This document shows, in pieces, positions 1 through 64,000 of a stretch of 64,000 nt of DNA; the stretch's first letter is position 1; every line of letters starts with the position of its first letter. This DNA comes from Candidatus Bathyarchaeia archaeon. GTDB taxonomy: Archaea; Thermoproteota; Bathyarchaeia; Bathyarchaeales; Bathycorpusculaceae. The notes beneath the pieces are model-generated. The model searched no databases, was not told the DNA's origin, and saw nothing but the letters and a program-made list of their open reading frames with translations. Made by a program: the position numbers and the translations under genes. The stretch covers positions 32,001 to 96,000 of the forward strand of contig JBEKHN010000003.1 of assembly GCA_050012255.1 (NCBI GenBank), written 5' to 3'.

Positions 1-614
1 ATCAAGAAATCCTCTATTTCACGGATCGGCTTCCCTGCATCGGTATGAGTTTTGGGTATGTCCCAGCATAAGGAGAGACCTGTAGTAGGAAGGAGTTCTT
101 TCAAGACGTCCATGGCAATTCCGCTTAGCCGATCGTTTTCAACGCAGATTAGGACTTTTCCACGAGAGAATTCAACTAGTTTAACTAGACTCTCTGTTAC
201 AGCCTTCTTGTACAGTGACCAGTGATCCCCTAAGTAGGTACCTTTTCTCCCTGCAAAAACGAAATCGTATGGAGGGTCTATGTGAACTGTGAATCTTTCG
301 GCTCCAACGTCCTGAGCAAAGTCCAAGCATAGTTTCATTCGGTCGAGGACAGCTTTTCTTACATCTGGATAAAGAGTTCCAAGATTCAGGTAGTCACTTG
401 GTCCATGGAATGAGATGGACACGCCTTTTGACATGGCGAAGTCTCGAATATGGCGCCTTTCCGATTCGCTAAAACGCTCTGGAAAGAACCGCGGGATCAT
501 AAGATCAGGAACGATGTAGCCAAAGCCATGGTGACTTGCAAAATCTATTGCATCGCAAATAGTAACATCGTACACCACATGATAACCGAAACGCTTCCAA
601 GTTACTTCTTTCAT
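1..614 (-). CDS. Sugar phosphate isomerase/epimerase (AP endonuclease 2 TIM-barrel family), runs off the window edge
   Basis: Not in ORF track. Hand translation from ATG at 614: MKEVTWKRFGYHVVYD...SFHGPSDYLNLG...RFTVHID...ICVEND...LCWDIPKTH. Confidence 0.75.
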   Translation of the reverse strand, partial: MKEVTWKRFGYHVVYDVTICDAIDFASHHGFGYIVPDLMIPRFFPERFSESERRHIRDFAMSKGVSISFHGPSDYLNLGTLYPDVRKAVLDRMKLCLDFAQDVGAERFTVHIDPPYDFVFAGRKGTYLGDHWSLYKKAVTESLVKLVEFSRGKVLICVENDRLSGIAMDVLKELLPTTGLSLCWDIPKTHTDAGKPIREIEDFL

Positions 615-853
615 ACCGCATCAACCATAAATGATTCCATTCAAATCGCCCGAGAAGGACGACAGAAAATCAGTTGTTCAAGAAACTATAAAAATGTCGC
701 ACAAGAAATCCGGTTGAGACTTTCGTTTCTGGCAGCTAGGTATAGCCTCTCGAACGAGAGAGCGAGCGCGCGCGCAAATTCGGCGTCAAAATTATTTGTC
801 CGAAGATTCTTTAATGCTTCTTCCATTTGAGCTTCCAACTTCACACAGCACAG

Positions 854-1318
854 TCAGCATTGTATGACCAGTCGGCAGCCTTCATTTAGTTTTTCGATGC
901 TGCTCCTGAACCCCAGCAGTTTGTAGGCATGAGGATAGATGATAGAGCATATGTGATCGCAGAAGTAGTCAGAGGGCAAACCTTCACGGTGTTGATTACT
1001 CATCAATCTGATTGGGCATTTCTCCACGATGCCGACGTATCCCTCAACGTCCAATTTCTCGACTTTTCTTCCTACCCATGCCTTTTCTATTTTAGCCTCA
1101 AATTCAAGAAAGTCTTGTTTAGATTTTGCGACTAGGTTTCTCCTGTCTGCTGACGCGCCAGTTTCTGCCCAGAATCTTGCAAACCTCTCAAGTTCATTTA
1201 TGCCATAGTTTTTCGAGAGATAATGGGTGATCAATAGGTAGGCTCCAAACTCAAAAGACTTTCTTAGTTTGAGCTCCTCTTCGGGTGAGACTGTCATTTC
1301 TTTGTTCATTTGTGACAC
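854..1318 (-). CDS. Hypothetical protein with four C-terminal Cys (V4R/ATC-hydrolase-like metal site)
   Basis: 154 aa; KCP...FCDHIC...GCRLVI pattern. Confidence 0.55.
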   Translation of the reverse strand: MSQMNKEMTVSPEEELKLRKSFEFGAYLLITHYLSKNYGINELERFARFWAETGASADRRNLVAKSKQDFLEFEAKIEKAWVGRKVEKLDVEGYVGIVEKCPIRLMSNQHREGLPSDYFCDHICSIIYPHAYKLLGFRSSIEKLNEGCRLVIQC

Positions 1319-1395
1319 AAGAGAATAATATTAAAAGGTGTATCAAAAGATTTTGTGATGGTAGCGGTTTGACTATCGAAGTTCGAAGGGATCCT

Positions 1396-1749
1396 ATGAA
1401 AAAGTTGTATGTTTGCGGAAGTTTCAGGTTCACTCGTGAGATGGAAGGATTGGAACGTGAGCTCAAAGAGGAGAACATCGAATTTCAGATATCAAAGAAA
1501 ACGGACAGTCGCGGGATCTTAGGATGCTTGAAAAAAGTCGATGATGCAGATATCGTCTACGTCGTTAATCCACAAGGTTACATTGGTAAGAGCGTGTCCG
1601 TTGACATAGGATACGCCTATGCAAAGAAGAAGTCAATATGCGTCATGCACGCCGTAGATGACCCCCCAATAATGAACTTGATAAGCGATGTCCTATCTCC
1701 GAAAGCTTTAATCGACTTTCTCAAGGAAAGCATTCCTAAGCGACACTGA
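1396..1749 (+). CDS. Nucleoside 2-deoxyribosyltransferase-like protein
   Basis: MKKLYVCGSFRF; KVDDADIVYVVN...GYIG.SV..DIGYAYAKKK; start moved to ATG 1396. Confidence 0.65.
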   Translation: MKKLYVCGSFRFTREMEGLERELKEENIEFQISKKTDSRGILGCLKKVDDADIVYVVNPQGYIGKSVSVDIGYAYAKKKSICVMHAVDDPPIMNLISDVLSPKALIDFLKESIPKRH

Positions 1750-1781
1750 ACCGAGCCAACCACTAGGATAGGCGACTGTAA

Positions 1782-2333
1782 TTGCTTGAAGGCAGGAACG
1801 TGAACTTGAGGCTCATGGAGAAAGACGACGTAGACTTCGTCGTGCAGTTGCGGAACGATATAGACTCCAATGCGTATGTTTCTGTAAAACAGATATCGAA
1901 AACAGAAGCAATGAAAGAGTTTGACAATCCTACACCGTTAGCACTGATAACCGAAAGAACATGCTTCATCATTGAGAAAAAAGACGGCACAAGAATAGGT
2001 TACATGGTGCACTGGATCGTTCAGCCCTCAAAGCACGTGGAAATCGGGTATTCTATGCTTCCCAGCGAAAGGGGGAAAGGCTACTGCTCTGAAGCCGTTC
2101 AAATAATGGTGGATTACCTGTTTCTCTCCAAGGATATTGTGCGGATTCAGGCAGGAACTGACGTAAGAAACAAAGCTTCACAAAAAGTCTTGGAAAATAC
2201 AGGCTTCGTAAAAGAAGGCATAGTCCGCAAATCGGCCTTTAACAAAGGAGAATGGTTCGACGGTTGCATATACAGCACTCTTCGAGAAGAATGGAAAAAA
2301 CCTAGGATACTCACAAAGAAGCTTACTCATTAG
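1782..2333 (+). CDS. GNAT N-acetyltransferase, RimJ/RimL family
   Basis: EIGY...RGKGY.SEA; N.ASQKVLE..GF.KEG. Confidence 0.92.
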   Translation: MLEGRNVNLRLMEKDDVDFVVQLRNDIDSNAYVSVKQISKTEAMKEFDNPTPLALITERTCFIIEKKDGTRIGYMVHWIVQPSKHVEIGYSMLPSERGKGYCSEAVQIMVDYLFLSKDIVRIQAGTDVRNKASQKVLENTGFVKEGIVRKSAFNKGEWFDGCIYSTLREEWKKPRILTKKLTH

Positions 2334-2339
2334 GAGCCG

Positions 2340-2666
2340 ATGTTTATGGAACTAAAGGATTTGTTAAGGTTCATAGAAGTAGAAGATGAAAAACTGAAAA
2401 AAAGGTATGGTAGTTTGTCCAATAAAGAGGAGGTGATTCTTGCTAGAACTGTGAAGTTAGGCGAAGAGTTTGGAGAACTCTGTGAAGAGGTTCTGGCGTA
2501 CAACTCGTTGCAGAGAACACAGAAACTGGATAACCACAACAAAGAGAGTCTCCGAGAAGAATTTGCTGATGTAATAATCACAGCGCTTCTGCTCGCAAAA
2601 AGCATGAACGTTAATATTGAAATGGCGTTAGAAACGAAAATGCAGAGACTCAACCAAAGGGTTTGA
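2340..2666 (+). CDS. MazG-like nucleotide pyrophosphohydrolase
   Basis: KLGEEFGEL...EEFADV motif. Confidence 0.85.
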   Translation: MFMELKDLLRFIEVEDEKLKKRYGSLSNKEEVILARTVKLGEEFGELCEEVLAYNSLQRTQKLDNHNKESLREEFADVIITALLLAKSMNVNIEMALETKMQRLNQRV

Positions 2667-2695
2667 ACTCACTTTTTTGGAGATTGGAATTTATG

Positions 2696-2777
2696 AAAAT
2701 CCGAGAACCAAAGGTTCTCTCGCGAGCCGTCCTATTCAAATTGCTTCAGTAGGCAGTGAGAGAGTCGAACTCTCGCC
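2696..2777. repeat. Diverged direct repeat copy 1, ending in a tRNA 3'-half-like sequence on the minus strand
   Basis: Hand alignment to 4207-4289 gives about 61/83 identities; minus strand reads GAGAG-TTCGACT-CTCTC-ACTGCCT-A. Confidence 0.75.
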
Positions 2778-2896
2778 AAGTATAAGCGAGGGCTACTGGT
2801 GTCCGCGGCTTTACAACAAGCGCGGTGCGTTCAAGGTCGTTTTTCAAAGACTTATCTGCGCGGAAGCTCAGTCTCAACTATAGGGTTGTCCATTAT

Positions 2897-4015
2897 ATGG
2901 AAGAACTGAGACAACTTGTGCATCAAGCCGTGGAGGTGTGCATGGGTATCAAAGAGGGGGAAAACGTTTGGATCCATAGTTGGGACCATACGACCGATCT
3001 TGCTTTTGACATAGCTTTTGCTTGCCGACAATCTGGAGCACAACCGTTTGTCACTCTTTTAACCGAAGATTACTGGATGCGTTCTCTTGTCGAAACTCCT
3101 AGGGAACTCTTGGAAACCCTCCCTTCTCATCAAGCTGCTGCACTGGAGCACACAGACGCATTCATCTTTATGTTGGGTCCGAAGAGTCCTATTGATTGGG
3201 ACAGAATTCCGCCTGAGAAACGAGGACTTGCCAACGTCTGGTACAGTGATTCTAACAAGTACTTGGACAGCTGGAGGAAGATCGCTCAAGAAAACTCCAT
3301 TCGCATGCTAGGAATTGAGTATTGCCTGGCCACAGAAGAATGGTCGCAGGCTTGGGGTTTGGATCATGCGAGATGGAGAAGAGTGATGCTTGCGGGTTGT
3401 CTCACTGACCAACGCGAAATCGCAAAAAAAGCCGCTGAACTGGCCAGGATCATCCGCGACAGTCACGAGGTGAGTGTTCGAACACCCTCTGGCACAAACC
3501 TCAGATTCGAGCTAGCTGGACGCAGACCAATCATTGGCGACAGTATAGTTAGCGAGAAGGACGCAGCTGAGGGTACCGTGAAGTTTCTACCGTCAGGCTT
3601 CGTGGAGGCGGCTGCAGACGAGGATAGTGCTGATGGAAAAGTAGTTTATGACTCGCCGATCTTGGTTCGAGGAGCAAAGAGGATTGAAGGATTGACTTTG
3701 AAGTTTAAGCATGGAAAACTTGCCAAATACTCCGCGCGAGTCGGAGTTGAAGCCTTCAGGAAGTATTTAGATTCAGCTGGAGGCGATGTGGACAAGTTTG
3801 GATTCTTCGGAATAGGCCTCAATCCTGGCTTGAAGCACGGCTTTACTCAGGACGACAAGGTCTTAGGCGGATTCACTTTAGGGATCGGGGGCAATGAAGA
3901 CAAAGGAGGAAGGAACCAGACAACTGGAAATCGTCACTGGTGGGCCTCGATGACTCGGGCGACGGTTCAGATTGATGATAAACTCGTGCTTGAGCACGGT
4001 TTAGAAACCTTTTGA
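2897..4015 (+). CDS. M29 (AmpS/AmpT-type) aminopeptidase homolog with degenerate metal site
   Basis: IKEGENVWI, VRTPSGTNLRF, LP.G, GIGLNP, LGIGGN...GG.N; start at ATG 2897. Confidence 0.8.
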   Translation: MEELRQLVHQAVEVCMGIKEGENVWIHSWDHTTDLAFDIAFACRQSGAQPFVTLLTEDYWMRSLVETPRELLETLPSHQAAALEHTDAFIFMLGPKSPIDWDRIPPEKRGLANVWYSDSNKYLDSWRKIAQENSIRMLGIEYCLATEEWSQAWGLDHARWRRVMLAGCLTDQREIAKKAAELARIIRDSHEVSVRTPSGTNLRFELAGRRPIIGDSIVSEKDAAEGTVKFLPSGFVEAAADEDSADGKVVYDSPILVRGAKRIEGLTLKFKHGKLAKYSARVGVEAFRKYLDSAGGDVDKFGFFGIGLNPGLKHGFTQDDKVLGGFTLGIGGNEDKGGRNQTTGNRHWWASMTRATVQIDDKLVLEHGLETF

Positions 4016-4206
4016 AAGCGAACGTAGGAGTCAGGGCCTGTTAGCGCGCATACGTGTTCCTAGATTCGTTTTTCAAGCCTGACGGAGGTGAGCTAAGCTG
4101 GACATGCGGGTGGGCTTTGAATCATATTTGGATCATATCACTGACCGGGGGTAGGAGCTGTCAGAGCACAAGAAGTGACCGCGCGCGCTGCTGCTGGAAC
4201 CATGCT

Positions 4207-4289
4207 AAAATCCGAAAATTATAGGGTTTTAACGCTAGCCATTTTGCTCAAATTGCTTTGGTAGGCCTTGGGAGTTTCGAACTCTTGCC
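4207..4289. repeat. Diverged direct repeat copy 2, ending in a tRNA 3'-half-like sequence with CCA on the minus strand
   Basis: Minus strand of 4259-4284 reads GAG-TTCGAAA-CTCCC-AAGGCCT-A-CCA. Confidence 0.75.
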
Positions 4290-4425
4290 TTGATCGCGAG
4301 CGCATTCTAAGCTCGGTATTTGAACCCATTTGCGTATGCGTACGAGTAGACTAAAATATTGCGTAGAAATTCCGGGTAAGCAAGGACAATATGCTTAGAG
4401 CTCCCTTGAATGCCATGTGTTTGTT

Positions 4426-5049
4426 ATGAAGAGAGTAGTTCTGGATTTGGGATGTGGGAGTAGTTTCCAAATTATTGAGATTTTGAAAGACAGTTTAGAC
4501 GCATGGATAATTGGTGTTGATTGGGATTTTTCATTTTGTAGGAAAAGCAAAGAGAGAGCGAGGGAACATGGGGTCGATGCAGAGTATGTATGTTGTGATG
4601 CAGGTTTGTTGCCATTTCAAGATGAAATCTTTGACGTCATATACGCGCTAGACAGTCTCAGATGTCTTAAAGGGCATCAACCTCAGCAATTCATTAAAGA
4701 GGCTTACAAAAAGCTAAGACACGGTGCAGAAATGCATATCGCTGGCCTGGATAAAGTCAGTTTTCGACGTAAAGACTTGCCAGTCTTCAAAGACCTCTCG
4801 TTACCATTCAATTGGAGTTCCTATATTCCGCAGAACGGAAGCTCTCCGTTCATATCAGAAGAACCTTCAGAAAAAGAACTCAACGTATATAGAAGACATA
4901 AGTATGTAGGAATTCTAAAAGAAAAGACAGTGCGCGAATTTTTGTGGCAATGCTATTTGGAACCCGAAAGTACGTGGGAGACGAAAAAAGAAGGAGCCTT
5001 TACATATCATTTTTATACTATTACGGCAAGAAAATCAGCTTCGAATTAA
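4426..5049 (+). CDS. Class I SAM-dependent methyltransferase
   Basis: VLDLGCG, IIGVD, DA..LPF.DE.FDVI. Confidence 0.85.
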   Translation: MKRVVLDLGCGSSFQIIEILKDSLDAWIIGVDWDFSFCRKSKERAREHGVDAEYVCCDAGLLPFQDEIFDVIYALDSLRCLKGHQPQQFIKEAYKKLRHGAEMHIAGLDKVSFRRKDLPVFKDLSLPFNWSSYIPQNGSSPFISEEPSEKELNVYRRHKYVGILKEKTVREFLWQCYLEPESTWETKKEGAFTYHFYTITARKSASN

Positions 5050-5137
5050 GAAACAAATTCAGTCAAAACTAGGTTTGCTCCTATGTTATCAATATTATTT
5101 CAAAAGAAAACGTTTGACGGGCTCACGCTAAGAGTAA

Positions 5138-5899
5138 CTACCTCAGTTTGAATCTGTCGCTAAATATACTGTGGCGATAACAAGCTTTGACGCATTTTCC
5201 GCACACTTCACCTTCCAACCCAAGCTGGACAATATACTTTCTACAGCTTTCCCCATAGTTTTCGAGCCTATCCCTATTTCCTAGAAATGAACACGCTTCA
5301 AGACAAGCTTCGCATTCTCCACACGTAAATTTGACTTTTCTTCCATGGATCAGCGGGAGATTCACGATGACTGATGCAAATCGCAATGCGCAGCTAAATT
5401 TCTCATTAACGATAAGCTCATTCTTGCCCCGCCACCCTAAACCAGCTTTTTCAGCTATAACCCTGTGAGAGACAGTCATCTCGTAATACTCTTCAACATT
5501 GTTTACAGCAATTCCCTCCACCGTCGCGGGTATGAAGATGCCGTCAAAAACATCCGCAATGTTCTTAGAAATATCGTTCAAAAATCTGTTGAGCTTGTGA
5601 TACTCCCTTACATACACGTTCCACGCATCTTTATCCGCAGTTCCATCGCCGAGTCTGACATCAATACGATCAATCGCGTTTCCAGGATATGCTATTCCTA
5701 TGCAGATTATGGATCCATTTTTACGAATATCTCTGTAACGTTCACCACAAAGATCCTTCAATCTGCTTCTTTGAACGGGATTCAACCCATCATGTACCTT
5801 CTCAAATGCAGCCGCTCCAATAACTCCATCGTAGCCTATCTTGGCCAGCTCTTCGCTGAAAAAAGTCTTCGCTCTTTTAGAATTCTGTGCTCTTTCCAC
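5138..5899 (-). CDS. QueG/reductive-dehalogenase-like 4Fe-4S protein
   Basis: SHRVIAEKAGLGWRGKN; CGECEACLEAC and CGKCVKAC. Confidence 0.8.
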   Translation of the reverse strand: MERAQNSKRAKTFFSEELAKIGYDGVIGAAAFEKVHDGLNPVQRSRLKDLCGERYRDIRKNGSIICIGIAYPGNAIDRIDVRLGDGTADKDAWNVYVREYHKLNRFLNDISKNIADVFDGIFIPATVEGIAVNNVEEYYEMTVSHRVIAEKAGLGWRGKNELIVNEKFSCALRFASVIVNLPLIHGRKVKFTCGECEACLEACSFLGNRDRLENYGESCRKYIVQLGLEGEVCGKCVKACYRHSIFSDRFKLR

Positions 5900-5945
5900 A
5901 TGTGCTTCTTCTGTCAGAAGAACTATAACCTTTTCTTTTACTCTG

Positions 5946-6452
5946 CTAAAGGTTTAGTTGCATTTCTAAATACTTGACCAAAGGCGGTGGAAAGTCCCCT
6001 CGCTTCACAGAAGTAACGAGTTTTTGCAATTCTATTCGTGACTTCTCATATAGCTGTTTTTCAATCCATCCTTTTTCTAGAGCGTTTTCTAGCTCTTCTT
6101 CATCAAGAACCTTGTATCTGAGGTCAGGAGAAACCCATAGGTCAAGAAACAAATCAGTAATTTCCACAACACCGTCTTCTAACAGACGAGGAGGAGTGAT
6201 AATATCGCAATAGTATCCAGTGTGTTTCCCATCCAAGTCCCTTATCTTGCCAACACTAAACCATTTTCTCATCATCTCAAAGTATACAATCTGATAACCG
6301 GATGCCATTACAGTTTTTCCATCAAACACGACCGAGTTGGCGGACCTAATCTGAGATTTGCCAACAATAATCTCTTTTGACCTGTAAACTAGATCGTCAT
6401 GCAAATCCAACACATTGTCGGGCAATCTAACATATCGCAAGTGAAATCTCAT
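5946..6452 (-). CDS. DUF402 family protein
   Basis: GYYCDI, DLFLDLWV.PD..Y.VLDEEEL..A. Confidence 0.85.
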   Translation of the reverse strand: MRFHLRYVRLPDNVLDLHDDLVYRSKEIIVGKSQIRSANSVVFDGKTVMASGYQIVYFEMMRKWFSVGKIRDLDGKHTGYYCDIITPPRLLEDGVVEITDLFLDLWVSPDLRYKVLDEEELENALEKGWIEKQLYEKSRIELQKLVTSVKRGDFPPPLVKYLEMQLNL

Positions 6453-6605
6453 TTGCTTTCCTTTGAAAGGCTCAAATGGTCTTCAACATAAAATGCTTTC
6501 GCCAAGGCAATCTGGAGCAACATCAAACCTACAAAATAGGCCTTTTGATTATGCGGAAAAGTTATAGCTGAACAATGAACTCCTTATTGAAGGAGTCAAG
6601 GCACA

Positions 6606-7418
6606 TTGTTTGTTTCATCCATGATTGTTCTACCAGAGCCAAACTGTGCTGAAAAGCCATTAATCAGCCCACAGCAATCTATTCGAATGATTGCTAAACG
6701 TTCACACTTGCGACTCAAAGATTTGAAAGTGCCGAGATGCATTTTACTTTCTTTGAGCGTTGGCGCAACCCAGCCTCTGATTAAAGAAACGAAGGCGAAA
6801 GAGGTCGCTTGGATTTACAAAGCTCGGCCTCTATATGTTGGAGACGTTTCTGGCATTCCGGTTGGAATAATATGGGCGGCACCAGGAGCACCATTGGCAG
6901 CCATGGTGATAGAAGACTTGATCGCCTGCGGCGCAAGACTGTTCATCGGAGTAGGACTGTTGGGCGCGATTCAGCCCAGCATAAATGTTGGAGATTACGT
7001 TGTTCCATCATCAGCGGTGAGAGATGAAGGAACCTCATACCACTACCTTCCAAAAAACGTTGGGGCTCTTTCGAACAAGGGAATTATTCGTGCCCTCAAG
7101 GATTCATGCGAAGAATTCAGAGTAGGATATTATGTAGGGCCCATTTGGACTACCGACGCGCCTTATCGTGAGACGAAATCAGAGATTGAATATTTTCAAC
7201 GAAAGGGAGTTCTGGGGGTTGACACAGAATCCTCTGCAATTTTCTCTCTTGGCATGTGCCGCAGGGTCAAAGTAGGATGCATGTTGGTAGCTTCGACTAA
7301 CCTGACTCGGTCAAAAGCCGCCACCATTGGGTTCTATAACGAAAGGCTGGAAGACGCCATGCTCAGAGCCGTAAGGATTTGTGCAGAAGTCATCAGAAGC
7401 CTTCAGTATACACGGTAA
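6606..7418 (+). CDS. Nucleoside phosphorylase (PNP/UDP family)
   Basis: GAP.AA...E.L, AVRDEGTSYHY, WTTDAPYRET, GVDTE. Confidence 0.9.
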   Translation: MFVSSMIVLPEPNCAEKPLISPQQSIRMIAKRSHLRLKDLKVPRCILLSLSVGATQPLIKETKAKEVAWIYKARPLYVGDVSGIPVGIIWAAPGAPLAAMVIEDLIACGARLFIGVGLLGAIQPSINVGDYVVPSSAVRDEGTSYHYLPKNVGALSNKGIIRALKDSCEEFRVGYYVGPIWTTDAPYRETKSEIEYFQRKGVLGVDTESSAIFSLGMCRRVKVGCMLVASTNLTRSKAATIGFYNERLEDAMLRAVRICAEVIRSLQYTR

Positions 7419-7517
7419 GAAAGCTTCTGAGCCTTTCTATCAAAACAGAATGGAAAAATGAATCAGATTTGGTAGCTTGAGAGCGCGCTAATGCTAGAGA
7501 CTTCTTATCTTGGAGAT

Positions 7518-7811
7518 TCACTGCCTCTTTGCCATTTCATCTATCTTTCTGTTTAGAGCCTCAGATAAATTAATGTTGAAAACCTCGGAAAGAACAAGCA
7601 AATCCAGCATTGCCTGAGCAATCTCTTCTTTCAAGTTGCTTTCCTCGTATTCTCTCATTGGCAGGTTTTTGTTTACCAATTGCCGAGCTATTTCACCAAT
7701 CTCCTCCGAGAGATGAAAAAACACAAGCTCGGGCGTAAGCTCAACACCCAGCTCCGTAACCCGCTCTTTCTGAAGTCGGAAAACCCTCTTGCTAAATTCA
7801 ACGATGTCCAT
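7518..7811 (-). CDS. MazG-like nucleotide pyrophosphohydrolase
   Basis: HLSEEIGEIA...LKEEIAQ; likely start MDIVEF. Confidence 0.75.
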   Translation of the reverse strand: MDIVEFSKRVFRLQKERVTELGVELTPELVFFHLSEEIGEIARQLVNKNLPMREYEESNLKEEIAQAMLDLLVLSEVFNINLSEALNRKIDEMAKRQ

Positions 7812-8220
7812 GCCTGTCATTCTATTGCAACAGAATATTAGTATTCTCTTGGTGAGCACCTGCCACCTTTTCTTGGTAACGCAGAAAATCTAGAACACTG
7901 CCAGGGAGACCCTGACTTCATTCACTGAGTCTCCTACTGAGAATCTTGGTTTTTGGTATCGCGCGCCTTAGATGACTCGCCCGTGACGGATTTGATAGAT
8001 GATATTTAGTCTTTAGAAGCGTTTATTAACTTTCTTTGCCTGTTGACCGGAACTCGATTTCACGATTCTTTCGCTTCTGTTTTGTTCAGAGCTTCTATGG
8101 CCTGTTTTTTCAATTGACGTATTCTTTTCACTTGTTGCCGTAACCTTGTCAAAGAGGTCGTTTCTTGCCGCAAAGGTTTAATTTTTCCTTGTCTAGATTT
8201 ACCTGCGAGAGTGTGTCTAG

Positions 8221-8823
8221 TTGAAGGAACCTTTTGCCGACTTTGTTAAGGCTAAGTTAGAGCCCAGAACTCTACTGATTACATGTGGACTCCCAGGGAC
8301 CTGGAAAACAGAGACCTCAGAGGAGATCTCAAAAATCAAGGGATATCCCATCCTTCGAACCGATTTGATTCGACTGGAGGTTCTCAAGAAAGAGGACATT
8401 TTTGACGAAAAGGTCGCATCAAATATGAGCAAACGAGAGCTCGTCTATGATGAGACGTTTCGCCGAGCAGAAGATCTTGCAAAGACGGGAAGAGGCGTAA
8501 TATTGGATGCTACTTTTGTAACCCAAGAACTGCGAAGACGTGCTGCTGCGATTGCTGCAAAGCACAACATGACTTTTGCCATACTTCAGACTCACTGTTC
8601 TGAAGAAGTGTCAATTGCAAGGATTTTGAGAAGAACCAAAGAGAACTACGAGTCAAATGCCTTAACCAGAGAAGCTTATCTTAACAACAAGAAGAAGTTT
8701 GAGCCCGTTGACCTGGATGATTTGAAAAAGAGATACCCGGAACTCCGAATATTACACTTCACAGTCGACACTGAGTATGACCATACTGAGGATTGGTACA
8801 TAATCGGGATGGAAAAAAGGTAG
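8221..8823 (+). CDS. AAA_33 / P-loop small-molecule kinase
   Basis: CGLPGTWKT, LRTDLIR, VILDATF...R. Confidence 0.8.
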   Translation: MKEPFADFVKAKLEPRTLLITCGLPGTWKTETSEEISKIKGYPILRTDLIRLEVLKKEDIFDEKVASNMSKRELVYDETFRRAEDLAKTGRGVILDATFVTQELRRRAAAIAAKHNMTFAILQTHCSEEVSIARILRRTKENYESNALTREAYLNNKKKFEPVDLDDLKKRYPELRILHFTVDTEYDHTEDWYIIGMEKR

Positions 8824-8837
8824 ATGGACCCCGTTTT

Positions 8838-9713
8838 ATGGTAATAGATTTGCATATTCATTCAAAAAGCTGTTCTGACGGAAACTTCACTGTTGAAGAA
8901 ATTGTTAAGGAAGCTAAAACCAGAAAAATCGGGTTAATGTCGATCACAGATCACGACTCAATTGGCTGTCAAGAAGAAGCCATGGCTTTGGCAAAGAAAA
9001 ATGGAATCCGCTATGTTGTTGGAGTTGAATTGAATGTAACCTTGTTGGACGCCAATTATTCGAAGGGCAAATTAGTGTCTCTAGATTTCTTGGGTTATCA
9101 ATTTGGCACGAAGAATAAGGAGTTAAGTGACAAGCTGATAAAAATCGCACAATATCGAGAGGAAAGAGCGGCGAGGATTTTGGACAAGATTAATGCAGAG
9201 TTTGAAAAAGAAGGACTCGAAAAATTAACCAAAAACGATTTGGGCGAGATTCAGAGTTCCGTTGACGGAGTTATTGGAAGGCCTCACATAGCAAACTATC
9301 TTGTTAGAAAGGGAGTTGTCAAAACAGGACAAGAAGCTTTTGACAGGTATCTTGTGAAATGCGATGTTCCCAAGTTTCCTCTTTACATCGAAGATGCTTC
9401 GAGACTTGTGAGAAATGCTGGAGGATTAGTAGTTTTGGCTCATCCTAACGATCCTCATGGGACCTCACTTGCAACCCTGACCAAATCTCTGCGAAAGCAG
9501 ACGGACATAATAGAAGAGTTGTTCTTAGGATGCATTGATGGCGTAGAGTGTTGGCACTCTAGAAATGACTCCGCAACGACGAATCATTACATAGAGTTTG
9601 CGAAGAAGCATGGACTAATCATGACTGGTGGAAGTGATTGCCATCAAAAGCCTATCCTGATGGGAACGGTGAAGGTCCCAGAATTTGTAGCTGATCAATT
9701 CAGCTTTAAGTGA
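8838..9713 (+). CDS. PHP-domain phosphoesterase (TrpH/YciV-like)
   Basis: DLHIHS..SDG, ITDHD, GRPHIA, LAHP, GGSDCH. Confidence 0.93.
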   Translation: MVIDLHIHSKSCSDGNFTVEEIVKEAKTRKIGLMSITDHDSIGCQEEAMALAKKNGIRYVVGVELNVTLLDANYSKGKLVSLDFLGYQFGTKNKELSDKLIKIAQYREERAARILDKINAEFEKEGLEKLTKNDLGEIQSSVDGVIGRPHIANYLVRKGVVKTGQEAFDRYLVKCDVPKFPLYIEDASRLVRNAGGLVVLAHPNDPHGTSLATLTKSLRKQTDIIEELFLGCIDGVECWHSRNDSATTNHYIEFAKKHGLIMTGGSDCHQKPILMGTVKVPEFVADQFSFK

Positions 9714-9957
9714 ACTTCAGATGATTCGAACCGTGTCGGGTTAATACCAGACTTGATTTTTATTAACCAGAGCGCGGACCGTGCTTCATTACAACGAAGG
9801 CATCAAGTCTTTTCGTTGACAGAGGATGCGCATCTCAAAGGCTTGTGGTCTATCCCTGAATAACACGCTACTACTGGCAATCAGCCATCTGTCTCTTGAA
9901 GAAATCTCATAGCAAATGGTAAACCACGCGCACCCTGTCGAGTTTTCTTTTGGCTTG

Positions 9958-10965
9958 TCAAAGAGTTTCCGCGTAAGCGGACGCTAGTTGGAAGTATGCC
10001 TTTGCTTCTCTCATTGCTCCTCTCTTTTCTCCACTAGTTACACTGGTGTCTTCAAGTTTGAAACTGGCAACTTTTCCTCGCACGTAGGCTCGGTAGCATT
10101 TATAGAAAGGAAGAATCTTCATCAACTTTCGGTCTCCAGAATATTCGACATATCTCTTGACGAAAAAGTTAGACAGATCGGTTCGTCCTTTGAAGTCTAA
10201 ATCCATAGCTAAGAAGGCGATGTCGGAGGCAACGTCAGAATACCTAAATCTTTCGTTAAATTCAATCGCATCGAAGATGTAAATTCGGTCTGCCAAGAAG
10301 ATGTTACCCGAATGAATGTCCCCGTGACAGTCTTTGACTCGGCCCTCCTCAGCCCTATTCTGAAAAAAGGACATAGTTCTCTTCATGAAATCGTTGACTC
10401 TTTCACGGACTAGCTTGAAATCCTTCGTTGATATCGTTTTGCCGACAAATCTCGAAGTCTGATCGAAATTTTCCTTCCAATTGGTTTCTATTATCGCCAA
10501 GGAACCGAACTCGCTTATCCTCTTGTTCGTTTCCGCCTTTGAATGGAATTCAGCGATGATCTTCGCTATTCTGTCAATAAGCTCATTATCCACTTTGTTC
10601 TCTTCGAGTAACTTGTTCATCATCTTTTCCTGAGGCATCCTCTTCATCTTCACAGCATACTCGACAGTTTGTCCTTCGCCCCTGATTTTAATCACGCTTG
10701 ATCTGTTGATGGGAACAACTTCAAGATACATGCCTTCACACAAGCGTTTGTTGAGCTCTAGCTCTCTTTCGCAGAAGAACCGCCTCTTTTCGAGCGTTGT
10801 GAAGTCCAGAAATCCAAGATTCACAGCCTTCTTCACTTTGTAGACAAAGTTACTGGTTAAAAAGACGAAGGATATGTGGGTCTGGGTCAGTTCAATTCTA
10901 CCTGGTTGCTCATCATAAGCCTCAGGTTTCATTAAAGCTTCTACAACTTCCTTCTGAATAGACAT
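9958..10965 (-). CDS. APH-like phosphotransferase (COG2187 type)
   Basis: QTHISFVFL, YKVKK.V.LGFLDF.TLE.R, CHGDIH..NI, FDAIEFN.RFR..D. Confidence 0.88.
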   Translation of the reverse strand: MSIQKEVVEALMKPEAYDEQPGRIELTQTHISFVFLTSNFVYKVKKAVNLGFLDFTTLEKRRFFCERELELNKRLCEGMYLEVVPINRSSVIKIRGEGQTVEYAVKMKRMPQEKMMNKLLEENKVDNELIDRIAKIIAEFHSKAETNKRISEFGSLAIIETNWKENFDQTSRFVGKTISTKDFKLVRERVNDFMKRTMSFFQNRAEEGRVKDCHGDIHSGNIFLADRIYIFDAIEFNERFRYSDVASDIAFLAMDLDFKGRTDLSNFFVKRYVEYSGDRKLMKILPFYKCYRAYVRGKVASFKLEDTSVTSGEKRGAMREAKAYFQLASAYAETL

Positions 10966-11251
10966 TTACTGGGTTTGCTTCCTTTAGACCAGTTGACAAC
11001 CTTTCTGTCGCTGATAGAACAATAATTAACCATATAGGGCTTTCCAGTAGCGCGCATGCCTGTTCCGAAAATGGTCAAAAATGGTTTTAATTCCGTCTGT
11101 TGAATTCCAGAAAGGCTTGTTGCTACAAGGAAAACATGGGCTGTGCGAAGTTCGACAATGTTTCTAAATCCCAAAAGAAGAATAAAAGCCATTTTTGGCC
11201 AATTTAGGAACACGCATGCGCGCTAGACGGATTCATACCTGCTTTACTCAT

Positions 11252-11854
11252 CTACTTGCTCGGCTTTGATACAAAGCAACTATCTTTTATGAGAAATCTC
11301 CAAGGCAAATGCTTCCATTCCTTTGCATAGTCCACGTTAACCCTTGTTGTTTGAATGACCTGTTTCTCATTTACCGTCACACCTATCTCAATGCATAAAG
11401 GTGGAACACACAAGTCTGTACCATTTTGCTTTTTCGATATGCCCATGGCAATACAAAGCTTGCCTGGGCCATTGGCTAAACTGAATATCCGACTTCTGGC
11501 AGGACTCCTCCTTCTGATCATGAGTTCAACACCCTCTATCGGCTCTAGCGCTCTAACCAAGATTGCCTCCGGTTTTCCAACAAGGCTTCCGCTCGTGACG
11601 TCAAAACAAAAATACATTCCATAAACTTGATAGATGTATGCGTGTCCCTTGGGCCCGAACTGAACTTCTGTCCGCCGTGTCCGGAGATTGTTGTAGGCAT
11701 GAGATGCCTTGTCCTCTGGACCCATGTAGGCTTCTGTCTCAACGATTTTGCCTATTGTGGTTCCTTCTGTGTTCTCATGAACAAGGAATTTTCCAAGGAG
11801 CTCTTTCGCAACAGTTAATGTGTCTCTTTCATAGAATTTTCTGCTCAGGATCAT
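11252..11854 (-). CDS. mpg: DNA-3-methyladenine glycosylase
   Basis: IVETEAY.G..D.ASH, YIY.VYGMY, A.LVRALEP, NGPGKLC. Confidence 0.95.
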   Translation of the reverse strand: MILSRKFYERDTLTVAKELLGKFLVHENTEGTTIGKIVETEAYMGPEDKASHAYNNLRTRRTEVQFGPKGHAYIYQVYGMYFCFDVTSGSLVGKPEAILVRALEPIEGVELMIRRRSPARSRIFSLANGPGKLCIAMGISKKQNGTDLCVPPLCIEIGVTVNEKQVIQTTRVNVDYAKEWKHLPWRFLIKDSCFVSKPSK

Positions 11855-11979
11855 CTGTGACAGTGAGGAGTTGAATCATAATAAATTCTTATCGCCCAAA
11901 TCCCTCTGCCTTTCACACGCGAAGCTGGATGTCTCATTAATGCGGTGGCAGCAAATACGTTCGACAACATTCTCTTGAG

Positions 11980-12168
11980 CTAACGCCCTGCTTTCATGAT
12001 AGCTAATGCCTTCAAAGGTCTCTTTTCTTGTGGTATGTTCACAACCATCACGGCCATCTTCCTAATGGCTTCTTCTGCTGCAAGTCGGGCCTCTTTTCTG
12101 GTTTCATATTCTCCTTTAAGCTCAATCCAGGGCAGGGTTTCGTCAACTCTTATCAACACGGTGTACAA
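11980..12168 (-). CDS. Small hypothetical protein
   Basis: 62-aa ORF filling the intergenic space with protein-like composition. Confidence 0.55.
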   Translation of the reverse strand: MYTVLIRVDETLPWIELKGEYETRKEARLAAEEAIRKMAVMVVNIPQEKRPLKALAIMKAGR

Positions 12169-12348
12169 GCCTTGACGCCTCTGAACGAGAAGTTGGTTGC
12201 AGCCATTAAAACGATTATGAATTCTGAATAATGACCCTAGATCAACATGCGATGGAGAACGAAAAACACCCGTTCCTTACCAAGGATACTGATTCTCCCT
12301 GCACTAGTACTATAAGGAGCAAGATCTGATTGTTATCGATGGTCCATT

Positions 12349-12741
12349 ATGCACAAAAAGAAGCAGAGTGCCAAAGAAAACAAGTTTGCATGTCCGAATT
12401 CGTCGTGTAGTCTGGTCTTTTCGAAGCCTGTGAAAGTCAGGAACGTTGGTTCCGAAGATTCACAATGTTATGATGCCTGTCCACATTGTCTGACCGCTAT
12501 CATCATAGAAGAAAGCGTTCCAGTTGTTGACGCGAAGCCTGGTGCAACGGTTGAGGATAATAAAGGACAGGAGGCTATCGTGAACAGCTCGGAAGAGGGG
12601 AGGACAAGGCCATCAACAGCTGTGCAGTGTGCGTACCATCTTGGATACCTGAATGAGCGGTCAAAGAATGAACAGATACCTGAAGATTGCATAGTTTGTG
12701 AAAACGTAGTGAAGTGTATGCTCAAAGCTGTCAACGGTTAA
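12349..12741 (+). CDS. Cys/His-rich putative Zn-binding protein
   Basis: CPNSSC...CPHC and C.YH.GYL...IPEDC..C...KC; TATAA at about 12310. Confidence 0.7.
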   Translation: MHKKKQSAKENKFACPNSSCSLVFSKPVKVRNVGSEDSQCYDACPHCLTAIIIEESVPVVDAKPGATVEDNKGQEAIVNSSEEGRTRPSTAVQCAYHLGYLNERSKNEQIPEDCIVCENVVKCMLKAVNG

Positions 12742-12849
12742 GATGGCTGTGGACAAAAGGTTCGTTAGCTGACTTTAACCTTTTTGGCCTGCAGAAAGAA
12801 TCTGAACGATGATAGGCTTCTTCTGGAATAAAAAAACTGGGCGTCTTGG

Positions 12850-13245
12850 CTATTCTTCGCCTTTTTTCTTCCTTTCTGGCTTCTTTGTCTCTTCCTTTGG
12901 CGTTTCCTTTGGCGTTTCCTTTGGCATCTCTTCGGCTGGTTTTTCTTCAACAGTCGGCTTCTCTTCCTTTTCCATTTCACTTGTGATCTCTTCGATCGGC
13001 TTTGGCGGCGGTGTCGTAGCCATTGTCCAACCTATCCATGCGCCTATGCCCATAATAGCGATGAACGCGACCAGAACTGGTACCGCTATGACCCAGAATT
13101 GGACAGCCGAGGTATCTATGCCGAATGCATAGTTGAGCCATCCTGGATCAAAGAGCGTAATGACGTACAGAAGGCCAACTATCGCGCAGACGATGAATAT
13201 TGCTCCACCTATCGCTTGATCTTTACTAACCATTGACATCACCAC
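12850..13245 (-). CDS. Two-TM membrane protein with Lys/Glu/Pro-rich tail (DPM2-like pattern)
   Basis: SKDQAIGG-TM...WVIAVP-TM-IGAWIGWTMATTPPPKP. Confidence 0.8.
   Translation of the reverse strand: MVMSMVSKDQAIGGAIFIVCAIVGLLYVITLFDPGWLNYAFGIDTSAVQFWVIAVPVLVAFIAIMGIGAWIGWTMATTPPPKPIEEITSEMEKEEKPTVEEKPAEEMPKETPKETPKEETKKPERKKKGEE
12892..12927. repeat. Coding tandem repeat, 12 bp x3 (PKET/PKEE units)
   Basis: ttcctttggcgt twice plus ttcctttggcat. Confidence 0.85.
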
Positions 13246-13306
13246 ATGTTAGCCATGTTTATCTCTTTAATACCTTTTAAAGTTTACCATGTCTCAACGT
13301 GAGCTG

Positions 13307-14578
13307 TCATGTTGTACCCAGTTCCCATGTCGCTAGATATTTTCTCTGCTCCTTCGTCAGTTTGTCAACCTTGATGTGCATAGCGTCGAGTTTCAGTTTT
13401 GCCACGTCATCATCTATTTCTTTTGGCACCGGATAGACTTTCGGCGGTAGCTTCGCTTTTTTCGCTAGGTATTCAACGCAGAGAGCTTGGTTTGCAAAAG
13501 ACATGTCCATGACCTCGGACGGATGTCCTTCGGCTGCCGCCAAGTTCACAAGTCTTCCTTCGGCCAAGAGGTACAGTTTTCGTCCATCCTTAACCGTGTA
13601 CTCGTCGAGGTTTGGTCTGATGTTTCTCTTTTTGGTCGAGAGTTCTTCGAGGTCTTTGAAGTCTATTTCAACGTTGAAGTGTCCGCTGTTGGCTAGAATG
13701 GCGCCGTCTTTCATCCGCATCATGTGTTCTTTCCTTATCACGCTAGTATCGCCGGTTGCCGTCACGAAAATGTCGCCTATTGCAGCCGCTTCCATGATTG
13801 GCATAACGCGGAACCCGTTCATCGCGGCTTCAAGTCCCCGTAGTGGGTTCACTTCGGTGATGATCACGTTCGCTCCCATCCCTTGCGCTCTCATCGCGAT
13901 GCCTCTTCCACACCAGCCGTAACCGCAGACGACAAAGTTCTTGCCCGCTAGGAGGATATTTGTCGCTCTCAATATGCCGTCCAACGTGCTTTGGCCCGTT
14001 CCGTAACGGTTGTCAAACAAGTATTTGGTGTAAGCGTCGTTTACTGCTATTATTGGGTACTTGAGTGCACCCTTTTTCTCCATGGCTCTCAAACGAAGCA
14101 CGCCGGTGGTTGTCTCCTCTGTCCCGCCTTTGATTTTCGGCAAGGCCTGTTTTCTCTTGCTGTGTAGTGTGCCAACGAGGTCTGCTCCGTCGTCCAAAGT
14201 TATGGTAGGGGCAAGATCCAATGCTTTTTCAACGCACCAGTAGTATTCTTCGGTTGTTTCGCCTCGCCAAGCAAAAACGTTTACGCCTCTCTTTGCCAGC
14301 GCTGCTGCAACATCGTCCTGTGTTGAAAGGGGGTTGGAACCGCACAGTGCAACTCTTGCTCCTGCGGCGACAAAAGTATCAACGAGCACGCCTGTTTCTT
14401 TTGTCACGTGCAGACATGCCCCAAGGGTCAAGCCCTTGAGCGGCTTTTCTTTAGCAACTCTCTCCCTAACCTGAGTTAAAACTGGCATGTGCTTTGATGC
14501 CCATTCGATCTGCAGATCTCCACTGGAAGCTAAGGTTAGATCTTTGACTTTGAACTTTTCCATAATTGTTTTCTCCAT
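13307..14578 (-). CDS. ahcY: Adenosylhomocysteinase
   Basis: [43 protein letters not shown]. Confidence 0.98.
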
Positions 14579-14712
14579 TACGTTCTGTGGCGGTTCGCTA
14601 TTTAAGGCTAAGTGCGGACTGGTTCACTCTTTGGCACTTCCCCTAGTTTCTCGGCTTGTATCGCTATATTTTTAACTTGTAACTGATAACTCTTCGTTTT
14701 GGATGTGATTTC

Positions 14713-15801
14713 TTGCTTGAGTTGAAGGCTGAAAGGGTGGAGGAGTATCTTTCAAGCGTCTATAAGGCAGCGGTCAAGGTCTTGCGAGTCGTGCCCTTGC
14801 GCAGCGGTCAGGTTGCTGACTTGAAAGGCTTCGGGTACGGGGTGCCCTACCTTATTGAGTGCAGTGTACACGGACAAACCAAGCGGTTAGTCTTGGAGAC
14901 CATGCGGCCTGAAGGCTTTGGGCATGACTACTTCTCTGATAGGGCCGCCATTCTGCTCTGGCAGCACTCCGCGTTTAACAAACTGCCTAGACACGTCAGT
15001 TCTGTTGATGTTGGCTCCTTTTCAAACGACGGAGAGACTTTGAAGTCGTTGGGAGACTGTGTCGAATTCTTCATCCTAACCGACTTTGTTGAAGGCTCAC
15101 CCTACCATGATGACTTAGACCGCATCAAAGAAACTTGCAAAGTGACGGATCTAGATGAGGAACGATGTGTGGCGCTGTCTGACTATCTTGTCGAGATCCA
15201 TTCGGTCAAGAAGAAGGATGCACCAGGACTCTATGTCAGGCGGATTCGTGACCTGACTGGACATGGTGAAGGCATTTTTGGGTTGGCAGACAGTTATCCC
15301 AGCAATTTAGGCTATGTTGATGAGAAGTACTTCGTTGAACTTGAAAAGAACTGTTTGGATTGGCGCTGGCGCCTGAAACACAAGGCTCACAGGCTCTCGC
15401 AAGTGCACGGAGACTTTCACTCTTGGAACGTTCTGTTCAGGCAGGGGTTAGATTTCACCGTTCTGGACCGCAGCAGAGGCGAATGGGGGGAGCCTGCTGA
15501 CGACGTTTCGGCTATGACGATCAACTACCTTTTCTATTCTTTGCAGACCTTCGGAGAGATGAACGGACCCTTCGGAAGGTTGTTCATACTTTTCTGGAAG
15601 AACTACTTGGACAAGACTGGCGACGACGAGATTTTGAAAGTCATTCAACCTTTCTACGCTTGGCGCAGTCTTGTCATAGCGTCCCCCTTGTGGTACCCGA
15701 ATCTGCCCCTGATTGCGCGGAAAAAGATCCTCCGCTTCGCCACCAAAGTACTCGAAGCCAGAGAATTTGAGGTTGAAAGCGTAAAGTCCTACCTAAAATA
15801 G
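14713..15801 (+). CDS. APH-like phosphotransferase
   Basis: HGDFHSWNVLF catalytic loop; LDRSRGEWGEPADD. Confidence 0.85.
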   Translation: MLELKAERVEEYLSSVYKAAVKVLRVVPLRSGQVADLKGFGYGVPYLIECSVHGQTKRLVLETMRPEGFGHDYFSDRAAILLWQHSAFNKLPRHVSSVDVGSFSNDGETLKSLGDCVEFFILTDFVEGSPYHDDLDRIKETCKVTDLDEERCVALSDYLVEIHSVKKKDAPGLYVRRIRDLTGHGEGIFGLADSYPSNLGYVDEKYFVELEKNCLDWRWRLKHKAHRLSQVHGDFHSWNVLFRQGLDFTVLDRSRGEWGEPADDVSAMTINYLFYSLQTFGEMNGPFGRLFILFWKNYLDKTGDDEILKVIQPFYAWRSLVIASPLWYPNLPLIARKKILRFATKVLEAREFEVESVKSYLK

Positions 15802-15904
15802 CATTTGCGACATTTCACCGCCGGCGTTAATCCAATATATCAACGGTGAGACTAAAGTATAAATAGGGTCAAGGGTAGGGTTTCTTGGGGCAAGGGGTTC
15901 AACC

Positions 15905-16024
15905 TTGAGCGTAGGGTCTTTAGACGACCTGAAGAGACTTCTCAGCGAGATGGGCTATTCTCCGAACGCAGTCAGTGAAATATTGAAATGGTACAGAGAG
16001 AACAGTTCTGACAGAAAAGCATGA
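15905..16024 (+). CDS. 39-aa small protein with UBA-like LxxMGY motif
   Basis: Hand translation MSVGSLDDLKRLLSEMGYSPNAVSEILKWYRENSSDRKA; ATGA overlap with next gene; TATAAATA at about 15858. Confidence 0.55.
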   Translation: MSVGSLDDLKRLLSEMGYSPNAVSEILKWYRENSSDRKA

Positions 16025-16422
16025 AGGGCATCTACGTTCTCATAATCGCAATAGACAGGAACATCAACGTAGACACTGGCGCATTAGGCAACTTGAATCT
16101 TGAAAAGGGCCTGTACGCTTACGTGGGCTCAGCCCAAAACAACTTGGAAGAACGCATCAGGCGGCATCTCAGAACAGAGAAGGCGAAGTTTTGGCACATC
16201 GATTACTTGCTAGACAACTCGCCTGTCAAGGTTCTGAAAGTCTTCTACAAAAGAGCAGGAAAGCCAAAGGAATGCAAGATCGCCAGGGAACTTGCGAAGA
16301 AGGGTTTTCCAATACGAGGCTTCGGTAGTTCAGACTGCAAGTGTGAAAGCCACCTGATCAAGGTCGAAGACTATGAGTTTTTAAGAGAACACATGAGAGA
16401 AACTGTAGTGGGGCCATCATGA
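16021..16422 (+). CDS. GIY-YIG nuclease (DUF123/Uri family)
   Basis: KGIYVL, G.YAYVGSA, RI.RH, WHIDYLL, GFGSSDC.C.SHL. Confidence 0.92.
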   Translation: MKGIYVLIIAIDRNINVDTGALGNLNLEKGLYAYVGSAQNNLEERIRRHLRTEKAKFWHIDYLLDNSPVKVLKVFYKRAGKPKECKIARELAKKGFPIRGFGSSDCKCESHLIKVEDYEFLREHMRETVVGPS

Positions 16423-16997
16423 AAGAAGGAGCCTCGGCTAGACCGGGCTGGTGCGTTTGGGTCACAGGCCTGCCTGGAAGCGGCAAGTCCGTTGTGTCCG
16501 AAGCTCTGCTGAAGCTTCTGGATCAGGAGAGGGTCCAAGCTCAACTGTTGTCCGTGGACGCTCTACGCAAAGTTTTGACTCCTAAGCCATCCTACTCTTC
16601 CGAAGAACGTGACACGGTCTATGCAACCCTCGTCTACTTTGCTGAGCTTCTGACAGAGAATGGTGTGAACGTTTTGATCGACGCGACTGGCAACCTTAGA
16701 CGCTTCCGTGACAACGCAAGAAAGCGGATTCCAAAGTTCATCGAGGCCTATCTTGAGTGTCCAATGGAAGTTTGCATGGATCGTGAGGCCAGAAGAGGGA
16801 AGACTCACCTCGCTCCAAGGAAAATCTACTCACGGGCCCTGAAGGGTGAAACCCCAACTGTCCCCGGGATCGGGCAACCCTACGAGCCTCCTTTAAACCC
16901 TGAAGTAACGGTGAACACTGCCAAATGCTCGCCGCAAGAATCCGCAAGGGAAATACTGCAGAAGCTATTACTTGTTGAGACTGGAGAAAGAGAGTAG
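16419..16997 (+). CDS. Adenylyl-sulfate kinase-like protein
   Basis: WVTGLPGSGKS, D.LR, YL.CP, PG...PYE.P..PE. Confidence 0.82.
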   Translation: MKEGASARPGWCVWVTGLPGSGKSVVSEALLKLLDQERVQAQLLSVDALRKVLTPKPSYSSEERDTVYATLVYFAELLTENGVNVLIDATGNLRRFRDNARKRIPKFIEAYLECPMEVCMDREARRGKTHLAPRKIYSRALKGETPTVPGIGQPYEPPLNPEVTVNTAKCSPQESAREILQKLLLVETGERE

Positions 16998-17001
16998 GCT
17001 T

Positions 17002-17622
17002 TCAAGCATTCTTGACGTAGTTGAAAACAGCGTCTGCTTGCTCTTTCGAGATTTTCGAGTTTCGAAGGAGTCTTTCTGCTAGCTCGGTGACCTTTGCCAA
17101 GGCGTACACTCTGTAGCCAAGCTTTCCTAGGTTTTCTGCACCGTGCTGTTCCCTGTCAACCACTACTAGGATGTTTTCTACGCGGGCCCCAAGCTGCTCG
17201 AGAGGCTTTATTGCTTCCAGCTTGGACAAGCCCTCGCTGATAACATCATCAAAGAACAGAATCCTTTCGCCTTTTGCGACTTCTGCACCTGCAATTCTTC
17301 CTGACGCGCCGTACACTTTTTCCTCTTTCCTCACCACGGTGCACGGCAGGTTCGTTCGACAAGCGATGCTCGGCAGAATCAAGGCACCTTTCAACTCGAT
17401 CGAAGCTAATTTGTCTATCCTATCCTTGGCCTCAAGCATCCTAATCTTGTCTGCGGCAATGTCTGCAAGAGTGCTAAGGTCTTTGGGAGAGGAAAGCAGA
17501 CATGCAAGGTCAATGTAGTATGGGCTTAGGGCCCCAGATTTGATGTGGAAAGTGCCAAACTTCAAGCAACCGGAATGATACAGGGTTCCGGCAATCTCAG
17601 AAGTAGTATCAGCCATGATCAA
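17002..17622 (-). CDS. pyrE: Orotate phosphoribosyltransferase
   Basis: FG.F..KSG..SPYYID, RKE.K.YG, FFDDVIS.G.S. Confidence 0.88.
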   Translation of the reverse strand: MIMADTTSEIAGTLYHSGCLKFGTFHIKSGALSPYYIDLACLLSSPKDLSTLADIAADKIRMLEAKDRIDKLASIELKGALILPSIACRTNLPCTVVRKEEKVYGASGRIAGAEVAKGERILFFDDVISEGLSKLEAIKPLEQLGARVENILVVVDREQHGAENLGKLGYRVYALAKVTELAERLLRNSKISKEQADAVFNYVKNA

Positions 17623-17795
17623 CCCTCGTCAGGACTAGACGCACCCATATTTAATACTTGTCAGGGCGCGCACTACCGATGACATTGTCCACGTCAGGGA
17701 ATCAAACCAAATGTGAGCATTGCGGAAGCACAGTGTACGCGCAGGACATCTTTGAGAAGGTAAAATCACTGATTGGATGATGTTCGAGGAGTTCG

Positions 17796-17990
17796 CTACG
17801 CGGCAGGATTCTTGCTGACTTTGGTCAGCTTGTAATTGCCAATGAAGTCTTTCTTGTAGAAATGGAATAGGCCGCAATTCTGGCACTTCATAATCTTCGT
17901 AGACTGCTTAATATCCAATTCAAACAATTCTAGAGGGCCACCGCAATCATAGCACTTACCAGTGTGCTTTCTTGGTTCCTTTTCAACCAT
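17796..17990 (-). CDS. Small Zn-ribbon protein
   Basis: CYDCGG...CQNCG; likely start MVEKEP. Confidence 0.65.
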   Translation of the reverse strand: MVEKEPRKHTGKCYDCGGPLELFELDIKQSTKIMKCQNCGLFHFYKKDFIGNYKLTKVSKNPAA

Positions 17991-18291
17991 CCAAAACCCA
18001 ACGTTCTTTGTTGTGTGACTCTCTTGGCTAAAATATTTTTCCATGCAACGATGAAATCAAAACAACTGTGCTTGACGATTCGGGCTTTTCACGATAGTTT
18101 GAAGGCTCCTTAGAACGTTTGTGACCCAGTGCTGTCGATGTTTTGCAGGCCGCACTGCATTCAATCATGGATAATTTCATAAATCATAACACCCATAGAA
18201 AATACAAATGAATTATGGCTATATGGAGAAGATTTCTTAAACAACTTACGAAATAGTATAGACAGACCCGCTTGTTTAAGGAGGAACGTGT

Positions 18292-18837
18292 TTGAAGGAT
18301 ATAGAGATCAAACTGGTTTGTGAGCTCATTAAGAACAGCAGAAGAAGTGATAGGGAACTAGCAAAGGCAATTGGTGTCTCTCAACCTACAGTCTCCAGAA
18401 TCAGAACAAGGCTTGAAAAAGAAGGGGTCATCGAGTATGCTGGAACTGCGAATCTGAGAAAATTGGGTTTTGAGATCATTGCAATTACGTTTGGAAACAA
18501 GAAACGTGAACAGCCTCCTGATACCAAAGTGGCAAAGGGAAGGGATCTCACGGCAAAGAATCCTAACATGATCTTTGTTTCCACTGGCATGGGCTTAGGT
18601 TCAGACATAGTAGCAGTCTCAGTCCACAAGACCTATTCAGACTATGCTGAATACACACAAGAAATCAGGGCAGAATGGGCAGAATCCATGACGTTAACTG
18701 GCTCGTTTCTCATAGCCCTAAACAGTGACAACGTCTTAAGACCTCTTTCCATGAGATACATAGCTGATTGTTTAGAAAGAGAAGTCAGAGCAAGGGCTCA
18801 AAGTCCTGCAATACCGAGGATTTCAAAGAGTCAATAA
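18292..18837 (+). CDS. Lrp/AsnC family transcriptional regulator
   Basis: NSRRSDRELAKAIGVSQPTVSR.R.RLEKEGVI HTH. Confidence 0.9.
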   Translation: MKDIEIKLVCELIKNSRRSDRELAKAIGVSQPTVSRIRTRLEKEGVIEYAGTANLRKLGFEIIAITFGNKKREQPPDTKVAKGRDLTAKNPNMIFVSTGMGLGSDIVAVSVHKTYSDYAEYTQEIRAEWAESMTLTGSFLIALNSDNVLRPLSMRYIADCLEREVRARAQSPAIPRISKSQ

Positions 18838-18988
18838 AGGTTATGGGCCGAAGCACAGATAGAGGCGTGATTTTCGCACAGGGCAAGTCGATTTGGGAAA
18901 ACGCTGGCTAAACCCCTTCTAACGTGACGGAACCAAAATGTTAATAACTCATTGTCCTCATTCCTAGAAGTCGCGAAGCGAAAAAACA

Positions 18989-20002
18989 ATGGGACATCGT
19001 AAAACGCACGCTCCGAGACATGGTTCTCTGGCATACTTGCCCAGGAAACGTGCTGAACACTTACTGGCCAGAGTACGCTTCTGGCCTAGAGTTGAATCAG
19101 AAACGCCTCGGCTTCTAGGGTTTACAGGCTACAAGGCCGGCATGACCCACGTGTTCACGATAGAAGACCGGAAGCGTTCGCCGGATTTTGGCAAGGAAGT
19201 GATTCTTCCAGCCACGATCTTGGAGACCCCGCCCATTCTTGTCTGCGGTGTAAAGGTCTACGCGAAAGACGTCAATGGTTTGCGAACCTTAGCTGAAGCA
19301 TGGGCGAAAGACCTGCCAGACGACTTAGAAAGAGTTTTCACGCTTGCGGAAGATTTCAAGACGGAAGAAGCTCTGAAGAAGATCGAGGAGAACCTGCCTC
19401 GAGTTGTGAGGGTCCGTGTTATCAGTGTGACTCAGCCAAGGCAGGCAAGTGTGCCGAAGAAGAAGCCTGACATGGCAGAAATAGAGATAGGCGGAGGAAC
19501 AGTCCAGCAACAGTTCGAGTACGCAAAAAGCCTTCTTGGGAAAACCGCAACCCCTGCGGAGATTTTCAAGGAAGGCCAGTACGTTGACATAGCTTCAGTT
19601 TCAACAGGTAAGGGTTTTCAAGGACCTGTAAAACGTTGGGGAGTCACAATACTCCAGGCTAAGGGAAGAAAGACAAAGAGAGGCGTTGCAACGCTGGGCC
19701 CGTGGAACCCGCACCACGTGATGTACAGCGTCCCAAGAGCAGGGCAGATGGGTTTTCACCAGAGAACAGAGTACAACAAACGAATCCTCAAGATAGGCAA
19801 GGATGGAAAAGAGATCACGCCAAAAGGTGGTTTCCTGAGATACGGCTTAGTCAAAGGTCCCTACGTGCTTCTTGCAGGAAGCGTAGCAGGCACGGAGAAG
19901 CGTCCGATACGGATTCGCTACCCGGCACGCTCGCCGAGAGGAGTATCGGAAGAGCCGCCGCAAATAACCCAAGTATCCCTTGAGTCTCCGCAGGGAAGAT
20001 AG
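18989..20002 (+). CDS. rpl3: 50S ribosomal protein L3
   Basis: PRHGSL, GYKAGMTH, GKGFQGPVKRWG, RAGQMG.HQRTE.NK. Confidence 0.98.
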   Translation: MGHRKTHAPRHGSLAYLPRKRAEHLLARVRFWPRVESETPRLLGFTGYKAGMTHVFTIEDRKRSPDFGKEVILPATILETPPILVCGVKVYAKDVNGLRTLAEAWAKDLPDDLERVFTLAEDFKTEEALKKIEENLPRVVRVRVISVTQPRQASVPKKKPDMAEIEIGGGTVQQQFEYAKSLLGKTATPAEIFKEGQYVDIASVSTGKGFQGPVKRWGVTILQAKGRKTKRGVATLGPWNPHHVMYSVPRAGQMGFHQRTEYNKRILKIGKDGKEITPKGGFLRYGLVKGPYVLLAGSVAGTEKRPIRIRYPARSPRGVSEEPPQITQVSLESPQGR

Positions 20003-20009
20003 TCGGTGA

Positions 20010-20807
20010 ATGCTAATGGTTAAGAAGGTGGCGAAGGTTTTCAACCTCGAAGGTAAGGCGGTTGGAAAGATTGAGCTTCCACCAGTTTTCGCGACACCGC
20101 TGAGGCCGGACGTCATAAAGCGGGCTGTTCTGGCGATACAGTCGCATAGGCTTCAACGACAGGGCAGAGACCCCATGGCGGGAAAGAGAACGACAGCCGA
20201 GTCCAGAGGCACAGGCTCAGGCCAAGCCAGATTGCCGAGACGCAAGACTGCGTCTGCAAGAGCGGCTTTCGCACCGGGAACGGTCGGGGGAAGGCAGTCT
20301 CATCCGCCAACTTCTGAGAAGAAGATTGTTAAGAGGATTCCGAAGAAGGAGAAGAGGCTAGCCCTGTTCTCGGCTATAGCAGCGACGGCATCGAAAGAGA
20401 CTGTGGCCAAGAGGGGTCACAGCATTGAGGACGTGCCGCAAATTCCGCTTGTAGTTTCGTCTGAACTGGAAGGCTTGAAGAGAACCAAGGAAGTTGAAGA
20501 GGTTCTCATACGGTTGGGAGTATTGTCAGAGATTCTCCGGGTGAGAGAGAGCAGAAAGGTGAGGGCTGGGAAGGGTAAGAGCAGAGGAAGAAAGATGAAG
20601 CAGGCTGTTGGACCACTCATAGTCGTTGCTGAGAACAAGGGAATAATGGAAGCAGCAGGAAACATCCCAGGCGTGGATGTTGTCGCGGTCAGAAACCTTA
20701 ACCCGGAGATATTGGCTCCGGGCACGCATCCTGGAAGATTCACGATATGGACAAGCAATGCGGTTGAGGAGCTTGCTAGGCTGCACGGTCAAGGAGGGCA
20801 GGCATAA
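20010..20807 (+). CDS. rpl4: 50S ribosomal protein L4
   Basis: RPDVIKRA, AESRGTG, RAGKGK.RGR, LAPG.HPGR. Confidence 0.97.
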   Translation: MLMVKKVAKVFNLEGKAVGKIELPPVFATPLRPDVIKRAVLAIQSHRLQRQGRDPMAGKRTTAESRGTGSGQARLPRRKTASARAAFAPGTVGGRQSHPPTSEKKIVKRIPKKEKRLALFSAIAATASKETVAKRGHSIEDVPQIPLVVSSELEGLKRTKEVEEVLIRLGVLSEILRVRESRKVRAGKGKSRGRKMKQAVGPLIVVAENKGIMEAAGNIPGVDVVAVRNLNPEILAPGTHPGRFTIWTSNAVEELARLHGQGGQA

Positions 20808-21067
20808 TGGACCCATACGACGTCATACTCTATCCTTTAATGACTGAGTCCTCCAGCCTCATGGTTGAAAAAGAGAACAAACTGGTTTTCATGGTCAACC
20901 TGAGAGCAAACAAATCTGACGTCAAAAAGGCGGTTGAAAGGCTCTACGAAGTGAGAGTTGAAGACATCAACGTTCTGATCACCTCGACCGGCGAAAAGAA
21001 GGCGTTCGTCAAGCTTCATCCAGATTACAAGGCAGCCGACATAGCAATCAGACTTGGAATACTGTAA
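20807..21067 (+). CDS. rpl23: 50S ribosomal protein L23
   Basis: P.MTE, N.LVF.V, KKAFVKL. Confidence 0.97.
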   Translation: MDPYDVILYPLMTESSSLMVEKENKLVFMVNLRANKSDVKKAVERLYEVRVEDINVLITSTGEKKAFVKLHPDYKAADIAIRLGIL

Positions 21068-21087
21068 ACCTGTATGGTGGACTGATA

Positions 21088-21852
21088 GTGGGAAAGAGAA
21101 TTCGTGTTCAAAGACGCGGGCGTGGGGGCTCTACGTTTCGAGCCGCAACCCACAAGAGGGTGGCCCCTGCTCGGTACCCGTCAACTACAAAACTGAAGGA
21201 TTTTGAGTCATCTTTCAACTGCGTGATTGAAGAGCTTGTTCATGACCCTGGGCGAGGAACGCCTCTGGGGCTGATAAGGTCTGAAGATGGACAAACATTC
21301 TTCACGGTTGTTCCTGAAGGGGTCTATGAGGGCAAACAGATTCAGATTGGCGGGAGAGCCGCGGTCGACGTGGGCAACATCATGCCTGTTGGCAAGATCC
21401 CAGAAGGCACAATGGTCTGTAACGTGGAGCTCCGCCCCGGGGACGGCGGCAAGCTTTCAAAATCCTCAGGGTCGTACGCGACGGTCGTTACTCACACCCC
21501 CAAGGGGACGATAATCAAGTTGCCGTCTGGAAAGGCAAAGTACGTGGCTGATTATTGTCGGGCAACGATCGGCGTGGTCTCAGCGTCCGGAAGGACGGAC
21601 AAGCCCTTCCTGAAAGCAGGCGCGAAGTTCCACTTGATGAGGGCTAGGGGGCGCAAGTACCCGAGGACAAGTGGAAGAAAGATGGTTGCTGCTGTGCATC
21701 CGTATGGCAGTAGTAAAAGGAGTGCAAGAAAGGTCACTACAACGTCGCACGGCGCTCCGCCAGGACAAAAAGTCGGTTTGATTGCTGCGAGAGGCACCGG
21801 AAGGAAAGGGAAGAGCGCGCGTGATAAGCAAAGAATAGGAGAGGGTCCATAA
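21088..21852 (+). CDS. rpl2: 50S ribosomal protein L2
   Basis: GKRIRVQRRGRG, HDPGR, PGDGG, APPGQKVGLIAAR. Confidence 0.97.
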   Translation: MGKRIRVQRRGRGGSTFRAATHKRVAPARYPSTTKLKDFESSFNCVIEELVHDPGRGTPLGLIRSEDGQTFFTVVPEGVYEGKQIQIGGRAAVDVGNIMPVGKIPEGTMVCNVELRPGDGGKLSKSSGSYATVVTHTPKGTIIKLPSGKAKYVADYCRATIGVVSASGRTDKPFLKAGAKFHLMRARGRKYPRTSGRKMVAAVHPYGSSKRSARKVTTTSHGAPPGQKVGLIAARGTGRKGKSARDKQRIGEGP

Positions 21853-21883
21853 TGTCTAATGTGGCAAGTAGGGTGAGATAAAA

Positions 21884-22288
21884 ATGCCGAAAGAGTTCAT
21901 GTATCGCGGGCTTTCGTTGAGCCAGCTGCAGAGCATGTCAATGGACGAATTCATTGACCTTCTCCCTTCAAGGCAGAGAAGGAGTCTTCATCGGGGTTTG
22001 CAGGCGGAGCAGAGGATACTGCTTGAAAAGGTCAGGCGCGCGAGGGAAGAGCTTCGAAGGGGAGGCAACCCTGCCATTAAAACGCACGTGCGGAACATGA
22101 TCATTCTGCCTGAAATGGTCGGCTTGCTGATCCAGGTGCACAACGGCAAAGATTTTGTGCAGGTGGAAATAAAGCCTGAAATGATAGGACACTACTTGGG
22201 GGAGTTTTCAGTCACAAACAAACCTGTTAGACACGGTACTCCCGGCATCGGCGCGTCGCGTTCCTCGATGTACGTGCCGCTGAAGTAA
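21884..22288 (+). CDS. rps19: 30S ribosomal protein S19
   Basis: [34 protein letters not shown]. Confidence 0.98.
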
Positions 22289-22316
22289 CCTGCTGGTAAC
22301 CTGCTTCTCGCCCTGT

Positions 22317-22757
22317 TCAGGCGCTGTAATCCCTGTCTGAGGGTTTCTTCTCGCTTGGCTTAGTCTCCCCTATTTGGGGCAGCGGGATAGGCGGCGGGAT
22401 GTTCAAGGTTCTGGATATCAGGACAGACTCGATGAAGGCAACGTTTGAAACTGACTGTACTATGATTGGTGGCGGGGGTTTCTTCTCTTCGTATTCCTTG
22501 TAGACTCTTTCAGTTTCACCTTTGTCGCCGACCACGTACGCGGTTCCCTTCAGGCTTATCTGCGCCACTGAGGGGTTGTAACTGATCGTCAGAACGAACG
22601 GAACGTCCAATGACTCGTCCAGCTTCTTCTCCATCCCCGTAAGGTTAAGGTTCGTGTTTATATGAACTTGGGGGAAAGGCTTCCTGAAGTCCAAGAAACG
22701 TTCCGCAGAAATATTTGAGATGACGACGTTTACCCTGAGCATTTCGTAAACCATCAA
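22317..22757 (-). CDS. Conserved archaeal hypothetical protein (possible SecB-like fold)
   Basis: Beta-rich N-terminal half, then helix and IPPPIPLP; fold is an inference. Confidence 0.7.
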   Translation of the reverse strand: MMVYEMLRVNVVISNISAERFLDFRKPFPQVHINTNLNLTGMEKKLDESLDVPFVLTISYNPSVAQISLKGTAYVVGDKGETERVYKEYEEKKPPPPIIVQSVSNVAFIESVLISRTLNIPPPIPLPQIGETKPSEKKPSDRDYSA

Positions 22758-22791
22758 GAAGCTATCACGGTGTCGGATAATTTAAAGATGT

Positions 22792-23112
22792 TCATTCCTT
22801 AGCGGGCTTGTACCGCGTGAACCCGCAGTGTCCACAAGTGTATCTGTTACCATGGTCCGCCATGAAGTATCCGGGTCCGCACCGTTCGCACGTTGGGCGA
22901 AGTCTAATGACCTTTTCAGCCTCAACCTTGTACAGTTTGAAAACGCCCTTTTCTTCCTTCTTCTTTTTCTCGGGTTTTGGAGCTTTCTCGGGTTTCGCAG
23001 GTTTTGCCTCTTCCTTCGGAGCTTCCACTGGGGCTTGTTCTGCTTTCTTCACTTCTTTCTTGGGTTCTTCTCCCTTCTTTGGCGCCTCTTTCTTTTCTTC
23101 CTTCTTGGGCAT
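22792..23112 (-). CDS. rps27ae: 30S ribosomal protein S27ae with K/E/P-rich N-terminal extension
   Basis: CERCGPG.FMADH..RY.CG.CG.T. Confidence 0.95.
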   Translation of the reverse strand: MPKKEEKKEAPKKGEEPKKEVKKAEQAPVEAPKEEAKPAKPEKAPKPEKKKKEEKGVFKLYKVEAEKVIRLRPTCERCGPGYFMADHGNRYTCGHCGFTRYKPAKE

Positions 23113-23120
23113 TTTCTACT

Positions 23121-23438
23121 CTACCCCTTCTTCTCTTCTTCTTTAGGCTTCTCGGGAGGAGGAACGTTTCTTTTGATTACGTAGTCCGGTTCGATGAGCT
23201 TCGCCTGTTCGGCAGAATCGTAAAGGTTCGCCACGCCTACCGCTATGTGCGTTCCAGGCCTTGTTTCGAATTTTTTGACAAAGATCAGGTCCACGTTTGA
23301 CTTCAACGCCTCTGCGACTGCTTTTCTGACTTCTAGTCTCGGTGGCGTGGCGCCTGCGACGTGTTTAACGTTAAAACGAATTTCCTTCCGCTTCAGCAAC
23401 GGGTTCTCTTTCTGTGACACTATGTTGACTTCCATCAT
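23121..23438 (-). CDS. rps24e: 30S ribosomal protein S24e
   Basis: ENPLLKRKE, ATP.R, YDS.E.A...EP.Y...RN. Confidence 0.95.
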   Translation of the reverse strand: MMEVNIVSQKENPLLKRKEIRFNVKHVAGATPPRLEVRKAVAEALKSNVDLIFVKKFETRPGTHIAVGVANLYDSAEQAKLIEPDYVIKRNVPPPEKPKEEEKKG

Positions 23439-23481
23439 GTTTCCTCGTGTGCAGTGTTGACTTGATGTTACACTCTCTTAT

Positions 23482-24012
23482 TTAGCTTTTTGAACGCTTT
23501 TCCATGGACTTGAGGATTGATGCGATTTCTGTTTTCTTGTCAGGAGTGACCTTGACCACGACGATGCCTTCGTGAGGCTGACCGTATATGACGTATGAGT
23601 CTTCGGACGCGTAGGCGATGGCAACGAGCGTCAACAGGTCTTCTTCGCCTTTGACGACGATTTTGACATGCTCACTTTCTTTCAAGGCAGCTTCTACCAT
23701 TCGTTCGGCCTCTTCTGTAATTGTTCCTCGAGGGTTTGTGATGTAAACTGTCCGGTCTGCAGGTAACTCAAACGGCTTCGTGCTCCTCCTCATGCATTTA
23801 TTGTCTATGATGTACAATTTGGGGGAAAAGCCGTTCTCCGCAAGGTTCTTTGAGACCGTATCCCCGACGGAAATTATGCTCGATGGGTTTTCTTGCTCAA
23901 CCATCTTCTTCAGTCTTTTCATCGTGTCGACAAAAGAGCCTCGAATCAGAGTGCCCAACGGTTGCTTCAGAGCTTTGCGCAGTTCGGATGTAAGATAGTG
24001 TTTAACAGCCAT
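23482..24012 (-). CDS. GTP-dependent dephospho-CoA kinase (DUF359)
   Basis: LK.P.G, VGD, D.K..R, NP.G.I, GEEDL, YGQP.EG; typical position after spt4. Confidence 0.92.
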   Translation of the reverse strand: MAVKHYLTSELRKALKQPLGTLIRGSFVDTMKRLKKMVEQENPSSIISVGDTVSKNLAENGFSPKLYIIDNKCMRRSTKPFELPADRTVYITNPRGTITEEAERMVEAALKESEHVKIVVKGEEDLLTLVAIAYASEDSYVIYGQPHEGIVVVKVTPDKKTEIASILKSMEKRSKS

Positions 24013-24013
24013 C

Positions 24014-24199
24014 TTATCTGACCCTTAGGGCAAAGCGGCCTTTGTCTTTGATGTTCATGGCCTTTGCAATTGCTGAACTTTCAGGGTCAAAGATGATCAC
24101 CAACCCGCTAAAATCGTCGCTCAGGCTTGTCGTTTTGCACTTAGGACAGACGTTTCCTCTGCTCAGATAGTGACAGTTTGGGCAGGCTTTCTCGCTCAT
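24014..24199 (-). CDS. spt4: Transcription elongation factor Spt4 (RpoE'')
   Basis: KAC..C...CP.C, G.VII.DPE.S.IA, G.FALRVR. Confidence 0.95.
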   Translation of the reverse strand: MSEKACPNCHYLSRGNVCPKCKTTSLSDDFSGLVIIFDPESSAIAKAMNIKDKGRFALRVR

Positions 24200-24792
24200 T
24201 CTGCTCGCACCCTCTTTTCGGATGCTTTCTTCTCCGCTGCTTCCTTCATTTTCTTCAAGTCGGTTTCAATCCATTCAAGCTTGCCAAGGAAGGGCTGTCT
24301 TGCTGTGACGCCGATTTTTCCCGAACTTCCAGCTCTGCCAAGCGATACTGCAGTTATGCGGACGCGAACCTGGTCGCCGCTCATCAGCTTGCGTTTACTT
24401 TCCTTTCCCAGCAACACTCCTTGCTTCTCGTCGTAAGAGATGAAGTCATCCATGAGTTGGGAAACGTGAAGTAACGCGTCAATCGGTCCGATGCGGACGA
24501 AAGCGCCGAAATCGGCGATCTCAACGACTTCGCCTTCAACGACTTCTTGAATTTTAGGGTAGAAGGTTAAAAGTGAAAAGTTCACCTTGTGATACGTAGC
24601 GCCGTCGCCTGGGATTATCTTGCCCGTGGAGCTTACTTTCACTTCGGTTACGGCTATGACATAGCCTAGCTCCTCGTCGACGACTCCTTCGTATTTCGCC
24701 TTGACCTGCTGGTGTCCTACCGATTCGAGTGGGTTGCCGAATGTTTCAGGCGGAATCCGAATCGTATCTTCTAAGGTTACAAGTTTAAACAG
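24196..24792 (-). CDS. rpo7: RNA polymerase subunit Rpo7 (E'), apparent CTG start
   Basis: Frame extends upstream of the track ORF to CTG TTT AAA CTT (xFKLVTLEDTIRIPPETFG); S1 domain FGAFVRIGPIDALLHVSQ. Confidence 0.93.
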   Translation of the reverse strand: MFKLVTLEDTIRIPPETFGNPLESVGHQQVKAKYEGVVDEELGYVIAVTEVKVSSTGKIIPGDGATYHKVNFSLLTFYPKIQEVVEGEVVEIADFGAFVRIGPIDALLHVSQLMDDFISYDEKQGVLLGKESKRKLMSGDQVRVRITAVSLGRAGSSGKIGVTARQPFLGKLEWIETDLKKMKEAAEKKASEKRVRAE

Positions 24793-24795
24793 GGG

Positions 24796-25221
24796 TTACA
24801 GCCTCCCGTCAATTTCTAACCGTGACTTTTGCCTCACATAAATAACTGGCACATTTATATCTCTTAGCCTGTTCCTGAGTTGTCTGTCGTTCGTGAACAC
24901 CGGGTACTTGTACTTGGCGGCCGCTTGGACGATAAGGTCGTCTGCGGACGTGCCTGTTCGCTGACCAACATCCAGTGGCTTGCACCTTTCAGCTAGTTTC
25001 AGTGCAAGGGCCGCGTTCTTGCGCATACTGGAAGAACCTTGAGTTGCTATTCTCTCAAGCTCCAGCCGGGTTGGGGAAAGCAGGACAAGTTCAAAATTCC
25101 TGTTCAAAAGCTTTTCTAAATCTTCGATAAGGTCGATTTTGAACTGAAGCGGAACGAACAGAGCGTTTGAATCGAGTATGATCTTCAATTTTCTTCTTGC
25201 AGGCTTAGGTTCTGAAGTCAT
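24796..25221 (-). CDS. PIN-domain protein (Fcf1/Utp24-like)
   Basis: ILDSN, EL, ADD.I, TND..LR; conserved position between eIF2g and rpo7. Confidence 0.9.
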   Translation of the reverse strand: MTSEPKPARRKLKIILDSNALFVPLQFKIDLIEDLEKLLNRNFELVLLSPTRLELERIATQGSSSMRKNAALALKLAERCKPLDVGQRTGTSADDLIVQAAAKYKYPVFTNDRQLRNRLRDINVPVIYVRQKSRLEIDGRL

Positions 25222-25222
25222 T

Positions 25223-26467
25223 TTACCGTATCATTCCATAGCCTATTAGCCGCCATCTCCCTGCGATTTTTCTGCTCAGCGCAACTCTTGATCCTGTTTG
25301 CGCGCAAACCGGCCTGGTGAGCTTGATCTGAACGCTGTCCTTTCTTATTGAGGAGACTTTTCCGACCGTTATGGCGGCACCGACGTGCATGAGCAGTGTT
25401 TCGTTCATCGCGACTTCTTCGATTTTCGTCAGCTCTTTTGTTCCTACAGCTCTGTCAAGAATGTGAGTTTCAAGGATAACCTCTGACAATATTGGAGGCA
25501 GCATTCCTCGTTTTCCTGCGATGTTTCCGATGAGGCTGTCGGCCTTCGAATATGATGGGTCTAAGAGTGTTCCTACGCCTACTAGGCCGCCGCAGTGAGC
25601 TTCACTCACGTTCTCTCCACCGGCTTCGAGGCTTACGATTTCGCTGAACAGGGGCTCATACGTGCTCTTTTCTTCCGTCGCTATTCCTGGAAGTATCTCC
25701 AGTTCTTCTTCGACCATGAACTTGCCCTGGACTATCGTGCCCCCTAGCACGCCGCCTTCCAGCTTGTCGACAAGCGTGCCCGGCTTGTTGATGTCAAAAG
25801 AACGAATTATGTACATGAACGGCGGCTTTGTTTCATCCCTTTTCGGCGTCGGCATAACCTCTTCTATCGCTTGAAGGAGAACATCTACGTTGACTCCGTG
25901 CTGTGCTGAGATGGGAATGATAGGGGCGTCTTCCGCCACGGTTCCTTTCACGAAGTTCTTTATCTCAGCGTAGCTCTGGCGGGCCCTCTTCTCGTCAACG
26001 ATGTCGATCTTGTTCTGGACTATGACTATGTTCTTTATGCCTATAACACCGACCGCGGCCAAGTGTTCTCTGGTCTGCGGTTGAGGACATGGTTCGTCTG
26101 CCGCTATCACGAGTAACGCTCCGTCCATTATTGCCGCGCCGGAGAGCATGGTTGCCATCAGAGCTTCATGACCCGGGGCGTCAACGAAGCTGGCCGCTCG
26201 GACGAAAACGGCTTTTGAGCCACAGATGGGGCAAGCTGGTTTTGTAGTGTAGTTGTTCGGCGGCTCACACTTGGGACACCTGTAAACTGCCATGTCTGCG
26301 TAGCCCAGTTTGATCGTGATGCCTCTCTTGAGTTCTTCGCTGTGTCTCGACGCCCAGACACCCGTCAGCGCCTGAACTAGTGTTGTTTTGCCATGGTCAA
26401 CATGTCCTATTGTGCCGATGTTGATTTCGGGTTGGCGAGGTATGGTTGCCCGTTTTTCGCTGCTCAT
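25223..26467 (-). CDS. eif2g: Translation initiation factor 2 gamma subunit
   Basis: GHVDHGKT, RGITIKLGYA, DAPGHE, QNKID, WRLIGYG. Confidence 0.98.
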   Translation of the reverse strand: MSSEKRATIPRQPEINIGTIGHVDHGKTTLVQALTGVWASRHSEELKRGITIKLGYADMAVYRCPKCEPPNNYTTKPACPICGSKAVFVRAASFVDAPGHEALMATMLSGAAIMDGALLVIAADEPCPQPQTREHLAAVGVIGIKNIVIVQNKIDIVDEKRARQSYAEIKNFVKGTVAEDAPIIPISAQHGVNVDVLLQAIEEVMPTPKRDETKPPFMYIIRSFDINKPGTLVDKLEGGVLGGTIVQGKFMVEEELEILPGIATEEKSTYEPLFSEIVSLEAGGENVSEAHCGGLVGVGTLLDPSYSKADSLIGNIAGKRGMLPPILSEVILETHILDRAVGTKELTKIEEVAMNETLLMHVGAAITVGKVSSIRKDSVQIKLTRPVCAQTGSRVALSRKIAGRWRLIGYGMIR

Positions 26468-26542
26468 TGTCCACTTTCCATTGAATGTTTACAAATTATT
26501 GAAGGATTAGAAATGCTGCGGCTAATAAACGTTAAGCTTATA

Positions 26543-26995
26543 TCAAGTGCTGGTTTGCGTTTGAGCTTTGGCTTGTTGCTCAGGTTCTTTTGGAGCTGTT
26601 TTTTCTTCCTTCTTTTCCTTCGGCTTCTTTCCTTCTTTAGGATGTTTCGGCTTTTCCACGATTTTCGCGTTTACCTGAACGATCTCTTCCGTTATGACGT
26701 TTCCCCGAATGCTTTTGCGTCTCCTCATCCCTCCGTTCAGCGGGTTGAAGCCTACGCCGCCGCTGAGAACTATGCGTCGGCGAACACCGCCATGTACGCT
26801 CGGCCTCATCGGGAACCCGTCCTTGTCGGAGCCGCCCATGATTTGGACCTTGTGCCCTGCGAAATCGACTATTGTTCCGTCTATGACTTCGCCTATTCTC
26901 TTGCCGATCAACGGGGTAGCGCGTGCTTCTTCAAGCTCAACCGCCTTTGATGTCCCCGTTTCGGGGTCTGAAACGATGACTTTGAACTTGGCCAT
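26543..26995 (-). CDS. rps6e: 30S ribosomal protein S6e
   Basis: MAKFKVIVSDP, GGSDKDGFPM, G.RRRK..RGN; start reset to 26995. Confidence 0.96.
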   Translation of the reverse strand: MAKFKVIVSDPETGTSKAVELEEARATPLIGKRIGEVIDGTIVDFAGHKVQIMGGSDKDGFPMRPSVHGGVRRRIVLSGGVGFNPLNGGMRRRKSIRGNVITEEIVQVNAKIVEKPKHPKEGKKPKEKKEEKTAPKEPEQQAKAQTQTST

Positions 26996-27139
26996 CCGTC
27001 GTAGCCTCTTAGGTGGTTGTATGAAAGTTGAGCATCTCTCTATTAAGAATTGCGTGTTTGAGCAGTGAAGTTTGCGCCACCCGATGCCAAAAAAGCGCGC
27101 TGGCTTGTCCATAAATTCGCGAATAGCGCGCACGTAAGA

Positions 27140-27178
27140 GCATATACATTTTGCATATACACTTTGCATATACACTTA
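27140..27178. repeat. Intergenic 13-bp tandem repeat x3
   Basis: gcatatacatttt gcatatacacttt gcatatacactta. Confidence 0.85.
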
Positions 27179-27465
27179 ACGAGCATTGTTGAAGACGGTG
27201 AGGATTTTCAGGTTGGATAAGACCAATTTTGACTCGCGCGCGGAACACGCATGCGCACAAAGTCACGGTTGAGCTTCTGATCCTCTAGGTTCCGAGTGAG
27301 GAAAAGAATTGGTCATTTGAGTGCCCATTTTGTCCATATTACAGAAACTATGGTGGTAACAATCGGTGCGATTCGTGATAACGCGCTTTTAGCGTGCAGT
27401 TCGAGAGGGAAATCAGCTTCGAGGGAGTAAAAGTTTTAATCTTACTTTGAATAGGTTTTCTGGCC

Positions 27466-28653
27466 ATGTGGCGGCTGGGGTTCTTTTTCCACGAAATGGG
27501 GTTCGGATTACTCTCGATTTTTCTGCCGCTTTACTTGCTTAAAATCGACGCTGCAAATGGGCTGTTCTACGTTGGGGTAATCACTGCTATCGCTCTCTTC
27601 GCGGCTATTCCTGCCTCTTTCCTCTGGGGTTATTTATGCGACGAGACACGGCATTATAAGCGTTACATCCTTCTTGCGTTCCTCGCGTCAGCCGTCTTGC
27701 TCTGCCTCTTCGCGTTTACGACGGATATAGCTTTGCTGATTGTAATATACGCGATAATGTCGATTTTTCACGTTGCCCATGAAGCTCCGAAAAACATTCT
27801 AATCTCTGAACTGTATTCTCATCAAGACTGGGAGAAGAATTTCGCCTTCTACGAGGGGATCACGGAAGTCGGGACGCTAATCGGTCTGCTGTTAGGCTTC
27901 TTCGCCTCGTATTTTGGGGTTAGTGCGGTGAACACCCTTTTTCTCGTAGCAGGGTTGAACTTCGTAGCCTTCGTTCTCTCTGCAATACTCGTCGTGGACC
28001 CCCCAATGATTTTTGAGAGACGCTTGGTGAGCATCGAGAAGACCGTTGACTTCGCGTCTCACGGTGTCTTCCTGGCTTCCAGAATGGTGGACGGCATAGG
28101 TCTGGATGAGAAATTGAAAAGAGAGAACGTCACAGCCTTCTGCTTCGGACTAGTGCTTTTCTCGCTTGCCACGAGCATACTGTTCACTCCAATGCCCGTG
28201 TTTGTGAACAGCATCGCGCCGGCGGGGTTCGTCTTCGCGATTTACGTGCTCAATTCCGGGGGAGCTATAGGGGGCTACGCATTGGCTGGAAAAAGGTCGC
28301 AGGGGCCAACTGGAAAAGCCCACGTAGCCGGACTAGTGCTGTTTCGAAGCCTGCTTGCCTTCGTACTTCTCGCCGCCTTGAATCTGTCCTCTTTCAACGT
28401 TCTGCTGACCACTGGAATTCTAGTCGTCATGGGATTTCTCTTTGCAGTCTTTATGGTGACGATTCTTGCTCTATCGATGGAGCTTATACCATCGGGCAAA
28501 GCGGGTCTGATCAATGTTCTGATAGGGCTGGGAGGAGCATTCGGCTCGTTTATCGGCCCTTTCATCGCTCAGGTTTCGGGTTTCCTCCAAGTTTTCGTTG
28601 TGGCCGGTGCAATATTCTTCGCTGCCTTCGTCTTCTTCAAGATCTTCGCATAG
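27466..28653 (+). CDS. MFS transporter
   Basis: About 12 hydrophobic segments; WGYLCD.T..YK motif-A-like loop. Confidence 0.9.
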   Translation: MWRLGFFFHEMGFGLLSIFLPLYLLKIDAANGLFYVGVITAIALFAAIPASFLWGYLCDETRHYKRYILLAFLASAVLLCLFAFTTDIALLIVIYAIMSIFHVAHEAPKNILISELYSHQDWEKNFAFYEGITEVGTLIGLLLGFFASYFGVSAVNTLFLVAGLNFVAFVLSAILVVDPPMIFERRLVSIEKTVDFASHGVFLASRMVDGIGLDEKLKRENVTAFCFGLVLFSLATSILFTPMPVFVNSIAPAGFVFAIYVLNSGGAIGGYALAGKRSQGPTGKAHVAGLVLFRSLLAFVLLAALNLSSFNVLLTTGILVVMGFLFAVFMVTILALSMELIPSGKAGLINVLIGLGGAFGSFIGPFIAQVSGFLQVFVVAGAIFFAAFVFFKIFA

Positions 28654-28681
28654 GCAGAAGAAGAAAAAGGGGGACAGATGC

Positions 28682-30136
28682 TTACTCGACGTGCACTCTG
28701 AAGAGGTCTATGTCTTCTCGCATTTCCGGCGTTGCTTCGAGGAAGTCTCTCACCGCATGTTCAACATCCCTTGACTGTGTCACGTATCTTCCAACGATGA
28801 TTATGTCAGCGCCTTTTTGCAGGGCTTCTCTTCCAGTCTCTGGCACTATTCCGCCTGCCACAGCGATCAGGAACTTTTTGTCCTTGAAGGTCTGCCTAAT
28901 TTCCGGGATGATCTCCAACCCGTGTGTTCTTCCTGTTTCTTGGTCTATGCCCCTGTGTAGGACGATGATGTCGGGGAACTCTTTGATCGACTTCAGTTTC
29001 TTGAGTGCGTCTTCAACGTTCATCATGTCGACCACAGCGTATATTCCGAGTCTCTTTGCCTCGTGAATGAACGAGTCGAGTGTTTCAGGAGCTGCCAGTC
29101 CCGAGGCGACAACGGCGTCTGCCGTTTCGTCGAAGGCCAGGTCAACTTCGACTTTGCCTACGTCCAGGGTTTTGAGGTCTGCTACGAAGAAGATGTCTTT
29201 AGCCACTTCTCGCAGTTCGTTTATCACTTTTGTTCCATATCTCTTGATCAGAGGCGTTCCAACCTCCAGGATTATTCTGTCGCTTCCAGGCAGCTGTGCT
29301 ATCACTTTCTTTGCTCTTTCCACGTCTGGGTTGTCAAGCGAAATCTGCAGGTACGGCGGTCTCCACAGGCGGGGCACTTTGAACCCCATTATTGGATGTC
29401 TGGCTCTGTCCTTGTCGTAGAGGATCTTTTCCAGCGATGGGTACTTTGCTATGGCCCTCTTCAGCGCCAGCTTGGTCGCCCCATAGTTGTAATGGTAGAT
29501 CTTGCGGAAGTCACTTGCTTGAGGACTTACGAAGACGCTGGCCACTATGACCCAGTCGTCGATCTTGTCTCTGGGGATTATTCCGTCTTCCACTGCGTCA
29601 GCAACAGCTTTTGCAACTGCAGCTTGGGCCGGTCCAAATATCTTGTCCACGTCTTGAATGTTTTTTATGGTGACTTTGGGCACGAGCAGCGTGTGCGGTT
29701 TAGGCGGAAGGTTCGGCCTTATCACTGCTAACAAGGGTGTGTGTCCCGCAGACAGGTTGCACATTCCTGCCGCAAAAGCCTCTCCGACCGGCCCGTTTTT
29801 GTCGCCTATGAGCAGGTCTATGTGCGCAACCTCGTTTCCCTCTCCGACTAGCGCCTCACCAATCAAGTATGCATATCCTGATTCTTCGACGGATTCCGAC
29901 AGTAAGTTTGTCGGCAAGCTGTCTGTGACCTCTTTGAAATCTACATCGAATTCTTTGAGCCACGTGTAAAGCGTGTCCCTGTGAATGTTTAAGGCTTCAG
30001 CCGTTCCGAGCACTGTTGGCTTTGTCGGTTTAATTCTTGTAGCAGCACGGCCTTCGGCTGCCTTTTTGGCGGCTTCCGTCAGCATCTTAATGAGTTCTTC
30101 TCTTGTTTCAGGCTTCTTGATGTCGTGTTCCGACAT
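28682..30136 (-). CDS. fae-hps: Bifunctional formaldehyde-activating enzyme / 3-hexulose-6-phosphate synthase with extra N-terminal HTH
   Basis: Fae: [43 protein letters not shown]. Hps: [28 protein letters not shown]-terminus: [17 protein letters not shown]. Confidence 0.95.
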
Positions 30137-30362
30137 TTCTGACTCACAACTGCTATCTAGCTGTGCCGCTGGTATATAAGAGTGTCGGCAGCATTGAAGT
30201 CAGAGGGACCAATAACCATGTGGCCGTCATATTTCTGTCGCCTTTAGGCAGCATGTCGGGTGTTCTTCAGGCGCTACCTGTGGTTTCTGATCGCGAAGTG
30301 TCGGGAACTGGAGGGGCGAACGTGTTTCAAGGACAGCCGGATGTCGGGATGTCTGATGTCAG
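30120..30362 (-). promoter_or_regulatory. fae-hps promoter with TATA box and TGTCGG/CCGACA motif array
   Basis: Minus-strand TTATATA at 30174-30180; hexamers at 30130, 30183, 30254, 30299, 30342; ATGTCG-N5-CGACAT inverted repeat at 30120-30136. Confidence 0.65.
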
Positions 30363-30464
30363 ACTGTATAGTGTGACGGTTGATGATTCTGTTCTCAGAG
30401 CGGCAAAGTCTATATACTCTGAGACAGTGTAGAACGGTGAAAACTGGCTTCCGGAGTTGCCTCG

Positions 30465-30644
30465 ATGTGGTGGAGAGACTTGGTGTTTCTGTTCTTGGTG
30501 ATCGTAGGCTTGGTGTTGTTCTTGTATGGCGCTAACTCCTATGAAGGCACAGTCGGCTGGACCGGCATCGGCCTGCTTGCTGCTGGGTTTTTTGGTTACA
30601 TAGCTTTGAAAGTGTATGAGGCTTCAACAAAGAAGAAAGAATGA
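30465..30644 (+). CDS. Small two-TM membrane protein (59 aa)
   Basis: Hand translation MWWRDLVFLFLVIVGLVLFLYGANSYEGTVGWTGIGLLAAGFFGYIALKVYEASTKKKE; GGAG upstream. Confidence 0.7.
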   Translation: MWWRDLVFLFLVIVGLVLFLYGANSYEGTVGWTGIGLLAAGFFGYIALKVYEASTKKKE

Positions 30645-31035
30645 CTAAGATTCGCCGGTGCTTAACATCCCTGTGTTCGCGTTTTCACTCGTCTAACACG
30701 CATACCCCCTCCCCCTAGGGTGTTAGTACTGCACGTGGGTGCTGGGGAAGGCCCTTTTGACTTTGGGCTGGCTTGAGGCCGAGTGTTTGCAGAGGGTTTG
30801 GCAGATGGTCTCGGCAAGGGTAGTGACTGCGCAATGCGTTTCGCCGTTGCCCCTTTTTCTGGTTTTGTCTGTTCTGTCATCGTCAGCGTTTCCGGGCGTG
30901 TTGCACTATGCTTCCATGTTCTTTCCGTCTAATTTGAGCGAAATCAAGGTGACCTCCTGAGTCTTGAGGTGAAAGGGTCGAGCGTCAGGGCGACTCCGTG
31001 TTTCCTGAGGAGAGAGAAGTTGTCATCCGTTCTTC

Positions 31036-32046
31036 TTAGGTTACTCTGAGCTGTTCTACTTCTTCTTTCCGTGGAACTTGAACACTCAGTGGTTTCTCGC
31101 AGTGTTGCTTGCCGAATTTCACTTGCACATTGCCTTGTTTCTTGTCTGAGTAGTAAGCGGTTAGCTCTGCGGCTTTCTGGATGGCGGTTCTGGTTTTGGG
31201 TCCTTGGAGCAAGGTTATGGGGCTTCCGCAGTCTTGGGCTTCGAAGCAGTAATCATTCGCCATTTTCATTTGAGTCAAGAGCTTGTTTTCAGTTTCGTTC
31301 CTGCCAACTATGATTTTGCTCTTTCCAAACCTGAAGTGTCGTCCAACTTTCAGCAACTGCACGTCTTTCAAGGAGACTCTTCTCTTGTGGTCAAACAGGT
31401 CTTTCAGTTTAGCAGCGAATTCCTTGTACGTTAATAGGCAGCCTCCGCCTGGGCACGAATAGCCAGTTACATTCATCTCTTCAGCAAGCTTGATCTGCTT
31501 CTTTCTTGAGCGGCCTTCGATGCCGAGTAGCGCTTCTCCGTTTACGAAACCCTTGTCTTCGGCTTCAGTCTTCGGCAGCAACCTTGCAGACAGCGGTCTG
31601 AGGATCTTCCCCTTTAAACCTGCTTTCTCCTCTATTAGGCCTAGAGTTCTTCCATGCTGTGACATGGGTCTTTGACCTAAGACTTCGCCGGTGATGATGA
31701 ACAGCGCGCCTGTTTTCTCTGCATACGTCTTGGCCTTCTTCAGCATGAAAATTCTGCAGTCAACGCAAGGGTTCATGTTCTTTCCATAGCCAAACCGCGG
31801 TTTTCTGACAATCCTAAGGTATTCCTCGCCGACGCTGATCGTTTTCAACGGTATGCTGAGGCTCTTTGCCACTTCTGGGGCTCCACAGCCGCCTTTTCTG
31901 CAGAGACAGAAAGGGCTCACAAAGTTAACTGCTTCCACATCTATGCCCTGATCCAGCATAAGCTTCACGGCCAGCGTGCTGTCTAACCCGCCGGACACGA
32001 GGGCTAGAGCCTTTGTCTTCTTGCCTCTCGAAGCCATGGTTTTCAC
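31036..32046 (-). CDS. tRNA thiouridylase-like PP-loop ATPase (ThiI/MnmA-related, DUF814-type C-terminus)
   Basis: SGGLDS, NPCVDC, TGEVLGQRPMSQ, GGCLLT, VGRN..EN. Confidence 0.85.
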   Translation of the reverse strand: MKTMASRGKKTKALALVSGGLDSTLAVKLMLDQGIDVEAVNFVSPFCLCRKGGCGAPEVAKSLSIPLKTISVGEEYLRIVRKPRFGYGKNMNPCVDCRIFMLKKAKTYAEKTGALFIITGEVLGQRPMSQHGRTLGLIEEKAGLKGKILRPLSARLLPKTEAEDKGFVNGEALLGIEGRSRKKQIKLAEEMNVTGYSCPGGGCLLTYKEFAAKLKDLFDHKRRVSLKDVQLLKVGRHFRFGKSKIIVGRNETENKLLTQMKMANDYCFEAQDCGSPITLLQGPKTRTAIQKAAELTAYYSDKKQGNVQVKFGKQHCEKPLSVQVPRKEEVEQLRVT

Positions 32047-32163
32047 AACGTAGACATACGCCTTTAGCGTTCTGACGTATTAATGGGTTACTTAGAAGCT
32101 TCGTACACTAGAAAAAGAGGGTTTGTCAAGGGGTTTATTTTCCCTTGGCTGGTGCTTCTTGAT

Positions 32164-32583
32164 CTAGACTAGGAGAGTTACGTCTGCACCTGCTGCTATG
32201 TTTAGGAATGTTGCTGCGCCGACCAATTCATCTACTTCCGGAATCAGGTCTTCTCTTTTGACGCTGAACATTTCCATGCTCGGAGTGCAGGCGTATATCT
32301 TCAGGAGCCCCGAAGTCTTCATCCTCTTGAGCATTTCGTAGGGCGTCGGGTACTTCATCTGTTTCAACTTTTCTCTCATCGGTTTTTCCATCTGCTTATA
32401 ATCGCTTGGCAAGCCTGCTTTTTCCATTGCCCCTTTGACGAGCGCTTGGAGACCCCAGAAAGTGAAGTAGAGGTGCGCTTCCCATCCCATCGACGTTGCG
32501 GTTGACCCCAGTATGAAGGCGCATAGGAGTTTGTCCAGTGTTCCGCTGTGAACTACCAACGCTAGTTTCTTCTTTTCCGGCAT
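32164..32583 (-). CDS. DsrE/DsrF/DrsH-like sulfur carrier
   Basis: SGTLDK, YFTFWGL, IYAC..SM, VGAATFL; likely start MPEKKK. Confidence 0.88.
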   Translation of the reverse strand: MPEKKKLALVVHSGTLDKLLCAFILGSTATSMGWEAHLYFTFWGLQALVKGAMEKAGLPSDYKQMEKPMREKLKQMKYPTPYEMLKRMKTSGLLKIYACTPSMEMFSVKREDLIPEVDELVGAATFLNIAAGADVTLLV

Positions 32584-32727
32584 ACGGTCACTTTCCATTT
32601 TTAGATTAGAGGGGAATATGACATATGTAATATTTAATGCTTTCTGCATCCCCGTCGTTGAGTTGCGGTAGGAAAAAAGTGTGTTTCAAGGTGTTAGCAC
32701 GAGATTCAGAGGAATTGTATTCGAAGC

Positions 32728-33447
32728 TTAGAGTATTTCCTCAGGGTGATCGACGAAAGTGTATTTTTCTCTTCTCAGAAGCTCGGCTGTCTGATTCCAT
32801 AGTCCAGAGATTTTTTCAGAATCAGGTTCCTCTAAGATGTCTTGTATTTGACTTTCTAGGTTTGCAGGCTTTTTATGAAGAAAGCTAATTTCTTTCAACG
32901 CCCACTGGGTCCTAGGAGCCCATCTTTCGTTTAGGTTAAAAAGCAATCGAATTAATTCCTGAATGGCGATCGCAGCATAAATCCTCGCGGCCCCACGGTT
33001 GTTGTGTTCAAGGCAGCTCAGCGATTTCAGAGTGTTCTCCCAATAACCAATGTAGTATCGTTTCAGTCGTTCCAGCCTCGAACCCGTGTCATAGCTCGTT
33101 ATCTCCCTTAATGCTTCTTCTAGAGTGTTTGTCTTGTCGAACAAGACAATGGAGTCTTGGAAGTCCCAGTGATCTTCGTCGCTTTTGGAGTTTTTGATAT
33201 CGCGAAGCATGTCGGCCGTTGTGAATTTCAAGTCATACTCTTCGGTGTGGATAACTTTTCGGAAGTTCTTCTCAAGCATCGCATACTTCTCTTCAGTGAC
33301 GACCAGTACGAGGTCAACGTCAGAAAATTCATCGTCGTAGCCTTTCACTGCAGACCCGATCTGAATGATTCCCAAGACTGCTTCGTCAGTTCTGTAAGTG
33401 TCCAGCAACTTTTCGACCAATTTCTTCCGCGACTCCACAGAGACCAC
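32728..33447 (-). CDS. Nucleotidyltransferase-domain protein (DUF4037-like C-terminus)
   Basis: GS..KG..D..SDVD; LF.LN..WAP..QW. Confidence 0.8.
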   Translation of the reverse strand: MVSVESRKKLVEKLLDTYRTDEAVLGIIQIGSAVKGYDDEFSDVDLVLVVTEEKYAMLEKNFRKVIHTEEYDLKFTTADMLRDIKNSKSDEDHWDFQDSIVLFDKTNTLEEALREITSYDTGSRLERLKRYYIGYWENTLKSLSCLEHNNRGAARIYAAIAIQELIRLLFNLNERWAPRTQWALKEISFLHKKPANLESQIQDILEEPDSEKISGLWNQTAELLRREKYTFVDHPEEIL

Positions 33448-33549
33448 CGCTCATAGCAGAGTTGATTTCTCATTTCTCACTCGTCACTTTCCCCAACGGT
33501 GACAAGACTAAAAAGACTATCTGGGAATGCTTAGAAATGAGATTTGAAT

Positions 33550-36126
33550 TCAAATGCCATTTTCGTATTTCGCTAGGGCAGCTATTTCGATTGGCACCAC
33601 TTTTCTGTACACGCACTCTGGTTTTCGTACAACCCCATCAACGTTCAAAAGATCTTTAACTCGTATGCCGAATAACTTTTCGTTTTCTTTCAGCAGCGGC
33701 AAGATTTTCCCCCAGTCTTCTCCGGAGATTGTGCTAATTCTGCCGCCGTTAAGCTGGTCTTCACCGACCGTCTCTCTAGGGTCTCTCAGGTACACAGCGC
33801 TTGCCGCGGCGAGAGGAAACAGGTTTCCGCCTTGGTAGGGGGTTTCTTGCTCTGCGATTTTTCCGTGGTCATCAAACGTCATTCCGTTAAGAATTATAAA
33901 CCCTCTCGCTGCCATGCAAGATTCGCCCATATAATCCTTGCATGAACCATTGATGACAGCCGTGGCACTTCCAACAGCGTTGATCAGCGGTCTGTCGATC
34001 AGATCCCCCAGAATGAACGTCACTCCGCCCTTGGCGCCGTATTCGAATGCTTTTCCCGCGTCTCCGAAGATTACCAGTTTTCCTGATTTGAAGCAGTAAG
34101 CCACAGAGTCCTGAGCGCTTTCGTGCACGTAAAACTCTGGGCCGTCTGCAAAAGCGGCAAGGCAGTCGCCGACTCTTCCGTATACGTCGACTCTAACCTT
34201 GTCTCTTGAAACGAGACCAGCTCCGAAGTTTCTCTGCCCTCTGAAGTTGTAGGCGATGAAGTTCTTCCAGCCTAGTTCGTAGGCCCTTTCAAGAAACTGG
34301 CATGTTCCCCCTTCTCCCTCGGGCTGAAATTCAGAGGCGTCTATAATGAGAGTTTGACTCAAACGTGTTGGGCTTCTTAGGTGTTTTCTCTCTTTAAAGT
34401 TGATCAAACAGTAACTGCTGTTCACGTTGGATCCTGCAGAATGCGCTGAATCGAAAATGTCGAAGAGTTTCTCTTCTAGCAGAGAGACAATGTCACTTCT
34501 TCTCTTGCCACCGCTATCATATCTTCTGTCTATTAGCAATGTAAGCGTCTCTATAACGACTGATTTCTCTTCATCTCCTTTGTCAGCATATTTCTTCATG
34601 GTTTCTGCAAACGAACACACCTCGCCGAAACTCCAGTCTCCGATGCTCTTTGCAGCGTATGCGAACAGGTCGACGGCAGTTCGCCTTCCTTTTAGTCTTT
34701 CATCAAAACTAGAAGGTCGAGGTGGATCATGAATGTTTATTCTCCTGTAATGTTGCTGGCTTCTCGTGGCTGAGATTGGTTTCCCAAACTTGTCAGTGCA
34801 CGTGAGGTTCTTTGATTTGTCGACGGTGAAAACAAAGGCGCCTCCGTCAGTGTAACTGCCTCCTCTGGCATACCAGTAACGGTCGCACATTGGATAGAAT
34901 CTTGGGTCCTCCTTCGATAGATCTTGTACCATTGCGTCTATTGCCTGTTTCTCGGAGGCTATGAATCCCATTTTAACTTCTCCTTCTTGGAGTGCAAAGA
35001 CCTGCGGTCTCAGCATTGAGGTGTCAGTTATGCCGATTAGCTGGAACTCATTTTTGTAAGGATTGTTTCTGGCAATGATGAAGAACCATGGTCCGTCTGG
35101 AGAGCTCTGAACGTGCGTTGCTTGGACAGCCTTGTAGATTTTCTTCTTGTTCTCTGGAAGCATCGCAAAGTCTCTTTCAGTCGTTGGGGCAATGGCTTCA
35201 ATTGCGTATTCCAGCGGGTATCCATAGATCCTCGTTAAAAGGTCCCAGTATAGGGCAGCAACTTCCGTGTCCGTCAGGAATAGGGGGAAAATCTCTCTCT
35301 GTCTCAGGTATTCTGTTATTGAGTGATAATTTGCAAAATCGCCGTTGTGAACCAAGGCATCGTGCAAGCCTATGAATGGGTGGGAACCGCCGGGATGCCA
35401 GATTTTTCCCTTCGTTGGGTATCTTTGATGTCCAATCCAAATGTGTGCTTCAAGGTCTTCAAGTTGATAGTACCGGAGAACTTGTTCAGCATATCCTACA
35501 ATTTTAAAGACGACAATGTTTTTTCCATGAGAAAGAACGAAGGCTTTCTTTTCGCCCAGAGAAGCGTAATATTTTTTGTTGAGGGCAAAACTGTTTCTGT
35601 AGATGAACTCATCCTCTGCTTTTCCGGATTCGAAACCTTCAAACCCATTCTTCTCGATGAATTGCCTCAGTCTATCTTCTTTTGCTCTTACGAAATATCT
35701 CCAAACCTCTGGAGGCCTTACTTCTAGACCTATGCTTATGTGGTTCTCGATCACAGGGATTTTCTCTACGTGCTCAACGTTGAGGTTGGAATTTATGAAT
35801 TGAGATTCAACTTCCCTTCTTGATTTTGGGTCAATGTAGGCTATTTGCAATATGTAATCTTCTTCCAAGACCCTCTGCGAAACGCCTAGTTGCTTCGCAG
35901 AAAGACCGACGGCCGCTATGCCGCCGCCCTTACCGTTTCCTCTGTTGTGCATCTGAATAAGTGGCCTTAGTAAGTGTCTTCCTTTTATCGGGATGGAGCT
36001 GGCCACTCCAAGGACGCCGCATCCCCCTTCCGCCACTTTCTCATAGACCGGATTATTGGAGTGGTCTGTGACACATTCTTTCCTTGGAACTATTGGATTT
36101 TGACCGTTTCTGTCCAAAGCTGTCAC
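33550..36126 (-). CDS. Glutamate synthase-like subunit: class II amidotransferase plus GXGXG domain
   Basis: EGGCGV, HNRGNG, HQRYPT, VHNGD.ANY, TDTEV; C-terminal beta-helix repeats; likely GTG start overlapping the upstream TGA. Confidence 0.87.
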   Translation of the reverse strand: MTALDRNGQNPIVPRKECVTDHSNNPVYEKVAEGGCGVLGVASSIPIKGRHLLRPLIQMHNRGNGKGGGIAAVGLSAKQLGVSQRVLEEDYILQIAYIDPKSRREVESQFINSNLNVEHVEKIPVIENHISIGLEVRPPEVWRYFVRAKEDRLRQFIEKNGFEGFESGKAEDEFIYRNSFALNKKYYASLGEKKAFVLSHGKNIVVFKIVGYAEQVLRYYQLEDLEAHIWIGHQRYPTKGKIWHPGGSHPFIGLHDALVHNGDFANYHSITEYLRQREIFPLFLTDTEVAALYWDLLTRIYGYPLEYAIEAIAPTTERDFAMLPENKKKIYKAVQATHVQSSPDGPWFFIIARNNPYKNEFQLIGITDTSMLRPQVFALQEGEVKMGFIASEKQAIDAMVQDLSKEDPRFYPMCDRYWYARGGSYTDGGAFVFTVDKSKNLTCTDKFGKPISATRSQQHYRRINIHDPPRPSSFDERLKGRRTAVDLFAYAAKSIGDWSFGEVCSFAETMKKYADKGDEEKSVVIETLTLLIDRRYDSGGKRRSDIVSLLEEKLFDIFDSAHSAGSNVNSSYCLINFKERKHLRSPTRLSQTLIIDASEFQPEGEGGTCQFLERAYELGWKNFIAYNFRGQRNFGAGLVSRDKVRVDVYGRVGDCLAAFADGPEFYVHESAQDSVAYCFKSGKLVIFGDAGKAFEYGAKGGVTFILGDLIDRPLINAVGSATAVINGSCKDYMGESCMAARGFIILNGMTFDDHGKIAEQETPYQGGNLFPLAAASAVYLRDPRETVGEDQLNGGRISTISGEDWGKILPLLKENEKLFGIRVKDLLNVDGVVRKPECVYRKVVPIEIAALAKYENGI

Positions 36127-37673
36127 CTCAAATGGTCGAGATGAACCATGTGTCCGCATCGGCCTCTTTTGAACTTCACTTCATCGCGGGGTCGAAGTTC
36201 TCGGATGCTCTCTAAACCAAGCTTCCTCAGAATATAGCTCCACTGTGCCTTCCATGAACTGTAAAGGTTGATTATTCTTTGAGAACCCCAGTCTACGTCG
36301 ATGAAATACTTAAGCGCTGGGTCCGTTGTGGCTATTCCAGCCGGGCAGCCTTTTCCTCTTTCACAGTTTTCACACCTTTTACATCCGAGTGCGACTAGTT
36401 CCGCTGTTCCAATTACCGCTCCATCCGCTCCTAAGGCTATAGCCTTAGCAACGTCGAATGCCGTCCTTATCCCACCGCTGGCCATTATCGTTATCTCGTC
36501 TCTGACTCCTTCTCTTACCAAGTAGTTGTGAACGATTGGGATTGCATATTCAACTGGCATAGCAATGTTTTTCTTAGCTATATCCGGAGCTGCCCCTGTT
36601 CCGCCGTACCCGCCGTCTATTTGCAGAATGTGGGCTCCTGCGTAATAACTTCCGATCGCTACCATATCAACGTCTGTGGGAGTTGAAACTTTCACAGAAA
36701 TGAGGGCTTGAGGGTTTATGTCTTCCATCAATTGAACGTGTCTGTAGTGATCCTCAACGGAGTAAACGTTATGAAAGGGGAATGGAGAAAACAGACTTAT
36801 GTAGGGGACTACCTCGCGTATTGCTGCAACATCAGGAGTGACCTTGTCAGCAAGTAAGTGTCCTCCTAAGCCGGGTTTCGCGCCCTGCGCGTATTTCAGA
36901 ACAATAATCTTTGTTCTCTTAACAGTATTGGCATTCACCCCGAAGTGGCCGGTAGCAACTTGCGTTATAACGTGATTCTTGTACTGGATTAACTCGTCAG
37001 GATAGCCGCCCTCACCCGTGCTGGTAAAGGTGTTCCAGGCCTCAGCTGCTTTGGCTCTTGCAAGCATCACGTTCAAGCTTACGGAGCCAAAGGACATATC
37101 CCCGCCGTAGACTGGAATAGGAATCTTGATGTCTGGTCGTCCGTCATTTCTCTTGTTCAGAACTATAGAAGTATCCCTGTCCTCTTCGTTAGTCAGCTCA
37201 TCCTCGCAAAGTCCTTTGTCATAAAGTTCAAAATCAAATCGCAGCTTGTCAAAACCTCCCCCAGAGCCCCCAACTCTATGCTCGTATTTTCTCGATACCT
37301 TTCCGACTTCAGCCTCTTCCCAAGTTGACATTACTAAGTCAGCAGTCCATCGTAGGTCGCCGAGGGCAAGGTACTGTGGGCTGAGTTTAACGGACAAAGC
37401 CTTGTCTGGGCACTCGTTCACGCACCGGTTACAAGAAAAGCCTGCACAAGAAATCTTTGGAACGGCTAGGCGCAGGTATCCACTGGGCTTTTTGTAGGCT
37501 TCATAATCGATCGATGAAGATCCTATGCATGATGGGCAGACTTCCGCGCAAATTCCGCACATTGAACATTTGGACCTATCCATGATCACTTCATACTTCT
37601 CTATTGAGCCTAGAAATTGAAAAGGCGTGGGCTTTACTTCTGGCGTTTGAAAAAGGAGTTCCTTCTGCATCAT
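36123..37673 (-). CDS. Glutamate synthase FMN-binding subunit with N-terminal 4Fe-4S domain
   Basis: MSFGSVS, TGEGG, QVATG.FG, K.AQGAKPG.GGHL, DG..GGTGAAP, ASGGIR, CPAGIAT. Confidence 0.92.
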   Translation of the reverse strand: MMQKELLFQTPEVKPTPFQFLGSIEKYEVIMDRSKCSMCGICAEVCPSCIGSSSIDYEAYKKPSGYLRLAVPKISCAGFSCNRCVNECPDKALSVKLSPQYLALGDLRWTADLVMSTWEEAEVGKVSRKYEHRVGGSGGGFDKLRFDFELYDKGLCEDELTNEEDRDTSIVLNKRNDGRPDIKIPIPVYGGDMSFGSVSLNVMLARAKAAEAWNTFTSTGEGGYPDELIQYKNHVITQVATGHFGVNANTVKRTKIIVLKYAQGAKPGLGGHLLADKVTPDVAAIREVVPYISLFSPFPFHNVYSVEDHYRHVQLMEDINPQALISVKVSTPTDVDMVAIGSYYAGAHILQIDGGYGGTGAAPDIAKKNIAMPVEYAIPIVHNYLVREGVRDEITIMASGGIRTAFDVAKAIALGADGAVIGTAELVALGCKRCENCERGKGCPAGIATTDPALKYFIDVDWGSQRIINLYSSWKAQWSYILRKLGLESIRELRPRDEVKFKRGRCGHMVHLDHLR

Positions 37674-39046
37674 TCTTCGTCACCAAAAATCTTTGCTTCA
37701 AGGTCCTCATAGAACATCGCTCTGCCAACCTCGCCTGTTTGCCTTCTCACTTCCCGCAAACCCATTCCCCCGAGCACCTCCAACAGTTGGTCCCTCCATG
37801 CGCCGATCAAGTTTGTGATTCTCTGGGTTGCCAGTTCCACGTCTCCACCTTCCAGATTCATCAGGCAGTCTTCGCTGTGCCTATTTCCATAGCAAACTTT
37901 GCATCCGAGGGCAATTTGATATGCCATTCCAACCGCGACAGCATTGGCCCCGAGAATTATCGATTTGGGAACATGGGCTGCCTCCGCTATTCCCCCGCTG
38001 GAGATCAGAGTGATCTTTTCCCGATTGCGTTTATCAACGAGATGTGAGTGAACAGAACGGATGGCGCTTTTTATCACGTCAGGGTCTCGCTCAACAGCTC
38101 CATCGTCAACGTGAAGGTGAACGATGTCGCCTCCCATCTCTGCAATTGCATCCGCTCTTTCAGGAGCCTCTTTATCATAAGACAAGTAGAAGGAGACTAA
38201 CGCTGAAGGATTAGTCACTTTAACCTTCTTTAACTGATCCCTTATGTCGCCATCGCTAAACTCAACTTCAACGATTTGCGACTTTTTGATCAGATCTTCA
38301 AACTCATCTATTTCGTCCGAGTTAATTCTAGGTATCAGATTTGCTTTGAAACGGGCTAGGCCGGACGAATATTCCCTTGCGTTCACTATGGCAAAGGTCT
38401 TGAGCCTACGGGCAGCCTTCGCCAAAGCTAACTGGAGACTCCGACCTGTTTCGCAACTGAGTGGAGGTTCAAAAATTATGGGTATAGGAATCTCTACAGT
38501 TCTGGGAACGTTGGAAACCAGCTTCTCATTCTCGTCAAATTCAAGGGATTGAAGTCTCCTTCCCAAATCTACCGAAGTCGAAATATACTCTCTACCATGA
38601 ATTCCATCCCTCGTCGGTCTAACTATCTCTGAAAAATCGAACCAGATGCTGTCAAAACCCTCTCCCGCAAAAGGACCGGTATACCCAGCGCCAGAAACAG
38701 GAACCCTACCGGTTTCTGCTTCAAAATAGATTGTCTTTATCCTTTCTGGAGAAAAATAGGAATTTCCTAATTTTTCAAACTCAGGGTTGATTCCGATTGA
38801 AATGGCGCCCTTCGGGCATTTTAAGACACACATGTAACACCCCCTGCACAGATCCTGGATGGGCTCTGCAATCTGGCCGTCCTCGCTCGCCTCGTGCACA
38901 CCGTATATGCAAGCTTGGGTACATTCCTGAGCATTTGTACAGTTGTTATAGCGATTGACTGCATACTTTGGAGGCAATTTGATTTTTGGCGGTGCATCTT
39001 TCACCTCTATATAATATCTTTCGTAGACGGATTTCATCAAAAGCAC
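37670..39046 (-). CDS. Glutamate synthase-related FMN-domain paralog with ferredoxin domain, degenerate
   Basis: CRGCYMCVLKCP; SGGI...HVPKSIILGANAV; lacks TGEGG and QGAKPG. Confidence 0.8.
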   Translation of the reverse strand: MLLMKSVYERYYIEVKDAPPKIKLPPKYAVNRYNNCTNAQECTQACIYGVHEASEDGQIAEPIQDLCRGCYMCVLKCPKGAISIGINPEFEKLGNSYFSPERIKTIYFEAETGRVPVSGAGYTGPFAGEGFDSIWFDFSEIVRPTRDGIHGREYISTSVDLGRRLQSLEFDENEKLVSNVPRTVEIPIPIIFEPPLSCETGRSLQLALAKAARRLKTFAIVNAREYSSGLARFKANLIPRINSDEIDEFEDLIKKSQIVEVEFSDGDIRDQLKKVKVTNPSALVSFYLSYDKEAPERADAIAEMGGDIVHLHVDDGAVERDPDVIKSAIRSVHSHLVDKRNREKITLISSGGIAEAAHVPKSIILGANAVAVGMAYQIALGCKVCYGNRHSEDCLMNLEGGDVELATQRITNLIGAWRDQLLEVLGGMGLREVRRQTGEVGRAMFYEDLEAKIFGDEE

Positions 39047-39338
39047 CTAGCCCAAGAATCGCAGTTCGGGATTGTTTGTAGCTTAACGAGTGTCATGTTG
39101 TTACCTTAATGTGCAAATTAATAATATAATGAAGTCGAAGTGTACACATAAAAACTTTATTGCCATATTGGAAGTCAAATGTTAAGCAAACAATGTAAAT
39201 ATTGGATGAACGTACAGTAACACCTTCTTAACCAAGCATCTGGACGGAACAAATGTCAAAATCTTCGTTGACTGCTGATGCTAAACTTTCGTTCAAGCTC
39301 CCGATTTAGTGATGGATGCGGATTGGATTTTCACAGTT

Positions 39339-40328
39339 TCACAGGTCGTGAATTACCCCTGGTGTTTTGGGAAAAACCTGCGTCTCTCCGATGTGCTTGG
39401 CTCCAACTATCCAGCTGACGAGTCTTTCTATGCCTATCCCAGCGCCGGCTGAGGGTTTCAGTCTTCCCTCTTTGGCGAGTTTGAGCAGGAGCTTGTAGTT
39501 CTCCTTTCTTACGCCGTCTCTCTCCATTTTTCCGGCTATCTTGTCGTATTCGAACTCCCTTCTTGCACCGGACAAGACCTCTCCGTATCCCGGCAGGTAT
39601 AGGTCGTAGTTGTCCCATTTGCCGCTCTCCGGGTCCTCAAAATCGTAGAATTCTCGGGGAATGTTAGTCACCCAAATGGGGTGCTCAGTTTCGTATGGTA
39701 TTTGGAGTTCCCATCCTGTTCCATAGTCTGCTTCAAGTTCTGCCCTATCGTAGACTCTGAAGGGTGTTCTTGGTGTTTTCAAACCGCCATTTTCTCTCAG
39801 AAAGAGCAGCTCGTCCCTCATGTTCGTTTTCAAACTGCCTATCAGCCGCGAGGCGATTGTTTCAACCAGGCTTCTGATATCCTGTGATTTCGTGTCTCTG
39901 GCTTCAAAGTCGAGTTGAGTGAACTCGTAGGCGTGCATTCCGGTGGCTGCCCTTTCACTTTTTTCTATCCTAACGTTTGGAGAAAGTATGAATAGTTTAG
40001 GAACGGCTAAAGAGCAAGCGACCATCTTGTGAACTATCATGCTTGTCGTTGTTCTAACTGTTTTCCCATAGATTTCGACCTCGATGCGTTTTTCAATGGA
40101 CGCACATGAATCTGGCCACAGAGGATCCGTTGACTGCGAAAATATGACCGGTAACATCCATTCAAAGTCGCTATCCGTGAATTCTTGAGTAAGGTACTTT
40201 AAAGTGTAAGTCATGATCCTGCTGATTCGCTGCTTTCTTTGAATTTCATATTCAGACAACTCTTCCAAGGGCTTGGGCAACTGGGCAACCGGGAGACTTC
40301 GCTGCGGACAGGAACGTTTTTCACTCAT
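39339..40328 (-). CDS. asnA: Archaeal-type asparagine synthetase A (aaRS class II paralog without anticodon domain)
   Basis: TDPLWPD, SMIVHK, SPNVRIE, H.YEFTQLDFE, EVLSG.RRE, SAGAGIG.ERL. Confidence 0.92.
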   Translation of the reverse strand: MSEKRSCPQRSLPVAQLPKPLEELSEYEIQRKQRISRIMTYTLKYLTQEFTDSDFEWMLPVIFSQSTDPLWPDSCASIEKRIEVEIYGKTVRTTTSMIVHKMVACSLAVPKLFILSPNVRIEKSERAATGMHAYEFTQLDFEARDTKSQDIRSLVETIASRLIGSLKTNMRDELLFLRENGGLKTPRTPFRVYDRAELEADYGTGWELQIPYETEHPIWVTNIPREFYDFEDPESGKWDNYDLYLPGYGEVLSGARREFEYDKIAGKMERDGVRKENYKLLLKLAKEGRLKPSAGAGIGIERLVSWIVGAKHIGETQVFPKTPGVIHDL

Positions 40329-40413
40329 CCAATCACCTTCTTGGTTTCGGCACGTCTTGTTAACCCAGATTAACCAGCGTTATTGCCTGTAAGAAAGAGT
40401 GGGCTGGGTAATA

Positions 40414-40445
40414 AATTTTTTATAAGAAAAATTGAAATTTTTTCA
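40414..40445. promoter_or_regulatory. AT-rich inverted repeats and TATA in the asnA/lrp divergent spacer
   Basis: aattttt-tataag-aaaaatt and tgaaa-ttt-tttca. Confidence 0.45.
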
Positions 40446-40489
40446 GAAAAAGATAGATTTTTATAGCTATAGATGTAATAATTACAAGT

Positions 40490-40996
40490 ATGGAAGCGAA
40501 GCTCGACGAGAAAGATGTAGCGATCTTGATGCTTATACAAAGAGACTGCAAACTCACGGCGAGGGAGATCGCGAGAAGAGTGGACTCGCCGATAACGACT
40601 GTTTTCGCGAAGATAAAGCGTATGGAAGAGCTGGGCATAATCAAAGGGTACAAAGCGATTTTGGATTCAACAAAGCTTGACCGCGGTGCAACCGCTTTCA
40701 TTTTGGCCTCCGTTTCTTATGAAACGAAAAATGATGGTACTCAAGTCTCTCAGAGGAGCATGGCCAAAGAAATCGCAAGATTTCCAGAGGTCCAAGAAGT
40801 TCACATAATTACAGGGGACTGGGATTTGTTAATGAAAGTCAAAGGCAAAGATGTTGACGTAGTGGGAAAATTTGTTATTGACAGGTTAAGGATGGTCAGG
40901 GGAATAGAGAAAACCCTCACGTGCATGGTTTTCGAAACTTGCAAGGAAACCACAGAAATAGACGTTGGCACAAACGTATTCAAGAGAAGCAAATAA
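40490..40996 (+). CDS. Lrp/AsnC family regulator
   Basis: LDEKD..IL, HTH, EVH.ITGDWD.L.K. Confidence 0.95.
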   Translation: MEAKLDEKDVAILMLIQRDCKLTAREIARRVDSPITTVFAKIKRMEELGIIKGYKAILDSTKLDRGATAFILASVSYETKNDGTQVSQRSMAKEIARFPEVQEVHIITGDWDLLMKVKGKDVDVVGKFVIDRLRMVRGIEKTLTCMVFETCKETTEIDVGTNVFKRSK

Positions 40997-41164
40997 AACC
41001 TTCTGGCAGACGAGACAAGCGAAGAGCTTGCAGAAAACGTGACTATCGACCTTGATCACAGTGGGCGCATTATAGGTATAGAAATGTTGAGCGCAACAAA
41101 AAACTTGGGAAAGGAACTGGCCAACAAAATCCTGAACACCGAGAAAATAGTTGCGGCGGCCTGA
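40997..41164 (+). pseudogene. DUF2283-like fragment lacking its N-terminus
   Basis: Hand translation ...ETSEELAENVTIDLDHSGRIIGIEMLSATK...; no YD...D..YI N-terminus. Confidence 0.6.
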
Positions 41165-41207
41165 GTTATTGTGGAAGCTTGGCCAAACTCAAACTGTGCC
41201 TAGAATG

Positions 41208-41285
41208 TGGTGCTCCGGCCGGGATTTGGACCCGGGTCTCCGGCTCGAAAGGCCGGAATACTTAACCGGGCTATACTACCGGAGC
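41208..41285 (-). tRNA. tRNA-Glu(UUC), encoded CCA
   Basis: GCTCCGG acceptor; anticodon arm CCGGC-CTTTCGA-GCCGG; T arm CCGGG-TCCAAAT-CCCGG. Confidence 0.95.
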
Positions 41286-41333
41286 GTTTTAGCCCGATGC
41301 ATCATGCAGAGTATTTCTTCGTTCGAATAAAGG

Positions 41334-42506
41334 TTACCGTTGGAATGCCGCTCTCAAGCACTCTTTCATCGGGCTAAGGATTGTTTCCGCTTTATTGAGC
41401 GTTGGCGCATAGTAAGCTGTCTTCGCGGAGTTGGTCATGATGGTCTCTATTCCGAGTTTTTCGGTCCAGGAAACAACTGTGCACACGCCGGCCAATACTT
41501 GGCCTCCGCTTCTCTCTATTTCATTGGCATAGTCTCTGGCGGTTTCTTTGATGTGGCTTGAGGTGCAAACCCACAACTCTGTTCCATGCTTTACTTTCTT
41601 TCCCTGAACGGTTTGAGCGATTTGTTTCATCTCGGCTAAAGAGCAGTGTGGGCATCCTATGAAGACCAAGTCACACTTCTTGCACGATGCGGTGGACAAT
41701 TCTTGGATCGTGCGTCTTATGTCCTTGGCTTCTACGCTTACCTTCTCAATTCCTTTTGTCTCTGAACAATTGTTACAGTGAAACATATTTGTCATGCCTG
41801 TTGTGGCGACAGCCGCGCTTAGCTGTTTTAGGCTATCTTTTGAGGTTTTTTCCAGGCCTTGAATGATGGGAACCTTGTCTCTCAACAGCTTGCCTAGATG
41901 GATTCCAAGGGCGCCGAACTCTGTCTCGTTCTGCAGTCGCGTTTCGACGTTTACTAGGAGGTTTGGTTGTCGGTTTTCGGCTCTGTGCATCCCGTGGTCT
42001 GGCGTCTTGCCCATTATCGCTGCGGCGAGTGCGCTTGGTCCGCCCTCACGGTTTGTCCACGCGCCGAGAACAGAGTTGGCGTAGACTACGGCTGAGGATT
42101 CAGCCCATGCAAGGTGGGACTCGCGGCTCGGCTTTTCCAGGTAGTATGGCGTGCACGTTAGGGATTTTGTTGTGCCCATTCTTTCAAACTGTTCGAGGAC
42201 GTTGAGCTGTTTCTCGCACAGAGTCTTGGGCAACCTTTTTGTCAGGTGTTCCGGGTCGAGGCTCTGAGGGTTGAGTGTGGTTTTGACTTTTACCCTTGCA
42301 CCACCATCTGCTAATGCCTGAAGGAACTCTACTGGGGCGTCGCCTAACGTTTTGTATGAGACGCCCGAAACGTGTGCTGAGCTTATCGGAATCAGCTTTT
42401 CAGCGTTGAACAGGTCGCCTAGACGGGTGAGTATTTTCATGCAGGTCTGGTTTGCCCATCCACATTCGCCGTTGAGGATTCGTTCCTCTTCTTTAGTCAA
42501 GTACAC
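41334..42506 (-). CDS. Aconitase X large subunit (probable phosphomevalonate dehydratase)
   Basis: H.SGVSYKT.G, TCTPY, WAESSA..YANSV.GA.TNRE, GCPH.S, TNSAK. Confidence 0.92.
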   Translation of the reverse strand: MYLTKEEERILNGECGWANQTCMKILTRLGDLFNAEKLIPISSAHVSGVSYKTLGDAPVEFLQALADGGARVKVKTTLNPQSLDPEHLTKRLPKTLCEKQLNVLEQFERMGTTKSLTCTPYYLEKPSRESHLAWAESSAVVYANSVLGAWTNREGGPSALAAAIMGKTPDHGMHRAENRQPNLLVNVETRLQNETEFGALGIHLGKLLRDKVPIIQGLEKTSKDSLKQLSAAVATTGMTNMFHCNNCSETKGIEKVSVEAKDIRRTIQELSTASCKKCDLVFIGCPHCSLAEMKQIAQTVQGKKVKHGTELWVCTSSHIKETARDYANEIERSGGQVLAGVCTVVSWTEKLGIETIMTNSAKTAYYAPTLNKAETILSPMKECLRAAFQR

Positions 42507-42513
42507 GTGCTTG

Positions 42514-42927
42514 CTAGGTCCCCCTTCGTCTTACGATCTTGGCCACGCCTTTGCACGCGTCGACTTCAACCGTGTCGCCGGTCTTGATTTTCCTGATGTC
42601 TACCTGATCCATCATGGGAACGTTCGCTATTATTGCGCCAACTACGACAACAGAGTCGGCGGTTTGGTTGATTATTGCCTTCGGTGCCAGTCCTTTTTTG
42701 GCCAGAGAGTAGAGCACGTAGCTGCCCACTGTTGAGCCGTGGCCGTGGGGGAAGCACAGAACTTTGCCTTTTATGCATAGGCCAGATAGGTCATGTTTTT
42801 TCTCGATTATTTTGCCGTCCGCCGGGTCGACTCCGCCCAGAAAACTGATCGGTTTTGTGCTGACCAAGGCTTCTGCCCTGCAGCGGCCTTCGACGATGGC
42901 TCGGCCCTTCAAAATGACTGGCGCCAT
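42514..42927 (-). CDS. Aconitase X small (swivel) subunit, DUF126
   Basis: ISFLGGVDP, G.GSTVGSYV. Confidence 0.93.
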   Translation of the reverse strand: MAPVILKGRAIVEGRCRAEALVSTKPISFLGGVDPADGKIIEKKHDLSGLCIKGKVLCFPHGHGSTVGSYVLYSLAKKGLAPKAIINQTADSVVVVGAIIANVPMMDQVDIRKIKTGDTVEVDACKGVAKIVRRRGT

Positions 42928-42939
42928 TCTTGAAAGCCT

Positions 42940-44220
42940 TCAGTAAGAGATCTTTGCCGATGAGGGGATCCTGCCCAAGACCTTTGTGGCTGCGGTGCTC
43001 ACTTTCTCCCGTTGCTCGGCCGTTGCGTAGACGCGCAGTATGTTCATGAACCCCTTTAGCGTTTCGAAGATTCTTGAGATCTCGCTTAGGCGTTGTGGTA
43101 TCTTCTTTCCTTGCGGTGTCTTGATGAACACTGGGATCTCCATGCTTTCCGTTAGCACCGAGTGTTCGTACGGGACGGACGGCACCGTGGGTACGTCGAT
43201 AATGACAGCTTCTGTTTGGACGTTTGCTTCTTCGGCGATTTCGGACTGTAACTGTTTCCTGTAGGATTCGCGGCTGAAGATGTTTGAAATCATCGTGTCT
43301 TTTTCGTAGAAGGTCTTTTCGTAAGCGCACTTGAGCATTTTCCTGTTTTCAAGGTCTCTGATGATCTTTTTGGATTTCGTGCAGTCTTTCAGCTTCGCGT
43401 ATACGGTGTAGTCGTCCATGGCTAGGTACTGTTCTGGGGTTTTGAAGCGTGTGAAGCCGAGTTCTTCGTTTGCGTTCTCCATGGCCGTAGCGAGCATTAT
43501 CTGCGCGGCTCTGCCGACTCGGTGGAAGTATATGCTCTTGAAGGATTCTATGCGGGCTATTAAGAGCGATTCTAAGGCCGAGAGTGCTCCCACCTCGACT
43601 GCCAAGTTTTCGCCCAGTACGTCTAACGTGTGGATCAGTCGGTAGATGTCGATGTACCCGTACTCTGCGCCCGTGTGGTACGTGTCTCGAACGATGAAGT
43701 CCTGCTTGTCAACGTCAACCGTGCTGCTTATTATCTGGTCTAGGAAGGCTTTTTTGGGTTTGCGCAGCTTTCCCACCGCGAGTTTTCCAACGTCCTGCGG
43801 GTTGCAGCCTGCCCTTCTTATGATATCGTTCAGTTCGCTCTTCTGGATTATCCACGTTGTGAGGTCTTCATGCGTCTTGTCAAGCTTCTTGTTGAGCAGG
43901 TACTCGAACACGTGTGAGAACGGGCCGTGTCCAACATCGTGAAGCAAGGCTGCAACTCTGAGCGTTTCTGCTTCGTCTTCGCTCACGTACTGTGAGATGT
44001 TGGGGTTCTCAGCCACTCTACCTGCTAGGTACATTACGCCGACAGAGTGTTCGAAGCGCGTGTGGTTTGCTCCGGGATAAACGTACTCTGCGCCGGCGAG
44101 CTGGCGCAGTCTGTGCAGCCTCTGAACGGGGTAGGAGTCGATGATCGTTTTCTCTTCCTGCGTTATGTACACGTACCCGTGCACTGGATCCTTTATTTCG
44201 CCCCAATATTCAGTGGGCAT
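42940..44220 (-). CDS. HD-domain phosphohydrolase (SAMHD1/dNTPase-like)
   Basis: DPVHG, QRL..L.QL, HTRFEHS.G, LHDVGHGPFSH, DVDK.D...RD. Confidence 0.93.
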   Translation of the reverse strand: MPTEYWGEIKDPVHGYVYITQEEKTIIDSYPVQRLHRLRQLAGAEYVYPGANHTRFEHSVGVMYLAGRVAENPNISQYVSEDEAETLRVAALLHDVGHGPFSHVFEYLLNKKLDKTHEDLTTWIIQKSELNDIIRRAGCNPQDVGKLAVGKLRKPKKAFLDQIISSTVDVDKQDFIVRDTYHTGAEYGYIDIYRLIHTLDVLGENLAVEVGALSALESLLIARIESFKSIYFHRVGRAAQIMLATAMENANEELGFTRFKTPEQYLAMDDYTVYAKLKDCTKSKKIIRDLENRKMLKCAYEKTFYEKDTMISNIFSRESYRKQLQSEIAEEANVQTEAVIIDVPTVPSVPYEHSVLTESMEIPVFIKTPQGKKIPQRLSEISRIFETLKGFMNILRVYATAEQREKVSTAATKVLGRIPSSAKISY

Positions 44221-44459
44221 CGATTTTTCCCCATATGATCTTGAGTAGTCACTAATGCAGCCTCGCTCTTATAATGCCTGACGTTAGTTTCGTTTAAGAC
44301 GTGCGCGCGCAGGGTCGGAATAACCCGAAGAGGGCGTTGAGCTAGGAGCTCATGAAAGAATCTGCGCTTTTCTTCAAAGTCCATGATTTTGCTGTTGAAG
44401 CATGCCTTGCTGCAGTCAATTCTATAAGAGGTTACTTGTGATATTGCTGATGAGGGAAA

Positions 44460-45386
44460 ATGAGTAACCTGCATGACGTCATTATCGTGGGTGGTGGACC
44501 AGCGGGTTTGGCTGCTGCCATTCACTGTGGAACCTTCGGCTTGCGTACACTCGTTTTAGAGGCAGAGGAGAGGGCAGGTGGATTAGCAACAAAGATTCGC
44601 GGGTTAGAGAATTATCCCGGGTTTCAAAGGAAGGTTTCTGGGCTGAGACTTACGGAGAAAATGGCGCATCAAGCCGAGAAAAACGGCGCCGAACTTCACA
44701 CTTCAGAAGAGGTTACCAATCTTTCTTTGGACAGAGAAGACAAGGTCGTAGATACCAGAAAAAGTACGTATGGATGCAAGGCTTTGATCCTCGCGACTGG
44801 AGATGGAATGAAAGGTGTAGGAATGAAGTGGGAGACTTGGCTGGGTGCAGGCGTGGCCTACTGTGCTGAATGCGGTGCGCCTTTTTTGAAGGGGAAGGAC
44901 ATTGTCGTCGTTGGCAACGTCAAAGATGCCGTGGATGAAGCTCTGCGTTTAACGAGTGTGGCCAAGAATGTTAGGCTAGTTAATCACTGTGACATGATTG
45001 ACGTTGATGAACAGATGAGGAAGCAGCTGGAAAAAAGGAAGATCGGTCTGATAGAGGGTTTTGAAGGGAAAGAGATCAAGGGTAGACCGCCGTCTAAACA
45101 GCTTGTGCTGGGTCACCTGAGCGGTTCTGGAACTAAGACGTTGAGAACAAACATGGTTCTTGTGGTCGCAGGGGTCAAACCGTTTGTTTCAGTCTTGCGC
45201 AACGCGGGTATAAGGACTCATAGGCAAGGCTGCGTCGTCGCGGATGGGTTTGGAAGGACGAGTGTTGATGGAGTCTTTGCAGCTGGAGGGTGTGCTTCAA
45301 CGGTCGGGGACTTAGTACCCGCATGCGTGGGCGATGGAGCCGCGGTTGCCACCTGTGCACGCTTATATTTAGCATACGGATGCTGA
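44460..45386 (+). CDS. Thioredoxin reductase-like flavoprotein
   Basis: GGGPAGL.AA, ENYPG, LILATG, YCAEC, TS..GVFAAG. Confidence 0.85.
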   Translation: MSNLHDVIIVGGGPAGLAAAIHCGTFGLRTLVLEAEERAGGLATKIRGLENYPGFQRKVSGLRLTEKMAHQAEKNGAELHTSEEVTNLSLDREDKVVDTRKSTYGCKALILATGDGMKGVGMKWETWLGAGVAYCAECGAPFLKGKDIVVVGNVKDAVDEALRLTSVAKNVRLVNHCDMIDVDEQMRKQLEKRKIGLIEGFEGKEIKGRPPSKQLVLGHLSGSGTKTLRTNMVLVVAGVKPFVSVLRNAGIRTHRQGCVVADGFGRTSVDGVFAAGGCASTVGDLVPACVGDGAAVATCARLYLAYGC

Positions 45387-45418
45387 GTCTCAAGCTAACC
45401 TCAACGGATGGATGAAGC

Positions 45419-46018
45419 ATGGGTGACCGCGGAATCTTCATTTGTGTTGAAGGGCTGGACGGTTGCGGAAAGACTACGCAGGCAAGGCTGCTCGTGAAAA
45501 GACTGAGAGGAGACTACGATGCAGTCTACACGGCTGAGCCGAGTTACGGAAGGATCGGAAAACTCATCAAGAAACATTATCTTCACGCTGATAAGCGTGG
45601 CTCTGCTGTGGTTGAGGCTTTGCTCTTCGCCGCCGACCGTTTTGAGCACTTGAAGAGTGAGGTTCTGCCCGCTCTGGATGAAGGAAAGCTTGTGGTTTCG
45701 GACCGCTATGTCTACTCGTCCTTGGCCTATCAAGGGGCGGCAGGGTTGGATTTGAAATGGATCGAGAAGATCAATGAACATGCCGTTCGCCCCGGTCTGG
45801 CACTTTTCATCGATGTCGAGCCGGAGACTGTGATTCGAAGGTTAAAGCGAAAGAGATCGGTGATGGAGAACCTTGAAACTCAACTGAAAGTGAGGGAGAT
45901 CTACCTTAGATTTGTCGACGAAGGTGCGCTTGTCAGGGTAGACGGAAACAGGTCGAAAACAGAAGTTGCGAGAGAAATCGCCTCAACGGTCAAGGGGTTC
46001 TTGAAGGAAGCCTGCTAG
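45419..46018 (+). CDS. tmk: Thymidylate kinase
   Basis: EGLDGCGKTTQ, LLFAADR, DRY..SSLAYQG. Confidence 0.97.
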   Translation: MGDRGIFICVEGLDGCGKTTQARLLVKRLRGDYDAVYTAEPSYGRIGKLIKKHYLHADKRGSAVVEALLFAADRFEHLKSEVLPALDEGKLVVSDRYVYSSLAYQGAAGLDLKWIEKINEHAVRPGLALFIDVEPETVIRRLKRKRSVMENLETQLKVREIYLRFVDEGALVRVDGNRSKTEVAREIASTVKGFLKEAC

Positions 46019-46524
46019 GCGACTTCTTGAGCTCTCAGCACATTCCTGCAAAGTTGTGCGTTGATCTTGTCGGCTATGAAATAGGGAAGGTCCTTGTGTG
46101 ACACGTACATTAGTCCCTTTTCGTGGAAGACTCGCATCTGCGCGGTTTTCTTGTTGAAACTGAACCGGAGCATGTAATAGTCGAACTTCAACGGCGTTCT
46201 GGTCTCGTTTCGAAGTTTGTAGTAGCGTATGACGCAGAGAAAATCCATGGTTGAGAAAGGTTTTTTTCCTATGGCTTTTAGCAGTCGGCTTCTCTCTTCT
46301 TCGTCGAGATAGTTGAAGTCGTCGTCTTCGGCTACTCCGAACTCGAAGATGACCGTACACTGAGGAACTGATGGGGTGGCTACTTCTTCCAGGCTGAAGG
46401 TTCCATCGTTTAACTTGTGAAAGGTCTCGACCAAAGCTTTTTGCAGTGTCTTCTCTGAGATTGAGGTGACAAAACGCACGATTTTATGAACGCCTCCGGG
46501 AAAGTTGTTGTAGAAACCAAGCAT
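46015..46524 (-). CDS. Hypothetical protein
   Basis: 169-aa ORF co-oriented with the upstream gene; no family recognised. Confidence 0.7.
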   Translation of the reverse strand: MLGFYNNFPGGVHKIVRFVTSISEKTLQKALVETFHKLNDGTFSLEEVATPSVPQCTVIFEFGVAEDDDFNYLDEEERSRLLKAIGKKPFSTMDFLCVIRYYKLRNETRTPLKFDYYMLRFSFNKKTAQMRVFHEKGLMYVSHKDLPYFIADKINAQLCRNVLRAQEVA

Positions 46525-46539
46525 TTTCCTTGGTTCCAG

Positions 46540-46905
46540 CTAGGTTTTTCTGATCTTTCTTGTTCTTTCAACGTTTTCAAGCAGTCCAGAAAGAGCCGTG
46601 CCCAGCTTCTGAAGTTCCTCGGGGTTCTGCTCGCACTGCATCTTTTTTTGTATTTCCTGCACCTTGACTATGAGCGTGGCCTCAAGACTGTCGAGCGCTG
46701 CGGACCTTTCCATTCTGAGAGGCTCTTCCCCCTCCTTCACGACTACGACTTTCTTCTCGCATCTTCCACACCAGAGTACTCCGTTTTTCAGCCTGAACAA
46801 CGGTGAAGCGCACACGGGACAGGCTAACTCTGTCAGAGTTGACCCTCGCCTCAGCAAGTCTGCCATTCTTTTGATGTGCGGCTCTTCAGGTTGCTTTCGG
46901 GACAA
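46540..46905 (-). CDS. UPF0148 / autoantigen p27 Zn-ribbon protein
   Basis: MADLLRRG.TL...ACP.C.SPLF...C..C. Confidence 0.9.
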   Translation of the reverse strand: MSRKQPEEPHIKRMADLLRRGSTLTELACPVCASPLFRLKNGVLWCGRCEKKVVVVKEGEEPLRMERSAALDSLEATLIVKVQEIQKKMQCEQNPEELQKLGTALSGLLENVERTRKIRKT

Positions 46906-46980
46906 GCTTTAAAACCTCAAAGTAAATAGGTATCAAGGCCTATATAACTAGGCCATAACGATCTTTGTGAGGTGGCGTGA

Positions 46981-47259
46981 ATGGTTAGGAAGAAGAAGAT
47001 GGAGGAGTACGAGGAGCGCATCAAACAGGCGATGGTCGTGCTCACCGCTGTTTCTGAAGACAACACGACGCCCAGAAACATCAGAAGGGCGGCCAAGGAC
47101 TCGATGAACGCTCTTCAATCGCCAGAGTTCACGCCTGCTGTTAGAGCTGCGAACGCGGTATCGCTTATGGACGAGATTTTGCAGGACCCGAACATGCCAC
47201 CCTACACCAGAGTGAAGCTTTGGAACGTTATGAGCTTGCTGGAAGCAATAAAAGACTAG
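46981..47259 (+). CDS. UPF0147 family protein
   Basis: D.T.PRNIRRAA, DPNMP..TR..LW. Confidence 0.92.
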   Translation: MVRKKKMEEYEERIKQAMVVLTAVSEDNTTPRNIRRAAKDSMNALQSPEFTPAVRAANAVSLMDEILQDPNMPPYTRVKLWNVMSLLEAIKD

Positions 47260-47307
47260 TGCAAGTGGCTGAACAATAATTGTTTGTGGCTTAGGTAGGT
47301 GATCGAA

Positions 47308-47649
47308 ATGAAAGTGTTTCCATACAAGGACGTTGAAGCAAAAGCTGCGAATGAAGGGTCTTCAAAACTGAAAGTGAGATGGCTCATCACAAGAGAGATT
47401 GGCGCCCCAAATTTTGCCATGAGACTTTTCGAGATGGAACCTGATGGTCACAGTCCACTGCACACGCATGGTTGGGAACACGAGGTTTTCATCCTAGAGG
47501 GCGAAGGCGTCGTGAAGGGCGAGGGTGGAGAGAAGAAGTTCAAGCCCGGCGACGTTGTTTTCGTTCCGCCAAACGAGAAGCATCAGTTCAAGAACACTGG
47601 CAAGAAACTCGTGAAGTTCATCTGTCTCGTACCTTTCCATGAAGAGTGA
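47308..47649 (+). CDS. Cupin-domain protein
   Basis: FAMR.F, PLHTH.WEHE, GDVVFVP.NE.H. Confidence 0.92.
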   Translation: MKVFPYKDVEAKAANEGSSKLKVRWLITREIGAPNFAMRLFEMEPDGHSPLHTHGWEHEVFILEGEGVVKGEGGEKKFKPGDVVFVPPNEKHQFKNTGKKLVKFICLVPFHEE

Positions 47650-47742
47650 CGCAGTAGTCTCAGTTTGTTTTCGTCTTCGTTTACTCGCTAGAAATATATC
47701 CTAGTTGCTGCATCTAGTTCTGGGTTTCAGGGGATAAGCCCG

Positions 47743-49125
47743 TTGAAGTATGATGTGATAATTGTCGGCGCGGGGCCCGCTGGGATATTCTCCGCCCTAG
47801 AACTGTCCGAAAAGACTAAGCTGAGCATTCTCATGCTGGACAGAGGGCACGACATAAATCAGCGCAAGTGTCCTGCAAGCCGAGGGTTCGAGTGCGTCAA
47901 CTGTGACCCATGCACGGTCTTGTCTGGGTGGGGCGGAGCTGGAGCCTTCAGTGACGGCAAACTCACACTGTCCACGGAGGTCGGCGGGTGGTTAGACCAG
48001 TACGTTTCTGTAAAGGAACTGCATGGGCTTCTGGACTACGCGGACAGCATTTACCTGAAGTATGGGGCCCCTGAGCATGTTTACGGCACTGATGTCGAGA
48101 AGATAGAAGAGATTGAACGCAAGGCATCGCTTGCAGGTTTGAAGCTTGTTCATCAGAAGATCCGTCACATGGGCACCGAGAGATGTGCCCAAACGCTTCG
48201 AAAGATGCGGCAAGAACTAAACGGCAAGGTTGAGTTCAAACCGAGAACTGACGTGAAAGCCCTTATAGTGAAGAACAACGTTGTGGAGGGCGTTGAAACT
48301 GCAAACGGGGAGAAGTATCTTGCGAAGTATGTGATCGCTGGTCCAGGAAGAAGCGGGGCTGAATGGCTTAAGACGGAGGCTCAGACTCTGGGTTTGAAGA
48401 CGCTTAACAACCCCGTTGACGTCGGAATAAGAGTTGAAGTTTTGGCTTCGGTGATGGAAGACGTGACGAGCGTTCTTTACGAGCCGAAGCTCATATACTA
48501 TTCGAAGTCTTTCGACGATCAGGTTCGAACGTTCTGCGTTGCCCCTCACGGTGAGGTAATAACCGAATCGTACGATGGGGTTTTAACGGTCAACGGTCAA
48601 AGCTACGGTGAGAGAAAGACGGAGAACACGAACTTCGCCATTCTGGTGAGCACGTCGTTCACTGAGCCCTTCAAGGAACCCATAGCGTACGGAAAATATC
48701 TTGCCAGGCTGGGTAACCTGCTCAGCGGGAGCGTGATAATACAACGCCTGGGCGATTTGGAGTCGGGAAGAAGGTCCACTCCTGAGAGGATCGCTCGAAG
48801 CGTGGTGACTCCGACGCTGAAGAACGCGACACCGGGGGACCTGAGCTTCGTGTTGCCCTACCGCTATCTTGCAGACATAAGAGAGATGCTTCAAGCACTG
48901 GACAAGCTCACTCCGGGGCTGCACTCGCGAGACACGCTGTTGTACGGTATTGAGGTCAAGTTCTACTCGTCAAGGCTGCAGCTGAGCCATTGTTTGGAAA
49001 CGAAGATTCACAACCTCTTCACGGTAGGAGATGGAGCCGGCGTAACTAGGGGTCTGATTCAGGCTTCAGCGTCCGGCGTAATCGCTTCAACAGAGATAGT
49101 CAAGAGGGAGCAGCAGAAGGCATAG
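47743..49125 (+). CDS. FAD-dependent oxidoreductase (COG2509 type)
   Basis: GAGPAG, GGAGAFSDGKL, RH.GT, VRTFC, GDGAG.TRGL. Confidence 0.9.
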   Translation: MKYDVIIVGAGPAGIFSALELSEKTKLSILMLDRGHDINQRKCPASRGFECVNCDPCTVLSGWGGAGAFSDGKLTLSTEVGGWLDQYVSVKELHGLLDYADSIYLKYGAPEHVYGTDVEKIEEIERKASLAGLKLVHQKIRHMGTERCAQTLRKMRQELNGKVEFKPRTDVKALIVKNNVVEGVETANGEKYLAKYVIAGPGRSGAEWLKTEAQTLGLKTLNNPVDVGIRVEVLASVMEDVTSVLYEPKLIYYSKSFDDQVRTFCVAPHGEVITESYDGVLTVNGQSYGERKTENTNFAILVSTSFTEPFKEPIAYGKYLARLGNLLSGSVIIQRLGDLESGRRSTPERIARSVVTPTLKNATPGDLSFVLPYRYLADIREMLQALDKLTPGLHSRDTLLYGIEVKFYSSRLQLSHCLETKIHNLFTVGDGAGVTRGLIQASASGVIASTEIVKREQQKA

Positions 49126-49130
49126 AGCAC

Positions 49131-49883
49131 ATGGGTGTGGTACAGGAGATTAAATGTTCACACTGCGGCGCGCCAATAGCGTTCGAGCCAGGCGAAATGC
49201 TGGCAACGTGCAAGTACTGTGGTTTCACTGTTGTCATAGAGACTGGGCAGCCCTTCACTTTTGAACACTCTCTTTTGCTTAACAAATACGACCCGTCGCA
49301 GGTCGAGGAACCGGTCAGAAGCTGGATGCGGGAGGGTTTTCTAAAACCCTCAGACCTCGCGAGGAAATCAAAGATAGTCGAGAAAGAACTGATTTACTTA
49401 CCGTTCTGGGTTGTTTCAGTCGAGGCCAGAAGCAGTTACAAGGGGATTTTCGAGCGGATAACTCCTGCTGTCGAGAAGGAAGGAACAATCGAGAAAGAGT
49501 ACGATTGGCTCGTCTTGGCAAGGAAGGCGACGGAGTTTCCTACAAGGGATTATGAGGTGCCGTTGGAAGGGAAGATCCCTTACGACTTCCGGAGGATTGA
49601 AGCCTTCGCCAAAGTTCTTAACAGCGAAATGGACAAGAACCATGCTGAAGAGCAGGCAAAGCAGGAGATTGAAGACAACCATCGATTTCTGGCTCAGCAA
49701 GACGTGGACAAGATAGTTGACATGAAGACTGAAGTGAAGATAGAAGAGACGGTCTACCTGCACACGCCTCTATGGTTTGTAAAATACGAGTACAAGGGCA
49801 AGGATTACCAGCTGATCGTGGACGGTGCAACGGGGACCGCCATAAAGGGCGACATTCCACCCGCGGGCTTCGGAATATTCTGA
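49131..49883 (+). CDS. Zn-ribbon protein associated with SPFH module
   Basis: CSHCGA...CKYCG; YLPFW; P.W...Y.Y.G..Y...VDG.TG. Confidence 0.8.
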   Translation: MGVVQEIKCSHCGAPIAFEPGEMLATCKYCGFTVVIETGQPFTFEHSLLLNKYDPSQVEEPVRSWMREGFLKPSDLARKSKIVEKELIYLPFWVVSVEARSSYKGIFERITPAVEKEGTIEKEYDWLVLARKATEFPTRDYEVPLEGKIPYDFRRIEAFAKVLNSEMDKNHAEEQAKQEIEDNHRFLAQQDVDKIVDMKTEVKIEETVYLHTPLWFVKYEYKGKDYQLIVDGATGTAIKGDIPPAGFGIF

Positions 49884-49936
49884 TCAAACTTTAAAAGCAA
49901 CGATATAACTAGTAGTCGAATAAAAACTGCGAGGAA

Positions 49937-50284
49937 ATGACAATGAAAACTGAACGCAAGCGTTTCAGCTACGGCGTCGGAGCTCTTGCCGTTATAGCCA
50001 TTTCCATCGGCGTCGCCGCGATAGTATACAGTCTCGGCATGCTTGCCTTCAACGCGTACAATCTTCTTGCATGGATTATCGGTCCTTGGGGAGTATACAC
50101 AGTCGTTTACTCGTTTGCGGCCAGTGGCGAATCAACCTATTATCTAGTCTGGGGAACCGTGATGGTTGCCGTGAGCGTCGTGGCAGGTTTCTACAACGTT
50201 ATACCAGCACTACTTGTCCTGGGAATACTGCTCATAGCTCTCGCAGTGATAGGAATAGCAGCATATTTGAGGGGTAGAAAATGA
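49937..50284 (+). CDS. Four-TM membrane protein
   Basis: Four hydrophobic segments; ATGA overlap with next gene. Confidence 0.8.
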   Translation: MTMKTERKRFSYGVGALAVIAISIGVAAIVYSLGMLAFNAYNLLAWIIGPWGVYTVVYSFAASGESTYYLVWGTVMVAVSVVAGFYNVIPALLVLGILLIALAVIGIAAYLRGRK

Positions 50285-50817
50285 GTGGAAAAGACTATTT
50301 AGACAAGGTGAAGGGGGAAAGAACTCTTCTTGAGAGGATGATGGGCTACATCCCTGGATACAGAGGTTACAAAGAAAAGGAGCTGAGACGTGAAAGCGAC
50401 CGTCTTGTAAGGATGGAAGCCGTCAGCAGACTCAAGGCTGCCAAGAACCCGATCAGAATGGCTTTTGCAAACCCAGCGGTGGTTCAGAAGCTTTCCCAGG
50501 GTGACGCGTACAGGATTGACGCTTTCAATTCTCGTCTCGACAGAATCACCCAGCGAATAGACAGAGCAGTCGCGGGCTACGCAGGCATGTTTGACGCGGT
50601 GAAGGTCAAAGAGGACAAGCTTGACTCGGTGACTCAATACGACGTGAGCTTGATAGAGAAAGCCGAAGAAATAAAAGCTGGCAGTGAACAGGTCGCCAAG
50701 ATGCAGCCGGGAAACGACGATTGGGGAACGGCGATGGACGCGCTGACGTCCAAGGTTGAGGAATTTGACGGTTTGATCGACAAGAGGTCGGAGATGCTCA
50801 GAGCTTTAGCAGGATGA
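50281..50817 (+). CDS. Helical-bundle hypothetical protein
   Basis: IPGY.GY..KE.RRE.D motif; predominantly helical composition. Confidence 0.8.
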   Translation: MSGKDYLDKVKGERTLLERMMGYIPGYRGYKEKELRRESDRLVRMEAVSRLKAAKNPIRMAFANPAVVQKLSQGDAYRIDAFNSRLDRITQRIDRAVAGYAGMFDAVKVKEDKLDSVTQYDVSLIEKAEEIKAGSEQVAKMQPGNDDWGTAMDALTSKVEEFDGLIDKRSEMLRALAG

Positions 50818-50845
50818 CCTCGGGAACTGTAAGGAGGTGAATTGA

Positions 50846-51895
50846 ATGCCAAAAGTTATTGAATGGGTTGGAGCGAGAGATGGAGACATGGTCTGGAAGT
50901 ATCCCAGCGAGGATATTGGCTGGGGAGACAACCTCATAGTCCACGAGTACGAAGCCGCAGTGTTCTTCAGGGACGGAAAAGCCTACGACGTGTTCACGGC
51001 AGGGCGTCATGTCCTGTCTACGGCAAACCTTCCGCTGCTGACGAAAATCTTCTCGAAGATCGCCGGGTTCGGCAGGACTCCATTCACGTCCACAATATTC
51101 TTTGTGTCGCTGAAACAGTTCCAGGGCAAGTTCGGAGCGCAAGGACAGACTAAGGAACTCGCACCTCTGAAGTTCTTCGGAGGCTTCTGGTTCAGAGTTG
51201 AAGAGATAAACCTATTCGTGAACGAGGTGGTCGGCGGCCAGGGACTGTTTACAACAGATGGACTGCAAGACTTCCTGAGGGGCTACTTCAACCAGAGACT
51301 AATCGACAATCTGAGTCAGTACTCACTTTCAGACGTTTATGGCAAGCTGGACGACACAAGCCTTCTTGCAAAGAACGTTCTGTTCGACGCCTTTCACAGG
51401 ATAGGCCTCGAACTGATCGAGGTGAAGTTTGAAGGGATCGATACCACTCCAGAGTGGAGGGACAGACTGTTCTACGTGAAGACAGGGGTAAGCGCAGCAG
51501 AAGTCCTCAGGATGGAGACGGTTCAAAAGTCAAGCGAAAGCCTGTCAAAGAGTACAGGAGGAGCAGCGATCGGGGCTGGGGCAGTGCTCATTCCACCGCT
51601 ATTCCAACAACCAGCAGGTCAGGCTCAGCAGGTCATGGTAGTCTGCCCGAAATGCGGTTTCCAGAACCCACAAGCTTCGAAGTTCTGCAACAACTGCGGC
51701 GCACCTATGCAGCCAAGTGCACAGGCGGCAGCAACTGTCAACTGTCCCAAGTGTGGAACTGCAAACCCGACCACTGCGAAGTTCTGCGTCAACTGCGGAG
51801 CCCAAATGCAAGCAACTGTGAAATGTGCGAAATGCGGAACTGAGGCCCCTGCAGGGACAAAGTTCTGCCCCAACTGCGGAGCAAAACTGAAGTAG
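50846..51895 (+). CDS. SPFH/band-7 (YdjI-like) protein with three C-terminal Zn ribbons
   Basis: LIV.E.E.AVF.RDG, G.H.L.T.NLP; 3x CxxCG...KFCxxCG. Confidence 0.9.
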   Translation: MPKVIEWVGARDGDMVWKYPSEDIGWGDNLIVHEYEAAVFFRDGKAYDVFTAGRHVLSTANLPLLTKIFSKIAGFGRTPFTSTIFFVSLKQFQGKFGAQGQTKELAPLKFFGGFWFRVEEINLFVNEVVGGQGLFTTDGLQDFLRGYFNQRLIDNLSQYSLSDVYGKLDDTSLLAKNVLFDAFHRIGLELIEVKFEGIDTTPEWRDRLFYVKTGVSAAEVLRMETVQKSSESLSKSTGGAAIGAGAVLIPPLFQQPAGQAQQVMVVCPKCGFQNPQASKFCNNCGAPMQPSAQAAATVNCPKCGTANPTTAKFCVNCGAQMQATVKCAKCGTEAPAGTKFCPNCGAKLK

Positions 51896-52016
51896 CCAAC
51901 TCCCCTCTTTCACATCTATCTGCTCTCATCCTCTTTCTTGCGAGTGCCAGATGTAATGCTATTATGTAACATTTTTATCTCCATCCGGTTTATGCTATGG
52001 GAGAGCACGGTTCGGC

Positions 52017-53624
52017 ATGAGCGAGAAGATAATCGGTCACGGCACTTGGTACGACAAGATGGCCGCAAAAGTCGTGACCAGAGAGCGGAAGCTTGGAAGA
52101 AGCTTGAACTTGGTTAAAACCGAAATGGGCATAGCTGCTTCGGGCTTTCCTCACGTGGGCAACCTGAGTGACGCGGCCAGGTCTTTTGCTGTGACCCTGG
52201 CGCTTAGAGAGCAGGGCTTTAACTCTGAACTTGTCGCTTTCAGCGATGACAAGGATGGGTTACGAAAGGTTCCAGCTGGAATGCCCGATTCGCTGAAAGA
52301 GCACCTGGGTCGACCCGTCACGGACATTCCTGACTTTTACGGCTGCCACGGTAGCTACGGAGAACACATGTCCCTTCTTCTGCGCGAGGCCTTAGACAAG
52401 TGCGGTATCGATTACAAGTTCATGTCTGCCACTGAAGTCTATAGGAAAGGCTTGTTCAACGAAGAGATCAGGACGATGCTTCTGAGTGCAAAGAGAATAG
52501 GAGAAATAGTCAAAGAGGAGATCGGTCAAGAAAAGTTTCTGGAAGCTCTGCCTTACTTTGCTGTTTGTGAAAACTGCGGCCGCATATACACGACTAAAGC
52601 CTATGATTTTTTGCCAAAAGAGAATAAGATCCTTTACAAATGCGAAGGCATGGAGGTCAAGGGGCAATGGCTGCAGGGCTGCGGCCGCCAAGGAGAAGTC
52701 GACTACAGAAGCGGCATGGGTAAACTCAGCTGGAAGGGCGAGTTTGCCGTTCGATGGAAAGCCTTAGACATCAGGTTTGAGGCTTTCGGAAAAGACGTTG
52801 CCGACTCTGTGCGCGTCAACGACCGCATCTGCCGCGAAATATTGAACTGGGAGCCGCCCGTGCACGCGAAATACGAGCTGTTCTTGGGCAAGAGCGGCAG
52901 GAGATTCTCAAAGTCGGCTGGATTCTTGTTGACACCGCAAACGTGGTTCAAGTATGGCTCTCCACAGTCGGTCATGCTTCTGCTGCTGAAACGATTCGTC
53001 GGTTCTCGTGCGTTAGACGCTACAGACATCCCAACATACATGGACGAGCTGGACTCTCTGGAAGACGTGTACTTCGGAAAGAAGGCAGCAAAAGACGAGC
53101 GTGAACGCGCAAAGCTGACGGGTCTATTTGAGTACTGCTTTGCATTGCACGTTCCAGCGAAACCAAGCCTGCACGTACCGTACAACTTATTAACTTACTT
53201 GGCAAAAGTCGCTCCCAAAGGCAGTGAGGAAGCATACGTCGTTGATAAGCTTCGAAGCTACGGCTACTTGAAGCAAGGACAAACATTGGATGAGGCTTCA
53301 AGGAAACGCGTTGAGTACGCATTCAATTGGGCAAGGGATTTTGAAGAGATTAAGGAAGCATCAGTTCCCTTGAAAGAAGAGGAAAGAGTTGCAGTGACAG
53401 AACTGGTAAAGATGCTAGCAGCTGAAGATGAACCTGAAAAAATACAGAACGCCGTATTCAACACCGCCAAGAAGCACGGTTTGCAGCCGAGCAGCTTCTT
53501 CAAGACGATATACACGGTCCTCTTGGGTGCGCCTCAAGGTCCAAGACTTGGCCCCTACATAATCGCGATGGGAAAACAAAACGTGATCGACGCTCTGGAT
53601 CGCGCTTTAGGAAACCAAAGCTAA
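52017..53624 (+). CDS. lysS: Lysine--tRNA ligase, class I
   Basis: SG.PHVGN, DD.DGLRKVP, GKL.WK, E.FGKD, FSKS, GPRLG. Confidence 0.96.
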   Translation: MSEKIIGHGTWYDKMAAKVVTRERKLGRSLNLVKTEMGIAASGFPHVGNLSDAARSFAVTLALREQGFNSELVAFSDDKDGLRKVPAGMPDSLKEHLGRPVTDIPDFYGCHGSYGEHMSLLLREALDKCGIDYKFMSATEVYRKGLFNEEIRTMLLSAKRIGEIVKEEIGQEKFLEALPYFAVCENCGRIYTTKAYDFLPKENKILYKCEGMEVKGQWLQGCGRQGEVDYRSGMGKLSWKGEFAVRWKALDIRFEAFGKDVADSVRVNDRICREILNWEPPVHAKYELFLGKSGRRFSKSAGFLLTPQTWFKYGSPQSVMLLLLKRFVGSRALDATDIPTYMDELDSLEDVYFGKKAAKDERERAKLTGLFEYCFALHVPAKPSLHVPYNLLTYLAKVAPKGSEEAYVVDKLRSYGYLKQGQTLDEASRKRVEYAFNWARDFEEIKEASVPLKEEERVAVTELVKMLAAEDEPEKIQNAVFNTAKKHGLQPSSFFKTIYTVLLGAPQGPRLGPYIIAMGKQNVIDALDRALGNQS

Positions 53625-53733
53625 AAGACGGTGCGCGCACTGCAAGATTATGTCCGGCACAGTTTGTGAGAATTGTTTTTCTCAGCGCAAGGAATTTATT
53701 CTCTCAACACATATGGGTTCAAAGGTGTTCAAA

Positions 53734-53976
53734 ATGGTTGAGTCTTTCGTATTAGTCAGAGTAGGCACAAGCGAAGCTATGAGTTTCACGAAGACGATCA
53801 GAGAGGTACTCTGTAAAACCAAAGGTGTCAAAGACGTTTACGGAGTCTTTGGACGTTGGGACTTCGTCATCAAAGTGGAGACAAAGACGCTTGAAGACTT
53901 GGGAAAACTAGTCACCGATTGCATAAGGGGCATCAGCGGAGTAGTTTCCACAGAGACGCTGATAATAGGTTTCTAG
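53734..53976 (+). CDS. Stand-alone Lrp/AsnC ligand-binding domain protein
   Basis: VFGRWD...KVE, IR.I.GV.STETLI; no HTH. Confidence 0.85.
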   Translation: MVESFVLVRVGTSEAMSFTKTIREVLCKTKGVKDVYGVFGRWDFVIKVETKTLEDLGKLVTDCIRGISGVVSTETLIIGF

Positions 53977-54140
53977 CAAGACTTGCGGCCGACACATTTT
54001 CCACAATTTTTTTCCGCGTGCGCATCATTATTTTGTCTACAGAACATATTCCGGCTGCAGGGGGCTGAAGAAGCGATTCTGTTAACTAAGAATTCTAGCG
54101 TTTCGAGCGTGCGGAAGACAAATATAGAATCGCTGAGTTT

Positions 54141-55319
54141 TTGATCAAATCGAGTGTGAAGGAGATTAAAAGTAAGGTTAGCCGTATTGGGTACATCAAC
54201 AGGATCATGGACAACCTGTTAAACGTTAGAAAGAGAGAGCTAAACCCGTTGTACGAAGACCTCAAGTCTGCTGACTGCGTGGTCTGCGGTGGGTCTGGCA
54301 GGTCGTTGTATTCTCTTAATGCAGCGATGAGTCAGATTGCGATCAGCCACATAGGCTGGAGGAACAAGGTTGTGCTAACCCCGGATGATCCGGGTTTTCC
54401 GGGGAAGAACATGTATGATGCTGCGGCGGAGCTTGAAAGGCGTTACAACAAGACGTTGCTCTTGATAAACTCTGGTAGCGGCGTGTCTGGAGACCCATTG
54501 GGGCTGGCCCAGGACCTTTGCAGGTATATTGGCGAGAAGAAGACTTCAAAGTTTTCCATAGGCCTCATTACGTCTAGTTTGAGTTCACCATTGGCAGAAA
54601 TTGTATCTAAAAGTGGACATGTCGTCGAGCTCAGAGGCCGCGGGAGGGCGAAACCTTCGCTTGATTATGGCAAGACAGGGATCATGGGCGATGTCTTCGA
54701 ATTGGGCAGTCTTCTTCTTCTATCCATGATGACGGAAGCCATTTTTCGAAACTTGGAGGCAAGTGAAGTGTTTCGTCTCTGCGAAGAAGAGTTTGCCAAG
54801 CTGGGGCCGTTGGTGGACTCAATAGTTGAGTCTGAAGTCTACACGCATCTTGTCGACATCTTGGAAAAACGGACAAGCGTGTTTCTCGGCGGAAAAGGTA
54901 CTGGAAGCGAAATAGTCAAGATGGTTGCAGTAAGGCTCTTTCACATCAAGAGCACGCTGGGAGACAACGTGTACATAGCCAGAGGTGTGAACACGCCGCC
55001 TCCGAGACCGGGCGACCTTGAAATTCTAGTGTCCTTCTCTGGCGAAACCAAGCCCGTCATAGCCTGGGCAGACACTTTGAAGAAATTGAACGGAACGGTT
55101 CTTTCAATCACTGGAACAAGAAAATCCACTCTGACTGAAAAGTCAGACCTGCAAATAGTGTTGGATGAAGAAACTAAGCCAGGACAACCTAGAAGGTTCT
55201 ACATGAGGACAGCGTACGTCCTGAGCCCACTGCCAGTCAGGCTGGTCGAGAGACTGGGAGAAAAGGGGTTAAAGCTGCCCGAATACATAATCAACTGGCA
55301 TCACTCGCTCACCGATTAG
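54141..55319 (+). CDS. Tandem SIS-domain protein (hexulose-6-phosphate isomerase-like)
   Basis: GSGRS, NSGSG, MGD.FE in repeat 1; SFSGET, ITG...S.L in repeat 2. Confidence 0.75.
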   Translation: MIKSSVKEIKSKVSRIGYINRIMDNLLNVRKRELNPLYEDLKSADCVVCGGSGRSLYSLNAAMSQIAISHIGWRNKVVLTPDDPGFPGKNMYDAAAELERRYNKTLLLINSGSGVSGDPLGLAQDLCRYIGEKKTSKFSIGLITSSLSSPLAEIVSKSGHVVELRGRGRAKPSLDYGKTGIMGDVFELGSLLLLSMMTEAIFRNLEASEVFRLCEEEFAKLGPLVDSIVESEVYTHLVDILEKRTSVFLGGKGTGSEIVKMVAVRLFHIKSTLGDNVYIARGVNTPPPRPGDLEILVSFSGETKPVIAWADTLKKLNGTVLSITGTRKSTLTEKSDLQIVLDEETKPGQPRRFYMRTAYVLSPLPVRLVERLGEKGLKLPEYIINWHHSLTD

Positions 55320-55331
55320 GAACTCGCCGTC

Positions 55332-55649
55332 CTAAGACGTTCGCGTGTGTGCACCGGTCTTTCCAAAGATCTCTTCCAGTCTTCGCTTGTGAACCTCGCG
55401 AGTGGTGAGCGGGTAAATTTCTCTTTCGGTGTAGAAGAACAGCGGGTCTTCACCCACTATGCTTGCAAGTTGTTCATCCGAGTCTGCGTTCACTACCAGA
55501 ACATCGCCTTGATGACCTATCAGATGATACGAAACCTCAACAGTCTTCTTCTTTTCCAACGCATCAAGATACTTGAAGTGTGCCGGAAGAAGCTTAGCCC
55601 AGACATCCACACTGGTCTGTCTCATCTTTGTGATTATCAAGAACTTCAT
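55332..55649 (-). CDS. Muconolactone isomerase/YCII-like dimeric alpha-beta barrel
   Basis: MKFLI, H..YL..L, NADS.E.L......PL, EIYPL. Confidence 0.7.
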   Translation of the reverse strand: MKFLIITKMRQTSVDVWAKLLPAHFKYLDALEKKKTVEVSYHLIGHQGDVLVVNADSDEQLASIVGEDPLFFYTEREIYPLTTREVHKRRLEEIFGKTGAHTRTS

Positions 55650-55718
55650 TTCAAATCGTTTTTCACTCTTACGCCCAAGATATAAATGACTTTTGGAAAA
55701 ATGCGGGTCTATCTGTTC

Positions 55719-55825
55719 TAGAGAAAGAGATCAGTTAGCTCGTGCATGGATAATGTTGAGGGTTTTGAAAAACTAGGAAGAAGGTTCCGAATTTCTTCTC
55801 TACTATACCCACATCATTTCCCACC
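55719..55825. repeat. Diverged direct repeat A, paired with 58054-58162
   Basis: Colinear shared blocks aagagat.agt.agct, tgttga.gg.tttgaa, aaactaggaagaa, atttccca. Confidence 0.7.
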
Positions 55826-57073
55826 CGGCGTACGCGCCTTGGTCTTCCACCTGAGCAGTGGAATCCCCACAGTTGTGATCACTGCGGTTGCCAAAATCAC
55901 GACGACCGTTATGTTGATATAGAGGGGTGACAACTGCTGGAAAACTAGCCCCACTTCCGGATATTTTACAGGATCTGCATATTGCAATGGCAAAGTGGCC
56001 AGTACGGCTGAGGCCAGCCCCCTTGTCAGCAATACACTCATGATTGATCTTTCATTGATCAGGTCGCTTCGAATAGTCGCTATGTGAACAGCTCCAAATC
56101 TTATCAGGAGCAAGGTCAAAGCAAGTGTTATTCCTATCATAACCGTTTTGAGATTGGGCGACGTGGCAATCAGACCTATGTAAACAAAGAAGAATGCTCT
56201 CAACAGGAAAGCTATTTCAGATTCAAACCGCTTCAGTCCCGCGTCAACAACCTGACTTGATGGTTTTTTCATTCTGAGTATTCCATAGATCTCCTTCTCG
56301 TTCCCTAACACTATGCCAAAGAGCAGAGAACAAAGTGCTCCGCTTCCGCCTAATACTTCTGAGAGTGCATAGGCCAGTAGGGCGATACCTAGAGTAAGCA
56401 TGTAAGAGTATGATGCTTTAATGATGCGTTTCAACATGCTAAGCCAACCGACGCCGATGATTATCCCGAGCATCGCTCCAATAGAAAATCTGCTTGCCAA
56501 TGACTTGGCAATAGTCGGTAAATCAACGGTTCCTTTCAACACTATTATCTCAATGATGACTAATGACAATACAATGCACAGGATGTCATTGATGGCTGAT
56601 TCTAGACTCAGGATTGTTGAGCCTCTTTGGCTCAACCCGATTCTGGATGCCAAAGACATCACGATTATGCTGCTGCTTCCTCCAACGATTGTTCCAAACA
56701 GAATAGAATACAGAGGAGAAACGTTTGGAATGACCAAAAAATACATCAACAAACTGGTTACCATGGCACTTGATGCGAACCCTGCCGTGGCAAGAACGGC
56801 TGCTCTTGGGCTCTCAGAAAAGACGCGGTATATATTCATGGTCATTCCACCATCAAACAATATGAAAACCAAAGCCAACGCTGCCAAGTAAGGGACCAAG
56901 CTCATCACAGAGGTGACATCCACTAACCCTGTTGCTGGTCCAACAAGCATGCCCAAGACTATTAGGAACAGCATATCTGGCAAGCCTTTGCGCTCAAGCA
57001 GATAGTTGCTCAAAAACCCTATTACAATTATTATACCACCGAGTATTAGGGCAAATGTCACGGGATCAAACAA
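55814..57073 (-). CDS. Cation:proton antiporter (CPA1, NhaP-like)
   Basis: ILFDGG, LESA.ND, F...FF..IG, RGLA.AVLA; many TM helices. Confidence 0.92.
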   Translation of the reverse strand: MFDPVTFALILGGIIIVIGFLSNYLLERKGLPDMLFLIVLGMLVGPATGLVDVTSVMSLVPYLAALALVFILFDGGMTMNIYRVFSESPRAAVLATAGFASSAMVTSLLMYFLVIPNVSPLYSILFGTIVGGSSSIIVMSLASRIGLSQRGSTILSLESAINDILCIVLSLVIIEIIVLKGTVDLPTIAKSLASRFSIGAMLGIIIGVGWLSMLKRIIKASYSYMLTLGIALLAYALSEVLGGSGALCSLLFGIVLGNEKEIYGILRMKKPSSQVVDAGLKRFESEIAFLLRAFFFVYIGLIATSPNLKTVMIGITLALTLLLIRFGAVHIATIRSDLINERSIMSVLLTRGLASAVLATLPLQYADPVKYPEVGLVFQQLSPLYINITVVVILATAVITTVGIPLLRWKTKARTPGGK

Positions 57074-57226
57074 ATCGGGCCACGGCTCTAAATAGAGTGT
57101 AAGATCTGGTTTAAAGGATTTATTTTGTGCATCAGCTCAGCACCACATGCTGGCTGGGTCTCATGTCGCCTGTCGAGATCAAACAGTTAATATCTGCGCT
57201 GGAGACGCACGAGCAAGTCTGCACCC

Positions 57227-57790
57227 TCACCAGATCTTATCAACCTTCAAGTGAGTTAAGAACCCTATCACGCCGCAGAACTGAAAGAAGAAGATCTTGA
57301 CCAAATCTCTAATTGACAAAGGTAGGCCAGCAAAGCCAAGGAAGCCCACTGCAAACAAAAATGTGCCATAAATGACCAACGATCTGAAGTTGTGATATGT
57401 TTCCATTGTCCTCCAACTCAACCGAACTCCAGAAAATAAGAGCCAAACAAGCAAAGGTGCAAACAGAAGCAGCGCATATTTCTGGTACCACGGAAGGTCA
57501 GTGCCCTCAGGTTCATACTTTTTCCCTCTGTAGATTGAAGGAAGATCAGGAAGGAAGTTACTGTAGAAATACACGATCAATCCCCACAGCATTGAACCCC
57601 AAACATTTTCACCAAAGACGAATTGGTATCCAAAAAAGTAAGCCAGACCTAAAGGTAAAATCAGCCAAACGAACACTTCAACTGAGGACTTAACATGTTC
57701 AGACGTCTCCTCCTTCATGCGCCAAACTGGAAACCTGGAGCCGATTTTGCGATTGATGCTCTTGAAAGAATGCAACACGAAACCATACAA
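57227..57790 (-). CDS. Membrane protein, possibly metal-dependent hydrolase-like
   Basis: Several TMs; LPDL, YH, G..THL..D. Confidence 0.65.
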   Translation of the reverse strand: MYGFVLHSFKSINRKIGSRFPVWRMKEETSEHVKSSVEVFVWLILPLGLAYFFGYQFVFGENVWGSMLWGLIVYFYSNFLPDLPSIYRGKKYEPEGTDLPWYQKYALLLFAPLLVWLLFSGVRLSWRTMETYHNFRSLVIYGTFLFAVGFLGFAGLPLSIRDLVKIFFFQFCGVIGFLTHLKVDKIW

Positions 57791-58053
57791 TGCCTCGTAT
57801 AACCCTCTGAACGCGTCATGAACCTTTGCGAAAAACTTCCTAAGCCTAGATTTTGTCGCAAACGGTCACCCAATAACCGCTGTATTCTCCTCGATCAGGT
57901 TCTTTAACCCTTTGGACTATCCATTCATCGGAGAGTTTGGCAAATGGCGGAAAATGCTCAAGAAGAAAAAACGGCTATATTCAACACCGAAGTCGGGCCT
58001 AACTGGCCTTTAGAAAAAAAGCTTTCGGAAAACAACGCGACTTCCTCCGATCG

Positions 58054-58162
58054 TAGAAGAAGAGATTAGTCAGCTTGTATCTGAATAGTGTTGAAGGCTT
58101 TGAAGAAAACTAGGAAGAAAGTCCCAAGTTCCTATTCTAGTATGCCTTATTATTTCCCAACC
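58054..58162. repeat. Diverged direct repeat B, paired with 55719-55825
   Basis: Colinear similarity to 55719-55825 by hand alignment. Confidence 0.7.
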
Positions 58163-58384
58163 GAGCAAGTTGACGTTATACGCAAGATGCAGCCGAGGAA
58201 AAGGAAGAAGGAGCAGTAGGTTTTTTCATATCTAGCAACTCTCTATCGGCTTTTCCACACTTCACCTTAAGAAGAGCTGGTTTGTAGTTGGATGGGCTGC
58301 CTTGTTGTATTCAAACACAACTGCCTGCGCTTGCTGAAACTTTGCAGAGCGCGACGAATGCGTAATTGAGAAGACTTTAATTGC

Positions 58385-58765
58385 TTGCGCAAAGATAGCT
58401 GCTTCAAGGGCAAGAGCGCGTTGACAACTACAAGCAGTGACTACTTGCAGAGATTTAACCGTCTTCTCGTTTGGTCTACTGTGGTGCTTTTAATTATCTT
58501 TGTAATTTCAGGATTCGGTATCACAAACTCGAGAACGACGAGCGAAATGACTGGAGGCGTGTTTACTTTCAGCGTCTCATTGTACCTGCATCTGAATCTG
58601 GCAGTGCCCGTTCTCATACTGCTGGTGATTCACGTGCTGATCGGATTGAAGGCCGCTTTGACACGGTGGGGAGTGGAAGAAGCAAGGCTGTTGAATGTTG
58701 TTCTTATCGCACTGGGCCTTTTTGTCACGGCTCTGATAATTCTGGCGCGGTATCTGATATTCTAA
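58385..58765 (+). CDS. Three-TM membrane protein with two His (cytochrome b-like)
   Basis: ISGFG, YLHLNL...LVIHVLIG. Confidence 0.65.
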   Translation: MRKDSCFKGKSALTTTSSDYLQRFNRLLVWSTVVLLIIFVISGFGITNSRTTSEMTGGVFTFSVSLYLHLNLAVPVLILLVIHVLIGLKAALTRWGVEEARLLNVVLIALGLFVTALIILARYLIF

Positions 58766-59517
58766 GATGTTGAAATGTGCAATGATCCATTCTTCATGAT
58801 TTGGGTCACTTGCTCTGCCGACCGTTCAGGACCTCTTTTTCTGTAGATTGCGGCTACGATTATGGCAACGAATATGACAACAGGTATTATCAGTAGCAAC
58901 CATGGAAACTCTGCGGGCGCACTGAGTATTTCCATTTTCACCACGAATTTTACCCATAATGCGGACGTCGTGGCCAGTCGTTCTGGTCCAACGATCGCAA
59001 GGAGTAGGGGGCTTTCATCTGAGGACAGGTTTGCACCGTCAAAGTAGTATGCCAGAATCGGAGTGAGAGATTGATTGTGAGGCACTTGTTGACCTGTCAA
59101 AGTGTCGAATGTTGTGAAATTGCCGTTCACTTTATCATAACTGAGAGTCTTGGTGTAGTTGTCAGAGGCTGTTATTTTGAGGCTGCTGCCGTTGGCTATT
59201 CCTCCAACCAAATTGCAGAAGGCTATCAATGGAACCCCTGTGTAGTTTCCCAGACCTCTGATGAATCCGCCTTGGGTTTCATAGCCTCCGTAGGTCGTGT
59301 ACGAGGGGAGGCTTCCGATGTCGTTAGAGGTCAAGACGAGTTGGGTGCCATTTGCCGCGACGACAGTAAGAGTCATGGGAGGAAGATTGATGGCGGTAGT
59401 CGCCGCCCGTGCCCTCGCACTTGAACATGAAACTGCGCTCGTGGCTACCAAGACTAGTGTGACCACGAGAAAAGTACGTTTTCCGTAACTGCTTTCTAGT
59501 CTGCGGTTTGGCTTCAT
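58762..59517 (-). CDS. Exported protein with sulfite-oxidase-like fold and C-terminal anchor
   Basis: Signal peptide; YTGVPL, ASDNY, ILAY..DG..L, WVK.V; PAEFP-TM-RKR tail. Confidence 0.7.
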   Translation of the reverse strand: MKPNRRLESSYGKRTFLVVTLVLVATSAVSCSSARARAATTAINLPPMTLTVVAANGTQLVLTSNDIGSLPSYTTYGGYETQGGFIRGLGNYTGVPLIAFCNLVGGIANGSSLKITASDNYTKTLSYDKVNGNFTTFDTLTGQQVPHNQSLTPILAYYFDGANLSSDESPLLLAIVGPERLATTSALWVKFVVKMEILSAPAEFPWLLLIIPVVIFVAIIVAAIYRKRGPERSAEQVTQIMKNGSLHISTS

Positions 59518-59680
59518 GTTTTCACTTGTGATTTCTTTGGGCAGTTTGTCTCAGGGTATGCGTTGCGCGCATTAAAAGCATTTTTGACTGGGCTTGATCA
59601 GTCGCTTCCGTTGGTGCGAGGTACACGGGCAAAATGCATATAGGTATGACGTACGTCATATTCCTTGAAGCGAAGGAGCG

Positions 59681-60346
59681 ATGAATGCAAGGAAAATCCT
59701 ACTGCTGGCGATTCTCGCGATGATAGTGGTTGCTGCCGCATTCGTGGGAAATTGGGTGTGGACCGGCCTGACCAGCGGGCCAACAATCTCTTATAACGGG
59801 GAAATCACGGTGTACAACGGGCAGAAGCTCGGGTCGATAAATGATTTCAGACTCGAAGCGATAAATGGTGTACAATACATAAACGTGAGCTCCTACCGGC
59901 TTGTTGTCAAAGGGCTTGTTCAAAACCAAACCGTCTACACGTACGACGACATTGTTAACAATCACACGAGTTACGAGAAAGTTGTCAAGCTCCACTGCGT
60001 GGAAGGCTGGGAAGTCACGGCTTTGTGGCAGGGTGTACGCGTGAAGGATCTCCTTGAGGAAGCCGGCTACGATCACAGTGCCAAAGTCGTAATATTCTAT
60101 GCTCAAGATGGATATACGACAAGCCTGCCGCTTTCCTACATAGTGGGCAACAACATAATGATAGCCTACAAGATAAACAACGTAACCCTTCCGGCACGAG
60201 AAGGCTTCCCGTTTCAACTAGTTGCTGAAGGCAAGTACGGGTACAAGTGGATAAAGTGGATAACCACGATAGAAGTATCCAACGACACCAGCTTTCGAGG
60301 CTATTGGGAAAGCTATGGATACGACAACAATGCCGACCTACCGTGA
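59681..60346 (+). CDS. Molybdopterin-dependent oxidoreductase (sulfite oxidase/MsrP family)
   Basis: LHCVEGW, W.GV, DGYTTSLP, GFP..LV...KYGYK..KW, GYWE..GY. Confidence 0.93.
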   Translation: MNARKILLLAILAMIVVAAAFVGNWVWTGLTSGPTISYNGEITVYNGQKLGSINDFRLEAINGVQYINVSSYRLVVKGLVQNQTVYTYDDIVNNHTSYEKVVKLHCVEGWEVTALWQGVRVKDLLEEAGYDHSAKVVIFYAQDGYTTSLPLSYIVGNNIMIAYKINNVTLPAREGFPFQLVAEGKYGYKWIKWITTIEVSNDTSFRGYWESYGYDNNADLP

Positions 60347-60412
60347 TGCCTGAATCTGGCCCCTGCTTTTCTGAACAAGACGTTGCTGTGCAGTAGTATT
60401 CTGAGCAGCGTT

Positions 60413-62650
60413 TCACAGAGCATGAGGCGTATCCCTGAAGAGTAAAGAGTCTTTAATGGGCCCTTTTCCAGATTCTTCTTTGGCACCTGCGGCTTCCTTC
60501 TTTCTCCGTCTGACGTAGATTATGCTGCTCAATGTGATCGCTGCTATTCCAATGGCAATGATTGGAACCTCATAGACAAGCGGGTTGACACCTTGTTGTT
60601 GTCCTTCGCCATCTGTGACTTGCGCGATTTTATACAAATCATAATAGCAGTTTCCGGGGTATAACGGATTGTAGTACCAGCCTCCCACCCAGTCCCTTGA
60701 CCATCTTCGCCCTAACCATTCAGTCAGTGGTAAGCTTGGGACATCTCGCCAGTAAATGTACTGCAGTTCCTGGTAAGTTGCATTTCTCTCAGGGCCATCA
60801 GGCTGACTCAGTCCAAGGTCAACCAAGTAGTCGACGAAGGTATCGTTGTACTTTTGCATTGAGGCCAAACCTCCTTTTGAGTACATGTATGTTCTTGCCA
60901 TGTCTTCTGGGTCGCCGAAGTCCGCCATCCAGCCCAAAGGGAAGACAGGCAGGTAGAACTTTCCTTGATAGTCCCAGAACGTCGGCGAGTCCACTCCGAC
61001 AGCGCTCACGTTAAACTTCGGGTCTATGCTAGTAAACACGTCGGCGATGCTTCTTTCCATGATTAGCGTACTCGTTACGTCTGATCCGATGGTGTAAACG
61101 ATTTCTGCTTGAAACCCCTGTTCCCATACTCCCGCGGCCTTCAGTTCCTCTTCGACCATCGTCGTGTTGATGTCGTGAGCGATCAAGGTCTTGTTTTCGT
61201 AGTCTGGTTTCATGCCTCTGAGCCACCATGTGACCATCTGAAGAAGGTCCGGGGGGCGCCCTGGCGAATATTCGTTCATGCATTGTGTGAAATTCAGAGC
61301 GTACGCAAATGCTCTTCTCATGTGCACGTTGGAAAACAGCTCAGGCGCTGGGCTTGTCCCGTTCTTGGGCACGTAAGGGCTGTCCGGTGAGACGTCAAAC
61401 AAGAACAGCAGGGCCTGACTTGACAGACTTGGAAGGTTCCAGTAGAGCCGTACGCCTGAGACGGGTGTGTGCCCTGTTGGGTCTGATGAGTAGTTGAGGA
61501 GATAGGGTATCTGAGACGATGAAAACCAGCAGTCGTCGTATCCGCCTGACAGAAACGCGTCTTTCGAAGCGGGCCAACCTGCGTTTTCTCCTTTGATAAC
61601 TGTCGATACATGGTTGCCAGTCCATCCGCGCCAGTATTCGGTGAATTTGTCGATTTGCCAAGTGTTGGTTGTCGAGTCCCAGCTGGTGAATTTGTATGGA
61701 CCGGTGCCGCACATGTCTGGGATGTCGGAATAGGCCGAAGGATACTTCGAGGCCTTTGAGCCGTAGGTGGCGGGGTCTTTCCACACGTCAAGCTCGCTGC
61801 GGGTTTTCGTTGGTTTCCAATGGTAGTCGTTAGTCCAGCCGGGGGTGAATAGTCCGTCCCACCCACCGTGTTCAATCACCCAGTCCTTGTTGAGGATGCT
61901 GCTCCATGTCCCGGCAAAACTCTGTTCGAGCATGTCGTCACGCCAAGTCTCTTGGAAATGAAACGTCACTTGGTTGGGGCCTGGTCCGGGGTAAACCCAG
62001 CTTTGAATCATGTTGCCCGCGGTGACTTCGTCCTCCGGGTTCTTGAAGGTGCCGTTGTCGTAGGTGCTGAATGGTCCGCCGACCTCTTCTTTGCTCCAAC
62101 CATAGATCCCGAAGGCGGGTTCGAACCACCGCCACGTCGGCGCGTACGGCGAGTCGTACACCATTTGTCTCTGGAACGAGTACACCACGTCGGCCGCGGT
62201 GAGGTTCCGCGAGGGCCTCAGGGCCCCGCTGGCGTCCATCCATGGTTGGAAGACCGCGTTGGTGTTTACGGTGAACGTCCAGTTCTTCCCGTCGGGACTG
62301 ATGTCTCCGTCGGCGACTGAGGGCACCTTGGTGGCCAAAACGGGCACAAACTCCAGCAGGTCGGCAACGTATTTGTCTGTGATCTCTGCGGTCGAATTGG
62401 GAGCGAGGGGTTTATCGCCGAAGAAGATGAGCGGTTCGTAGACGTTCTGTATCAATTCCTGGCTGTAGGTGTCGTACGCTCGTGCCGGGTCAAACCTTGC
62501 CGGATAGCCTATCGTTGCTGACTGATAGGTGGAAGTGTCCACGGGCGGTTGAGTTGAAAATGATGAAAACGTGCTGGGCAGATTTGAAACGAGTAAGACG
62601 GTGACTCCTAGAAGGGCTGCAACACTTGCCGATACGCGGCTGTAGCGCAT
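60413..62650 (-). CDS. ABC substrate-binding protein, family 5, with C-terminal TM anchor
   Basis: DPA.AYD, NVYEPL, DVVYSF.R, GTGPYK, RRAFAYA, GW.ADF.DP. Confidence 0.92.
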   Translation of the reverse strand: MRYSRVSASVAALLGVTVLLVSNLPSTFSSFSTQPPVDTSTYQSATIGYPARFDPARAYDTYSQELIQNVYEPLIFFGDKPLAPNSTAEITDKYVADLLEFVPVLATKVPSVADGDISPDGKNWTFTVNTNAVFQPWMDASGALRPSRNLTAADVVYSFQRQMVYDSPYAPTWRWFEPAFGIYGWSKEEVGGPFSTYDNGTFKNPEDEVTAGNMIQSWVYPGPGPNQVTFHFQETWRDDMLEQSFAGTWSSILNKDWVIEHGGWDGLFTPGWTNDYHWKPTKTRSELDVWKDPATYGSKASKYPSAYSDIPDMCGTGPYKFTSWDSTTNTWQIDKFTEYWRGWTGNHVSTVIKGENAGWPASKDAFLSGGYDDCWFSSSQIPYLLNYSSDPTGHTPVSGVRLYWNLPSLSSQALLFLFDVSPDSPYVPKNGTSPAPELFSNVHMRRAFAYALNFTQCMNEYSPGRPPDLLQMVTWWLRGMKPDYENKTLIAHDINTTMVEEELKAAGVWEQGFQAEIVYTIGSDVTSTLIMERSIADVFTSIDPKFNVSAVGVDSPTFWDYQGKFYLPVFPLGWMADFGDPEDMARTYMYSKGGLASMQKYNDTFVDYLVDLGLSQPDGPERNATYQELQYIYWRDVPSLPLTEWLGRRWSRDWVGGWYYNPLYPGNCYYDLYKIAQVTDGEGQQQGVNPLVYEVPIIAIGIAAITLSSIIYVRRRKKEAAGAKEESGKGPIKDSLLFRDTPHAL

Positions 62651-63266
62651 CGTGGTCCTCGCATAAGCATATCAATGTCCCGAGAGATGAGCTTTTCGGG
62701 CGTTTCATCTTCCTTTTTTCTGAAGAACACTCAGAAGGTTAGACTCAGGATGAACTTCCGCCCAAGAAACTCCCACACGGCCAAGTAAGAGATGACCGCT
62801 GATACGACTAGAGTCGTCAAGCTTAGCCTACGCGAGCCTTGAATCTCGAGTATGTCTATATTGCCTTGTGAGTTTCTGCTAGAACAGTGAGATGCTCAAC
62901 CAACTCGTTTATTGCGTCATGGACGCGCCGAAGGATAACCCCCTTCAGATGTACAACCTGCCTTCTAGAGCTACCCGGTGAAAACCGGCTCCTAGCCGGG
63001 GCGTCCCCTAAACCTCGCCCAGACACACTGAGACGCTCTCTCAGACGGTTATTAGATGTGCGTTCAGAACGAAGGAAGCCTGCAAGCAGAAGATTCTGAG
63101 GGGCTTCTGAAGGAACCGAAAGAGCCAACAGTAGTTGATGAGCCCAGTCATCTGGGCTGTTGGATGCTTGCCATGGCTGACCTATTTGGATCCAAATATC
63201 CATGATACATTGAAACCTAGGAGGGGAGGGATCCTCAGCTCCTCATTGAAACGTTGCAGTCGAACT

Positions 63267-63282
63267 TCTGTTACGTAACAGA
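63267..63282. promoter_or_regulatory. Perfect 16-bp palindrome, candidate TF site
   Basis: TCTGTTACGTAACAGA. Confidence 0.5.
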
Positions 63283-63340
63283 TATAGACGTGAGCAAACT
63301 ATTCAAGAAGCGCGAGTATAGGGGCAAAGTCCATCCAAAA

Positions 63341-63419
63341 GGGCCCGTGGTCTAGGCTGGATTAGGACGCTGGCCTGCGGAGCCGGAGATCCAGGGTTCA
63401 AATCCCTGCGGGCCCGCCA
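63341..63419 (+). tRNA. tRNA-Arg(GCG), encoded CCA
   Basis: GGGCCCG acceptor; CTGGC-CTGCGGA-GCCGG anticodon arm; CAGGG-TTCAAAT-CCCTG T arm. Confidence 0.96.
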
Positions 63420-63563
63420 AAACCTTGCATGAAGTGTCTGCGTGTGCGCTCCTTGACAAATAGGTAGCCGAGGATAGAAGAGTTCAAGCACCTTGAGGAG
63501 TGAAAAGAAATTCTCTTAAGAACGCGTGCTGTATGCATGAGGTAGACTCTTGGAAGGAACCGC

Positions 63564-64000
63564 ATGGTTTCAGAAATCCTCATCGAAGCGCAGAACCTGA
63601 CGAAGAAGTATGACGATTTCGTTGCAGTGGACAACATAGACTTTCAAGTCTACAGGGGTGAGTGCTGCGGGTTTCTTGGGCCTAACGGTGCGGGAAAGAC
63701 AACAACCATCAAAATGATTCACTGTGTCTTGCCCCCCGCGTCAGGCAAGCTTACGGTCGCGGGCATAAGCGTGTCTGAAAACCCCAGAAACATAAAGAAG
63801 ATGATAGGCGTCTCCCCTCAGGAGGAAAACCTCGACCCAGACTTCAGCGTCATAACCAACCTGACCGTCTACGCCCGCTACTTTGACATTCCTAAAAGTG
63901 AGGCACGCAAGCGAGCCGAGGCAATGCTCAAATTCTTTCAGTTGGAAGAAAAACGCGATGTCATCATTGCCCAACTGTCGACTGGCATGAAACGCCGATT
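63564..64000 (+). CDS. ABC transporter ATP-binding protein (NodI/DrrA-like), truncated by the window end
   Basis: Hand translation MVSEILIEAQNLTKKY...AVDNIDF...GFLGPNGAGKTT...LSTGMKRR. Confidence 0.93.
   Translation, partial: MVSEILIEAQNLTKKYDDFVAVDNIDFQVYRGECCGFLGPNGAGKTTTIKMIHCVLPPASGKLTVAGISVSENPRNIKKMIGVSPQEENLDPDFSVITNLTVYARYFDIPKSEARKRAEAMLKFFQLEEKRDVIIAQLSTGMKRR

Follow-up and report, generated by a model that had tools for sequence, protein, structure and literature searches.

A Bathyarchaeial Fae-Hps Enzyme with a Helix-Turn-Helix-Like N-Terminal Domain and a CCGACA Array on Its Own Gene: a Candidate Autoregulating Trigger Enzyme

The Fae-Hps enzyme encoded in the 64,000-nucleotide stretch of Bathyarchaeia DNA analyzed here (the window) is probably an autoregulating "trigger enzyme," predicted to bind an array of CCGACA hexamers on its own gene through an N-terminal helix-turn-helix (HTH)-like domain and thereby to set its own level. 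An earlier note on this DNA had proposed a DNA-binding enzyme with a Fis/PucR-type HTH; the Fae-Hps, itself apparently intact, does carry an HTH-like domain that is conserved and translated, but Fis/PucR is not the type that matches it best. In the reverse ribulose-monophosphate route, Fae-Hps releases formaldehyde and then captures it.

The enzyme and its N-terminal extension

The gene lies on the minus strand and comprises the following elements, given in window positions:

28682..30136 (-), whole coding sequence in the order HTH, linker, Fae, and Hps, 484 amino acids, a single open reading frame with an ATG start
29921..30136 (-), N-terminal domain, residues 1 to 72, supported by the alignment, AF2 models, sub-threshold HTH family matches in 19/19 members, and a dN/dS of 0.10
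29951..30013 (-), HTH core, residues 42 to 62, from the alignment, AF2 models, and HTH family matches
29870..29920 (-), variable linker, residues 73 to 89, with pLDDT below 50 at residues 76 to 87 and a dN/dS of 0.32
29387..29863 (-), Fae domain, residues 92 to 250 (Pfam PF08714, E 1.3e-69; 1y5y, E 3.1e-43)
28745..29356 (-), Hps (OMPdecase/HUMPS) domain, residues 261 to 464 (Pfam PF00215, E 1.9e-34; HPS structures 9lj9, 3f4w, and 3ajx)

Residues 90 to 483 correspond to positions 2 to 390 of the 392 positions of the NCBIfam model for bifunctional Fae/Hps (NF009833), with 583.8 bits against a curated cut-off of 274 bits (584.8 bits in the genome-level search of the same model). Since the canonical enzyme model begins at residue 90, about 89 residues stand ahead of canonical Fae-Hps, in agreement with the roughly 85 residues described earlier, and the 19-residue string then quoted as HTH-like was found at residues 45 to 63. 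In the enzymatic part, the stretch NEVAHIDL is identical in the solved Fae structure 1y5y, and ADLKTLD (residues 319 to 325) is invariant among 18 aligned sequences; taking these to be the catalytic motifs of Fae and Hps, respectively, and considering the equivalog score, the Fae-Hps part is apparently intact. The neighbors of the gene are an open reading frame for a major facilitator superfamily (MFS)-like transporter and cellular genes. Close relatives are named simply "bifunctional enzyme Fae/Hps" in the databases, where a precomputed HTH Pfam label is present on 1 of the 120 best relatives, so that the HTH on Fae-Hps is currently hidden by the annotation of the other 119.

The search of species genomes returned 291 loci confirmed by tblastn, the best 80 of which are all titled Bathyarchaeota, Bathyarchaeia, or MCG. 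Leaving out L088 and L098, which have no HRDT[LM] match, 78 of these 80 loci were analyzable, and the extension is fused to the enzyme in 77 of them, the exception (L044) being a frameshifted fused gene. In 41 related genomes, 27 contain one unbroken match starting from query residue 1 to 6, and 3 more contain the gene in pieces.

According to the sequence comparisons, the extension is real coding sequence under purifying selection. The starting Met-Ser column is conserved, with ATG, GTG, or TTG in 20/20 fetched loci, and dN/dS amounts to 0.10 for residues 3 to 72, with values of 0.055 in the Fae-Hps part and 0.32 in the linker (based on 22 of 66 pairs, the other 44 being left out because of saturated dS). 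Moreover, in two loci (L006 and L018) ATG, GTG, and TTG are all missing from about codon 19 up to Fae, and translation must include the HTH in these cases. A start downstream of the HTH, which the earlier note had named as an outcome that would speak against its proposal, is contradicted by the aligned start codon, by these two loci, and by the dN/dS of the domain. It is hardly credible, therefore, that the extension is an annotation artefact, with the true start near the Fae domain (e.g., the TTG of L91) and an untranslated upstream frame. A TTG does occur one codon ahead of IGEA in this gene and in 7 more of the 20 loci, but it is missing in the remaining 12, the open frame is kept across families, and a conserved TATA box lies 42 nt ahead of the upstream ATG.

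With regard to the fold, the alignment of the N-terminal domain features the invariant residues K39, P40, T41, L49, H52, R53, D54, T55, L56, W59, E62, and F67. AF2 predicts helices at residues 12 to 31, 42 to 48, 53 to 62, and 67 to 72, and the model of the domain suggests a three-helix core made of a helix, a tight turn, and a recognition helix. The structure prediction proposed earlier for the N-terminal residues returned HTH-like helices, with moderate confidence (mean pLDDT of about 63); the full-length model, built on an 18-sequence alignment, is poor overall (mean pLDDT of 63.5) and reaches 81 to 84 at residues 41 to 70.

The Pfam families GP3_package, HTH_23, HTH_28, and HTH_29 each match 19/19 members at an E value of ≤0.05 (best for GP3_package, 6.2e-06), whereas HTH_8 matches 7/19 and HTH_30 10/19, more weakly than the families of small-terminase (TerS) and transposase type; Fis/PucR is therefore not the best-matching type. 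Furthermore, PHROG 606 (terminase small subunit) matches 11/19 members, and the best PDB profile match is the phage protein 2ao9 (E 0.031). In the window's own domain, the only member with bit scores listed, all HTH family matches are under the Pfam curated cut-offs; in particular, HTH_30 reaches 15.2 bits where 27 are required, and the matches listed do not include HTH_8. Among structural comparisons, the top 50 VIA-align matches are mostly HTH DNA-binding domains, with a best Z of 6.0 (4.9 for P22 TerS), values up to 6.0 falling in the range that the tool calls common for helical models, and the Foldseek search against PDB and BFVD gave no match at an E value of ≤0.001. The extension thus looks like an HTH nearest to the phage small-terminase and transposase types, as judged from matches that are all sub-threshold.

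Two candidates for a stand-alone version of the domain were rejected: the 75-residue match in G025 lies some 20 nt away from where the L101 sequence stops, probably a contig end, and the one in L044 belongs to the frameshifted gene mentioned above. Proteins of 77 to 80 amino acids (P0015 and P0021) are present in the 50%-representative library.

The CCGACA array

Around the start of the gene, the following elements could be recognized, with signed numbers counting from the start codon:

30342..30347 (-), upstream CCGACA at -211, common to the genus
30299..30304 (-), upstream CCGACA at -168, common to the genus
30254..30259 (-), further CCGACA at -122/-123
30236..30241 (-), second site, upstream of the proximal one by 53 bp, with GCGACA here and CCGACA in the majority of relatives
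30183..30188 (-), proximal CCGACA adjoining the TATA box, in the BRE position, in 78/78 loci
30173..30179 (-), TATA box TTATATA, consensus tTCCGACAnTtTTATATAcaAg in 78/78 loci
30130..30135 (+), inverted CCGACA over the start codon (A-TGTCGG on the gene strand), its center 53 bp from the proximal site, with [AG]TGTCGG in 77/78 loci
30023..30028 (-), in-frame CCGACA at +108, corresponding to P37-T38 of the KPTKPT motif, with CCGACA at +96 to +117 in 65/78 loci
29909..29914 (-), CCGACA at +222, corresponding to P75-T76 of the poorly conserved linker, with CCGACA at +205 to +228 in 53/78 loci
29896..29901 (+), second inverted hexamer at +235, in 19/78 loci

The eight CCGACA hexamers span positions 29896 to 30347, and all lie inside the electrophoretic mobility shift assay (EMSA) probe proposed in the earlier note (29890 to 30370). 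The inferred transcription start is placed from the TATA box alone.

All 78 loci have CGACA-N3-4-TTWWATA next to the start of the gene, and the 2.35-Mb genome contains this arrangement only once, the stricter CCGACAN3TTWWATA likewise having a single occurrence. At the second site, CGACA occurs at -98 to -112 in 60/78 loci, and for 58 of the 60 the distance to the proximal site is 52 to 54 bp. In total, 260 forward and 17 reverse copies of CGACA were counted over 78 × 450 nt, with about 34 expected per strand, and the median number of hexamers per locus is 5 in -240 to +240 versus 0 in +300 to +780.

The bare hexamer, by comparison, has 904 occurrences when both strands of the genome are counted, and a six-base site is too short for defining a regulon. 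The weight-matrix scan (13 positions, >11 bits) returned 242 genome matches, the gene's own promoter ranking 16th, and hexamer pairs at 52 to 54 bp are not enriched genome-wide (16 CGACA pairs versus 9 to 17 at the other same-width spacings tested). On account of these two results, we claim no regulon.

Within the coding sequence, codon choice indicates a constraint at the nucleotide level. The Ser2 codon, which is part of the inverted copy, is TCG in 78/78 loci, although TCG makes up 16% of the Ser codons in the remainder of these genes, and Pro-Thr is encoded by CCGACA in 146/195 cases in the N-terminal 90 residues versus 10/39 in the rest of the protein. Five of the 53 loci with a copy at +205 to +228 carry CCGACA in another reading frame (+211). 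However, the hexamers in the coding sequence overlap the conserved KPT peptide motif, and protein and DNA constraints are therefore entangled there.

With one copy inverted over the start codon and others in sense orientation further along the transcript (+108 and +222), the repeats might act in RNA, with AUGUCGG at the start codon pairing with downstream CCGACA of the mRNA and controlling translation. This is very improbable in our opinion, because the best-conserved copies (-52 and -105) precede the TATA box and would be missing from the transcript. Moreover, the fold of -17 to +130 has a z of -0.83, with 37/200 shuffles as stable, and the start codon pairs only with a local CGACAU. The Rfam search over 30000 to 31200 at an E value of ≤1 returned only CrcZ, whose score of 13 bits (cut-off, 95) we took as chance.

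Parallel fusions and their promoter repeats

The class-level search gave 53 matches that do not start near residue 1, of which 38 were fetched and 15 left out. The fetched loci comprise 18 genes with a ribbon-helix-helix (RHH) extension, 2 with a resolvase-type HTH (HTH2), 17 with no extension, and 1 unanalyzable locus (L130). RHH_1 or ParD-RHH is above the cut-off in 3/6 RHH extensions tested (26.1 bits for RHH_1), and the resolvase-type HTH is above it in 1/2 (26.6 bits for HTH_7). Three unrelated DNA-binding domains appear to have been joined to the Fae-Hps scaffold in Bathyarchaeia.

Each fused class has its own promoter repeat, whereas the 17 unfused genes have no common one. In particular, CCGACA is found in 78/78 loci of the class with the domain described above (HTH1), in 1/18 RHH loci, and in 0/17 loci with no extension; GTGACAC is found in 18/18 RHH loci, 0/78 HTH1 loci, and 0/17 loci with no extension; and TGCGGCA is found in 2/2 HTH2 loci. 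In the tree built on 121 Fae residues, with L011 and L020 left out of it and of the full-length alignment, HTH1 forms a single clade (97/88) and one or two changes are required for RHH, so that the covariation of domain and motif is confounded by lineage-specific conservation of promoters and amounts to about three evolutionary events, not to 115 independent loci.

This confounding, together with HTH matches that are all sub-threshold and the fold-search results given above, could favor the idea that another transcription factor of the order recognizes CCGACA and that the domain is an HTH-resembling module for protein-protein contacts, for oligomerization, or unrelated to nucleic acids. We regard this as unlikely. 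The sister lineages hold bona fide DNA-binding folds in the same place, as indicated by the RHH_1 and HTH_7 scores, and the most conserved residues of the domain (H52, R53, D54, T55, L56, and W59) are situated in the predicted turn and recognition helix. Furthermore, a diverged second copy of the gene in G119, with an altered recognition helix (HRD replaced by QLD) and the KPT motif lost, has a promoter without CCGACA, and in 4 genomes without Fae-Hps the N-terminal domain is absent as well.

The domain could also bind DNA with the main purpose of keeping the enzyme at the chromosome, for instance to clear formaldehyde near DNA, the promoter motif being incidental or a preferred docking site. 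Formaldehyde damages DNA, the hexamers continue past the start codon although a classical operator would have no need of sites there, and the genome-wide occurrence of the hexamer on both strands would suit such a role. Yet the TATA-adjoining arrangement is invariant in the loci analyzed and unique in the genome, and three different DNA-binding domains pair with different repeats in the same promoter position, which a general tether does not need; parking as the main function is accordingly a decidedly improbable explanation. The motif at the gene's own promoter and the domain swaps accompanied by their own motifs in sister lineages are best explained by autoregulation through DNA binding that is sequence-specific.

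Proposed mechanism and known systems

According to the model that we favor, a small tri-helical HTH on a flexible linker would recognize CCGACA, arrayed by the TATA box, about 53 bp further upstream, inverted over the start codon, and within the initial 230 bp of coding sequence. Fae pentamers and Hps dimers would bring several HTHs together on one enzyme particle; such a multivalent display through Fae oligomerization, already envisaged in the earlier note, fits the five chains per entry of the Fae relative 1y5y (10 chains in 2 PDB entries). One particle could hold several same-face sites together, 53 bp being about five helical turns, possibly by wrapping or looping of the DNA, although at about 18 nm this distance exceeds the spacing of neighboring subunits in a Fae-sized ring. 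The bound promoter would be shut or modulated, and the level of the enzyme would in this way feed back on its own transcription. As for the sign of the regulation, sites over the BRE and the start codon suggest repression, and binding may in addition depend on formaldehyde, tetrahydromethanopterin (H4MPT), hexulose-6-phosphate, or ribulose-5-phosphate.

In the RHH class, the distal copy is 51 to 52 bp from the proximal one in 11/18 loci. A bolder and rather doubtful extension of the model can be put forward tentatively, in which the particle, formed by Fae pentamers bridged by Hps dimers, would organize the DNA of its own gene in a nucleosome-like or terminase-like manner. Five to nine CCGACA copies, phased at about 53 bp, would be held by terminase-type HTHs along a stretch of some 450 bp that begins ahead of the TATA box, includes the start codon, and reaches the HTH codons, and the coding sequence would double as operator. 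In this view, the enzyme oligomer, rather than the DNA-binding fold, would set the geometry of the operator, as suggested by the distal-proximal spacing of about 52 bp kept in both the HTH and the RHH versions.

With respect to canonical archaeal Fae-Hps (NF009833/PRK13307, 5,6,7,8-tetrahydromethanopterin hydro-lyase/3-hexulose-6-phosphate synthase), residues 90 to 483 are alike end to end; the canonical model and the 17 sampled Bathyarchaeia genes begin at Fae, different from the window protein with its 89 extra HTH-like residues. Proline utilization A (PutA) is the classic trigger enzyme, with an N-terminal ribbon-helix-helix. The resemblance lies in the enzyme being headed by a DNA-binding domain through which it would target the promoter of its own gene, and the RHH-Fae-Hps proteins of sister lineages have the same fold type in the same position. 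However, the chemistry is unrelated, the window domain is an HTH and not an RHH, the promoter is an archaeal one with TATA and BRE, no redox or membrane switch is known here, and binding is predicted.

BirA, NadR, and the archaeal RbkR are enzymes with an N-terminal (winged) HTH that repress the genes of their pathway. They share with the window protein the presence of catalysis and HTH in one polypeptide, and the operator would again sit at pathway or own promoters. Nevertheless, they are winged-helix proteins on dimeric palindromes, whereas here single hexamers, mostly direct and about 53 bp apart, reach into the coding sequence, and the scaffold is a presumed pentamer/dimer enzyme. The best sequence likeness, although sub-threshold, is to the N-terminal HTH of phage TerS (GP3_package, PHROG 606, PDB 2ao9 and 3p9a), in which HTHs displayed round an oligomeric ring engage repeated DNA sites, a concept that the proposed Fae-Hps particle has in common with it. 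An identification of the window protein as a phage small terminase was rejected, given that it has no TerS oligomerization core, residues 90 to 483 are Fae-Hps, and the neighboring genes are cellular. Finally, HxlR and FrmR are separate formaldehyde-responsive regulators of bacterial ribulose-monophosphate and detoxification genes; the control of formaldehyde-handling genes at the level of transcription is similar, but these regulators are stand-alone proteins of unrelated folds, while here the DNA-binding domain is within the enzyme.

In the portions of the literature returned by full-text searches on Fae-Hps, HTH/RHH, trigger enzymes, and Bathyarchaeia, no DNA-binding Fae-Hps is described. 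Bathyarchaeia are among the most abundant uncultured archaea of sediments and peat, and, to our knowledge, almost nothing is known about their gene regulation. The protein, motif, and probe coordinates reported here provide a concrete candidate regulator-operator pair for a lineage without genetics. Operator copies in codons and a five-turn phasing common to two unrelated folds would offer a natural system in which quaternary structure dictates promoter architecture. If the prediction is true, an archaeal C1/pentose enzyme joins the short list of trigger enzymes, and the fact that DNA-binding domains have been coupled to Fae-Hps on at least three occasions speaks for the importance of a tight control of the enzyme by itself.

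Architecture, fold and conservation of the N-terminal extension

The gene under study encodes both enzyme domains in one frame, as follows.

28682-30136 (-): HTH-Fae-Hps coding sequence, single 484-aa ORF with an ATG start
Residues 92-250: Fae domain (Pfam, E 1.3e-69)
Residues 261-464: Hps domain, OMPdecase/HUMPS fold (Pfam, E 1.9e-34)

Positions 2-390 of NF009833, the NCBIfam equivalog for bifunctional Fae/Hps (392 positions), align to residues 90-483 with 583.8 bits (cut-off 274). The canonical enzyme thus does not include the first 89 residues. This confirms the extra residues ahead of the Fae domain, and thus the N-terminally extended Fae-Hps, described in the earlier note, whose quoted helix-turn-helix (HTH) string was located at residues 45-63.

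For the window's own domain, all matches to curated HTH families score under the family cut-offs. In an alignment of the extension domain (A1, 19 sequences), GP3_package (best E 6.2e-06), HTH_29, HTH_23 and HTH_28 are each matched by 19/19 members, whereas HTH_8 (Fis) is matched by 7/19 and HTH_30 (PucR) by 10/19, so that the Fis/PucR typing first proposed is not the best fit. Moreover, terminase small subunit families were matched in PHROGs (phrog_606 in 11/19 members), and the top PDB profile match is the phage protein 2ao9 (E 0.031). Structure prediction, which had been suggested as a check, gave HTH-like helices with AF2 (residues 12-31, 42-48, 53-62 and 67-72; mean pLDDT 63), and the full-length AF2 model has pLDDT 81-84 at residues 41-70 and below 50 in the linker at 76-87. 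Foldseek returned no significant structural match for the N-terminal domain; the top 50 of VIA-align were nearly all HTH DNA-binding domains (AraC-type, Z 6.0; TetR, 5.5; sigma-28, 5.1; P22 small terminase, 4.9), with Z in the range that the tool warns is common. We conclude that the domain is HTH-like and nearest to terminase and transposase types. Searched against 1.84 billion representatives, its profile gave 94 matches at E<=0.001, comprising fused-gene fragments, stand-alone 77-80-aa proteins, terminase-like phage proteins and proteins with 4-8 tandem domain copies. The library proteins P0014, P0017, P0027, P0030 and P0033 (314-641 aa) carry such tandem HTH copies, each repeat spanning about 50 residues.

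The start codon occupies a conserved "MS" column in 20/20 fetched loci, and in L004, L006, L013 and L018 the frame opens only zero or one codon ahead of it. In L006 and L018, ATG, GTG and TTG are absent from about codon 19 to the Fae domain, and the HTH must therefore be translated there. The mean column identity of A1 is 67%, with K39 P40 T41, L49, H52 R53 D54 T55 L56, W59, E62 and F67 invariant. From 22 usable of 66 sequence pairs, dN/dS was estimated at 0.10 over residues 3-72, 0.055 over Fae-Hps and 0.32 over the linker (73-89). Translation starting downstream of the HTH, which the earlier note had named as fatal to its reading, is rejected on the "MS"-column start codons, the conserved upstream consensus and the dN/dS of the extension.

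One unbroken match to the fused protein, starting at query residue 1-6, was found in 27 of 41 related genomes, and in 3 of the 41 this gene is broken up into two or three pieces. Four genomes of the window's order without Fae-Hps are also without the N-terminal domain. With each prokaryote species represented by one genome, a scan yielded 291 tblastn-confirmed loci; the best 80 are all titled Bathyarchaeota, Bathyarchaeia or MCG, and among their 78 analysable loci the domain is fused to Fae in 77, the sole unfused case (L044) being a fused gene with a frameshift. In four assemblies (G001, a single-contig genome, G004, G008 and L044) the gene falls into two or three frames through frameshifts, which are either assembly errors or pseudogenes. 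Public databases hold at least 6072 relatives at E<=0.001 (8000 candidates scored); the best 120 of them have lengths of 467-527 aa and no other name than "bifunctional enzyme Fae/Hps", with a precomputed HTH label on one.

As for the surroundings, a 395-aa multi-pass membrane ORF (27466-28653, +), which by eye we take to be MFS-transporter-like, runs convergently towards fae-hps, at its 3' end. In 13/20 related loci an ORF of 394-436 aa is found at the same place and in the same orientation, and in L010 a 197-aa ORF at this place is cut by the locus end. The gap upstream of fae-hps (30137-31035) is unusually long, about 900 bp; it lacks any ORF of >=100 aa and gave no notable Rfam match, and two small ORFs lie in it.

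30465-30644 (+): hydrophobic 59-aa ORF
30662-30880 (-): 72-aa ORF

The genome's second Fae copy (G000, contig C9; locus L142, 336-1814, +) makes up the C-terminal domain of a protein of 492 aa, whose first ~300 residues resemble, by eye, a DapA/DHDPS-type aldolase; its relatives keep the same open frame (~495-505 aa).

The CCGACA array

The upstream consensus tTCCGACAnTtTTATATAcaAg is common to 78/78 aligned loci, and CGACA lies 46-58 nt 5' of the start codon in all of them. A distal CGACA occurs 52-54 bp above this proximal site in 58 of the 60 loci with a copy at -98..-112. The window contains eight hexamers inside 452 bp, besides one variant.

29909-29914, 30023-30028, 30183-30188, 30254-30259, 30299-30304, 30342-30347: sense CCGACA
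29896-29901, 30130-30135: inverted CCGACA
30236-30241: GCGACA variant

The orientation is nearly uniform: over 78 x 450 nt, CGACA is found 260 times forward and 17 times reverse, with ~34 expected per strand. CCGACA-N3-TTWWATA occurs once in the 2.35-Mb genome (window 30173-30188), and is therefore not the general BRE of the lineage. Furthermore, the start codon context is [AG]TGTCGG, an inverted CCGACA centred 53 bp from the proximal site, in 77/78 loci. The Ser2 codon is TCG in 78/78 loci, compared with a TCG share of 16% (189/1190) among the other Ser codons of the same genes, and the first base of codon 3 is invariably G, whichever residue is encoded (E, G, D or A), which shows constraint at the nucleotide level. 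In this genome, the first 18 nt of the coding sequence (30119-30136, -) form a local palindrome, ATGTCG-GAACA-CGACAT, which supplies an extra CGACA at +12 used by a predicted mRNA hairpin.

The array continues into the coding region, with sense copies at +96..+117 in 65/78 loci and at +205..+228 in 53/78, 5 of these 53 in another reading frame. Pro-Thr is encoded by CCGACA in 146/195 cases within the first 90 residues versus 10/39 in the remaining protein; the frequency expected from codon usage over the remaining gene is ~10%. The median number of hexamers per locus is 5 (range 3-9) in -240..+240 versus 0 in +300..+780 of the same genes. Pairing of the copies at the RNA level was considered as an explanation, but the mRNA fold (z = -0.83) speaks against it.

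Extension classes and their promoter motifs

Among 121 Bathyarchaeia genomes, 72 have Fae-Hps at E<=1e-60. The match begins at residue 1-7 in 23; these are from families f1, f6 and f7, which belong to the window's order, and include G047 (family f19), which lies outside that order and was listed only as the same class. For extension typing, 38 of the 53 remaining rows were fetched: 18 have a different extension of ~56 residues, M.EEKGLVRAPGRITQEQYRFLEELV..GRF.SVSEAVRAAI, which is a ribbon-helix-helix (RHH); 2 (family f17) have a third type, a resolvase-type HTH (HTH2); 17 have no extension and 1 was unanalysable. Among six of the RHH extensions tested, RHH_1 scores 26.1 bits in L127 (cut-off 20.5) and ParD-RHH exceeds its cut-off in L133 and L118; in L124, of the resolvase type, HTH_7 scores 26.6 (cut-off 23.8) and HTH_23 26.1 (24.6).

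Each class has its own promoter repeat, HTH1 denoting the window's type.

Loci with each motif within 200 nt upstream
CCGACA: HTH1 78/78; RHH 1/18; HTH2 0/2; no extension 0/17
GTGACAC/GTGTCAC: HTH1 0/78; RHH 18/18; HTH2 0/2; no extension 0/17
TGCGGCA/TGCCGCA: HTH1 1/78; RHH 0/18; HTH2 2/2; no extension 0/17

No 7-mer is common to more than 4 of the 17 unfused genes. In a tree on 121 Fae residues, the HTH1 sequences form a single clade (97/88); the RHH label is explained by 1-2 changes and the full set of four labels by 4. The covariation should thus be counted as about three events and not as 115 independent observations. A diverged second HTH-Fae-Hps copy in genome G119 (L126), with HRD changed to QLD, KPT absent and a promoter without CCGACA, is a natural control that supports the link between domain and motif. 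In G047 (L122) the domain is kept and CGACA still adjoins the TATA box; the arrangement there is a weaker ACGACA-TATA, and the start reads ATGTCA, not ATGTCGG.

In the RHH class, a proximal motif pair, one helical turn apart, lies just 5' of the TATA box, with a distal copy 51-52 bp above it in 11/18 loci; the five-turn spacing is the same in the RHH and HTH classes. CCGACA and GTGACAC have a GACA core in common, and the distal copy ~52 bp away is kept in both classes (window 30183-30241; L107, L133 and others). This hints that one domain took the place of the other while the operator layout was kept in part.

A candidate autoregulatory enzyme

We consider autoregulatory DNA binding by HTH-Fae-Hps probable. 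The reading of the earlier note is partly supported and considerably strengthened by the conserved HTH-like domain with its gene-specific CCGACA array. Two alternatives were considered, namely that a separate factor binds CCGACA, and that the domain tethers the enzyme to the chromosome without regulating. Under autoregulation, the N-terminal HTH would recognise CCGACA; a protein bound at the proximal site, which overlaps with the position of the BRE, and at the inverted site, which spans the start codon, would be expected to hinder TFB/TBP or polymerase and so result in negative autoregulation, a repressive sign suggested by archaeal promoter geometry in general. PDB entries of Fae relatives contain five chains each (1y5y, 2 entries and 10 chains; 8ub7 group, 9 entries and 45 chains) and those of Hps relatives two or four, so that the enzyme particle may carry several HTHs, each on a flexible linker. 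At a distance of 53 bp the sites face the same side of the DNA, which would be compatible with cooperative wrapping or looping.

A full-text search, as far as the literature is open to it, found no description of a DNA-binding Fae-Hps. Trigger enzymes, in which a DNA-binding domain is fused to an enzyme, are already known in principle; within the literature so covered, what appears new is the enzyme and the lineage concerned, the threefold recruitment of DNA-binding folds and an operator array reaching into the coding sequence. By analogy with the enzymes PutA and BirA, it is plausible that regulation of Fae-Hps would be linked to formaldehyde, H4MPT or sugar phosphates.
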